From the NCBI GenBank assembly GCA_951406725.2, contig OX597831.1, positions 13,578,001 to 13,642,000 of the forward strand: DNA of 64,000 bases, written 5' to 3'. Below are positions 1-64,000 of the stretch, piece after piece. The stretch comes from Octopus vulgaris. Its lineage: Eukaryota. Both the position numbers and the translations under genes were made by a program. The notes beneath the pieces were generated by a model that searched no databases, was not told the DNA's origin, and was given only the letters and a program-made list of their open reading frames with translations. Within the stretch, counting starts at the first letter, position 1. The number at the start of each line of letters is the position of its first letter.

Positions 1-39
1 AGCAACATCTAATAGCATGATCGGATACGGTGATCACGT

Positions 40-76
<37 letters not shown>

Positions 77-1014
77 AGCTGAAAGCCTATAGGCATATTT
101 GATATCAAATAAAATATGAAATTCTTTTTGAAGTACGCGATATTTTTACGCTCCAGAAAGTTCAAAAAATAATTTCTGACCTCTCAGAATTATTTACATT
201 CAATGCAAGCCTTAAGAGTTTTTTCTGATTTGTTTACACTTGAATATATATCACTTTATATAAATATTTTTCATAATAAATATCGCTATTTATGACAATT
301 CGTTTCCACATTTTCAAAGAAGCGATCTGCACTGAAGGAAAAAAGAACAAAATCAAAAGCATTATTAATGAATAAATGATGAAGTTTATTGTGAATAGAT
401 TCCTCTTAATACTTCGAAATTTCAAACTCTAAAAACGTCGGTTCATCCTATTCGTTATTAAACCTGTAAAATGCACATTTAATTCGTTTTACAAGTTCCG
501 TTTCGACTCTTGCAGGAGGCTTACAGGACATCTTTTCACCTGATTAACAATTGTAGTTAGACACATTCCCCACACCTCCCCACGTAGCATTATCCTCACT
601 TTTGTTTTAAAGGCAGTCTGACTGGCAATGAGAGTTCCCTCACTCTCATTCGATTTACTCGTTATCTTTTTAGTCTTGCAGAAACGTTTAGCCAGTTCCG
701 ATGTTCCCAACAACCGGTAAAGAACAGGTGTGATTTGTTCTGAACTTTTTTCACCAAAATTCTCACAAACCGTCCAAAGGAGAGACACAGTAAGTTATGA
801 TGTAGTTTCAAATATTTCTGCAAATATATTTGGAAATATTCAACATAATTATATCTTGTATTAGCTTCTCCAGACGATAGAGGATGAGCGTTTTTAAATT
901 CATGCTTTCTCTGTTAGTTTACGGAGATAATACTTCGCATTTTGGCATAGAACCGACAATATTACGGAAATTGAACTAATCGTTTTCATTCATCAACTAT
1001 CCAGTGACCCAACA

Positions 1015-1410
1015 TTGCTTCTTGGCCTTTCGGAATTGGTAGAAATAAAGAACCAGTCAAGTAATAGGGTACAATACGTCGCCTAATCCCCTCTCTTCCA
1101 AATTGTTGGCCTTGTGCTTAATTAGAAACTGTTATTTTTATATATATTATAATATTTCATAAATTAAGTCAGTGATCTGGAAGATTCCTTAGCGCGTCGG
1201 CCAAAATGCTTAGCACCATTTCTTCTGGTTCTATACATGTTGCGGCTCAAATCACACCGAGGACTGTTTTACATTTCCTCATTTTGAGGTCGACGTATTG
1301 TACCCTATTACTTGACTGGTACTTTATTTCTACCAATTCCGAAAGGCCAAGAAGCAAAGTTGATTCCAATAAGGATTGAACTCAGATCGTAAATAGTCGG
1401 AAATACAGGG
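1015..1410. mobile_element. Cluster of degenerate family-A tRNA-derived SINE fragments in both orientations, containing a 67-bp inverted repeat
   Basis: Resembles the well-preserved family-A copy at 54823-55035 (aaatgcttagc, gaggtcga, ttgaactcaga motifs). 1015-1081 is the reverse complement of 1291-1357 with 1 mismatch. Confidence 0.7.
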
Positions 1411-2220
1411 TAACATTGTATTCGAGCATTAATGATATCACAAGATCAATGAAATTCATTATAAGGAACCACTCACGGAAAGCCATGAAAGGCAAACCTA
1501 TTAACGTTGATGTACTTCCCGTAAAGATGATTCAAAAATTGCAACGGATAAACAATGACATCATTATACTTCTAATCTTAATGAATGAATCAGAAGTGGA
1601 TATCCTGGTTTTCAGTTTTGGTTTCGAATGGCACGGATGTCGAGGTGGCCGATACCATTTCAAAACGATAAATAAATTTTTGAGGCGGTGGTAGGAGCAA
1701 AGTGTAAGAAGGACAACGCGATTTGCTTATAGCGTGGCAACTGGAGGAGCAGGACAAAGTCGTCGGAATGTGTCATGTAGTAAATGGGCCGACGGACTGG
1801 TTGAACCAATCTGTGGATGGTTAGAAAGATCTGCAGGTGAATAGAAACCGGAACGTGCTTAAGAGCAGTGTGGCCGGTTTCACCCAGAAATAAACCGAGA
1901 GGAAGCTATCATTGAAAGGTCAGAAAAAGTTGAAGAACGCATATATATCATTCATCGATAAATTAAAACGGCATATAAAAATAGGAGCAAATAAATATAT
2001 TACTATAAATAGATTATAATCTATGAGATGAGAGTGAATCAATTATCATTAAATATTATCATTATCAAACATCTAACGAATTTAATGGAAAATAATAAAC
2101 TCAGAACTTCGTTAATTACGAAAACTTCAAAAACATTCCTCGATGCAGAACTACATTTATAGTTATATAGCAACTCAGTTTATGTACGCATGTGTACATA
2201 CACAAAAATACATACATACA

Positions 2221-2261
<41 letters not shown>

Positions 2262-2881
2262 ACATTTTAAAATAAATTCATATATTCATACATATACATA
2301 TACATATATATGTATATATATGTATATAGGTATGCATGTATATATATACATAAATACACACAAATATATATGCATATATATATATATATATATATAAACT
2401 TTATACTTATCCATATATAATAGATAAGAACTTAAACTATATATAGAAAATAAGTCAATCAATGGCAGACGAAAAAGAATATCTTAATGATTACTCGATA
2501 GATTTGCAATAAAAATTAACTCGATGTCTGTTAATGCGTAATTAAACATTACTATAAAGGTAGAATAAATAACTTCCATACTTTGTACATATTTTAGCAT
2601 TGAACAACCAAAGGAGTGAGCGAACGGTAATAAATTTTATAAATCTTTTGATAGGAAAACATCAAAATATTCATATCAGCTAAAAAGGTATATATGAAAT
2701 ATGTTATGGGTTTAGATTTATGTATGGAAGTGTAGGAGGAGGAAACGAGGTGTGTTTGAAATATAATCCTTTCTGAAAATTATTGCATCAGTGGCGAATG
2801 GTGAATATGTGCTCTTTAACAACCGGCACGATAGATAGACGGATAGATAGATAGATAACCAGATAGATATCTAGTCACACA

Positions 2882-2931
<50 letters not shown>

Positions 2932-3410
2932 AAAGCCTTGAAACTCTACGCCATCCAGTGCCGCCGCGAGAGGTACATCATTTGTACGATGTGGAGAATA
3001 TACCGCCAACTTTTCCCAAACGACCTGAACATTAGCTTCAAGGTTCATCCAAGACTGTGACCACGGGCCATACGTCCCCTGCCCAATTCAAGATCACAGC
3101 TTGCATGTACACTGCAACATAATTTATTTTCCTCAACGGGCCCTGCCCTATTTAACATTGTTCCGAAAGAGATCAAAGAGGAAAAGGATCCCATCAACTT
3201 TAAACGGAATCTGGATAGATTTCTTCAAGGAATACCGGATAAGCCACCCATAATTGGATACAACTCACCCAACAAGAACTCACTACTTGAATGGATCATA
3301 AACAAAACTTGACTCAGGATTCAGATAATCCTATCAGGTGGTGCTATTAAGTTAGACATGGCCTGGACCAATCGTTGGTCGAAACATAGCTGAGTTTTAT
3401 CTAAGTTCTA
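2932..3410 (+). mobile_element. 5'-truncated CR1/L2-group LINE: ORF2 C-terminus plus 3' UTR
   Basis: Frame 2932-3312 reads KALKLYAIQCRRERYIICTMWRI...GPALFNIVPKEIK...FKRNLDRFLQGIPDKP...KNSLLEW*, matching the typical CR1-group end LxLYSLQRRRERY...GPxLFNxLP...FKxxLDxFLxxIPD. One internal TGA (3058-3060). Flanked by (TA)n. Confidence 0.85.
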
Positions 3411-3417
3411 TATATGC

Positions 3418-3443
<26 letters not shown>

Positions 3444-3449
<6 letters not shown>

Positions 3450-3737
3450 ACTTTTGGTATCCAGTGACCCAAAATGTAGATAAGGCGATGTAAGTGCTAC
3501 AGAAGGACCGCTGTTAGACTCCTGGTTCAATATATATGAGTGAGGAGTCTAACGCAGGTTGTGACTGTGTATAAGTTAAATAAAGTGAGACAAGGCCAAG
3601 TAGGTGTGAAATTTCTAGGACATTTATAAAGAGAAAGGTAGTTTCACTAATATATATATTAGGGATATTCCTTCATCCGAGACGATGTGAGATGGTTAAA
3701 TAGATGTAAATTGTAGAGATTAATATAAGGAGTTATT
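3444..3737 (-). mobile_element. Degenerate Penelope-pLTR-like repeat with a decayed hammerhead-like motif
   Basis: Begins at a (TA)n tract. Short internal inverted repeat gttagactcct/aggagtctaac. Minus strand near 3640-3680 reads cGGATGA-aggaatatccct...GAAAC, a non-canonical core. Confidence 0.3.
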
Positions 3738-3831
3738 TTGGAAAGGCAATGCTCCACAATGGTAGCAGTCAAATGACTGAATATATATATATGTATATAT
3801 GTATATATATATATATATATGTGTGTGTGTA

Positions 3832-3878
<47 letters not shown>

Positions 3879-3880
<2 letters not shown>

Positions 3881-4185
3881 GTGACAATGGGATTACACAT
3901 GGAAAGTTACCCTCCCAGGCACAAGGTTGTTTATGGAAGGCCAGCAGTACCCCATGCATACCAGCCTCCCCTCTCCAAACCAGTGATGTTATCCAAGGGA
4001 AAGGCAAAGGGGCCGATACACCTTGGCACCAGTGACGTTGCAACTCATTTCTACAGCTGAGTGAAATGGAGCAACGTGAAATAAAGTGTCTTGCTGAAGA
4101 CCACAACTCGCAGCCCGGTCCGCGATTCGATCCCACAACCTCGCGATTGTAAGCTCGACGCTCTAAACATAGAGCCATGCGCCTT
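3879..4185 (-). mobile_element. tRNA-derived SINE (family D), near full length
   Basis: Minus strand starts aaggcgcatggctc...tagagcgtcg with B-box-like gaatcgcggac. Body is nearly identical to the copy at 16644-16953. Confidence 0.85.
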
Positions 4186-4241
<56 letters not shown>

Positions 4242-4721
4242 CATATATATATACACACACATATATATATACATATATATATAGACAGTGAGATAGATAA
4301 ATACATAGAGAGACAGCCATACACACGTGCGCACAGGCGTAAACACATATATGTATATATATATATATTGGCAGGTGTGCATTATCTGCAATAATATCCT
4401 CGGCACACTGCAATAATTGTCTTGAAACTAGTCCAGTTTTATGTTAATTATTATCAATGCAGTTTAAATTCTAAATATTTGGCAAACATTTGGAATTTTA
4501 CCAGAAAACCTGATTTCGTAAACTAGACTACTGAAGATTTATTACAGTTCCGAGACATATATAGATTCTTTCTTTTGTTTTTTATATATATATACTTTTC
4601 TTTTTGTTGTGGTAAATAAATTTGTTTCATTTTACTGACTGAATGTGTTTTCTCCTTCAACGACAATAACAACAACAAAACCCGTAACAACATTTGTAAT
4701 AGTAAAAACAACAACAATTGC

Positions 4722-5130
4722 TTCAAAGTTTGGCCCCCGGCCAGAAATTTTTAGTGGTGGAGGACAATGAAATGCATCGGTCTCTATACTTGACTGATAT
4801 TTTGCTTTAACGATCCCCAAAGGATGGAAGTCAAAGCTGATCACGGTGGGACTTAAATTCAGAACGTAAAGAACAGGCCACCGCTAAGCATTTTGTTCGA
4901 CGCGCTAATGATTCTCTCTGCCTTAATAATGATGGTATCAAATTTTGCCACAAAAATAGCGATTTTGGGGGAGGGTATTACATCGTCCCCAGTATTCAGC
5001 TGGTACTTAGTTTATCGACCCAAAAAGGATGAAAGGCAAAGTTGATCTCGGCGGAATTTGAACTCAGAACGTAGACGGGCGCTAAACATTTTTGCCCGGT
5101 GCGCTAACGATTCTGCGAGCGCGTCGCCTT
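4722..5130 (-). mobile_element. Two tandem family-A tRNA-derived SINEs
   Basis: Repeated motif atcgacc..aaaggatgaaaggcaaagttgatctcggcggaatttgaactcagaacgta...gctaa(g)cattt, shared with many copies in the window. Confidence 0.8.
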
Positions 5131-5134
5131 ATAT

Positions 5135-5440
5135 AAAATCAAAGCGACCAGTTGCGGGGGACGAAATAAACAAATGGTGTAAAACGAATGATCTTCCATA
5201 TAATAACACAGAGGGTGCCAAAGAAACTGAACGATTTGAGTGACATCAGGATCGAGCCCGGGTGATGGAAAGATTGTGGAACTCTAAGATGACAGCAATT
5301 CTTGTGGTTATTGGTATACTTGCCGCCAACAGCCAAACTGTTAAAGAAGATGTTGAAGGATATTGGAACTGCGATGCACACTGTCAACGATTGTGCATTG
5401 TGCAAACATTTTAAACATGATTCTTGATATTTGAGGAGAC
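5135..5440 (+). mobile_element. Old, decayed 3' end of an RLE (R4/Dong-like) LINE
   Basis: Frameshifted translation includes VMERLWNSKMTAILVVIGILA and LLKKMLKDIG, paralleling RMWNLKTETIPIIVGALG of the copy at 11.8 kb. Confidence 0.5.
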
Positions 5441-5833
5441 GGCAAAACACTAAGATAAGATTTTTGCAAACTAGAGTCGAATATCAACGGTTTAATGTTA
5501 TTTTGTTATATCGCCAGTGACGATAAATTACATGTGTGTGCGAAATAATAATATATCACAATACCAAAATATAACCGTGTAATAATAAACAACGTAACGA
5601 GTTGGTTACCAGAACCATTCGCACAATATCGATCCAATGTTTTAACGCAAAACCAATCACGACGCTAACGCTCTCAGAATTCGACCTCAACTGGTACTCG
5701 CACATCTGTTTATAAGACTCGTCCATCTACTGACAGTCACATGCACCGGTGTCAGCTCCCGCCACAACCAAAATTGTTACTCGAATACTTGATTGTAGGT
5801 ACCACAATTTTTATAATTGTTTTAGATGATTAT

Positions 5834-5958
5834 GTTCCGGGTTCAGTCCCACTGCGTGGCACCTTGGGCAAGTGTCTTCTGCCATAGCCTCGGGCCGACC
5901 AATGCCTTGTGAATGGATTTGGTAGACGGAAACTGAAAGAAGCCTGTCGTATATATGC

Positions 5959-5990
<32 letters not shown>

Positions 5991-6310
5991 ATATGTGTGT
6001 GTCTGTCTTTGTCCCCCTAGCATTGCTTGACAACCGATGCTGGTGTGTTTACGTCCCCGTCACTTAGCGGTTCGGCAAAAGAGACCGATAGAATAAGTAC
6101 TGGGCTTACAAAGAATAAGTCTCGGGGTCGATTTGCTCGACTAAAGGCGGTGCTCCAGCATGACCGCAGTCAAATGACTGAAACAAGTAAAAGAGACCGA
6201 TAGAATAAGTACTGGGCTTACAAAGAATAAGTCTCGGGGTCGATTTGCTCGACTAAAGGCGGTGCTCCAGCATGGCCGCAGTCAAATGACTGAAACAAGT
6301 AAAAGAGTAA
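5834..6310 (+). mobile_element. CORE-type SINE (family B) with a duplicated 3' tail
   Basis: B box ggttcagtccc, CORE-like ggcaccttgggcaagtgtcttct, internal TA/TG tract. 112-bp tail repeated at 6077-6188 and 6189-6300. Homologous to 60948-61287. Confidence 0.85.
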
Positions 6311-8979
6311 AAAAGTATGTATCCATAAAGAGACATAGATGTTCCCTAGGCCATCTAAACGTTGACCAAGTGGGACATCCAGATTATAAGAGCCAAATCG
6401 AAAGAGTATCATACAATACCAGTACTCCACTGGTAGTCGCAATAGCAGAGGAGAGAAGAGCAATGTAGGCTGGAGCGGTTTCACTCAGCTACTCAGCATC
6501 ACGCGGTCTGGAAATTGAAACAACGAACTTAGGATGTTGAGCTGTGGTTCACACGCCTGAAGTCTCAGTAGAGTCTGGAATATGTTTTCAGACGTTTTGC
6601 CGTCAATACGGCACTACTGCAAAAAGCGTTGGCATTTTACAGTGTTAATTGGCTGTTTCCATGCCAAATGATGTGATGGGACAGAAAGAAGTGGATGAAA
6701 ATAATTAAACGACTGGAAGAAAGAAGAAAAAAAAACACACAAAGAAGAAATATTCATGTTTGCGAAGAATATAGCTAAAGATGCGACGTAATATTTAATT
6801 GATCTCATGCTATGCGGAAATCGAAGGCCACTCGATACCTAACAAACAAACTTGAAAATATGAAAGTTTCACACACACACACACACAGAGAAAAACACAG
6901 AAACACATAACACACATATACCACACATACACACACATACACACCCACACACACACAGAGAAACACATACACCAAATACACACACACACACACACACACA
7001 GAGGAACACACACACAGGAAAACATAACACACACACCACATGCACACACACACACACACAAACATATGTATAGTTTTAGGAATATATATTACTTTTCTTT
7101 GCAGAGTTTAAGCCGCCCACATATATTGTATATTTCTATGTGCATATGTATGCACATAGGTGCACACAACACACACACACAAACACACACATACACACAC
7201 TCACACACACACATATATATATATACATATATATATATACATATACATATACATACATATGTATATACAAACATATATGCATACATATAACATATATATG
7301 TGCGTGTGTGTGTATACATACGTATATGTATATATGTATATGTATGCATGCATGTCTATGTGTATGTGTGTATGTGTGTGTATGTGAGTGTATATTTACG
7401 TGTGTGTGTGTTCTCTTCAATTTTTAATTATTAGAAATCTTCTTGTAAGGAAGGAGCTTGTTATTATCAATGATACAACGATCCATCTTCAAAACCTAGA
7501 TGCAAAAAAAAAATAAAAATTCACTTTTTAAACTGCAGAACGATATTGGAATTGAGACACGTTCTGAGTTCAAATTCCATCGAAGTCCACATTTATACCG
7601 TTCCGCTTTACATATTGTGTTTCTAACGTACCTGGTAAGTTGGTTGGTTTTCTGAAAACCCGACTTAACAGGTAGGTTTCCCCTAGAGTATTTACTGCCA
7701 ATGCCAACTCTACCAAGTATTTTTGGTGTAAATGTCAATTTATTATCTGAGTATAGAAAATGAAAGTTTCCAAGCATTTTTCCTCATTTATCTTCATGGT
7801 CTTTGGTCTTCAAGCACAGCACCCGATTTCTGTCACAGTACATACGTATCGTTTTGCCTGTCCCAAACAATATTTGGTCAATTACGCTTAGGCTTGGTAG
7901 AAGCTTTGAAAGAAATGCTTCCCTAATATTCCTTGTGCCGATGTGTTTCTTATATATGTTATGTATTCAATAACAGGGTTCCCTATAAAATAGGGTTCTC
8001 TATATTTATCACAGACCAAACTTTACCTCCGAGATGCCGTTCCCTATTATTTAAACAATGCCGTGTCGCTTTGAGACGTAGCAGCTTGATGACAATTTTG
8101 GGGAGTTTCATGATATCCGTGATATCTTCCACAGAAATGTGACATCGTCAACATTTTCGATGTCTCTTTTGCATATTTGTTATTTCGTAACAAACTCCTT
8201 CTCTTGGATTGCAAACGTATTGCCTTCGAAGGATGATGCGATATCGCAGACATCTTTCGTCCAGTAGCTGCGGTGTGAATGTTAGACGCGCATTCCTGCT
8301 TCTTTAAGATTTGTCAGTAGCGCGTTGCCACTGCTAACCGCAGGCAAGAACAAATTCTATCGCTTTTGTGTTTTCCTATTCAGTACATTCATAAGTGATG
8401 TTATTAGCCGGAGGAACATAGCGTTTAATTTGCCTTTTCCAATGTATTTGCACTAAGTATGATACACATTTATATAGCTATGACATAATACGGATTGTTT
8501 ACCCAATCGCTTTTCAAAGCACACTTCTAAGATGTTGTAATCAATACTTCGTATTTGTATTGATTTCAGTGGAACAATATATATATATATATGTATATGT
8601 GTGCGTGTGTGTATACATACATATATACATGCATACATGCATACAGAGGGAGAGAGAGTGGAGAGAGACAGAGAGGGAGAGGGGTGGGAGTGTAGATTGT
8701 TCATGTTTTTTTTTTCTTTTCTGTTTGCCGAGCGTTTTCGAACTATTAAGTACGAATAATTCTTTTGGCCAAATTCCATCGGTATTTTCAGCTGAAAATG
8801 TTATAATTAAAAGCATCTGCTTCTCTGCATCAGAAACGCTTCCAGTTTAGATCTTTAAAGTGTTAACAAAGAAATTACATGTTATAGTTTTGTTTGTTCT
8901 TGTAGACTCAAGCATACGAGCAGGCAAGATGCTTTCTTGTTGTTGCTGTAAGTTACAGGAATGAGCAGCTGAGACAACA

Positions 8980-9400
8980 AATATTTACCTTCCTACGTGG
9001 TAAATCCAGCAAATATCTGTGAGATATAAAATCAAGTCTTTCTTTAACCAATTTATATTATCACCAGCTTTCTATTTTAGTCTTGATTTTTCTTTCTTTT
9101 TTTTATTTCATTTCAGCCGACACAGTAGTTTTGTTATCAAAATTTGTTTAGAACTTTGCTACAGTTCATTCTTTCCACATGCCTGCTCATCATTTATTGC
9201 TATGTCTTAGAGGAATTGATTTAAACAGCTTGATTAAATCTTATGTATAATACTTAGTCAAAGAATATATAAACCATTACGTTCTGCCGAACCAGCGCTT
9301 TCATTTTTGGCAACAATATCTGTCTCCGTTATGGCAAACCAGTTTGGTAAGTTCAGTTTGCCTTCTACAATTCTTTAAATGGGAGACGTATGTGGTGTCT
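8980..9400 (-). mobile_element. Possible highly decayed hAT transposase fragment
   Basis: Minus-strand pieces resemble hAT motifs in the expected order: LTKLVCH..IVAKNE, xIIH, SKVLNKF, NWLK..DI. Many stops and frameshifts. Confidence 0.25.
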
Positions 9401-10060
9401 TGTATAACTTTCTATAACTCGTATACCAATATTAAGCCATTAAGTCTATTCTTGGTTCTTTCCCATTACACAAATTTACTGCAGACGGAAAACATTCTGG
9501 AGTCGATAGAATATGCTTTAATCTTGTGTTTGTACTGTAATCTTTCCACATTAATTTTTTTCTTCATAAATATAATATATGAGAGTTTCTTTTCCTTCTA
9601 GACTTTACGCCAAAATCGTTTTAAATCCTCATGAGGAAAATTTTATTTCATTGAAATATCTTCCTTCCTCAGATATTATATTCAGGGGCAACCTTCTCTT
9701 AGCTGATAATTGTCATCACCACGGGAATACCACTAAGTGCGTCTGTTCAAAAATTCATGCTATTAATTTCCCGCCAAAAGTTTGGAACTGAATCACTGTA
9801 GATTTTGGTAGGCTTTTTCAAAAATTTACTTGTTGCGTGTAATGAACTTACTGACACGTTACATGTTATGTTTGAATATTAGATTCTACGCTGACGGATA
9901 TTAGAATATTATTTTTTCCTTAGATATGCAGATGGACGCAGAAGGCAGGCTATATTAGAATGATTGCGCTTGCATATAGAATGGTTTTCTTGTCCAATAC
10001 GTTCATTATGAAGTTTCGAAATGATGCTAGAGAAAACATAGGCAAGTCTTAATATGATCG

Positions 10061-10541
10061 TGTGTATGTGTGTATTTGCGTGTATGTGTATGTATGTGTG
10101 TATATGTATGTGTATCAGTCTGTGAGTGTATGTGTGTATGTGTGTGTATGTGTATGTGTGTGTATGTGTGTATGTGCGTGTATGTGAGTATGTACGTGTA
10201 TGTGTGTATATGTATGTATGTGTGTGTATGTGTGTATGCGTGTGTGTATGTATGTGTGTATGTGTGTATGTATATGTATGTATATGTGCTTGTATGTGTG
10301 TGTATATGTGTATGCGTGTGTGTATGTATGTGTGTATGTGTGTATGTGTGTGCATGTATGTGTATGTGTGTATGCATGTGTGTGTGCATATGTGTATGCG
10401 TGTGTGTATGTATGTGTGTATCTATGTGTTTTATGTGTTCGTCTGTATGTGTATGCATGTGTGTGTATGTGTGTGTATGTGTGTGTCTGTGTGTCTTATG
10501 TGCGTGTCTGTATGTGTGTATGCCTGTGTCTGCGTGTGTGT
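10061..10541. repeat. Compound (TG)/(TGTA) microsatellite of about 480 bp
   Basis: Direct inspection; produces the spurious CV/HT-repeat ORFs. Confidence 0.95.
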
Positions 10542-10934
10542 GCTACTCTTTCTACTAGAATGCTAAAATAGTTCCTATACTATAAGCCTGCACCATTGTT
10601 ATATGCCCAAAGCCCTCCATACCAAATTCCTGTCGAGAACTAATAGCTGCTAATTAACTCAAAATAAATTCCGCTATCATTTGATTGGTTCCATTCAATA
10701 AGCAAGAGCCATGCTCAATCACGCCTCTACAGATTCTGGTTGATCATATCGATTCAATTCTTTTGTATGATGATTGGTATATCGATCTCGACTTCGTAAA
10801 TTCAAATACGATAAGCAAAAGTTCACCACAAGCTTACAAAGATATAATCTGTGGTTACATCAAGATGATTTTGTTCATGCAGCGTCATTAATAGACACGA
10901 ACAAGTATATATATATTCCAGGCAGTGATCTGAT

Positions 10935-10995
<61 letters not shown>

Positions 10996-10996
<1 letters not shown>

Positions 10997-11052
10997 AAGA
11001 CAAATACAAACAAGAAATCATACTACCTAACAAATATGAAGAAGAAGAAGAA

Positions 11053-11099
<47 letters not shown>

Positions 11100-12100
11100 A
11101 GAAGAAGAAGAAGAAGAAGAAGAAGAAGAAGAAGAAGAAGAAGAAGAAGAAGAAGAAGAAGAAGAAAACAACAAAAGCTATAAAGCAAATGAAATCAAAA
11201 CTAAAACTAGAACAGCAACGGACCATGATAAAACGATGGCAAGAAAAGCCCTTTCATGGCAAGTACTGGACTAAACTAAATGCAAAAGAAATAGACAAAG
11301 AAAAATCCCAGCAATGGTTGAGAAGCTCAGGACTCAAAGCAGAAACAGAGGGATTTTTGATTGCAGCACAAGACCAAAGCCTCCCCACCAGAAATTACCA
11401 AAAACATGTAATGAAAAGAAATATTACAAGTAACTGCAGAATATGTGAAGATGGACAAGAAACAATAAATCATATTATCTCTGGCTGCCCAGTCCTGGCT
11501 AAGAAGGAATATATTCACAGACATGACAGAGTTGGAACCTACATTCACTGGAAGCTATGCCAACATTATGGAATAACAACAGAAAAAGATGGTATAGGCA
11601 CACACCTATAAAGGTCACAGAAAACGAGAAAGCAACCATATTCTGGGATATGCCAATAAACACAGATAGAAAAATTAAGGCCAACAGACCAGATATAGTT
11701 GTCAGAGATCATGAAGAAAAATAATGCTTTCTAATTGATGTATCAATACCAGCAGATGGCAACGTGTCTCTAAAAGAAATGGAGAAACTTTCAAAATACA
11801 AAGACCTGGAAATAGAGGTAACTAGAATGTGGAATCTGAAAACAGAAACAATTCCTATCATAGTAGGTGCATTAGGCATGATAAAAAAATATTCAGACAA
11901 ATACGTAACAAAAACACCAGGACTTACAAACACATATAACATACAGAAAATTACACTACTAGGCACTGCACACATCCTACGCAGAACACTTTCCATACAA
12001 TAACCATCAGAGCATCACAACAAATCGCAGCACATACCCAAGGCACACAGAGCTGCGCTCGGTAGTGAAGTGAAAGCACGCTATAAAAATAAAACTACTG
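10996..12100 (+). mobile_element. 5'-truncated R4/Dong-clade non-LTR retrotransposon (CCHC zinc knuckle plus restriction-like endonuclease), inactive
   Basis: WQEKPFHGKY..SQQWL..GLKAETEGFLIAAQDQSL..CRICEDGQETINHIISGC..YIHRHD, then after a frameshift WD..ANRPDIVV..FLIDVSIP..KLSKYKDL..LLGTAHILRRTL* (ends 12003) and a 3' UTR. Flanked by (TAA)n at 10938-10995 and 12101-12188. Two frameshifts, one internal stop, internal (GAA)n. Confidence 0.93.
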
Positions 12101-12119
12101 AATGATGATAATAATAATG

Positions 12120-12188
<69 letters not shown>

Positions 12189-12368
12189 GACAAAATACCT
12201 TAGGAATGAGAACCCTGGTTTGAAATTTCCCCAGGTCACCTGTTGAAGGCTGGGAGGTGTATCAGCCAAAACATTGTGTTAACAACAAAAAAGATGAGGA
12301 CAAATATCCTTCAAATGTAAATAACGTAAATAATGTACATAATTCCTCATCTCTCAAATATAGAACTG
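12189..12368 (+). mobile_element. Short Penelope-pLTR-like repeat with a mutated hammerhead core
   Basis: cacCTGTTGA-a-ggctg-ggaggtgtat-cagcc-AAAAc-attgtgTTA: hammerhead layout with an intact stem II (ggctg/cagcc) but two core substitutions. Confidence 0.4.
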
Positions 12369-13220
12369 AATTTCAGTCCATATATTAAATTACGTTTGAA
12401 GATGATACACTGCATAGCATGGTTGATCTATACTTACGTCTTATATATAAAAACGAATGTGGCAGTCATGGATGGAGATGCACTTGATAATAAGTGTACA
12501 AGAAAGAAATAACTTACAACTAAATAACAATGACAGCTGAATCTGCTGCCATTACAACAACAAAAACTACAACAATTCTTCACTTTGTAAACATCAAAAT
12601 CTATTTTGAAATCAGGTTTATTTTTTGTTGTTTCATTTAAAAGAAAAGAACAATTTTTCTTCAATTGAAATTGAATTTCTTTGGGTTTTTCGTTCGGTTT
12701 TTTTTTTTGTATTTTGAAGCAAAAATGTACACTTTAATTATTATCGTCATCATCGCTTTTATTAACGTTGTTCTTGTTTTTGTTGTAGTTGTTGTGTTTG
12801 TTGGTATCGTGGAAGTCGCATTCGTCTTTCCAGCCATTGTCGTTTGTCTGTTGTTACTGCTGCTGCTGCTGCTGCTGTTGTTCTTCTTCTCCTTTTCCTC
12901 CTCCTCCTCCTCCTTCTTCTTCTTCTTCTTCTTCTTCCAATCAGGACTCACGCCGTTAGCCACAAAGAATAACCTCCAATTCGAGTCTACTCTAAGCAAC
13001 TAAGAATGCGTGTGGCAACTTCAAGATCCACCCACCACACGCGATAGACTGGCAATTGCACGGGCGCGAAAGCTACGTTATTATCCTCATTCCGTAAACG
13101 GTGGCTTTTGACGGGTGGAGAGATGAACCATCGTCGGATACAGAGGATTTGCAATCTAGACTAGGGTCTGAAAGTTTACCACTCCATAGTGGGTTACATC
13201 ATGGTTCTTCTGCTTTGTGG

Positions 13221-13413
13221 CAGAAGTAGGAAGAATGAGTGAGAGAAAGTTGTGCTGAAAGAGTACAGCGGGGTCACTGCCACTCCTGCCGGAGTCTCGT
13301 AGAGCTTAGGTGTTTTTGCTCAATAAACACTCACAATGCCCGATCTGGGAATCGAAACCACGTTCTTACGACCGCGAGTCCGCTGCCCTAACCACTGGGC
13401 CATTGCGCATCCA
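13221..13413 (-). mobile_element. tRNA-derived SINE (family C)
   Basis: Minus strand: gcgcaatggcccagtggttagggcagcggactcgcggtcgt...gtttcgattccc (A and B boxes). Homologous to 45895-46128. Confidence 0.85.
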
Positions 13414-14104
13414 CACTGCTGTTGTTACTGCTGTTGATGTTGGTGTTGTTCATGGTTTTAATGTTGTTGCTTGTATAGGCCAGCCCGGGGAGCCGTGACA
13501 ACCTGTTATGGTAATCCTCAAAGAAGTCCACCTTTTCCACTCCGTCGCAAAGAAAAAACAGGTAAATCTTTCTCCGTCAGATGTCGATATGTGGCTTTGT
13601 TGCGCCTGCACCAACCAAGCCCATCGAATCTATAATCAAAAAGCTCCTTATCCGTCACCATTTTATATGTCTAACTGTTCAAGACTACATACATTATTTA
13701 GTGCTTCCCTATATTTTCTTTTGCGACAGGATTTGATTTTAAGGAAATTTGGCTGCATTTATTAGCAATACAAACAACCACGATAGTGGCGCCCATGTTT
13801 TCTCTTTTCTTTTTGCTGTTTCGGAAAAATGATGTAAACTTTGGTTAATGAGCGCAACGAATATCAATTAACGTAATTGTTCAATTAATTTAATGGATTA
13901 ATCAGCCAAAAAATTTAATTGAATACAATTTCCTCCTCTCTATTCATTGAGTTTAAGTTATTGAAGTTGTCGAAGAGAAATGTAATGTTTGGTGCTGGCA
14001 CTCATGCTGCGAAAATTAGACTCATCCACGGCATAACAAAATATTCATTTGTAACTAATTTTAAGCAATTAAAATTCTCATGTTGTAGTCCTTATCACTT
14101 TTGA

Positions 14105-14900
14105 CCTTTGTGATGCAGGTCGACAAATTGGCGCCTTTCTCAACTGCGCCCCACGCATAGTTATCCATAGGATTATAATCGGAGGGATTAGAAAACCAGA
14201 TGGCGTATAAAGAATCTGATAACCACTTCTGACTCTTTCCAGTGGTATGGCAAGGTGCTACATCCTGCTACCACACATATAGCCTCCCAGTAGCAGTTCT
14301 TTCCAGCCAGGGATTGACCAGTCTCCAGCAGCTTTAGAGAGCCATCTGAATTAAACCTACCGCTCAGTTCAGGGATGTGAGCTGGAATGACGTCACCCTC
14401 ACTGAAAGCATAAATAGAATTTGACAAGACTTGTTTTACTTGATCCGTAGGACGTCATATAGATTGTAGGCCAACCACGTTTCGTTCTGTGTGTTGTGAA
14501 ACTGGTCCTAACAGTTCTTTACATCTGAGAAGAACCAGATCTTCCTTGGCTCAACAGAATGTCTCAGCTCGATCAGAAGCTTCCTTGCCCAGCTCAGGTG
14601 GTATTACTTAGCATTGGCTCTTAGAATTTGTTCCTTGTACCTCTTGTACGTGTGGTAGTGAAGATCGTCATTCAGGGTCATCACCATGTTGGCCACACCA
14701 ACACCCATATGTCTCGTCAGAGCATGGATTACCTTGCTCAGCTCGTCCATCACCTTTTCCTGCAGTTATTTAGATGAACGTTGCTGTGCGGACGCAATCA
14801 CCATTCTTGCTATGCTTGTTTATTCTTGTTGGCCACGGCTTCGTAGTCTCCGTTGCAGCTGTCTATGTCACCCCTTACAGCCTTTTCGGTGTTCACAGAG
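14105..14900 (-). mobile_element. Decayed Tc1/mariner-superfamily (maT/DD37D-like) transposase
   Basis: Minus-strand pieces in order: CVRT..FI, DDLHYHTYKR, KIWFFSDVK (14517-14540), HNTQNETWLA, SEGDVIPAH, PWLER..YVW*QDVAPCHT..SQKWL (14243-14300), DYNPMDNYAWGAVEK. Confidence 0.8.
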
Positions 14901-15309
14901 CATTGAGCAGCAGTTACGGGATCGGTAGTTTAATGCCCGGTGAAAATAACCATGGTAAAAGTAACTCTTCTTCAATATTCAGTTGCACTCTAATCGTCCG
15001 TTTCAGCTAATTTTTTTTCTCAAGTATAACTTTAATCAACGCCGTTGACCACTCAGCAATACATCAAGTTCTTCTGAAGTGTCACAAGCGACAGTGACTT
15101 GCTAAGAGGTGCCATGTTTTATTTAATTGTCAGAGAAGCCTTTGTGTACTTGAACAGTTATAAACACTAACCGACACTTACCTTGGCCTTCCTTATTCAT
15201 CATCCAGCACAGAAACATGCATAGAAAACTTCGGTTTTTTTTCTAACTCAAGCGGCTTTTCAGCCCAATATCTACAGGCTATTATTTATGGTTTTATGTG
15301 TTTTGAGAT

Positions 15310-15465
15310 AAGTTCCATCGACCCCAGTACTCCCTTTATCGGCCCCGAAGGAATGACAGACAAAGTTGTTTTCAGCAGGTTTTGAACTCGGAATATAAAG
15401 ACAAGCGAAATGCTGTAAAGCTGTTTGTCCGGCGAGCTAACGATTCAAATATCTCACAGCCTTAA
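15310..15465 (-). mobile_element. Family-A SINE fragment
   Basis: catcgaccccagtac..tatcggccccgaaggaatgacagacaaagtt..tttgaactcggaa motif. Confidence 0.7.
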
Positions 15466-15966
15466 TCGTCAACATAATATTAATTAATTGTATGCAATGA
15501 AGGGAACCCATAGAACTTGTTTAAGCTTTTAGTTTTGTCATTTTCTTCCTATAACATCATAATACTTTGCAACGTTGAGAATTATTAACAAATGACGCTA
15601 TAAGGTTTCAAGCGAAATGTGTAAATTGATTCATTAATTCGCTTCTGAAATACACATTTGAAAAGCATTCGATAATTTCTGCTGTTGCTTTTATATTTGT
15701 AAATTTTATATGAGTTTCTGATTAGATTTAATATCGCTTATTGGAGAATGTATAAAACACGATTAAAACAACATTTGATATTGAGAAAATAATAATTTCA
15801 AAAGTTAGCTACAAGGCTTCATATGTATGAGGAAGGAAATAAAAAAAGTGATGCTGTAACGCAAGTGTTTGTCGCATTCGGGTTTCATTAATTAATTTGT
15901 AATTTTTCCGAAAAGAATTTAAAGCATGAAATGCGAATTCAGCTGGCCGAACTCTGGTCATTGCTT

Positions 15967-16595
15967 TGTTGAGTTTATAACTTTCGTATCCTTGACGCAC
16001 GTTGGATATACAAGTTAAAGAAGCGGAGGTTAAATCAATGAGTTCACATGACGTACTTTGCGAAAGTACCAAAACGCTTGCAGTCGACGTCTACCAACCT
16101 CTACTCTTTAGAAGAGTTCAGCTAGTCCATTCTTCCAATCCCCGAGGAGTGTTAATGACTTTCGCCACAGCATCTTCCCCTTTGAGACTGAATTCTATTG
16201 GGAGTCAATATTATTTTCTTATTAATTTTTCTTTCACCACATTTTCCTTTTTACGGTTTTCCTCTTTGGGAAGTTTAATATTTCTTCCGTTTAGGCATTA
16301 CTTCCAGCCATCCTGTTTGTTTCCTCTTTCTTGTGCTGCTACGACTAGGTTCGATTTCTTGTGGCGCTGCAGCATCAAAAGTGTCATAGAACACTTCCAT
16401 GGGGATCTCTTTTCTTTTTCCGTATATCTGTTTTCTAGCTGCTTTAAATGTCTTTTCTGTTCCCAATTTACACCTCTTATACATGTCATTTTGCCTACTC
16501 TTTTTGCTACTACTCCATCTTCCCAACCTTGTCTTCCATTTTTATATATTTTGAAAAACACCTTGTCACCGATATTAAAAAACTTGTCGCAATTT
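15967..16595 (-). mobile_element. Gypsy-type LTR retrotransposon 3' end: integrase C-terminus, polypurine tract and 3' LTR of about 206 bp
   Basis: Minus strand FNIGDKVFFKIYKNGRQGWEDGVVAKRVGKM..KRHLKQL and RSSTRKRK..PKRKKY*. PPT aaaggggaaga (16173-16183) is followed immediately by TGCTGTGG; candidate LTR end CTCAACA at 15967. Confidence 0.75.
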
Positions 16596-16643
16596 TAGTG
16601 TTTTCCCTATTTGTTTTTTTTTTTACAGGTAGCAACTTGTCAA

Positions 16644-16953
16644 ATGAATGACCATGGGACTGCACCTAAAATTTACCCTCCGAGGCACAAGTCAGGGCAA
16701 GATTATTTGTGGAAGGCTAGCAGTCGCCTATGCATACCGGCCTCCCCTCTCCACACCACTGATGTTATCCAAAGGAAAGGCAAAGGGGCCGATACAGCTT
16801 GGCACCAGTGATGTCGCAACTCATTTCTACAGCTGCGTTAACTGTAGCAACGTGAAATAAAGTGTCTTGCACAAAAACACAACACACAGCCCAGTCCGGG
16901 AATCGAACTCACAACCTCACGATCGTAAGCTCTACGCTCTAGCCATGCGCTTT
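16644..16953 (-). mobile_element. tRNA-derived SINE (family D)
   Basis: B box gagttcgattccc on the minus strand; body matches 3879-4185. Confidence 0.85.
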
Positions 16954-18014
16954 CACATTAAGAAGAAGAAGGGGGAGGAGGAGGAATAGGAGGATGAGAA
17001 GAAGAAGAAGAAGAAGAAGAATCTTTCTAATATTGTTATAAGGCCAACTATTTTAAGAAAAGCGATTATTCGACCCGTGTACTTGACTAGCTTCTGCTAA
17101 AGTTTCTGCTCGCGGCGATGTGGCACTCTCGCAAAAAGTCAGAACCGTTTTGTTATTGTGATACAAGAAAAGGTCGACCTTTAGGAGAGCACCATTTAAA
17201 TGAACATGACTTGTAAGCATTCGACAAAGGAACGTGAACATATTATTTCAATAGAGAAGCAGATATTTTCTTTGGGAATTTCAAGGAGAACGTTTATCTG
17301 AAAAAAAATAATATTCGTGGTAGAGCTTCTCCTGCTAATGTGTCATATGCATTCACTGCTGGCTATTTGTCTCAATATCTATAAACGTAGGAAACAATTT
17401 AAGAAAAAAAAACCGAAAAGATTGTATTTTTGTTGGAAATGAAATTCAAAACGAAAGATTTAATGACGAAAAACAAGAATATTATTTGTAAAAAACATAA
17501 AAATGTAAAACGAAAGAAAGAGAAAGCAGATACTTTTTGCGTTTGAGCTTATATTTTAGTTAGAATGTTGAAATACAGCTCAATTGACAAGAGAAACGAA
17601 GATTGTAAAATGAGAGAAAAGCGCAGGTAAAACATGAAAAGAAAGCAATTCTAGTGAAAAGCATGAACAAATATAATCATTCCGTTGTCAGTTTCGTCTC
17701 CTTCCTTGTCATTCATTGTTCCTAGTTGAGCTGTATATAATTAGTTTCTGGTTGCAAACAATACACTAACGCAGAAGATGCGAGAACATATTGATATGAT
17801 AAATATATTAGACAGTTCTAGCTGAAAGAAATATTTTTTAATGATATGAACAAAAGTATTTAAGAATCCTTTTTTTTATATTATTATTTTATGCGTTTAA
17901 TTTTGATTATCTTTCATTCCATCTGTTTTTTCAAAAAGCGAGAAAAGAAAATAGCGTGGCCATTAATTAAAAAGCCGTGTACGAGTTGAACTTCGATATT
18001 TCAAAGAAGGATTA

Positions 18015-18775
18015 AAGGGCTGACGTGGCCAAATTGTTAAAGCATCGAGTGGAACGTTTCGTGGCATTTATTTCAGTTCTCTGCGTTCAATATCCGTCGG
18101 TACCTACAATAAATAGAGTACTATTTAGTTAGTGGAATCAATTTCTAACCTTCTCTCTCGGAAACAGCAACGTGGAGGAGTGAAAGGCATGTAGTTTTAT
18201 AGTTCGGTCTCACGCATTTTTTCTTTTCGTAAACGGTTGACTCGACCTGTAAGAAAGAATGGAAGATTCAAAGCACAAGGTTTATATCATTTCTAGCATG
18301 CCTTCTACTCACAAGAACAACAATATTTAAGAGATGAGAGTTAATGGATTGCATCGACCCCAGAGGGATGTAAGGCATAGTTAGCATCGGTGGGGTTTGA
18401 CCTCACAACGTAGAGAAAGGAATGATGCCGCTGAGGATTCCTTCCGACGTTTCAACAATTCCGAAGACTCTCTGATTTTCTCCGCTTTTATAATCCTTCC
18501 TACTCTATGCACAACGCCGGAGATTTCATATGCGTAATTGCTAGTCAATTACATCGACTCCGATGCTCATCTTGTACTTAATTCATCGATACCGAAAGAT
18601 GAAAGGCAAAGTCAGCCACGGCAGGATTTGAACTCAGAACATAATGACGGACGAAATGCTGCTAATCATTTGTCCGGCGTTCTAACGATTCTGCCATCTT
18701 GCCACCTTTTCGTCGCCTTAGTAACAATAGCTAAAGCGGCCAACTGGCAGAATCGTAAGCACGCCGGGCAACATG
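18015..18775. mobile_element. Cluster of degenerate family-A SINE copies
   Basis: Recurring atcgacc.., gatgaaaggcaaagtc..ggatttgaactcagaac motifs in both orientations. Confidence 0.7.
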
Positions 18776-18814
18776 CACACATCAACACGCAAACATCTGC
18801 ACGTGTATGTTGAT

Positions 18815-19390
18815 GGCATACAACGCCCCAGAGAGGATATTCCAGCTTCGCCCATGTGGGACAAGGGTAGCTGTTTAGAAGTTGATGCTAGTATGGCGTT
18901 TCTGATAGTGTGAAAGATTTTGGGATCGCAAGTTGAGCAGCCCATAGATAGTAAAGTGCTGCTTTGTCACAATCTATTATCTTCATTGGTGTAAGTGGAT
19001 CAGGATCTATGCCAGCAGCAGATTCAAAACCGTCGCAGCAAACAACAAAAGAAACCAACGCCAAAACTAAAAGACTGAAGTAATTAGACAACATGTGACC
19101 AGATTCTAAGGAAGCCTCAGGATGTCAGACTCGCTAGAAAGGCAGCTACGATAAATAACGAGCTCGAAAGATACAACGTAGACAGTAAATGAGACCGGCT
19201 GGAACAGGCGCAGAAAGAAGACAGACTACATGTTAGATGTTGTAGTTGTTTAGAAGAGTCTGAGGAGTCAAGAGAGGCTGAAGTTAGATTCACAGTGAAG
19301 TAACAGTCTACTGAGAACAGTTTAACTTGACAACAAAGGCCAAGAGCGGTTTCTGGTTCTGTGACTGAACGCCACAGCTGGAAAAGATAC
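18815..19390 (+). mobile_element. Decayed RTE-clade LINE 5' end (5' UTR plus start of the AP endonuclease)
   Basis: QDVRLARKAATINNELERYNVD..ET..EESREAEVRFTVK..SLL..KGQERFLVL*LNATAG resembles the RTE start DARKTAVINxELxRLNVDI..ETR..EPREHGVGFAV..SERLLxLRL. Confidence 0.65.
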
Positions 19391-19601
19391 TGAGGATATT
19401 CAAAGGGAGACTGTAGAAGAGAATATCAAGGGAATGCAGGAAGATATTAAGATGAGAACCAGATCAGCTCAGAGCGAAACATTCCCTCAGACATTGAAAA
19501 CCCTCACACATCAACTAATTATAAATAATAAACAACAGATGTAGAAATGGGTAGAACATCACCCAATTCTCTGCTCTAAATGGAGCACTATGTTTCACTG
19601 A

Positions 19602-19810
<209 letters not shown>

Positions 19811-19860
19811 ATATATAGACAGATATATAGATAGACACACATCCACACACACACACACAT

Positions 19861-19891
<31 letters not shown>

Positions 19892-20599
19892 AAGAGAAAG
19901 AAAGAGAGAGAGAGAGAGAGAGTAGTTCTGAACTAGCGAAACCCAATGTCAGGTAAAGAGCGTATCTTTAGAGTACCAAGAAATATAGTCCTTTTGGAGC
20001 AGGTAATCAGGACATTTCTCTGTATCTTTGATGATTTGTGTTGCATTCAAGAGATATCGGCCGCAAATATTATTAAAAGATGATCTTTATCCATCAACAA
20101 ACCCCCGAGAATGGGGTCACTCAGTAGTTACCTAATTTATTATAGGGAACAGAAAGCTTTGTTTCATTTAAGGTAATGTGGCTACAAAGATAAGCAGCAA
20201 ATATTAATGTTAAGCAGCGTGTCTCAATTAAGGTAGCAAAATATCAGTAGAAGTGTGTTTTCAAGGTTGTCGATTGTTCTACCATAACACTGCAAAGAGA
20301 AGATAATGAACGTTGTGACGTCCATAGCGAAAATCAATCGTGTACGTCGTGATGTTCGTTATGAAAATCAATCTGATGAAATTTTCAATTATGAAAATTG
20401 CCAATATATTGGAGTCTCTAAGGCTTGCTAAAGAATGTTTGTTTTCGATACAACAAAGACAGTCTCCCGTTGAATATTTGCCGATACATTTGTATGGTCA
20501 ACAAATGATCGTGTTTGATGTAAATTATGAATGAGAGGCTCTTGATTGTAATCAGTTAACAAAACGTAGAGCTCGGTTTAAGAAAAAGGGATTAGCATG

Positions 20600-20930
20600 T
20601 TTATGTTGTTAAGAAGTTCGCTTGTCAGTTACGTGTATGTGTATGATTGTGTCTGTGTGTCTGTGTAAGTATAAATGTTTGCATGTATATATATATATAT
20701 AAGTATGTATATGTTTGTCTTCGTGTTTGCCCCTCATTGCTTCGCAACCAACGTTGGTGTGTTTACGTATCTGTAGTGTTACAGTTCGGCAAAAAGAAGG
20801 GGGAGGGAAAGTACGAAACTTTTTTTAAAAAAGAAAAGAAAAACACCGGTGTTGATTTGTTCGACTAAACCCTTCCACGTGGTGTCCCAACATGGCTGCA
20901 GTCCATGTTCAGATTGAAACAAGTACAGAA
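20600..20930 (+). mobile_element. Degenerate family-B SINE
   Basis: caaccaacgttggtgtgtttacgt..gttcggcaaaaag..gatttgttcgactaa..ggtgtcccaacatggctgcagtc..gaaacaagta tail. Confidence 0.7.
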
Positions 20931-20961
20931 GTAAATTAGCAACAGAGGATCGCCTAAGGCA

Positions 20962-22240
20962 ACGATCTTTCGCAATATTACGTTTATTCTAATAATTCTA
21001 AACGCTGTCAGAGGAAACAGAGGTGATATGAATCCTGCATCAATGGATGAATTCATGGAGTACATCTTTCACAGGGAAACATTTCAACATAACCTGTTGC
21101 TACAAACTATATTAATGTGATTTCTCTCAACTCTATTCTACGTAAAAATATTAAGGACATTATATCAGGAAGAATATTTTAATCATACCATAATGTTAAA
21201 TCATTGATAAAATAATCAAAAATGGGAGAATGCATCTGTGGGAAATGATCTACGTATTCGTAAGAATAGTTCATGTAGACTTTTCACAAAACACTACACA
21301 TTTTTTTCTCTTTCAAGACCATTTCAGTTGAATGTGTCTCCTACTCATCGTTTTGAAGATTGTAAGCATGAAAGAATACTAGCATATATATTTGATGAAG
21401 TAAGTTTGGAATATGCTGTAAATGATCTCTTAACTGTTTTGGACTATGAGATCACTTGCTGTGATCAAGGCAGAATACTTTTTGCTCAAATTATTATGTC
21501 CCAGTTTATGAAGACGAAACTCATCTGCATGTGGAAAATATCTACAGTTTGTATATTCACTTGGTAAATGATGAAGATGAAATCCAATTCGAAATCATTA
21601 GTAGAACAATAGACAGTAATGGGGGTTAAGAGCTATGTTTCACTGCGCAGTCAAAATTCAATGGAGGGACTGATACCTACAAATCCAAACTCATTTTGCG
21701 AAGTATCTTTTAGTACGGAGGGGCGGCATTGTGCAAGACCTTTTACAAGGCTCCGAGACTGATGGAAAGGTAGGATAAAGGAAAGTTTCCTCAAACTAAG
21801 ATAGAGTCGACTAAAGGCACTTAATGAATAAACCGTTGATGTTAAACTGGGTGACTGATTAAGTATACCCTCAAGTAAGCCGTAATGGGATTTGAACTCA
21901 GAGCATAAAGAACCTGAACAAATACCGCAGGATAACCAGTCTGGCGTTCTTGCAATTCCATCAATTCACCGCCTTCTATCAACGGCCCAAAATATGAAAA
22001 GGCCTAGTTGACCTTGGCGGGATTTGAACTCAGAGCGCAAAGAGCCAGAACAAATAATGAGGAATTTTATTTGACACTTTAATGACTCTGCCAGTGAGCT
22101 GCGATGCTCACTTCATTGTTTGTAATGAGTTACCCATGCATCACTGCCAGATGCTTCAATCCCAGCACTGACACTGACAAATGTGATGTATAATCGGCCT
22201 TTGTTTGATGCAGATTGCTATTCTAGGAGCTGAGGGGATT
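20962..22240 (+). pseudogene. Possible decayed intronless Cys-loop ligand-gated ion channel (nAChR-like / chemotactile-receptor-like) gene, interrupted by SINE remnants
   Basis: Colinear pieces: signal-peptide-like (ACG)IFRNITFILIILNAVRG; helix-like MDEFMEYIFHRE; LNH**NNQKWE; DSNGG*EL (cf. ENGEWEL); YKSKLILR; and, after SINE remnants at 21.8-22.1 kb, AMLTSLFVMSY..ASLPDASIPALTL..IIGLCLMQIAIL (M2-loop-M3-like). Several stops and frameshifts; I could not resolve a Cys-loop motif. Confidence 0.35.
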
Positions 22241-22633
22241 TTTAGTTAAATTCTTCCAGAAATAAGGATGACTGCAGCAGTCTTCCATTATTAACATAGG
22301 CTGGAAAAAATTCTGCGTTTTGATCTCTTGTGGTTTATCTGTTCCACTAATATGAGAGATCGAATTTGTCTCTGCACATGTCCTACAAAATCTCATACAC
22401 TTGCGAGCACCATGCTAATTGACTGTTGCGGTCTGACCCGAGAGGAATTCTTTTTTATATTTAATTACTTTATACAAGGATTCAATTGGAATTCTTTCTC
22501 TTATATCAACTCAATACTAAAAGAAGGAAACATTTAACATGTCTGAAAAAAAATTAAAGAATAATTTAGGCAACATGCAATGGTTATCATTCTGAACCAT
22601 TTTCGCTGCGATGGAATGATGTATTTCAATATG

Positions 22634-22681
<48 letters not shown>

Positions 22682-22694
22682 TTGTGTGTGTGCA

Positions 22695-22737
<43 letters not shown>

Positions 22738-22743
<6 letters not shown>

Positions 22744-23483
22744 GATAAAACCACTATTAGGCAAATCAAACAGTGAAAAACATAAACCAAAACATAGAAA
22801 TAAAATTAATTAATATAATATACAAAATATATAAAATATGAAATCCAAAATTTAAATTGTTTAAATTTAAAGTTGAAATTTTTAAAAATGTTTAATTTAT
22901 TAATTTATACTTATATATATATATATATATAAAATATTATTAGAGACAAAACCACTATTTTGCAAAACAAACAAGGAAAGACTTAATCAATACATAAAAT
23001 TTTAATAAATAGTCATATATATATATTATTGTTTTTATTTTTATTTTTATTGTTATTTTTTATCTTTTCATTTTTTAATTATATATTCATTCAACTAATT
23101 AATTTTTTAAAAATATGCATAGCTATCAAAAAGTATGAAAAAGTGTAATATAGGATGAAAAGTAAAACCACTACAATCGTTTCATGCCCAAAACCTAATT
23201 CGAATAATTTAAATTCAATTAATAATTCGAATTATGGTTATAGTCAAGCTTCAGGTTAATGATAATATTTAAATAAATAATCAAATATATTTTAACAATA
23301 TTTATTTTTTATAAGAAATAAATAAAATAATAATTTTTCTTATAAAGAACTGTATTATCAAACTAGAAACTTTAACGAATATGATTATGTCATACAATCG
23401 ATTTTAATGTTAAATATTAATTTTTAAGTATGAAGATTTAAGGTAAGAAATCCACAATAATCTAATCTCAGTTACTGTCAATA
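22738..23483 (-). mobile_element. Left (inverted, tail-less) arm of a Penelope-pLTR-like foldback
   Basis: Reverse complement of 33629-34295 apart from an extra subrepeat at about 22936-23014. Hammerhead-like motif on the minus strand at about 23166-23258 (CTGAAGc..long stem..GAAACgattgTA). Starts at a (TA)n tract. Confidence 0.8.
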
Positions 23484-26400
23484 AGTGGAGGAAAGATTGC
23501 TAAACATTCCAGAGAGGGGGATTTGAGAGTTGAAGGGGAGGAAAGAATGCTAAACATTCCAGGGAGGGGGATTTGATAGTTGAAGGGGAGGAAGGGGAGG
23601 ATAGAATGCTAAACATTCCAGGGAGGGAGATTTGAGAGTTGAAGGGGAGGAAAGGGAGGAAAGAATGCTAAACATTCCAGAGAGGGGGATTTGCGAGTTG
23701 AAGGGGAGGAAGGGGAGGAGAGAATGCTTAACATTCCAGAGAGGGGGATTTGAGAGTTGAAGGGAAGGAACGGGAGGAAAGAATGCTAAACATTCCAGAG
23801 AGGGGGATTTGAAAATTGAAGGGGAGAAAGGGGAGGAAAGAATGCTAAACATTCCAGAGAGGCGGATTTGAGAGTTGAATGGGAGGAAGGGGAGGAAAGA
23901 ATGCTGAACATTCCAGAGAGGGGGATTTGAGAGTTGAAGGGGAGGAAGGGGAGGAAAGAATGCTGAACATTCCAGAGAGGGGGATTTGAGAGTTGAAGGG
24001 GAGGAAAGAATGCTAAACATTCCAGAGAGGGGGATTTGAGAGTTGAAGGGGAGGAACGGGAGGAAAGAATGCTCAACATTCCAGAGAGGGGGATTTGAGA
24101 GTTGAAGGGGAGGAAGTGGAGGAAAGATTGCTAAATATTCCAGAGAAGGGGATTTGAGAGTTGAAGGGGAGGAAGGCGAGGAAAGATTGCTAAACATTCC
24201 AGAGAGGGGGACTTGAGAGTTGAAGGGGAGGAAGGGGAGGAAAGATTCCTAAACATTCCAGAGATGGGGATTTGAGAGTTGAAGGGGAGGGAGGGGAGGA
24301 AAGATTACTAAACATTCCAGAGAGGGGGAATTGAGAGTTGAAGGGGAGGAAGGGAAGGAAAAAATGCTAAACATTCCAGAGAGGGGGTTTGAGAGTTGAA
24401 GGGGAGGAAAGGGAGGAAAGAATGTTGAACATTCCAGAGAGGGGGATTTCAGAGTTGAAGGGGAGGAAGTGGAGGAAAGAATGATGAACATTCCACAGAG
24501 GGTGATTTGAGAGATGAAGGGGAGGAAGGGTAGAAAGAATGCTAAACATTCCAGAGAGGGGGATTTGAGAGGTGAAGGGGAGGAAGGGGAGGAAAAATGC
24601 TAAGCATTCCAGAGAGGGGGATTTGAGAGATGAATGGGAGGAGGGTGAGGAAAGAATGCTATACATTCCAGAGAGGGAGATTTGAGAGTTGAAGAGGAGG
24701 AAGGAGAGGAAAGAATGTTGAACATTCCAGAGAGGGGGATTTGAGAGTTGAAGGGGAGGAAAGAATGCTAAACATTCCAGAGAGGGTGATTTGAGAGATG
24801 AAGGGGAGGAAGGGGAGAGAGAATGCTAAACATTCCAGAGAGGGGGATTTGAGAGGTGAAGGGGAGGAAAGGGAGAAAGAATGCTAAACATTCCAGAGAG
24901 GCGGATTTGAGAGGTGAAGGGGAGGAAGGGGAGGAAAGAATGCTAAACATTCCAGAGAGGGGGATTTGAGAGTTGAAGGGGAGGAAGGGGAGGAAAGATT
25001 TATAAACATTCCAGAGAGGGGCAATTGAGAGTTGAAGGGGAGGAAGGAGAGGAATGATTGCTAAACATTCCAGAGAGGGGTATTTGAGGGATGAAGGGGA
25101 GGAAGGAGAGAAAGAATGCTAAACATTCCAGAGAGGGGGATTTGAAAGTTGAAGTTGAGGATGGGGAGGAAAAAATGCTAAACATTCCAGAGAGGGGGTT
25201 TGAGAGTTGAAGGGGAGGAAGGGGACAAAGAATGTTAAACATTCCAGGGAGGGGGAATTGAGAGTTGAAGGGAAGGAAGGGGAGGAAAAATGTTGAACAT
25301 TCCACATAGGGTGATTTGAGAGATGAAGTGGAGGAAGGGCAGAATGAATGCTAAACATTCCAGAGAGAGGTATTTGAGAGGTGAAGGGGAGGAAGGGGAG
25401 GAAAGAATGCTAAGCATTTCAGATAGGGGTATTTGAGAGATGAAGGGGAGGAGGGGGAGGAAAGAATGCTAAACATTCCAGAGAGGGGGATTTGAGAGTT
25501 GAAGGGGAGGAAAGAATGCTAAACATTCCAGAGAGGGGGATTTGAGAGTTGAAGGGGAGGAAGGGGAGGAAAGAATGCTAAACATTCCAGAGAGGGGGAT
25601 TTGAGAGTTGAAGGGAGGAAGGGGAGGAAAGAATGCTAAACATTCCAGAGAGGGGGATTTGAGAGTTGAAGGGGAGGAAGGGGAGGTAAGAATGCTGAAC
25701 ATTCCAGAGAGGGTGTATTTGAGAGTTGAAGGGGAGGAAGGTGAGGAAAGAAGGCTAAACATTCCAGAGAAGGGGATTTGCGGGAGGAAGGGGAGGAAGG
25801 AGAGAATGAATGCTAAATATTCCAGAGAGGGGGATTTGACAGTTGAAGGGGAGGAAGGGGAGGAAAGAATGTTGAACATTCCAGAGAGGGGGAATTGAGA
25901 GTTGAAGGGAAGGAAGGGGAGGAAAAATGTTGAACATTCCAGAGAGGGGGATTTGAGAGTTGAACGGGAGGAAGGCGAAAAAATGTTGAACATTCCAGAG
26001 AGGGGCATTTGAGAGTTGAAAGGGAGGAAGGGGAGGAAAGAATGCTAAACATTACAGAGAGGGGGATTCGAGAGATGAAGGGGAGGAGGGGAGGAAAGAA
26101 TGCTAAACATTCCAGAGAGTGGAATTTGACAGTTGAAGGGGAGGAAGGGGAGGAAAGATTGCTAAACATTCCAGAGAGGGGGATTCGAGAGTTGAAGGGG
26201 AGGAAGGGGCGGAAAGAATGCTAAACCTTTCAGAGAGGGGGATTTTGGAGTTGAAGGGGAGGAAGGTGAGGAAAAAATGCGAAACATTCCAGAGAGGTGC
26301 ATTTGACAGTTGAAGGGGAGGAAGGGGAGAAAAGAATGCTAAACATTCCAGAGAGAGGGATTTGAGAGTTGAAGGGGAGGAAAGAATGCTAAACATTCCA

Positions 26401-29400
26401 GAGAGGGGGATTTAAGAGGTGACCGGTGGAAGGAGAGGAAAGAATGCTAAACATTCCAGAGAGGGGGATTTGATAGTTGAAGGAGGGGAAGGGGAGGAAA
26501 GAATGCTGAACATTCCAGAGAGGGGATTTGAGAGGTGAAGATGAGGAAGCGGAGGAAACAATGCTAAACATTCCAGAGAGGGGGATTTGAGAGTTGAAGG
26601 GGAGGAAGGGGAGGAAAGAATGATGAAAATTCCAGAGAGGGGATTTGATGAAGGGAATTGAAGGGGAGGAAGGGGAGGAAAGAATGCTAAACATTCCAGA
26701 GAGGGGGATTTGAGAGTTGAAGGGGAGGAAGGGGGGGGGAAAGAATGCTGAACATTCCAGAGAGGGGGATTTGAGAGTTGAAGGGGAGGAAGGGGAGGAA
26801 AGAATGCTAAACATTCCAGGAGGGGGATTTGAGAGTTGAAGGGGAGGAAGGGGAGGAAAGAATGCTAAACATTCCAGAGAGGGGGATTTGAGAGTTGAAG
26901 GGGAGGAAAGAATGCTAAACATTCCAGAGAGGGGGATTTGAGAGTTGAAGGGGAGGAAAGAATGCTAAACATTCCAGAGAGGGGGATTTGATAGATGAAG
27001 GAGGAAGAAGGAAAGAATGCTGAACATTGCAGAGAGGGGATTTGAGAGTTGAAGGGGAGGAAGGGGAGGAAAAATGCTAAACATTCCAGAGAGGGGGATT
27101 TGAGTGTTGAAGGGGAGGAAGGAGGGGAAAGAATGCTGAACATTCCAGAGAGGGGGATTTGAGAGTTGAAGGGAAGGGGAGGAAAGAATGCTAAACTTTC
27201 CTGAGAGGGGGATTTGAGAGTTGAAGGGGAGGAAGGGGAGGAAAGAATGCTAAACATTCCAGAGAGGGGGATTTGAGAGTTGAAGGGAGGAAGGGGAGGA
27301 AAGAATGCTAAACATTCCAGAGAGGGGGATTTGAGAGTTGAAGGGGAGGAAGGGGAGGAAAGAATGCTGAACATTCCAGAGAGGGGGATTTGAGAGTTGA
27401 AGGGGAAGAAGGGGATGAAAGAATGCTAAACATTCCAGAGAGGGGGATTTGAGAGTTGAAGGGGAGGAAGGGGAGGAAAGAATGCTAAACATTCCAGAGA
27501 GGGGGATTTGAGAGTTGAAGGGAGGAAGGGGAGGAAAGAATGCTAAACATTCCAGAGAGGGGGATATGAGAGTTGAAGGGGAGGAAGGGGAGGAAAGAAT
27601 GCTGAACATTCCAGAGAGGGGATTTGAGAGTTGAAGGGGAAGAAGGGGATGAAAGATTGCTAAACATTGCAGAGAGGGAGATTTGAGAGTTGAAGGGCAG
27701 GAAGGGGAGGAAAGAATGCTAAACATTCCAGAGAGGGGGATTTGAGAGTTGAAGGGGAGGAAGGGGAGGAAAGAATGCTAAACTTTCCTGAGAGGGGGAT
27801 TTGAGAGTTGAAGGGGAGGAAGGGGAGGAAAGAATGCTAAACATTCCAGAGAGGGGGATTTGAGAGTTGAAGGGGAGGAAAGAATGCTAAACATTCCAGA
27901 GAGGGGGATTTGATAGATGAAGGAGGGGAATTGGAGGAAAGAATGCTGAACATTCCAGAGAGGGGGATTTGAGAGTTGAAGGGGAGGAAGGGGAGGAAAA
28001 ATGCTAAACATTCCAGAGAGGGGGATTTGAGAGTTGAAGGGGAGGAAGGGGAAACAATGCTGAACATTCCAGAGAGGGGGATTTGAGAGTTGAAGGGGGG
28101 AAGGGGAGGAAAGAATGCTAAACATTCCAGAGAGGGGGATTTGAGAGTTGAAGGGGAGGAAGGAGGGAGGAAAGAATGCTAAACATTCCAGAGAGGGGGA
28201 TTTGAGAGTTGAAGGGGAGGAAGGGGAGGAAAGAATGCTAAACATTCCAGAGAGGGGGATTTGAGAGTTGAAGGGGAGGAAGGGGAGGAAAGAATGCTGA
28301 ACATTCCAGAGAGGGGGATTTGAGAGTTGAAGGGGAGGAAGGGGAGGAAAAATGCTAAACATTCAGGAGAGGGGGATTTGAGAGTTGAAGGGGAGGAAGG
28401 AGAGGAAAGAATGCTGAACATTCCAGAGAGGGGGATTTGAGAGTTGAAGGGGGGAAGGGGAGGAAAGAATGCTAAACATTCCAGAGAGGGGGATTTGAGA
28501 GTTGAAGGGGAGGAAGGGGAGGAAAGAATGCTAAACATTCCAGAGAGGGGGATTTGATAGATGAAGGAGGGGAATTGGAGGAAAGAATGCTAAACATTCC
28601 AGAGAGGGGGATTTGATAGATGAAGGAGGGGAAGGGGAGGAAAGAATGCTGAACATTCCAGAGAGGGGGATTTCAGAGTTGAAGGGGGGAAGGGGGAGAA
28701 AGAATGCTAAACTTTCCTGAGAGGGGGATTTGAGAGTTGAAGGGGAGGAAGGGGAGGAAAGAATGCTAAACATTCCAGAGAGGGGGATTTGAGAGTTGAA
28801 GGGGAGGAAAGAATGCTAAACATTCCAGAGAGGGGGATTTGATAGATGAAGGAGGGGAATTGGAGGAAAGAATGCTGAACATTGCAGGGAGGGGGATTTG
28901 AGAGTTGAAGGGGAGGAAAGAATGCTAAACATTCCAGAGAGGGGGATTTGATAGATGAAGGAGGGGAATTGGAGGAAAGAATGCTGAACATTGCAGAGAG
29001 GGGGATTTGAGAGTTGAAGGGGAGGAAGGGGAGGAAAAATGCTAAACATTCCAGAGAGGGGGATTTGAGTGTTGAAGGGGAGGAAGGAGGGGAAAGAATG
29101 CAGAACATTCCAGAGAGGGGGATTTGAGAGTTAAAGGGGGAAGGGGAGGAAAGAATGCTAAACATTCCAGAGAGGGGGATTTGAGAGGGAGGAAGGGGAG
29201 GAAAGAATGCTAAACATTCCAGAGAGGGGGATTTGAGAGTTGAAGGGGAGGAAGGGGAGGAAAGAATGCTAAACATTCCAGAGAGGGGGATTTGAGAGTT
29301 GAAGGGGAGGAAGGGGAGGAAAGAATGCTGAACATTCCAGAGAGGGGGATTTGAGAGTTGAAGGGGAAGAAGGGGATGAAAGATTGCTAAACATTGCAGA

Positions 29401-32400
29401 GAGGGGGATTTGAGAGTTGAAGGGCAGGAAGGGGAGGAAAGAATGCTAAACATTCCAGAGAGGGGGATTTGAGAGTTGAAAGGGAGGAAGGGGAGGAAAG
29501 AATGCTAAACATTACAGAGAGGGGGATTCGAGAGTTGAAGGGGAGGAGGGGAGGAAAGAATGCTAAACATTCCAGAGAGTGGAATTTGACAGTTGAAGGG
29601 GAGGAAGGGGAGGAAATATTGCTAAACATTCCAGAGAGGGGGATTCGAGAGTTGAAGGGGAGGAAGGGGCGGAAAGAATGCTAAACCTTTCAGAGAGGGG
29701 GATTTTGGAGTTGAAGGGGAGGAAGGTGAGGAAAAAATGCTAAACATTCCAGAGAGGGGAATTTGACAGTTGAAGGGGAGGAAGGGGAGGAAAGAATGCT
29801 AAACATTCCAGAGAGAGGGATTTGAGAGTTGAAGGGGAGGAAAGAATGCTAAACATTCCAGAGAGGGGGATTTAAGAGGTGACCGGTGGAAGGAGAGGAA
29901 AGAATGCTAAACATTCCAGAGAGGGGGATTTGATAGTTGAAGGAGGGGAAGGGGAGGAAAGAATGCTGAACATTCCAGAGAGGGGGATTTGAGAGGTGAA
30001 GATGAGGAAGCGGAGGAAACAATGCTAAACATTCCAGAGAGGGGGATTTGAGAGTTGAAGGGGAGGAAGGGGAGGAAAGAATGATGAAAATTCCAGAGAG
30101 GGGGATTTGAGAATTGAAGGGGAGGAAGGGGAGGAAAGAATGCTAAACATTCCAGAGAGGGGATTTGAGAGTTGAAGGGGAGGAAGGGGGGGGAAAGAAT
30201 GCTGAACATTCCAGAGAGGGGGATTTGAGAGTTGAATGGGAGGAAGGGGAGGAAAGAATGCTAAACATTCCAGGAGGGGGATTTGAGAGTTGAAGGGGAG
30301 GAAGTGGAGGAAAGAATGCTGAACATTCCAGAGAGGGGGATTTCAGAGTTGAAGGGGAGGAAGGGGAGGAAAGGATGCTAAACATTACAGAGAGGGGGAT
30401 TTGAGAGTTGAAGGGGAGGAAAGAATGCTAAACATTCCAGAGAGGAGGATTTGAGAGTTGAAGGGGAGGAAGGGGGGAAAGAATGCTCAACATTCCAGAG
30501 ATGGGGATTTGATAGTTGAAGGGAAGGAAGGGGCGGAAAAAATGATGAACATTCCAGAGAGGGGGATTTGAGAGTTGAAGGGGAGGAAGGGGAGGAAAGA
30601 TTGCTAAACATTCCAGAGAGGGGGATTTGAGAGTTGAAGGGGAGGAAAGAATACTAAACATTCCAGAGAGGGGGATTTGATAGTTGAAGGAGGGGAAGGG
30701 GAGGAAAGAATGCTGAACATTCCAGAGAGGGGGATTTGAGAGGTGAAGGGGAGGAAGGGGAGGAAACCATGCTAAACATTCCAGAGAGGTGGATTTTAGA
30801 GTTGAAGGGGAGGAAGGGGAGGAAAGAATGCTGAACATTCCAGGGAGGGGGATTTGAGAGTTGAAGGGGAGGAAGGGGAGGAAAGAATGCTAAACATTCC
30901 AGAGAGGGGGATTTGAGAGTTGAAGGGGAGGAAAGAATGCTAAACATTCCAGAGAGGGGGATTTGATAGTTGAAGGAGGGGAAGGGGAGGAAAGAATGCT
31001 GAACATTCCAGAGAGGGGGATTTGAGAGTTGAAGGGGAGGAAGGGGAGGAAAGAATGCTAAACATTCCAGAGAGGGGGATTTGAGAGTTGAAGGGGAGGA
31101 AGGGGAGGAAAGAATGCTGAACATTCCAGAGAGGGGGATTTGAGAGTTGAAGGGGGGAAGGGGAGGAAAGAATGCTAAACATTCCAGAGAGGGAGATTTG
31201 AGAGTTGAAGGGGAGGAAAGAATGCTAAACATTCCAGAGAGGGGGATTTGATAGATGAAGGAGGAGAAGGGGCGGAAAGAATGCTGAACATTCCAGAGAG
31301 GGGGATTTGAGAGTTGAAGGGGAGGAAGGGGAGGAAAAAATGCTAAACATTCCAGGGAGGGGGATTTGAGAGTTGAAGGGGAGGAAGGGGAGGAAAAATG
31401 CTAAACATTCCAGAGAGGGGGATTTGAGAGTTGAAGGGGAGGAAGGAGAGGAAAGAATGCTGAACATTCCAGAGAGGGGGATTTGAGAGTTGAAGGGGGG
31501 AAGGCGAGGAAAGAATGCTAAACATTCCAGAGAGGGGGATTTGAGAGTTGAAGGGGAGGAAGGGGAGGAAAGAATGCTAAACATTCCAGAGAGGGGATTT
31601 GAGAGTTGAAGGGGAGGAAAGAATGCTAAACATTCCAGAGAGGGGGATTTGATTGATGAAGGAGGGGAAGGGGAGGAAAGAATGCTGAACATTCCAGAGA
31701 GGGGGATTTGAGAGTTGAAGGGGGGAAGGGGAGGAAAGAATGCTAAACATTCCTGAGAGGGGGATTTGAGAGTTGAAGGGGAGGAAGGGGAGGAAAGAAT
31801 GCTAAACATTCCAGAGAGGGGGATTTGAGAGTTGAAGGGGAGGAAAGAATGCTAAACATTCCAGAGATGGGGATTTGATAGATGAAGGAGGGGAATTGGA
31901 GGAAAGAATGCTGAACATTCCAGAGAGGGGGATTTGAGAGTTGAAGGGGAGGAAGGGGAGGAAAAATGCTAAACATTCCAGAGAGGGGGATTTGAGAGTT
32001 GAAGGGGAGGAAGGAGGGGAAAGAATGCTGAACATTCCAGAGAGGGGGATTTGAGAGTTGAAGGGGGGAAGGGGAGGAAAGAATGCTAAACATTCCAGAG
32101 AGGGGGATTTGAGAGTTGAAGGGGAGGAAGGGGAGGAAAGAATGCTAAACATTCCAGAGAGGGGGATTTGAGAGTTGAAGGGAGGAAGGGGAGGAAAGAA
32201 TGCTAAACATTCCAGAGAGGGGGATTTGAGAGTTGAAGGGGAGGAAGGGGAGGAAAGAATGCTGAACATTCCAGAGAGGGGTATTTGAGAGTTGAAGGGG
32301 AAGAAGGGGATGAAAGATTGCTAAACATTGCAGAGAGGGGGATTTGAGAGTTGAAGGGCAGGAAGGGGAGGAAAGAATGCTAAACATTCCAGAGAGGGGG

Positions 32401-33570
32401 ATTTGAGAGTTGAAGGGGAGGAAGGGGAGGAAAGAAGGCTAAACATTCCAGAGAGGGGGATTTGACAGGTGAAGTTATGAAAGGGTCCGAAAGAATGCTG
32501 CACATTCCAGAGAAGGGGATTTTAGAGTTGAAGGGTAGTAAGGGGTGGAAAAATTTTGAACATTCCAGAGAGGGGGATTTCAGAGTTGAAGGGGAGGAAG
32601 TGGAATAAAGAATGATGAACATTCCAGAGTGGGGGATTTGAGAGTTGAAGGGGAGGAAGGGAAGCAACGAATGCTTAACATTCCAGAGAGGAGGATTTGA
32701 GAGTTGATGGGGAAGAAGGGGGAAGGAATACTGAACTTTCCAGAGGCGGATTTGAGAGGTGAAGTGGAGGTAGTGTAGGATTGTTAAACATTCCAGAGAG
32801 GAAGTTTTGAGGAGGGAAGGGGTGGTAGTGTTGGAAGGAATGTTGAACATTCCAGAGAAGGGGATTTCTGATGTGACGGGGTGGAAAGGGAGGAAGGAAT
32901 GTTGAACATCCCAGAGCGGTAGATTTGAGATGGGAAGAGGAAGGAGGAATGCTGAACACTCCAAAGACGGTGATTAGGGCTCTTAAGGGAGGAATGGTAG
33001 GAAGGATTTTTGAACATTCCTGAGATAGGGATTTGAGCAGGGAAGGGGAGGAACGTGATTAATGAATGCTGAATATTCCAGAGAGGAATATTTGCGAGGG
33101 GAATGGGAGGAAGCGGAGGAATGAATGTTGAACATTCTAGAGAGGGGGATTTTAGAAGTGATGGGGAGGAAGGGGATGAAGGAATGTTGAACATTCCAGA
33201 GAGGGGAATTTCCGAGGGGAATGGGAGGAATGGGAGGAACAATGTTGAACATTCTAGAGAGGGGGATTTGAAAAGTGAAGGGGAGGAAGGAATGTTTAAT
33301 ATTCCAGAGAAGGGTATTTGAGAGGGGATGTGTAGGAAGAGGAGGAAGGAATGTTGAACATTCCAGAGAAGGTGATTTGAGGAGTGAAGGGGTGGAAGGG
33401 GAGGAAGGAATGTCGGTCATTCCAGAGAGGAGAATTTGAGCAGTGAAGGTGAGGAAGGGGCGGAAGGAATGTTGAACTTTCCCGAGAGGGGGATATGAGA
33501 GGGGGAAGTGGACGATGGGGAGGGAGGAAGGAATGTTCAACTTTCCAGAGAGGGGGATATGAGAGGTGAA
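23484..33570. repeat. Purine-rich tandem satellite of about 10.1 kb with a 59-bp monomer (50-bp variant)
   Basis: Consensus gctaaacattccagagagggggatttgagagttgaaggggaggaaggggaggaaagaat. The short variant lacks one 9-bp ggggaggaa. About 170-180 units, estimated from length rather than counted. Confidence 0.98.
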
Positions 33571-34075
33571 TTTTTCATATGAAAAATTATTTATTATTTA
33601 TTTTTTGTTAAATATTTAGGTAATTAGATATTGACAATAACTGAGATTAGATTATTGTGGTTTTCTTACCTTAAAAATTAATACTTAAAAATTAATATTT
33701 AACATTATAATCGATTGTATGACATAATAATAATCGTTAAAGTTTCTAGTTTGATAATACAGTTCTTTATAAGAAAAATTATTATTTTATTTATTTCTTG
33801 AAAAAAATAAATATTGTTTAAATATATATGATTATTTATTTAAATATTATCATTAACCTTGAAGATTGACTATAACCATAATTCGAATTATTGATTAAAA
33901 TTAAATTATTGTTATTCGAATTAGGTTATGGGCATGAAGCGATCGTAGTGGTTTACTTTTTATCTTATATAACACTTTTTAATCCTTTTTGATAGTTATA
34001 TATTTTTTTAATGAATTAATTAAATATATAATTGAAAAAAAATTTTTTTTAATAATAATAAAAATTTAAAATATA

Positions 34076-34118
<43 letters not shown>

Positions 34119-34387
34119 TTATAAGAATAAATTAATAGTTTAAAATTTTTTTAAAATTTTAACTTTAAATTTAAATAATTTAAATTTTGAATTTTATATT
34201 TTATATGTTTTTTATATTATATTAATTAATTTTATTTCTATGTTTTGGTTTGTTTTTCACTGTTTGATTTGCCTAATAGTGGTTTTATCTCTAATTTAAT
34301 ATATATATTTATACTGTAAAATTAGATTTAATCCTAAATCTAACATTTCCCTGTAAGTTTGGATTTACTCCCTAATATTGTTATTAT
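33571..34387 (+). mobile_element. Right arm plus 92-bp tail of the same Penelope-pLTR-like foldback
   Basis: 33629-34295 is inverted relative to the left arm. Hammerhead-like motif at 33855-33954 (ccTTGAAGA..stem..GAAGCgatcgTA). Tail 34296-34387 is shared with the independent copy at 55860-56166. Confidence 0.8.
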
Positions 34388-35545
34388 ATACATACACACC
34401 CACCCAGATATATATATGTATATATATATACTTCTGGAAAGAATATTCTTAAAATGAAAGTATTCACTCTGTTGCTGTTGGCGACCAAGCAGCGCTGTAT
34501 TCAGTAGAACTACTTAATTCTTTGAACATCAGTCACATGTCAGTTCACATTACCAATACGGACGCTAGTAAATCTTGACCACAGAAACCAGCCATTTCAA
34601 CAATATATGCTATAGACATTTATCTGCAAATGACACTGACAAATGCAAGTAAAATAACTGGTTTTGACGTAGGACGTGTTTTTCTAATTCTCTAATTCTC
34701 CGTATCAACCTGAAGTTATCAGATATAGATTTCTCATTTAATTTAAAACATCCTTTTTCTGTCAAACCCGCATTTGCCGCGGAATGCTATTAACCGAAAG
34801 CTCTGAGCAAATCTCATTAAAATCTGACATTAACCTCCTTACAACATTGCTCACAAATAATCATACACGTTGCTCTCTGTAGACTTTGGAGGTGATTTTC
34901 GCCTGTGTAATTAGGCTTAATTACAAGACGTTAGGAATCTTCCTATGTAGGAAATGGAGAATGTACAAAAAATGTCGCGTATTCAAAAGATGGTTTGAAT
35001 TTGCAAATTTTGCGTTAGTAGAACAGTGTGTTGTCTGGAGAAATATAATACGGTAAAATATAATTCGTTTTATTAATATTTGTTAAACGACTATTACATT
35101 TTCAGTCTGCGTTAATTTTCTTCTTTTGTTCTATCTTTAAAGTTTTCCTCTATTTCGATGAACATATTTTTTTACTGTTTTAATTAAAACAGCAATGTGT
35201 ACATGTATATAAATGCATACATACTCATAGCAGACATATGCGTGTATGTGTATAAAACAGATATATGTTATATAATATGAAAATGCAATATTTATAATTA
35301 TATATTAAAGCGTTAAGCTTGTATCGTATTTATCAAACCCTGTTGGTCTTGAAATTTTATTCTGTTTCCTTTCTCTATATATGTTTCTATGTGAGTTAGA
35401 GGAATAGAAACCGACTAAGGGATAGTAACTATCCAATATAATGCTGGTAGTGTATCCAGTTATTCATAACCAAGTGCTAGTTATTGCATGGCAATCTCGC
35501 AATTGAGTATTATATATTGGAGGGGGTAAAATTCGTTTACCCTTG

Positions 35546-35588
<43 letters not shown>

Positions 35589-35676
35589 CATATATTTATA
35601 TATACACAAATATACTTACACTATATATAAATATATATAATATACATGCATATACATACATACATGCATACATACA

Positions 35677-35745
<69 letters not shown>

Positions 35746-35751
<6 letters not shown>

Positions 35752-36068
35752 GAATGGAGTCGAACGAAGATGTTAACAAAATTCCTTTACTCTCGACATA
35801 TGTTTCGAAGACAACATGGTTTCATGGAATGAAACCATGTTGTCTTCGAAACATATGTCGAGAGTAAAGGAATTTTGTTATCATCTTCGTTTGACTCCAG
35901 TCTTTCATTTATTGATATATAACACACACATTTCTGCACATGAACCCGGAGTTTCTACCCTTGGACAGTTCGCTTCAATCGTGTTTCTGATGTGAATTTG
36001 CTACCCTGGTATCGGTTCAACGAATTTTCCATGCTGACGATAAACATAGCATAATTCATTCACCTATT
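35746..36068 (+). mobile_element. Small asymmetric foldback (Penelope-pLTR-like) holding the 3' half of a hammerhead
   Basis: 80-bp arms 35746-35825 and 35829-35908 (3 mismatches), plus a one-sided tail. GAAA-catatg-TC at 35848-35859. Related to the 53642 element. Confidence 0.75.
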
Positions 36069-36072
36069 GATA

Positions 36073-36456
36073 TCTCTCTCTATATAAACGGCAGTTTGTC
36101 TGTGCGTGTTTCTATGTGTCTGTTTGCTTGTACCCTCACCCTGACCACGGCTTTCAACCGATTCTGATGAAACTTGACACACACATAGCCCAATGTCATA
36201 ATTCAAAACTAACGCATCGAAAATTTTGAAAAGTTCCCCAAGTTCTGAAAAAAATCGATAAATTCGACATGGGGTCAAGAATAAGAAACACAAACCGCAA
36301 ACTGTCTAGGGGACGCAACTCCACCTTTTTTTACTCTCAAAAAAAATTTACCATCATTTTTATCCATTTTTTTGCTATTTTTTGACTATAACTCTCTAAA
36401 AATGCTTTATAGTTATTTCCCTTACAAACCTGAGCAACGCCGGGCGATGCTGCTAG
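36073..36456 (+). mobile_element. Non-autonomous Helitron
   Basis: A|TC 5' end, GTCT-rich subterminal tract, aaccgattctgatgaaact motif, GC-rich 3' hairpin (cctgagcaacgccggg) and CTAG|T 3' end; no TSD. Confidence 0.85.
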
Positions 36457-37524
36457 TATATATATATATATACATACATACGTATGGATGCACAGAAAAA
36501 AACACAGATTGTAATGATCTTTTGCTTGATAACTGACGAGGAAAGAGCTTGTGTGTATTGTGTGTGAATTTTCTTTTCGTTCATTGTTCTGCTTTTGTTT
36601 GAAGTTTGAAAACTACACACACACACACACATACACATAGACACACACACACATACACATACGCGCAAACCATCTTTTCTGGTTTTATAGAAACCAAAGT
36701 TATTTCATTATTAGAGAGAAGCATCTAGCATGCATCGTCATTTTACTTAGGTTGCTCATAATATTACATAATATTTAATTGTACGCTTCACTGATTTTTA
36801 TGTATATATTTGTGTGTTGTGTATTTTGTGTTTTGTACAGTCTCTGAAAGATATCAAGAAACTAAAATTATATGTTAGAGCATCGTTTAGAGCATGTAGT
36901 TATTTCTTAAATAATTCCTCTATCGTTTTAGAAACAGCCGTTTTAATAATGGTTTGTTTTTTCCCACAACAATTTTAACTGTATCATTTCATGTAGATTT
37001 TCTTTTACATAGGATCTATTAAATGTATTTTAATAATCATCATTAAATAGGCAACTTTTTTTTCACATATTTTTAACGTCATCGGCATCAAATATACTAG
37101 CGAATTAGTGAAGATGTGTACAACGCTGTGTGGTGTGTGTGTGTGTATGTGTGTCTTCGCAATGTGTTTGCATGCAGCTTTCTATGTTAGTAACATGAGG
37201 CTGAACTCCGTATTTACATTTCATCATGTGCGTGTCTTTCTAAATCAAGGAACTCAATCTCAGAAATAGAACAGAAACACGCAGCAAGGTTAATCTGACG
37301 TAATATCTTAATATGTTAGCATGTAATTCTAGTCACTGAGCAATGCTTACGTTCTATCGCTCAGCGTAATTAAAAAGCAAAGCACACACACACACATACA
37401 CACGTATGTGTGCAAATGTATAAATATCTATGTATGCATATATCTAAATATGTATATGTATATTTGTATGTATATATGTATGTTTATGTATATTTATATA
37501 TATATATATAGTATATATATATAA

Positions 37525-37568
<44 letters not shown>

Positions 37569-37569
37569 G

Positions 37570-37631
<62 letters not shown>

Positions 37632-37798
37632 GTATATATATATACATATATAATTCATAAATGAGGGCAAAGGAAAAATATTCTAATGCCAAATATGCCG
37701 AAAAATTGGACATATTGTCCATTAACCATATAATTTTTTCACAATACGCACGCTACTCGAAAAAAGGTCGACAGAAATTTCTAAAAAATTCCATTATT

Positions 37799-37854
37799 AC
37801 CATATCGGACCGATTTCAGAGTTAGCTACTAAGAGCCCTCTCTTCGTCAGTGAT
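37799..37854 (-). ncRNA. Minimal type I hammerhead ribozyme
   Basis: Minus strand: auca-CUGACGA-agagagggcu-cuuagu-agcuaacucu-GAAA-ucg-guc-cga-UA^uggu. All core nucleotides present and stems I-III pair. Confidence 0.8.
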
Positions 37855-37930
37855 ACATGTGGCAAAAGAAATAAATGAGATACTTCCATGGGTATGAGTA
37901 AGTATCTCATTTATTTCTTCTGCCACATAT

Positions 37931-37984
37931 ATCACTGACGAAGAGGGGCTCTTAGTAGCTAACCTGAAATCGGTCCGATATGGT
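37931..37984 (+). ncRNA. Minimal type I hammerhead ribozyme (stem II carries two 1-nt deletions relative to the sister arm)
   Basis: atca-CTGACGA(37935)-agaggggctcttagtagctaacct-GAAA(37966)-tcggtccga-TA^tggt. Confidence 0.7.
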
Positions 37985-38200
37985 AATAATGGAATTTTTA
38001 GAAATTTCTGTCGACCTTTTTTCGAGTAGCGTGCGTATTGTGAAAAAATTATATGGTTAATGGAAAATATGTCAATTTTTCGGCATTTATGAATTGTTTA
38101 TAAATTTAACCGTTAAAGGTATTTTTTTTATATGCTGGCCATTAATAAAATTTTTTTCGAGAAAATATTTTTTTTCGAAAAGAATTTTATCCTCACATTT

Positions 38201-38275
<75 letters not shown>

Positions 38276-38551
38276 ATTTAAGAAAAGGTAGGGTATACAA
38301 TACGACTTGCTAAAACCAGAGCCAATGCTCTAACAAGCCACCATAAAAATTACGATAAGATTACACACGGGCAATGCAATGAACATTTCAAAAATAGGCT
38401 TACCCTTGCTTGGAATACATAGATAAGTAATGCATATTTCAATAGCAATTGATTTCACGCTTTGCTTGACAAACATGCTTTGCAATCTATTGCTAAAGTA
38501 TACACTACGTTAGCACATGAGCGTTCCTAACTTTAAATGTCCCGCTCCGTG

Positions 38552-38583
<32 letters not shown>

Positions 38584-38674
38584 TGTATGTATGTATGTAT
38601 GTATGTATGTATGTATGTATGTATGTATGTATGTATGCAAATAAATAGACAGGGAGATATATATGTATATATAT

Positions 38675-38741
<67 letters not shown>

Positions 38742-40522
38742 TAAGTTAGACACTACATATTGTACACTATTTCTTTAACATAAATACAATCCTGTAAAAC
38801 GCGCTCAGTTGAGGCCAGACAAGATATTTGATGTACATCTTGTGCCACCTACACCTTTATCCCCTTCTCTCTCTCTCTTTCTCTTTCTCTTCATCCCACT
38901 TTCCTCCTTCGTCTGCATTTATTCAACCCTTCTACCACAAACCACCCACCGATTATCATACCCTGGATATTTTAGGATAACAGGCTAATGGGATTGGTGC
39001 ATAATTACTGCGGCTTTTTTCAACGAAAACAACAACGATATTTAACAAAAACAATTTTAAATGACGGCTTGACCGTCTGTCAAGAAAATAGGAACGAGTA
39101 ATTGAAGTAAATGGTGAATATGCCCCGGAATAATCATCTAAAGATGTTTTTGTTACGTGTTGTTCCTGTTTTTGTTGGATAAAATTCATTGAAAAAAGCC
39201 GCAATAATTATGCACCAACCCAATACCTTACTGTTTACACGACAAAAGCAATTGGACTGGATATACCCGTACAACTGAACAGAACCCCTGCAATATTGTG
39301 CCATGTTAAAGGACAACGCTGGTTGGGTTGATGGTGATGCTGCTGCTGATGATGATGATAGTGAATGCATCATGTGTTCTTATGTAGATATAAGATATAA
39401 CCAAGAATCGCGAATGAATCAGTGCTCCCTTCTTGGGCCAATAAACGTAAAGTCTATTTTTTTGCAGAACATGCTAGAAATAGCAGTCAAATCAATGTCC
39501 ATCGTCTTACACTTTATCATCTTAAAAAGAAACCATTAGATCATTCAGTTATAGAAACACAAGAAGGAATGGTGGTAACGGCTAGAACAGATTTGCCCAG
39601 GTTTCTAAAACCCTATGACAAACCCCCACGTCAACAACAACAAACAACCTATGGACAGTAACAATAACAGTGTGAAGGATAATAACACCAAGTATTCTGC
39701 GCATGTTCACCAGATATCATATGGCAGTTGTAAAATAGCAGACAGTTGTAAATGAAATGATATTTCTTAAATCCTATCTAGATCCCCGGTCCGAATATAG
39801 CATAATGAGTTACAAGAGTAGCTATTAAGAATAAAGAAAACATAATTTATGTAACAAATAATTCAATCTCTCCTTCGGGTGAAAAACCCAACAAAAACAA
39901 AAAATAAGACATCTTATGTATTAAACATAATACACACTAACTAGTGGTTTTATGTCCTTTACGAAATCAAAATGGCGGCCAAGACAATTGCCATCAGAAC
40001 AAATACACGTAAACGTAGAAAGGAATTTAATTCAATTCTCTATGTTAGGAGAGAGAGAGAGAGAGAGAATAAATTGGAAGAAAACGAGAATAATCATCTC
40101 AGAAAGATATAGTTGATTGTTTGATAACGTTTCCAACACCAAATTATGGCTGTAACCAGTTCCGATGATCAGCCTAGCGTGAAATTAGCATCGAAAAATT
40201 GAATAAGATATTATACATTCGGGATGTGGAATAGCAAATTACAAACATTCGAAGGAACACTAATCTATTTTCTCATCTAAAAAGAAGTATTGGATAAATT
40301 TAGCCATTTCTGTTGTAGCACACCTCAAACTGGAGAAGAGGTATAGTGAGATGGAAAAGTAAATAAAAAAAGATACCACAAAACGGTTTTACTTCTTCCT
40401 CACTGGAGCCATATATCTGTGAATCAAAAATGGAATTTTTATGCTTGATTTCAATTCAGTAAATATGTGCTGCAAACAAATCATAAAAACGTATCAGATA
40501 ACTGGAAAAGTTTGTGGCAAAA

Positions 40523-40596
<74 letters not shown>

Positions 40597-41083
40597 TATA
40601 CATATGTGTGTGTGTGTACTATGTGTGTGTGCAAGCGCGAGAGTATTTCAAATAAGGTTATATATATTTATATCAGTATGTGAGTGTGTGTTGGTGTGTG
40701 ATGTCTGTGTGAATTTATGGCGGAAAGACGTGTGGCCTTGGTTCATGATCGCAACTTCGTAAATTCAATATCTCGATCCAGTATCGCCTTCTGTTCTTAA
40801 GAAACCCATTCCATTTCAAATGCTTCTTGTGTACTCAGTAGCTAATATGTAGCTCTTAGGTGTTGTTTCAGCGGTTTTTGTTCTCGTGTAGTTGCAGTTT
40901 AAGCTTTCCATTGGAGCAAGCGTGAGGACCGAGAGAGTGTCTGTGTCTGGCCACAATTGCATATGCACCAAACCAATTATGAAAGTCTGTTACATTTTAC
41001 AGATTTTCCAGTGAGCGCTGATTCAGTTTATGTTTATATACATACTCCCACTCTGATATGAATGTCTATATATATATATACAT

Positions 41084-41499
41084 ATAAGAGGAATGACCTG
41101 TACGTATATACATGTATACATGTTCAATCTCATGCGGACGTCTCGTGTATAGTTCTGTAAATTATATTTGCAAAGACGATCACACTGATGAGTTGCGAAC
41201 AAGTACGTAACGAAACCAGGTTTGTGATTAATCTCTATATCTTGTATCTTTTCATTTGTCTTGCTCGCTTACGTTCTGGCGTTTGCTAAATTTCCTTGAG
41301 AGCATTCCTTTCTTAGTGATAAGACTATAGCGGATCTTCTTCTAGCATAATGGATGTCTACGTACAGGTCAACCCTCTTATGTGTATGTAATATAACTTT
41401 TTCTGAAACTTCAAATTTTTCAATATGTTAGACCACTGGCTTTAAAATTGATATTAATCAAATTTATATTCAATTTTTCACCCTTATTATTTTTAATTC
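41084..41499 (+). mobile_element. Penelope-pLTR-like element with a short inverted 5' piece, flanked by (TA)n
   Basis: taagagg..tgacctgtacgta (41084-41106) is inverted at 41359-41380. Contains an intact hammerhead. Confidence 0.7.
41178..41229 (+). ncRNA. Minimal type I hammerhead ribozyme
   Basis: gatcaca-CTGATGA-gttgcg-aacaagta-cgtaac-GAAA-cc-a-gg-TT^tgtgatt: 7-bp stem I, 6-bp stem II, minimal stem III. Predicted cleavage after 41222. Confidence 0.85.
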
Positions 41500-42875
41500 A
41501 TATATATATATATATATATATATACAGTATATATATATATATATAGTAGAGATAGAAATATAACAGAATATGCTTAATAGTAGAAAGCAGCCTGGTTTAG
41601 GTTTTTTTTTTAGATGTAGACGAGTCGTGAATGCGCTGACATCTTTATCAAATGCATTCCATCTTTGATCATTTCGTCTCATAATTTAATGAATGTACTT
41701 AAGACGATACTATCTGTCGTGTCCCTATCGTAATTCCCATGTAGAAAAGATTTCTATGGTATCTTTTGGGGCGGTTTAAATTTAGATCATGCATGGAGGG
41801 TAAAAGTGGATTCGTATTTCCATGTACATTTCTGTTGGGTCTTATTGTTTCCAAAGGACTTTGGAATGTTGACTTCATATTGGTAGCTCAGCTGAAAGGA
41901 TCTTATCGTCATTTTCTTTTATCTTCACGTTGCCTCAGATCAGTGAGTGACGTTAGGAATTATTTTCTTCTTGTAAAAGGCAGTAATAATTCTTCCAAAT
42001 TTTCCCCCACTCAATGTTTCTCGATCTTGCTTTGGCATTTTCCTGTTGAAAAAGTTCATCTGAAATTATAGTTCACTTTGAGTTACAAATTTGTGTAATG
42101 AAGATATTCAGAAGATAGTCAAAGTTTCTAGTAAAATCCTCTGTTTCTCCACCTGGTGCTTACAGTCATGTGTCCCCCTCGTGCGAAGCTTGATAGTTGT
42201 ATGATTGGCTGGGCAATATTTCTTGCCTACCGTTAGAATTCATGGCATTTCCAAACTGGATTGCAGATCACTTACCTGGATTTGTCTTTATTTCTTCGAA
42301 TAATTTCCAACATTTAGTTTTCTATTTTGGCAGATATGTCCACTATATTCCATCGTATTACTTCTTTGAATGGTAAATCTTGGATATATTGAATACGGAC
42401 CACAAAAGGATAAGAGTAGAAGTCATTGAAACTCTCTTGTCGACCGGTTACATGTTCTCTATTTTGACTGATCTGCCGTTGCTGATAGAATCCGACTTTA
42501 TTCCAGAAGATAACAAGGTATTGGCGTGTGTTGCGAAGCTTCTAAGTGCTTGTGTATGCTTGTGTGGATGTGTGTGGCTGTGCTTGGGTGACTGGTTCTT
42601 TGATTCTTTTATAAATACACATCATTGCAGCACCATCCCTGGCATTGGCAACATTTTCGAAAAGCCGACTCAATACGATTTTTTTCCACATGCTATTTAG
42701 AAACAAATCCGTTTATTAATACGTGAACCTGCAATCGTAGATTTCACAAATCTTTGTCGCAGTCATGCTTTAAATGATTAACACACACAAATAAAAAACA
42801 AACGCACAAACACACATACGCACATGCGCGCGCGCAACACAGACATATACATGCATCCATAAACATATACACACG

Positions 42876-42934
<59 letters not shown>

Positions 42935-42937
42935 AAG

Positions 42938-42993
<56 letters not shown>

Positions 42994-43006
42994 AATTTAT
43001 ATCCGG

Positions 43007-43052
<46 letters not shown>

Positions 43053-43120
43053 ATGTGTATAAGTATGTATATATATATATTCAATATTTTATATCCGGAT
43101 ATATATATATATATATATAT

Positions 43121-44480
43121 TAGGGTGATACAATAAAGGGGGCAATTTTTCTTTTGTTTCAATTTTCAGGGAGACACCCTCCTATTTTATTCATATTCCT
43201 AAGAAAGCTTTGTATGCGAACTTTGGGGTTGAAAAAGAGAAAATTTCAGAGGTTGTTGCTAAGCTTTAAAAATAAATGTATTTCAGTTTTAGTTCAAAAA
43301 TTTTTTGTTGATTTTTTCGCTGGAACGACTTTGATATGTACCTAGTTTAAAAAAAAGAACGATGGTATTCTAGGCTATAGTACGTAGTGACTTACAGCGT
43401 ATATCGCGTTAACTCCTTTTTATGTGGAAGTTACCCCAGTCGGTACATCATAACCACTTATGTAAGTTGTTTTGTTCTTTGTGAAGCAAGAGTAATGTTC
43501 TCTTGTTTTTCTTTGAGAGTGACAATCAGTAACTTTTAACAATTCGAAGAAGGTATTGTTCCTGCTCTTCATCATTGGATATCAGTTTGTTGTATTCCTC
43601 CATCAGTCGGGCGTCTCCTTCCGCAATGTCGTTTACCACTTTGAGTCGATATGCGATACCTCTTGCACTCGCATAACATTCATCATCATTCCATTCTTCT
43701 GTATTTTTTCTAAAAAGAGAGTGCAAGGCACCTCCAGGATTTCAAAGAATCTGTTTGTGCTGGCAGTAATGAAATCCTGCATCTGTTTCTGCTGATCCAG
43801 GATTTATTGATATTGATGCTTGTTTGCTTGGTTTTGAGTCAACGGGTTTCTGCATCGCATCCTTCATTTTGTTTTTTGTTTCATGCAAAACAGCTGAATC
43901 AAAAACTGCAAGCGCCACAAGTTCCTCAGAGATGTACCACAAATATCTCAATAACTTATCAAGTGCAGCACTTGCAATTTTGTCATCCTTTTGTATGCAG
44001 AGCTGCAGACTGTGCACCTTATGCAAATCTGAACTGGGGGCGCATGAGGGTATGGGTGCCAGGTATCACGATCTGATGTATGTCGCAGCTGAAAAGCAGC
44101 AAATATCTTTCAGTCCATTTTCCTCTCTCTCTCTCAGTTAGTTTAAACTGAGATTTAAACATTCAAGTTTTAATGCAGTAAATTAGCTTGGCCATCCATC
44201 ATGTTCTGTCATGACCACCCGGTGCTTTAAAGCTGATTCCTGACTTTGGGTTGCTACTGAGAATAATGAGCGTTAGCTCGAGCAATTCCTTAAGATCACC
44301 ATGAATCTGCTGTTCATTAAGCAGAGCTTGAGCAAATTGAATCATTTCTTCAGCATCTGGAATTTTTCTGCAATGTTAGGGCCATCTGTTGATGTTTCGT
44401 AATTGTTTTTGTCAGTTTCCACTCGCTTTGCTTTGAATCCCTTAAACAGTTGCATGTCAGGGCCAATAGAAGGCAAAGAT
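43121..44480 (-). mobile_element. 3' part of a hAT-superfamily (hATm-like) DNA transposon with a decayed transposase
   Basis: Minus strand SIGPDMQLFKGF..KELLELTLIIL..FKAPGGHDRT*WMAKLIY..FKSQFKLT..YLWYISEELVALAVFD..LKVVNDIAE..EEYNKLISNDEEQEQYLL. Candidate terminus TAGGGTG at 43121. Subgroup assignment is from memory. Confidence 0.75.
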
Positions 44481-44688
44481 TATGGCAACATTTACCAACT
44501 TAAACAAAGAGACAGTCAAGACAACATCCCGAAGTTGTCTTGAGGCTGTGGTTCAAGAATATGCCGTTGATGTTCAATAAATTTACTCGTTAATATTTCA
44601 AGATATTTTTATGTAATTTTGGTTAATATATCTGCTAAAATGCTATGTCAGTGTTATTTTCATTTTTGCGTAATTTAGACCAGAGTTG

Positions 44689-44764
<76 letters not shown>

Positions 44765-45505
44765 ACACATATACTTATATATGCGTGTGTGTATCATATA
44801 TCACACATCATACATACGCATGCGTTTGTAAATCAATTTCCGTATGTGTAATTAAGAGGTAAACCATTTAACCTTACAAATGCAAATATATTGCTGTTTG
44901 GTTGGGAATAATTTTGCAATAAATATTCTCGACCTCATATTTTGCACTCAGCTTATCCAAACATTATTCTTGCTGCCAACAAATATTCTCCATTAGTATA
45001 CGTATTTATTTCGAATAAATGGCAAACTGTCCCATAAAAATCTGGACGTCCTTGCATACACATTTCTTTGCTGTGGTTTGCTATACTGAATATATTAACT
45101 AATATACGATAATAATACTCTATACTGTACACATAATGTATTCCACTCGTTCAGAAGAATGTTGCTTTAAGTATTCCAATGAAAATATTGTAATTTTTTC
45201 ACATTTTCATATACGTTTACGTGTATGTGTATGCGTGTGTATCAAGATTATAAAATAGTACATACATAAGCATCCACTATGCGTGGGTAATTCGCTGAAA
45301 TATATATTTAAGTCACAAACGGGTGCTTCTTTCTGGGATCTCGTACTTTCTTATCTCTCTTCCTCCATTCTTTCTAAACTGTTTCTGTGCATCGGTCCAA
45401 GGTGTGTTTGTTGATAGATTCAACAACACGCGGCGCTGCGGCGCTCAATATATCCAGAAATTATTTTTATTTAATAATAATAATAATTATTATTATTATT
45501 GTTAT

Positions 45506-46128
<623 letters not shown>

Positions 46129-46959
46129 ATATATATATATATATATATATAATCCGTTTATCTGTCCTTGTTTGTCCTCTCTGTGTTTAGCCTCTTGTGG
46201 TAGTAATAATATATATATATATTAGATTAGTTAATTTAAGGTCTCGATTTACGTTGTGCTGAAGTGTTCGGAAAGAGAGCGAAATATTGTTCTCCATAGA
46301 CACCAGATACTTTAAAGATTTTTATCTCATAAAAAAAAACAAAGAATTATATGGACATATATGTATGGTCTTTTCACTCTTCGATAATGGCTCCTCGACA
46401 TAAGAATAAACTTAGACGCGCTTCCCTCCTCTTACGTAGCAATTCCTAATAATTCCACGTCGTATATCAGAACAGACTGACATGAAATATAAACGGGACT
46501 ACTAAAATGAAAGTAATTGCTATTTTTTCAAATCCCTTCATCAGATAAATGAAACAAACGACAGTAGTTTTAATTACAATAGTGACTTCTTATGACTATT
46601 TTCCGGAGTGTGGCTTACAATATAGGAATTCAATGATTGTGCTCTGATGACATACTGATCGAACATAAAGAGGCAGCGTCACTCAGAGGGGCTTCTTCAC
46701 CATTTCCTTTTTCCAAACTGCACACAATCACTGCTGCTCCCACATTTTAACAGTGTAATTATTTCCATGAGACAAAGCAATCAATGGATACGAAGAGCAA
46801 TTACAAATTACTATATTACAGAAGCATCGAGCTGGCAGAATCTTTAGCTAATCGAACCATACACTTTGCAGAATTTCTTGCGGCTCTTTATGATTCTACG
46901 TTCAATACCCGATGTAAGCGACTTTGCTAGTTATCTTTTATAGGTTGATAAAATAAATA

Positions 46960-47346
46960 CTCTGTTGTGTCTGGGGAGAGTCATTCTCTTTTGGTGCCTT
47001 ATTATTTAACACACTCACCGGTAAAATTTCCACTTATTTCTTATTTTTATTTTCTAAAATTTTCGTTGCGTCTTGCAACCTTTTCAATAGTCTTGACTCT
47101 GTCCATTGACCCGCACACATGTGCACAAACAAACAAAGTGTAAATAACGGACAGAGTCAAGACTATTGAAAATGTTGCAAGACGCAACGAAAATTTTAGA
47201 AAATAAAAATAATAAGTGGAAATTTTACCTGTGAGTGTGTTAAATAATAAGGTACTAAAAGAGAGTGATTCTCCCCAGACACAACAGAATATACTTCAAC
47301 ACACGAACTCATATAAAGAATCTTGCAAACCAAATCCAAGAACGAA
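46960..47346 (+). mobile_element. Asymmetric foldback inserted into an old family-A SINE, with a 12-bp target duplication
   Basis: Arms 46961-47104 and 47149-47288, tail to 47346. ataaaataaata occurs at 46948-46959 and 47347-47358. SINE-like sequence continues on both sides. Confidence 0.8.
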
Positions 47347-47534
47347 ATAAAATAAATAATATTTCATCACCTGTGTTGATGAAATTAATTTATGCCGTCC
47401 TCTAAAATCGCTGGCGCTGTGCCATAATGTGAATCTAACTATTGTTAGATTATCTGAGATGTATTATTTTCGATAACTAGTCTATTGTGTAGTAATAAAT
47501 CACTTGTGTGTACATACATTTCTGTGCAGATTCT

Positions 47535-47954
47535 TATGGCTTTATTGCCCAGAAAGGGCTAAACATGGAGGGGACAAAGAAGGACAGGACAGACAAAGGG
47601 ATTAAGTCGATTGCATCGACCCCAGTGCGTAACTGGTACTTAATTTATCGACCACGAAAGAATGAAAGGCAAAGTTGACCTCGGTGGAATTTGAACTCAG
47701 AACGTAACGGCAGACGAAATACCTATTTCTTTACTACCCACAAGAGGCTAAACACAGAGAGGACAAACAAGGACAGACAAACGGATTAAGTCGATTATAT
47801 CGACCCCAGTGCATAACTGGTACTTATTTAATCGACCCCGGAAGAATGAAAGGCAAAGTCGACCTCGGCGGAATTTGAACTCAGAACGTAACGGCAGACG
47901 AAATACCGCTAAGCATTTCGCCCGGCATGCTAACGTTTCTAGTAGGTCGTCGCC
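47535..47954 (-). mobile_element. Family-A SINE partial dimer enclosed by one 15-bp TSD
   Basis: Full unit at about 47722-47954 plus a 5'-truncated unit at 47535-47721. TTCTGTGCAGATTCT occurs at 47520-47534 and 47955-47969. Confidence 0.9.
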
Positions 47955-48559
47955 TTCTGTGCAGATTCTAAAAAGGAAAGTCGCTGCACAAGGTTAGAAG
48001 GTATAGTAGTAAGAAATTTTGTTTGACACTTCGTTGTGGTACGATGCCATTACCTAAGGGTATCAAAGCCGAGACTACGTAGTTGTGAAGTGTAGCAATT
48101 AACCGTCTCGCTAACTTAGAATATAAACACATAAAACTACTTAATAGTTTAATCTATACCCTTTTTTGCTTGAATATCAATCTGTCCACACCACCATGCC
48201 TGCATCTGCGCTGCCATTTCTTTTGCCATATTCCAAATGTTTTTGTTATGTCGCAAATCATTTGTGGAATAAAGCACATCAGCTTTGTATTATCCATTCA
48301 TTGTTTGCCATCTCCAGTATCCAATTTGCTGTGTCTTGATATTGTGTGGAATACTAAAATGCCGATATTTTAAAATGATAACAAGAGAAGATGCTGACTA
48401 ACTATCGTCGTACAATAACGCCAACAGTTTTTATTTAATAAGAACAATTAAAATTAATTCGATTTACACTAAAGTAATTCTAATTAATTAGATAGAAGAC
48501 TGCTTAAATTTCATATTTATTAAAAAAATGTTTTCAAATTTAAATACTTAAGTAATGTA

Positions 48560-48772
48560 TTGGTTTCGTATTTCGGCAAAAGTTCATAAATTTCGGTGGA
48601 GATATTTGGGTAAGGCGATTTCATCGACCTCAATGCTCAACTGGTACTTGTTTTATAGAGCCAGAAAGGATGAAAGGCAAAGTGGAGCTCGGCGAAGTCA
48701 GAACGTAAAGATAGATGACATGCCGCTAAGCTTTCTGCCCGGCCTGCTAACGATTCTTCTAGCTCGCCGCCC
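48560..48772 (-). mobile_element. Family-A SINE
   Basis: catcgacctcaatgctcaactggtac..aaggatgaaaggcaaagt..gctaacgattct..gctcgccgcc. Confidence 0.75.
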
Positions 48773-49454
48773 TACACACTGCAGTAATATATTGGTCCAT
48801 GCAAACATTTTCACGGCTAGCATTGTTCTCATCACGTCGGGGTCACCAACTTTTAGCCGTAAATATAAATTGCGGTTTAAGGTCTGATATATTATGTCCC
48901 CTGTTAAATGACCTCAGAATAGATATCAATAAACAGATTCAAAGACAATTTGCAATTGACTGCACGGAAATATTCATTACTATTGCTAAAATTAAATACA
49001 GCAAACTGGCAGGGCATTAATAATTGTCAATACATTGTATGGTTTCAAACGCTCAAAAAATGAAGATAAAATGTCAGCAAAACCTAAAACATAACATTAC
49101 ACAAATTCTGGCTACAATTCTATTTAAATGTTAGTAAAACGCTACGCATGACGAACAGAATTCTGGTTTGAATTCTGTTCAATGTAAAAACTGCAAAGTG
49201 AAATCAAACTGCTCTCACATCAAAGATCACAGGTCGCTCGTAGCAAATCTCACCAACCGCGGAACTTAGCTGAGCAAGACATCCCATTTTATAGCTGATG
49301 CACAGACGGTAGGTTAATCCATTACGTTAAGGGTTGGATGGTCAGAGTAAATCTAAATGGACCTGACCATCACGTGGTAAAACAAAATGAGTAGTAAAAG
49401 TAAAACGCCACAATGTGAGCAGCCAAAGTTCAAGAGTGATCATGCTTCCGCTAC

Positions 49455-49605
49455 AGTTCTAAACTTTGGCACAAAGCCAGCAATTTCGGAGACAGGAAAG
49501 TTGATTACGTCGACCTCAGAACTCAACTGATACTGTTTTTATCGACCCCGTCAAGAGGAAAGGCAAAGACAACCGCACCGAAATTTGATCTCAGAACGTA
49601 AACTG
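49455..49605 (-). mobile_element. Family-A SINE fragment
   Basis: gtcgacctcagaactcaactgatac..atcgacccc..aaggcaaag..tttgatctcagaacgtaa. Confidence 0.7.
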
Positions 49606-51769
49606 CAGGAATTTTTTGAAAGGAAAACAAATCATCAAAATTGTTTCACATCTGAAAGAATTTATCGAAGCGACATTATGAATAATGAATTTTTGTCTTT
49701 TAAGAAAACTAAATTTGGTAGGTGGTTTTAATGCGATCATTAACCTTGGTATATGTCTTTTTAATTTCTATAATTTCTTACTTCAAAGTGATTTAATTAG
49801 ATATCAGCCTGCTCTAACATACCACTGTTTCATTAGTCTGCTGTAAGTCTTACAGTGTATGCAATCTGGCAGAGTTATTCTCTTTCATGTAATAGTTTGT
49901 TAATAACGTATAATCTTTTTTACATAGATGTAATAACTGTTCCATGCAATAAAATGATCTTTCATTTTTCATTTTTCAGTTTACAGTTTACAGTTTATTA
50001 TAAACTAATCTGTAAACGTGCTGACACAGTAAATCTGAAGATTAAAACCCGTTCAACAAATACACAAAGCTTTAAGAAGTTCATTTAATTCCGTTTGTAT
50101 CTTTAAAGTCTTAGAACTGTCTAACTTGCGTCATCACCGTCGAAAGACTTCAATTTGTATCACCATTGTCCACCATTTTGAATTGACGTCATTTAGGTCG
50201 ACTGCATGCGTGTGCGCGTTTGCATGTGCGAGTGTATGTGAGTGTGCGCGTGTATGTGTGTGTTTGTGAGCGCGCGTCTATGTGTGGGTGTGTTTAGCTA
50301 CATTTTCTATAAGAAACAGAATATACTTTTTACTTGATTCTATACAAAATTTTAAAAAAAAATGTATTTTTTTACAGTAACCGAGGATTTTCAGTTAAAA
50401 TGTGTGAAAATCACTGGAGTTTAATGCGATTAAAAAGCAAAAAGATATAAAAGAAAGGATACAAAATGTAAAGCGAATATTTTAATCGCGTAATTTGTGG
50501 GAAATCGAAAGAAAGTTGCACTGGCTAAGAGCCTATAACTAAAGCCTCATCACTTGCTTCCTGTTGGTAATGAACGGATATTGGCAGGATATAGTCGTTT
50601 CATATCACTTAATTAAACCAATGGCTATCACTCTCTTACGCATCAATAACCACTGACAGTTAGTTCAGTAAATCTATCCGGTAGACAGAGATACGATGGA
50701 ATGCCTGTATTAGTTAAGAGGCAAACAGGCCAGTTCTCAGCGGAGCCTGCAACTCAAATAACACTTAACGGACGTTTGTTCAATAATGGACAAAAGCAAT
50801 ATTAGAGTACTTGATAAATCCACTGTTGTGTTTATCTATTTAATATAATTATTCAGAGATGTTTTCATTGAAGGTGGCTTTTTTTTTTATTTTTCCTTTT
50901 TTCTTGTTCTACTTCCATTAATAAATATTCTGACAAACGTTAATTACAGTCATTATCAGACAGAAATAACCCGAAACAAACTAACCGATTTAATTAAATG
51001 ATAATTAACTATTAGCTTTGCTTCGAACTGTAATATTACTGCAAAAGACAGAACGGCAGATGTTTGGGGTTTTTTTCACTTTCTTTATTTTGATTTATTA
51101 CTTTAGTTCTATTGATATGATTAAGCCCAGAGAAATTTGATGCGATATATATGAGATACACTAAAAATAATGCGAGACTTTACTTCGACAAGAGTCAATA
51201 AAAGGAATTCTATGCAGCTGAGCTGATAAATCTGTTTATGTGACGATCATTTAATAGGCTGTTATATTGTTTGTTGTTGCTGTTTGGTCCTTAGCTAGTC
51301 CTGGTTAAGCAGACCTATGATCAAGGTCGTTCCAGCCAGGGTCAAACACGATATAGCAGAATAAAAGACATCTAGTATTTTATTCGATATATACCCTGTT
51401 CTGAAATCGAAAGCACAAAATTATAATCCTGAGCCCAACACCCTGACCACTAAACCAAGCGACTCTGCACCGACTGGTACTCGAATAGAACCCACGCTCC
51501 GAACACACTAAACACTAGATCACGGCGACGAAACTTCTTAGGCCTATGGTGATCGCTAGGACTCATAAAGCCGAAGCCTGATCTAGTTTTCATGGCTGAC
51601 TGAAATTACAAGAAGCCTCTTTGAACATAGGCTCAGGACCAGGGTGTTCTGGAGTGTAGAATGAACCTAGAATTGCAGCCCCTAAACACATTTCGCCCTC
51701 ACATTGATGCCTTTGAGTGGGAACACATTCTGTCGCATGGTTAAGTTTCCAACTTTTGCAGAAACTCAT

Positions 51770-51910
51770 TTGTTCATTTGAATGGGCGGAAACAACATGA
51801 AATGAGGTGTTTCATTGGAGAACATAATGCATTGCCTATTCTGGGATTCGAATCCACAATCTTACCATCGTGAGTGGATCACCGTAACCACTAGTCTACG
51901 CGGCTTCACA
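51770..51910 (-). mobile_element. Degenerate tRNA-derived SINE head (family C/D-like)
   Basis: Minus strand gactagtggttacggtg..ggattcgaatcccag (A and B boxes). Confidence 0.55.
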
Positions 51911-52527
51911 TTATTCGCAAAACGACTATTTGTTCATTTGAAACGTTTATGCGGACACAATAGTGCAGAGATAAACCTCTTGAACATAAATACCTATTTT
52001 CTCTAGCGGGGGGATTCACACATATGTTACGACATTAAGAGTCCGTTTTAAAACTATTTTATCCGGTTAAACTAGGCTTTTACAATTAACAATCGCAGAG
52101 ATAAAAATTAAATGGCAGAGCCACGCGCTATTTTTATCGGGTATAAAGTAGTTAATTAAGCATTAGGCGTTTAATGAACGTCAGATGAATATCTCCAAGA
52201 TGGGCTGCCGATCAACAACAGGTAACATTATCGGAAGACGTGATGTATATCACTTTGAAGTAAAGCGGAGAAGTCGTGGATGGAATTCAGTTAATAGTTT
52301 TCAATACGAAAGAAAAAAAGCTTGAAGCTGATTCGAAATCGAGATAAATAAAAAAACAAAAACAAAAGAATCAAAACTGACAGATCGATATGCTATCTGT
52401 TCGAGCATCTCTCTACTTCTCAGCATGTCACTTTTATCAATCAGTTGTAACTATTAGACAGAACGATGTATTGACGTATTTATCAATCTGCAAGTTAAAT
52501 TTACCGCATATGCATTTATGCTCTTGT

Positions 52528-52663
52528 TGATGATGATGATGAATGATGGTAATGATGATGATAGTGGTGGTGGTGGTGGTGGTGGTGGTGGTGGTGGTGA
52601 TGTGGTGGTGGCCGTAATGGTTGCGGTGGCGGAGATCGTAATGATAACGATGGTGGTGATGAA

Positions 52664-52714
<51 letters not shown>

Positions 52715-52829
52715 GATGACGATGACGACGACGACGACGACGATGATGATGATAATGTCGGTAGTGGTGGGGTTGTTGCTTTTGTGGGGACAGTGCTGGA
52801 GATGACTGGTAATGACGCAGAAGAAGAAG

Positions 52830-52861
<32 letters not shown>

Positions 52862-53027
52862 GAAGAAGAAGAAGAAGAAGAAGAAGAAGAAGAAGAGAAG
52901 GAAGAAAAAGAAGATGTAGTAGAAGAAGAAGAAGAAGAAGAAGAAGAAGAAGAAAGAAAGAAAAGAAGAAGAAGAAGAAGAAGAAGAAGATGATGATGAA
53001 GAAGAAGAAGAAGGTGAAGAAGAAGAA

Positions 53028-53060
<33 letters not shown>

Positions 53061-53087
53061 AAAGAAGAAGAAGAAGAAGAAGGAGGA
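52528..53087. repeat. Compound trinucleotide tract (GAT/GGT/GAC, then GAA)
   Basis: Direct inspection; source of the poly-H/S/E/F ORFs. Confidence 0.95.
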
Positions 53088-53606
53088 AACCCTCAAACAA
53101 CCAGCAATCACCGGTCATTCCTTTTCTCGTTCACGTCTTCCCCGCCGTTCCCAAAGGAGAGTGTAGGAGTGTCCAACTTGTCAGTCAGCTTGCAAGACAT
53201 TCCAGCTGAGAAGCATTTGAAACGAAATGCTCAGGGCCATGCTTGATAATGTCGTCCAACAAAAGCAATATCCGAGAAAAGAAAGGAAATGTCATGCTTA
53301 ACTTTACATTCGTGATCAGAGATGGCCCCTGGCCAAATTTAATAAAAGGACATTATTTGCACCAATTCTCTTTTTACCCAAAGACACAAACTGAAGATTC
53401 GTGATCTCAGTTTTGTTGCCCTACACTCTTCTTCATATTTATTCAACAGACATAAAGTATTTCTGATATGTTTTTTAATGGCTTCTTCATTGGTTTTAGC
53501 GAAAAGCTTTTAGAAATCTATACAATTCACTTGAAGATATTTTATTTTTAAGACAAATTTTGTGTTTTAAGTTTACTTATAAGCATGTAATTACTTATTT
53601 GTGTGC

Positions 53607-53641
<35 letters not shown>

Positions 53642-53649
<8 letters not shown>

Positions 53650-54096
53650 TTAGTGAATTGAAGAAATGGAGTTGAACGAAGATTGAACAGAAATCGTTTT
53701 ATTGCATTCTACACGTGTTTCGAAAGGCACGATTTACCAAATTCCGATTGAATAAGGAGACCATATTGTGTGTTTCTCTTTTTGTTTTTTCCAACGGATT
53801 TCCTATTTCTTCCTGAAGAGAAACACACAATATGGTCTCCTTATTCAATCGGAATTTGGTAAATTGTGCCTTTCGAAACACGTGTAGAATGCAATAAAAC
53901 GATTTCTGTTCAATCTTCGTTCAACTCCATTTTTTCAATTCACTAATAATATTAAAATTCAATTATCCGCACCAACGCACGGTTGCAACACCATATGGTT
54001 GTACCTCCAACCGTGCTGTCTTCTGCTGTGATTTTTGCTACCAAGGTATCGGTTAAACTTTGATTAATCTGCAACAAGATTATTCATCTTTCTATT

Positions 54097-54101
<5 letters not shown>
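53642..54101 (+). mobile_element. Asymmetric foldback (Penelope-pLTR-like) inside (TA)n
   Basis: 139-bp arms 53642-53780 and 53816-53954 (very few mismatches), plus a tail of about 145 bp sharing tgctacc..ggtatcggtt with the 35746 element. Confidence 0.85.
53810..53889 (+). ncRNA. Type I hammerhead ribozyme with a long loop II and palindromic stem III
   Basis: ttc-CTGAAGA(53813)-gaaa..tttc-GAAA(53875)-cacgtg-TA^gaa. Stem I is only about 3 bp. Confidence 0.65.
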
Positions 54102-54139
<38 letters not shown>

Positions 54140-54361
54140 CCATATCTGTGTATGAGTGTGTGTGTACTTGTGGGTGTGGTGTGAATGTATATGCGTGTGT
54201 GCAGATGCGTGTGAAGAAATTTTGTGCGTTGAAACCCATCGTGTAATCTATATACATTTTTCAAATCATCAGAATTCCAAGTTATTTATTGCACATGCAT
54301 ACACACACACACAAGCTCATACACACATGTGCAAATGCGCGTACAAACACGCACATGTATA

Positions 54362-54417
<56 letters not shown>

Positions 54418-54822
54418 TAGATAGATAGATAGATGAATTGAGGTACGAGTGTATACGTGTGTGTGACACAATTTTCTGGGATACACTGAATGTTCATTAA
54501 CCAAATACAGAAGTAAGCGAAGGACAATTCAAATCAACAGATATTCAACATACTTAATACTTTAGGAACATAGAGAGAAAAACATTTACAGCTCTATTGA
54601 GAAATATTTGGTAATTTAAAAACCGCAACACATCAAATTAAGAGGAAAATTTTGAGAGAAAAAGCAAACTTGCCCTGTATCAATTAAATCTGAAATGTAT
54701 ACATTATGCAGGCCGGAGACGGTTGTTATATACTATTCCACGAAAGCATCATGTACTTGAAGAACTGCCAGCAATATATTTGAACGGGCTAACATTTCAT
54801 ATAATATTTGTTGCAGTTCAAG

Positions 54823-55035
54823 GCGGCCAGCTGGCAAAAACGTTAGGACGCCGGGCGAAATGCTTAGCGCTATTTTCGTCTGCCGTTACGTTCTGAGTTC
54901 AAATTCCGCCGAGGTCGACTTTGTCTTTCATTCTTTCGGGATCGATAAATCAAGTATCCCTTGCATACTGAGGTCGATCTCATCAACCGGCCTCCTTTCC
55001 CCAAAATTTCGGGCCTTGTGCCTAGAGTAGAAAAG
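54823..55035 (+). mobile_element. Full-length family-A tRNA-derived SINE with a TSD of about 20 bp
   Basis: Head gcggccagctggca..gagttcaaattcc, central gactttgtctttcattctttcgggatcgataaa. aatatttgttgcagttcaag (54803-54822) vs aatatttgctgaagttcaag (55036-55055). Confidence 0.9.
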
Positions 55036-55236
55036 AATATTTGCTGAAGTTCAAGCATCCTAACAAATTCACTTGAATAATTACTTATCTTATATCTTCA
55101 TTAGCTCTTAATTATCTTTAACCGAGTAAAAAGCAATTTTAAGTTCGTATATATTTAATTATTAACAATATATATATTTTTAGCTTGGTATAGCCTCGAC
55201 AAATCTTTGGTCGAAACATATCTACGTTGTCTAATA

Positions 55237-55782
55237 TACGAGGGTGAGTCAAAAAGTAATGCCATTTTGTTTAGGACAAGTAAAGCAACCAACACAGGAA
55301 CATGTATCATACATCAAAATGAAGCTGGTCCTCTGTGGATCGCCTCCCTACTCCTCAACATAGTCACCGTTTCTCTCAATAGCAATGTTCCACCTTCGAA
55401 TAAGCGCATGTATCCCTGCCCTGTAAAGTTCTTCACTGCAGTTTTCACTTCCTCGTTACTGGGCTATCATCGCCACTGGACAATCATCTCTTCGGCCCCA
55501 TGAAAGAGGGTTTGAGAGGCAAACATTATTCTAGTGACGAGGAAGTAAAGAGCTGTAGTGAAAAAGTGGCTCAAAGAACAGTCAACAGAATTTAACGTGG
55601 CAGGGATACACGTTCTCATTTGAAGGTGGAGCATTGCTATTGAGAGAAACGGTAATTATGCTGAGAAGTAAGGATGTGTTTCACAGCGGACCAGCTTCAT
55701 TTTGATGTATGATACATGATCCTGTGTTGGTAATTATACCTGTCCTAAACAAAGTGGCATTACTTTTTGACTCACCCTCGTA
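55237..55782. mobile_element. Mariner-derived foldback MITE made of two inverted 3' ends
   Basis: Termini TACGAGGGTGAGTCAAAAAGTAATGCCA and its exact reverse complement. The + strand encodes HLFGPMKEGLRGKHYSSDEEVK..WLKEQ..GIH..RW..IERNGNY.EK*; the same segment is inverted at the left. Confidence 0.92.
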
Positions 55783-55793
55783 AATATAAATAA

Positions 55794-55834
<41 letters not shown>

Positions 55835-55859
55835 TATATATATATATATATACATAAAA

Positions 55860-56166
55860 AGATAAATATTTCAATTAACCTGAAGATTGACTCGAATTAT
55901 TACGAATTGTACAGCCATGAAACGATCGTAGTGTTTTACTCTTTATCTTTTATTAAACTTTTAATACTTTTGATATATATTTAAAATAATATAAATTAAT
56001 TAATTTTATGTATTGGCTTATATTTTTCATTGTTTGATTTGCCTAAGAGTGGTTTTATCTCTAATTTAATATAATATAATATAATATATTTTACTATAAA
56101 ATTGGATTTAATCCTAAATCTGATTTTTCCCTCTAAGTTTGGATTTATTCCCTAATATTTTATTAT
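55860..56166 (+). mobile_element. Shorter relative of the satellite-flanking pLTR-like element, with an intact hammerhead core
   Basis: aacCTGAAGA(55880)ttgact..agccatGAAA(55919)cgatcgTA^gtg. Shares tgtttgatttgcctaa..ggttttatctctaat and the tail with 34250-34387. Confidence 0.75.
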
Positions 56167-56760
56167 ATATATATATACATACAAATATATACATGTATGT
56201 ATGTGTGTATGTTTGTACGCATGCATGTGTGAATACAAACACGTATCTTTTCTATGTGGCTTTGCGCATTAATGTAGTATATCTGCCGAAATATTCATAC
56301 GGGGCGACAAATTGTTAGTATAGTATGTATGTGTATATGTAGACACATACATAGAATATATAAATATATATGTGTGTATTTATACCTATATACATACACA
56401 CACACACATGTAAGTAGATGTGCGTGTGTGCGTGTGTGTGCGAGTGTGTATGCGTGTGAGTGTGTAAACACTAGAAATTAAATAGTTTTGCTAGTGTAAC
56501 TTTATATATAATGGAGATGTTGTAGGAAGCAGTGCAATGTTTTTAAATATTAAAACAAGAAATAGTATTCCCACTTGATTTCAAAAACCATGTGATTTAA
56601 ATGTGTGATGTTTATATATTTATATAACAGCGTGTTCGTTCTAAGTATATATATGTGTGTGTGTGCATTCATATATACATATATTTATATATTCATATAT
56701 ACATATATATTTATATATATATATATATATGAATATATATGTATATATGTACATATATAC

Positions 56761-56809
<49 letters not shown>

Positions 56810-56968
56810 ATTCTATCTATTATCTATATATGTGTGTGTATGTGTGTATGTATGTATGTATATATGTTGTGTGTATGCGTATATGTACATATACCTATAC
56901 GAATACATATTTGTAGTCATTCATACACATACACACACAAACACAATAGATATACGTATACATCATCG

Positions 56969-57009
<41 letters not shown>

Positions 57010-57199
57010 AGACATGGAGACATGTTTCTTAATAATAAATTATTTAAATTAAGGTAGAGTGTGAACATTTTTCCTTACATAAAACAGCGAACCAAATAGA
57101 AAGCATTTCATTTCGCAGGAGAAACCTGCAGGGAACCGATGTGTTTAGGAATGAAAGTTTTTGATGTTTGACGTTGTTCTCATAAAACGCCCACAGAAC

Positions 57200-57267
<68 letters not shown>

Positions 57268-57375
57268 ACGGGCTTCTTTTAGTTTCGATCTACCATATTC
57301 ATTCACAAGGATTTGGTCGGCCCGAAGCTATAGTGGAAGATATTTGCCCAAGATGTGTGTGTGTGTTTATGTGTG

Positions 57376-58238
57376 TAGGAGATCTGATCAATAAGTATCC
57401 GTACTGTTGTCATGGTAACGACGCCAAAGTATGGAGATTGAAGCTGTTTGGCACAGATTGACCTTGAACTCTGCTGTGCATGCGCATTAAGTTTTAACGT
57501 TCTAGCTCACTTCCGCTGTTTACAGCAGTGCTTGGAAGGAAGGTGTGTATCGTGTGACCGAAGCATTGACCATGATACAGAAAATTGATTAGAAGATATG
57601 CATCAAATTTTGTGAAAAACATAGCGATACTTGCACAGAGGCCTACGCAAAGTTTTCAAAAGGTTTTCACGGTTCTCGTCACAACCAAGGAATTTTGTGC
57701 AACTGAATCTTTTTGGTCAGCTGAAAGTAGTTTTGGCAAAATATTGGCGTCTCATGCTCAACTTTTCAGTGTTAATGGGCTGAACTGAACTGCAACGAAT
57801 CTGCACACACTCGCGGATGGTAATTCAACGATTTCCCCTCAGATCTGGGTTGTTTTTCTCAGTCATGATGATTGAGGCTCTTCCAGAACATTCGTCAATA
57901 TCGACACTTTTTTCAGCCATCTTGGAAACATCAGAACCACTCGTACACTTGTGTGCGGCTCATACATTCCTCTCCATACATCTTCTGCAACTTTGCGTAG
58001 GCCTCTGAGCAGGTGTCATTATGACAACTTTCTCTGTCATGGTCAATGCGACGATCACACGCTACACACTCTCCTTCCAAGCATTGCTGTAAATAGCAGA
58101 AGGGAGCTAGGGCGTTAAAATTTGGTGCTCATGCACAAAAGAGTCTACGGTCAATCTTTGCCATGGCGACTTCACCCTGCGTGCCTTAGCTTCGTTAGTA
58201 TGGACAAAAGTCCAGATACTTACTGATTAGATTTCGTA
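57376..58238. mobile_element. Mariner-derived foldback made of two inverted 5' ends
   Basis: Degenerate TIRs taggagatctgatcaataagtatcc vs revcomp tacgaaatctaatcagtaagtatct. The + strand reads ICIKFCEKHSDTCTEAYAK; the - strand reads DTCSEAYAKLQKMYGEECMSRTQVYEWF..FQDG..SGR..R*ITIRE (mariner HTH region). Confidence 0.85.
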
Positions 58239-58248
58239 TATATGTATG

Positions 58249-58279
<31 letters not shown>

Positions 58280-58349
58280 GCAGAGAAGAGAGAGACAGAC
58301 ACAGATATGCACATACTCATATATACATACACATATATGTATATATATA

Positions 58350-58600
58350 TTACGGGGATGTACTTGCATAGCGAGTGCCTTGATCTGAGATCGTGTGCTG
58401 GAACGAAAACAATTGCAGCGTGGAAGGTCTTTATAAGCCATTTGTTTTCGTTCCAGCACACTATCTCAGATCAAGTCACTCGCAATGCAAGTACATCTCC
58501 GTAAATCCAAAAGCTTGAGCCAGGCTACCAAAACTTTGAGGAAAGCCGTTACTCGTTGCTTGAGAAAAGTAACAGCTAAGCAACAGCTTCATTTCATTAT
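58350..58600 (+). mobile_element. Small asymmetric foldback between microsatellites
   Basis: 63-bp arms 58350-58412 and 58442-58504 (about 4 mismatches), plus a tail of about 95 bp; no hammerhead core seen. Confidence 0.7.
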
Positions 58601-58614
58601 ACACACACACACAC

Positions 58615-58691
<77 letters not shown>

Positions 58692-58981
58692 AGCATATAT
58701 AGGTAGAAAACTTGATGGAGAGTATAGTGCTCGAATACCAAAGAACGAGGTCATGATTTCCGTCAAAGCTTAAAAGATTTCACAAACTATTACGCAAAAT
58801 TTCCCGCACTGAATCATTAGTCAGTCGTGAGCATTTTGAAATATTGCATTGTTGTAAGTAGTGAATATTCACGCCTATCTGACAATCGGGTATTTGGAAT
58901 TCTGGGTAATACTTTCTGAAGTTTTCTATTCATCTTCCATCTTCAATGAAAAAAAGATATACATGTCTGTGCGTGTGTATG

Positions 58982-59057
<76 letters not shown>

Positions 59058-59292
59058 TATATATGCAAATATATTATATATGTATGATTATATGTAGATA
59101 CACATATACATATAGTTATATATACACACATATATACATCTATGTATATACATATGTATAAAGAAGTACGTATGTAAATGTAATTCTTTATTCAAGCATA
59201 TGTGCTTCTCTGCCTAGCCGTTATTTAAAAGCCACATAAAATTAATGGCGTGTATAAAAGTGTGATACGCAAATCGCCAATATGTACATCCG

Positions 59293-59327
<35 letters not shown>

Positions 59328-59373
59328 AGGCGCACACACACACACACATATATACATACTTGAATACACACAC

Positions 59374-59411
<38 letters not shown>

Positions 59412-60022
59412 GCTCCGTAGGCGCTTGTTTTCTGCGTTTATCTTCATCTATATGAAAAGTTCACTGGCAAGGGGTGGTCTAAGGTCTATAACATGAAAGT
59501 ATCGATCAAACTTCAATCTTTCTAAATTATTGCTTTATTGAGGACATAAAATGTATAAGAAACAAATAATAGACATAAATTCGATAAAAAAGAAATTCCT
59601 CTTTTGTGTCTTTATTTCAGTCCATCGAAGTTAATCTGTGCCGCGGTTTTTTTATAGGAAACACTATTGAGAATATATGAGGTGGGGTTTATTGTTTCTT
59701 CATCTTGTCTTAACTTTGGCTTTGAAGTCTCTTATCGACAATTTCTTTAACAGCGTCTCATCTTATGACTTCTTGTACCGAATATGTGTGTGTGTGTGTA
59801 TTTCTGTGTGCGTGTGCGTGTGTCTGTATGTGTGTGTGTATGTGTGTGTACATATATACGTATGTACACACACATACACACACATATATATATACGTATG
59901 TATATATGTCTATACATATACATATGTATGTGCATGTGTATATGAGTGTTTGTATGTACGTACCTATGGACACGTGTTTATGTACGTACGTAGATAGGCA
60001 CATATGTAGGCCTATGTATATG

Positions 60023-60065
<43 letters not shown>

Positions 60066-60825
60066 ATATGTATGTGTGTGTGTATATGTATGTATGTACG
60101 TATATATGTATGTATGTGTGTATGTATATATATATATAGGTATGTATATATATATGTATATATTTATATATATATATGTGTATGTATGTACGTATATATA
60201 TATATATGTATGTATGTATGTACGTACGTGCGTGATTTTATATACCCACATCGTCATATATAGGACACAATTGCACTGACAGATATATGCAAACACGCAA
60301 GCACACACACTACACACGAACGCAAACATGCATGCATAGGCATAGGCGTAATGGTAGATTTAATGTTGTTACATCCTGAAATTTAAAGAGTGGTTCAAAA
60401 CCTGTGCAGGCGAATTTCATAGAATGATATTCTCGAAAGGTGTCTCTCAAGCTTTTTTACCTTTGGCAAAAACTAATCAGGTATATTCCGTGTCTCACAG
60501 AAGTTCTCACTTATTCCAATCATTGAAGCCTGACTACGTTGTGTCCTCGACCCTTTTACACATACTAACGCCCGGTGTTTATTTTATGCAACTCCTTCTC
60601 GAGCAGAAAAAATTGTGAGTCACGAACATAGAGACATACAAATATGCATACATAAACAGATATTCTTTTCTCTTCTACTCTAGGAACAAGGCCCGACATT
60701 TTGGGGAAGAGGACCAGTCGGTTAGATCGACCCCAGTACGCAATTGGTACTTAAATGTATAAACATATATTGATAGACAAACAAATAGATAAATAGATAA
60801 GCACATATGTATGTATCTATCTAAG

Positions 60826-60885
<60 letters not shown>

Positions 60886-60947
60886 GATCGATCTATCTGT
60901 CTGTCTGTTTATCTATCTAAATATTATCTATTTATATATACACTTAT

Positions 60948-61287
60948 ACCATCCACATGGTTCCGGGTTCAGTCCCACTGGGTGGCATCTTGGGCAAATA
61001 TCTTCTACTATAGCCTCGGGCCGACCAAAGCCTTGTGAGTGGATTTGTTAGACGGAAACTGAAAGAAGCCCGTCGTATACATGCATATGTATGTGTATGT
61101 GTGTATGTGTGTGTATGTGTTTGTCCCTCTAGCATTGCTTGACAACCGATGCTGGTGTATTTATGTTCCCGACACTTAGCTGTTGGCAAAAAGACCGATA
61201 GAATAAGTATTAGGCTTACAAAGAATAAGCCCCGGTGCTCCAGCATGGCCGCAGTCAAATGACTGCAAGAAGTAAAAGAGTAAAGAG
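60948..61287 (+). mobile_element. CORE-type SINE (family B)
   Basis: Highly similar to 5834-6310, with a deletion in the tail. Confidence 0.85.
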
Positions 61288-61529
61288 AATACCTATCTAA
61301 GTATCTATCTATCTATACATACACTTATATATATATATAAGTACACACAAACACACACCATACACACACTCTCTCACACACACACATATATAGACGTGCT
61401 AGTTTCTGGTTCGGTCCTACAGCATAACACTTTGGCTAACTGTTTTCTACTATTGTCATGGGCCGACAAATTGTCATGGAATTTGTTTGACGGAAACTAT
61501 GTGGAACCCTCCTATATATATGTATAAGA

Positions 61530-61635
<106 letters not shown>

Positions 61636-63445
61636 CCATTAAATATCGCCGAGAAAATAAAGGCCTGCTAAAGACTTTACATGATAATACTTGCGAAAAA
61701 TGACATGTTGATGTATCGAACTCGAAACATCGCGTTTGCGGTGCGTGCTTCTTAACCCTGTAGCATTATCTGTGCTTATTAATATTTTTCTTTCTCTTGG
61801 ATATAAACCACATATAATATATATTCTTGATAACGGCTTTAAGCAAAAATATAACAGAATTTATTGACAATGCAAAAAATAACAAGAATTAATCTGCTTG
61901 TTCAAGAGACCTCGTAAGAAGATAAAAAAATTCACATTAAAAACCAATATCCTACACTACACATATAAACAGAACGAAAGCAGCTAATAACTACTGCCAT
62001 AACTTAATCTTTTATTGACAATGTTGAAAAGGCATTAAATAAATAAAAGCCAAATTTTTTTATACGTGTCAAAGCGATGCTATTTTTGAAGCGAATTTTG
62101 ATAATGAAATTTGCTTCTTTTATGAGAAACTTGTGTTTGTCTTTTGGTATAGACATTCTAAATTTGGGGTCGAAGGTTTTAGATAAACATGTATGTGTAC
62201 CATATTCAACAGACAGGAGTAAATTAACGTCCTTCTTTTTTATACTTGTTATATATGAAAAAAAAATGAAGATTGCTCACGTATATAAAGTGATGAAAAC
62301 TGAAAAAGATAATTCTTTGAACTATCTCGTCGCGGACGAGGCTAGAGACCACTGTATCATAAGAGATTATACTGAATGAATAAAAAAAAGGGTCCTACAA
62401 ATTCAGATGGCGATTGGCAGAAACATTGTGAGACAGAATATCATAAACCTGAGGGAAACAAGACGGTGGGTGTGAGATTCAGAGAACAACAATTCGAGGA
62501 ACGAAACAGGAATCCTAACTGAAAAACGATGTGTCTAGGGAAAGAAGCGGCAGAGATGTTTAAATGTCTTGACAGAGGGTGTTAGAGTAGAAATTTCACC
62601 AGAACAATGCGATTTGAAGTACTTATAGGAAAGAAAACGAACATGCATTTCAACAATGAAACAAAAATCACAACGTATTCGAACGAAGAGGCCACAAAGT
62701 ATTAAAATCTCGATTCTGAATTCGAGAAAACAAGTTAACACATTCAGAAGAAGTACCAGCACAAAGATAAGAACAATATTCGATGCAAGAGTTTTACCTC
62801 CCAAAAATACTCTCAATTGATAAGAGACTTTTGCTGAAGAATGGAAAATAATGCTCGATTTTATTTACTAATTCTTCTAAATAGGTTTTAATAAGACTTG
62901 AAATTTACTGACAAACGTCTTCACTCTAAAGCCCCGGCTCTAAACATTTCAAAATTTCTTTTCGCAACAGGATTTTGTTTTTAAAGATCCAGGTCCCTTC
63001 TGGAATCAAGAATCACATCCCCTGGGACTTACAGTGACTTTCTTTAGCGAGTTCATTTCATGAAAAATTCCTGCTTCGCTGAAAAGCCTCTCCAACGATT
63101 TTTGATCGTCAAAACCCTTGACAAACGCCGGCTTCTTGATTATTTCCTGAAAAGTAATCATGCAGTTCATCTTTCGGCTCAACCGATTTATAATTCAATG
63201 ATTAACATCCTATTGTATATTGTTAACCCTGTATTATATTTCCTCTGATTTGTATTCTTCCAGATGTCGAAAAGTTCTTGAAGTATGATTGAATATATGT
63301 ACATGAAACTCATACAAAGCACCACACTGCCATCTGTTGACTTGTAACCACATAAGAGCGATCAACAAACACTGATAGTATTGCATCTGCACTTATGCTT
63401 CCTGTACTTCTGCAGCTCCTTTTCAACATCACATTAACGATACGA

Positions 63446-63613
<168 letters not shown>

Positions 63614-63628
63614 AGAAGAAGAAGAAGA

Positions 63629-64000
63629 ACATGCCTCCTCATTGATATGACTGTCCCAATCGATATAAACGTATCTGTCAAGACCTACCAAAACCTGAGC
63701 AAATATTAAGATCTTGAAATAGAAATCAGCAAAATGTGGAACCTGAAGACTAAAACAATACCTGTTGTCATAGGTGCCCTGGGAATGATAGCAAAAGGGG
63801 CTGATTGCCACCTAATTCAGATACCAGGAAACCCCAAAATGGCAGAAATTCAAAAGATAGTGCTCATGGGAACTGCTCATATCCTACGCAAAATACTTTC
63901 TATGTAATCTCAAGATTTAAAACACACATAATTTTCGTATGTTTTTTTTTAGACATTCACTAGTACAACACTAAATACAAAACCAAATATATGGCACACT
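63629..64000 (+). mobile_element. 5'-truncated R4/Dong-like LINE (second subfamily): RLE C-terminus plus 3' UTR running off the window
   Basis: TCLLIDMTVPIDINVSVKTYQNLSKY*DLEIEISKMWNLKTKTIPVVIGALG..IQKIVLMGTAHILRKILSM* (stop 63905-63907), directly after a (TAA)n/(GAA)n tract. Confidence 0.9.

Follow-up and report, generated by a model that had tools for sequence, protein, structure and literature searches.

The window analysed here is a stretch of 64,000 nucleotides from contig OX597831.1 of Octopus vulgaris. Between positions 22738 and 34387, two inverted arms of about 0.7 kb and a one-sided 92-bp tail frame an array of 174 satellite monomers, mostly of 59 bp, that spans 23484–33570 (Table 1). 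Sequence alignment confirmed the inverted arms described in an earlier note on this DNA: the left arm, which directly abuts the array, matches the reverse complement of 33629–34295, with a complementarity of 95% over the inner 231 nt and of 90% over an outer 154 nt. The restriction of the tail to the right arm and the TA-rich tracts at both ends of the unit were also confirmed. The 58-bp spacer that had been assumed in front of the right arm is mostly arm or palindrome, since homology to the arm family extends inward to about 33601 and a perfect 10+10 palindrome lies at the seam (best arm length across 50 background windows, 9 bp). The second head copy is present in the left arm and absent from the right one. 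No TA target remnant was found between either arm and the satellite, and the short-arm side of the seam does not contain any part of the long arm. In terms of the element, the inner ends of the two arms fall within about 50 bp of one another, which is rare among foldbacks of the family. The six smaller foldbacks noted earlier are indeed present, but none belongs to the arm family of this locus; four of the six were inspected in part.

Table 1. Features of the satellite-enclosing foldback and positions of smaller foldbacks in the window.
Feature	Positions	Strand
TA/GT microsatellite, left target flank	22636–22739	n/a
Left arm, untailed 5′-truncated 3′ end of putative Hydra-clade Penelope-like element; inner end adjoins satellite	22738–23483	-
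Second head copy, 77% identical, within internal TA tract of left arm	22939–23025	-
Left hammerhead remnant	23165–23262	-
Derived satellite variant, homogenised locally (about 155 monomers; + strand G-rich)	23484–32442	+
Transition zone and old end of satellite, with diverged monomers; about the last dozen are of family-wide ancestral type	32443–33570	+
Perfect 10+10 palindrome at satellite/right-arm seam, filler of snap-back type	33569–33588	n/a
Right arm, 5′-truncated 3′ end of same element, sister of left arm	33579–34295 (start approximate)	+
Right hammerhead remnant	33850–33955	+
One-sided 92-bp tail	34296–34387	+
TA/CA microsatellite, right target flank	34388–34431	n/a
Six smaller foldbacks	35733–35921, 37509–38275, 45560–45824, 46957–47292, 53642–53954, 58350–58504	

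The right seam was also found outside the assembly. A contig from one sequencing run, which may stem from the assembly's own sample, covers 33440–33618 with zero differences, and a contig from a run labelled as another organism covers 33529–33630 with one difference. A misassembly of the right seam is not supported, since contigs of two runs contain it; none of the listed read-contig pieces spans the whole unit. No RNA sample was listed as containing this sequence, which is neutral with regard to expression or a read-through hairpin RNA.

Judged from motifs in translated fragments, the arms are 3′ ends of an EN+ Penelope-like element (PLE) of the Hydra clade, in which the endonuclease is C-terminal (Craig et al. 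2021, PMC8557442). In the near full-length copy L174 the 3′ region connects the arm core (87%) with a broken frame that contains portions of RT and endonuclease; tblastn with query P0001 matched these with E values of 4e-28 and 3e-10. This ORF, with RT and C-terminal GIY-YIG, precedes the repeat and is on the same strand as the hammerhead, and the 92-bp tail belongs to an upstream partial repeat just ahead of it. A Pfam search of two fragments gave zero RT or GIY-YIG matches, and the motifs were recognised by eye; a search of the endonuclease part against longer proteins yielded one relative. Translated L156–L162 and L174 carry DKT in place of DKG, the CxCX5C linker, CxxC and CxH around conserved E and N, and no CCHH, and the target is (TA)n. 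The RWK motif was found solely as R-x-K-W-K, and all arm-family frames examined are broken. The family is abundant (1669 first-look candidates); inverted 5′-truncated copies with a one-sided tail and partial tandem repeats occur in it, and 33 inverted junctions were counted among 81 loci. These results bear out the Penelope-type identity proposed for the arms, and the family could be extended to an RT/GIY-YIG element in L174, albeit one with a broken frame. DKT, the linker, the C-terminal GIY-YIG without CCHH, CxxC/CxH, the hammerhead, (TA)n targets and inverted 5′-truncated copies with a one-sided tail are all shared with the Hydra clade as described in PMC8557442. In contrast to that description, the tail is 92 bp long here (30–40 there), the AT-rich 3′ region exceeds 2.5 kb, stem II comprises about 20 bp and stem I is weak; the features given there do not include satellite DNA arrayed at the point of inversion.

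Both hammerhead cores are intact in 37 of 59 arm-family copies, with a long stem II, a palindromic stem III loop and a weak stem I, and this structure conforms to the minimal type I hammerhead as described in PMC4209133. The decayed hammerhead-like motifs reported for both arms were confirmed as forms of this predicted ribozyme that are broken differently in each arm. On the left the last base of the CUGANGA box and the stem III palindrome are altered and the long stem II is retained, while on the right the CUGANGA box has one additional base, the GAAA box has one change and stem II is about 20 bp long. Because both copies are broken, the ribozyme is predicted to have no part at this locus. 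No hammerhead family was among the Rfam matches listed (150 of 170). The matches listed were microRNA-like and snoRNA-like, lay in repeats, and every one of them remained below the curated score.

A diagnostic 30-mer has two matches in 2.8 Gb, one in each arm, and its common form has 94. The arms also share two indels, as well as four substitutions that each occur in at most one other copy; of 1514 non-sister pairs, three have as many rare substitutions in common, and the copies in these pairs are neighbours on a single contig. Since the diagnostic 30-mer is confined genome-wide to the two arms, their sequences strongly support the view that they are sisters from a single insertion event. The proposal that the arms are each other's closest relatives thus holds for private variants and the 30-mer, but not for raw distance, by which the two are not mutual nearest copies, and their divergence of 7.5% compares with a median of 6.8% for unrelated pairs of the family.

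The derived variant that makes up the left part of the array is shared only with an array at C18:6.400–6.412 Mb. A derived 45-mer occurs 30 times in the window array; its only other occurrences are three in a single array on the same contig. The last eight monomers at the right end differ by 14% from the family majority, compared to about 5% for the arms and their majority; at A/T sites alone the values are 11% and 5%. As the right-end monomers are more diverged than the arms, a captured piece must already have been old. No donor of this old end was found (best match 82%, 17 of 90 candidates scored). At the left seam, which meets monomers of the derived type and may have been reworked, pairwise difference between monomers is 7.6%. 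This resembles the divergence of the arms and suggests a similar age for the left seam and the insertion.

Twenty-six other arrays of the 59-bp satellite were found on many contigs. Arms of the window family were detected by BLAST at 0 of 19 other arrays, and none flank the sister array on the contig of the window. Conversely, the satellite occurs at 0 of 33 other junctions of the arm family and is absent from 55 other arm-family loci and from 32 further, partly overlapping loci. One of the 26 arrays has foldback arms, which belong to another family, and the same termini at many arrays, as in a satellite-carrying non-autonomous transposon, were not seen. Target-site duplications longer than 5 nt were lacking at the ends of 18 of 19 arrays; the remaining case is a 13-nt match inside a tandem neighbour. 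The 59-bp satellite has mostly spread without Penelope-type seams. These data do not support the assumption that 59-mer arrays are regularly flanked by, or move with, this pLTR family, and as regards the window arm family the other arrays do lack the arms, an outcome named in advance as a refutation. A cargo size of 10 kb is not supported either, since most monomers represent the locally homogenised variant.

Several candidates were rejected. A cut-and-move event by which the C18:6.4 Mb array would have passed its 3′ half to the window is not supported, its 3′ monomers being discontinuous with the 5′ monomers of the window. At L169 repeats of short-interspersed type (class assigned by eye) lie 400–700 bp off both sides of the array, and it was not counted as a foldback. 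In several compound blocks the inverted matches arise through the blocks' own tandem neighbours.

The one enclosed array among the 26 is a gap-free 35-kb array at C11:8.4986–8.5342 Mb, inside a foldback of a hammerhead family (family B) with no DNA similarity to the window arm family. One of its arms is 66 nt long and untailed; the other is tailed and retains both hammerhead cores intact. Cores are intact in 10 of 24 family-B copies; several loci have inverted partners, the target is TA, and both tailed and untailed ends were seen. RT/GIY-YIG matches were obtained in 3 of 32 family-B loci, in none of which continuity with the repeat was established. A single additional enclosure in 26 could be due to chance (about 1 in 10, a rough estimate from the foldback density of the window). 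The left end of a 125-kb array on C7 lies no more than about 11 nt from a tailed arm of family B. We counted this array as one-sided because the sole untailed inverted candidate lies 8 kb past the right end and is only 74% alike; the adjoining arm may be accidental.

Fillers at the 33 arm-family seams comprise at most 5 nt in 24 cases, 14–61 nt in four and more than 150 nt in five. The seam of L099 contains a 10+10 snap-back like that of the window, and L173 is a palindrome with zero spacer; palindromes at inverted junctions are also reported for PLEs (PMC3846280). One palindromic copy of the family, at C27:22.118–22.122 Mb of the assembly, has both its arms marked by an A-to-G signature on one strand, which would fit the copying of an entire hairpin RNA. 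No parent of it was found, and its centre occurs once in the genome.

We prefer the explanation that the satellite was captured at the arm–arm junction during integration and then expanded in place, and give it roughly an even chance. A single two-armed insertion of a Hydra-clade PLE would have entered the TA microsatellite. The enzyme of Poseidon from Anolis (PAc) nicks both strands of AT-rich DNA in vitro, and reverse transcription from two sites gives a tailed and an untailed end (Frangieh et al. 2024, PMC11167929). Two truncated cDNA ends would then meet mid-way, and error-prone repair or a template jump would link them, a step that would usually add nothing or a short filler, and rarely satellite DNA or RNA. 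Here a piece of an older array was likely captured, and unequal exchange would later have amplified a derived monomer, likely to 10 kb in place. Capture is supported by the position of the satellite exactly at the inversion seam without a TA remnant, and by the fillers, including the L099 snap-back, at ordinary seams of the family; the confinement of the derived 45-mer to the window and one array on the same contig supports growth in place. The old right-end monomers and the missing donor argue against capture, as does the small offset of the arm ends, which would suit a later break of a near-symmetric hairpin. No empty orthologous site of the window locus was seen. Of the two origins offered by the earlier note, lodging at the inversion point is borne out, while birth inside the element is contradicted by the 26 other arrays and by the family-wide ancestral type of the right-hand monomers. 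The element would thus be an occasional trap and founder of satellite, not its source or regular vehicle.

A later break, rather unlikely in our view, would have hit the centre of a near-symmetric foldback and been repaired with satellite, with the left arm losing about 50 bp and keeping 8–10 of its bases beside the centre. The near-equal arms, the perfect palindrome exactly at the inner end of the right arm, the zero-spacer palindrome of L173 and the many ordinary armless sites of the satellite agree with this. However, a snap-back palindrome also occurs in ordinary filler (L099), and the monomers at the left edge appear to match the arms in age. At C11 placement is equally exact with very unequal arms, which is easier to reconcile with capture at a seam than with the breaking of a perfect hairpin.

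Alternatively, the satellite array would have been there first: a single integration complex would have nicked TA tracts to its left and right, placed one arm at each and trimmed the old left end. The PLE enzyme does cut both strands and is a predicted dimer (PMC11167929), the old right end seems two to three times older than the arms and yielded no donor, and the derived variant grades out of it in place. This course is nevertheless improbable: no TA remnant is present between satellite and either arm, few arrays have TA tracts near both ends, and two nicks kilobases apart with exact trimming twice, at two loci, would be required.

Even less probable is that arm, satellite and arm form mobile cargo, with the satellite carried inside element RNA from a parent unit. 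PLEs can move pLTR-framed host sequence (PMC3846280), and the A-to-G-marked palindrome looks like a hairpin RNA copied whole. Against this, there is no second unit, the diagnostic 30-mer is restricted to the two arms, the sampled loci of the family lack the satellite, the sister array is armless and the C11 enclosure involves another family; for the window arm family the idea already fails among the loci sampled. Two independent insertions flanking the array by accident are scarcely credible: abundance of the family and an arm divergence near that of unrelated pairs would permit them, but the private variants and the 30-mer contradict them, save for arm–arm conversion after independent insertion, as do the complementary tail status, the facing truncated ends and the lack of target remnants inside.

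Beyond capture at this locus, we tentatively suggest that the PLE arm–arm seam is a recurrent satellite trap. Among the largest arrays of the 59-bp satellite, at least two (those of the window and C11), and perhaps that of C7 as a third, may have been founded in this way through two unrelated families. Such seams could move seeds onward through hairpin RNA, because hairpins of the arm family apparently can be copied whole. The idea that a ribozyme-bearing retroelement seeds or moves arrays gains from the unrelated C11 foldback as far as seeding is concerned; regular movement by the window family is not supported.

Capture of host DNA between pLTRs is published, and the open literature searched yielded no account of a satellite array at a PLE inversion junction. 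In Adineta vaga, host DNA is framed by the pLTRs of Penelope elements, which also have inverted-junction palindromes and an optional tail (Arkhipova et al. 2013, PMC3846280). There, two direct pLTRs flank the mobilised gene and a target-site duplication is present, whereas here the satellite sits at an inversion seam and expanded later, and no duplication is readable in the microsatellite. Likeness to PAc lies in the nicking of both strands in AT-rich DNA and in the two RT starts that define the tail, together with the dispensability of hammerhead cutting for insertion in vitro. PAc belongs to a different clade, and arm joining and filler capture are not covered in its description (PMC11167929).

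The arrival of satellite arrays at new sites is still an open problem, and a retroelement seam adds a datable frame for each founding event: with arms identical at the start, their divergence dates the arrival and bounds the rates of growth of a short seed to 10–35 kb and of homogenisation. The seam also bears on arm joining, the unsolved last step of Penelope integration. If arrays are not enriched at seams, the locus is an ordinary nested repeat. Three routes proposed for satellite dispersal are arrays in non-autonomous transposons, reinsertion of circular DNA and inter-locus conversion (PMC11610590), and MSAT-11 of Chlamydomonas is a mobile satellite (PMC9977147). Scattered separate arrays, varied flanks and diverged edges are common to these cases and ours, which differs in that no single transposon frames the arrays and two of them lie where the arms of two unrelated PLE-type foldbacks meet. 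Animal non-LTR retrozymes and hammerhead satellites (10.64898/2026.07.22.740005; PMC4209133) likewise combine PLE-linked hammerheads and tandem DNA at one locus. They have a hammerhead in every monomer, whereas in the 59-bp monomer, which bears no relation to the pLTR, hammerhead cores are lacking, and the ribozyme motif resides in the arms alone.

The satellite array enclosed by the Penelope-like element (PLE) foldback is a real structure. Its position at a PLE inversion seam is, as far as the literature searched goes, new, while the clade, the insertion pattern, host-DNA capture by PLEs (PMC3846280, in part) and satellite dispersal by several routes (parts of PMC11610590 and PMC9977147) are already known; no report of such an array was found in that literature, which was covered incompletely. 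The window (C18:13578001-13642000 of a 2.8-Gb assembly) is AT-rich with many microsatellites, and its sequence bears out the two inverted arms, the 92-bp tail on the right one only, the TA-rich flanks and the enclosed array described in the earlier note. The array consists of 174 monomers, of which 102 are 59 bp long. What had been taken for a 58-bp spacer before the right arm is mostly right arm, as homology to the arm family extends inward to about 33601, and a perfect 10+10 palindrome lies at this seam. When 4 of 24 listed sequencing runs were compared, two gave contigs that cross the right seam. The first contig shows zero differences and single-copy depth, and is possibly from the assembly's own sample; the second, whose run carries the label of another organism, shows one difference.

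Coordinates of the foldback, related elements and satellite arrays (bare numbers are window positions)
Feature	Position	Remark
Left arm	22738-23483 (−)	untailed
Satellite array	23484-33570
Right arm	about 33579-34295 (+)
Tail of right arm	34296-34387	92 bp
Palindrome at right seam	33569-33588	10+10
Run contig 1	33440-33618
Run contig 2	33529-33630
Solo tailed 3′ end	55916-56169	related subfamily
Elements with long terminal inverted repeats	55234-55785; 57376-58238	not PLE foldbacks
Seam filler	L099:1774-1836	61 nt
Zero-spacer palindrome	L173:819-4043 (C27:22118318-22121542)	two 1.55-kb arms, arm family
C11 enclosure	L070:4525-4591 + L171:7253-7580 (C11:8.4985-8.5346 Mb)	untailed + tailed arm, second hammerhead foldback family
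C11 array	C11:8.4986-8.5342 Mb	35 kb
C7 arm	L212:8150-9293 (C7:8.048 Mb)	1.1-kb tailed arm, second family
C7 array	C7:8.049-8.174 Mb	125 kb
Armless C18 array	C18:6.400-6.412 Mb (L163, L164, L175)	about 200 monomers
Internal strand flips	L069:4959-6558; L073:3930-6679; L203:8679-8791
Array end, telomere-like units	L062:1649-1665	two GGGTTA units
Short satellite pieces	L205:5200-6200; L206:4300-5300	near C2 end

Judging from sequence motifs, the arms represent a new member of a known PLE clade (Hydra) with a known insertion pattern. The left-arm core gave 1669 first-look candidates genome-wide (40 scored), and stepping inward via longer copies led to a broken reading frame. The near full-length copy L174 unites four parts in one piece: an arm core with 87% identity, an extended AT-rich 3′ region, the frame and, upstream, a partial repeat bearing the tail. 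Read by eye, frame fragments contain RT motifs, a DKT motif, a CxCX5C linker, CxxC and CxH motifs, along with a GIY-YIG region at the C terminus that lacks CCHH; section 11 of PMC8557442 names these features, apart from the RT motifs, as marks of the Hydra clade. The Penelope-type identity and the link to an RT/GIY-YIG frame were thereby upheld. A Pfam search with two frame fragments matched neither an RT nor a GIY-YIG family, and a search among longer proteins returned one relative (35%) that in turn aligns to L174.

Of 59 aligned arm-family copies, 37 retain both hammerhead cores intact. This hammerhead, whose stem II measures about 20 bp and whose stem III loop is palindromic, resembles the minimal PLE hammerheads described in part of PMC4209133; its stem I is weak. 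The decayed motif reported for each window arm is present, with box changes that differ between the arms: the first box of the left arm lacks its last base, and the right arm has one extra base in the first box and a change in the second. Because the boxes are altered in both arms, neither hammerhead should cut. The solo tailed end elsewhere in the window keeps its cores intact, and its stem II is far shorter. Of the window's two elements that bear long terminal inverted repeats, the one at 55234-55785 has ends of mariner-like appearance.

The satellite itself is an independent, dispersed family. The expectation that its other arrays are flanked by the same PLE terminal repeat (pLTR) family failed: the arm family was found within 2 kb of the ends of 0 of 19 other arrays (37/38 ends fetched; one at an assembly gap), and satellite at 0/33 inverted arm-family junctions (81 loci). 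It was likewise absent from 55 other arm-family loci and from 32 further, partly overlapping ones. Seven additional arrays, whose ends were checked by eye and motif scan, and for the four large ones by comparing flanks as well, bring the other arrays sampled to 26, a lower bound for the genome. Many arrays are embedded in mosaics built of different short tandem repeats, and others lie in unique DNA. Array 5′ starts cluster in a purine run ahead of the monomer's internal palindrome (24 starts; R 0.42, about 0.016 versus a simulated control), and 3′ ends do not (23 ends; R 0.18); since some starts are paralogous, the clustering is only a weak hint of directional synthesis. A small set of short tandem repeats recurs as the neighbour of many arrays, on different contigs, and one array ends with telomere-like units followed by an AT-rich tandem repeat. 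Several contain internal strand flips; the flip in L069 lies at the monomer's own 8+8 palindrome, which the window's derived variant disrupts. The short pieces near the C2 end share flanks in opposite orientation and look like an inverted segmental duplication.

Array flanks were also scanned for hammerhead cores; as the scan detects only intact cores within 1-1.5 kb, other arm contacts may be missed. One such core lies 117 nt away from the C11 array's right end; this array is continuous and gap-free, with a 204-bp inverted satellite piece at the end adjoining the long arm. Its left boundary is a 66-nt untailed arm beside a TA tract, its right boundary the longer tailed arm. The second family (2582 first-look candidates) has intact cores in 10/24 copies and inverted partners, no satellite in 24 loci and no DNA similarity to the window arm family; its ORF link is only putative. 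The C11 arms share 2 rare variants over 66 nt, and the divergence of the right arm (about 19% from its best relatives) fits the old array edges (14.5%). About 11 nt separate the start of the C7 array from its tailed arm's truncated end, and a convincing partner arm was not found for this array. The 26 other arrays sampled thus hold one enclosure and one one-sided contact. From a foldback density of about 6-8 per 64 kb, we roughly estimate the chance of one seam-exact case in 26 arrays as near 1 in 10; the C7 contact is within chance.

Within the window array, roughly the final twelve monomers are divergent and belong to the family-wide type, and the remaining ones carry four derived changes. 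A derived 45-mer occurs 30 times in this array, 3 times in the armless C18 array and nowhere else, which indicates that amplification of most of the 10 kb followed the origin of the variant. The C18 array lies 7.2 Mb from the window on the opposite strand, has its own majority form restricted to it and carries no arms; its share in the derived variant indicates that satellite sequence moved between the two loci without the element. An end-to-end continuity test between the two arrays was negative. The first 8 window monomers differ pairwise by 7.6%, like the arms.

According to parts of PMC11167929, a PLE protein nicks AT-rich DNA on both strands, two reverse-transcription starts yield tailed and untailed ends, and hammerhead cutting is unnecessary for insertion in vitro. 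For rotifer PLEs, part of PMC3846280 describes palindromes at inverted junctions and host DNA captured between pLTRs. We infer that two truncated cDNAs would be joined in the middle, through either a template jump or error-prone repair, a step at which satellite would rarely be taken up. Most arm-family seams are flush and some have filler (24 of 33 gaps ≤5 nt, 4 of 14-61 nt, 5 >150 nt); the filler in L099 was copied from another element part and ends in a 10+10 snap-back like the window's. There is an even chance that rare uptake at joining accounts for the satellite lying exactly at the seam in two loci whose families differ and whose arm symmetry is very unlike. Its main difficulty is the old right end, where divergence from the family majority is 14% in the last 8 monomers (11% at A/T sites), against 5% for the arms relative to their own majority, and for which 17 scored candidates of 90 yielded no donor better than 82%. 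A later break at the seam could have let the satellite in, which we consider unlikely. The same old, donorless right end is what chiefly supports a resident array with one nick on each side, an improbable reading all the same. Carriage of the satellite as cargo in element RNA is very improbable. Be it capture, later break or resident array, the event is a one-off for the arm family.

That two independent insertions flank the array is highly improbable, although the arms differ at 27/362 sites (7.5%), near the 6.8% median for unrelated pairs. Compared with 28 other copies, both arms have private substitutions and two indels in common. Among 62 aligned arm pieces, 4 substitutions common to both arms each occur in at most one other copy; 3/1514 non-sister pairs reach this number, all among three neighbouring C27 copies. 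A 30-mer that includes two private variants has two genomic matches, one per arm (common form, 94). These data point to one insertion for both arms. The claim that the arms are each other's closest relatives holds by private variants and the arm-only 30-mer, but not by raw distance, by which they are not mutually nearest. Six other sister pairs have 0 or 1 private variant in common; the high sharing in the window suggests that the source copy had its own mutations, or that the arms converted each other.

In the zero-spacer palindrome L173, comparison with seven other copies gives 169 A-to-G versus 10 T-to-C changes for the left arm and, for the right arm in reverse reading, 79 T-to-C versus 4 A-to-G. 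In the assembly sequence this is A-to-G on one genomic strand in both arms, limited to the inner 800-900 nt of each (controls ≤13). The pattern is as expected if an ADAR-hyperedited hairpin RNA had been reverse-transcribed whole. The centre of L173 occurs once in the genome.
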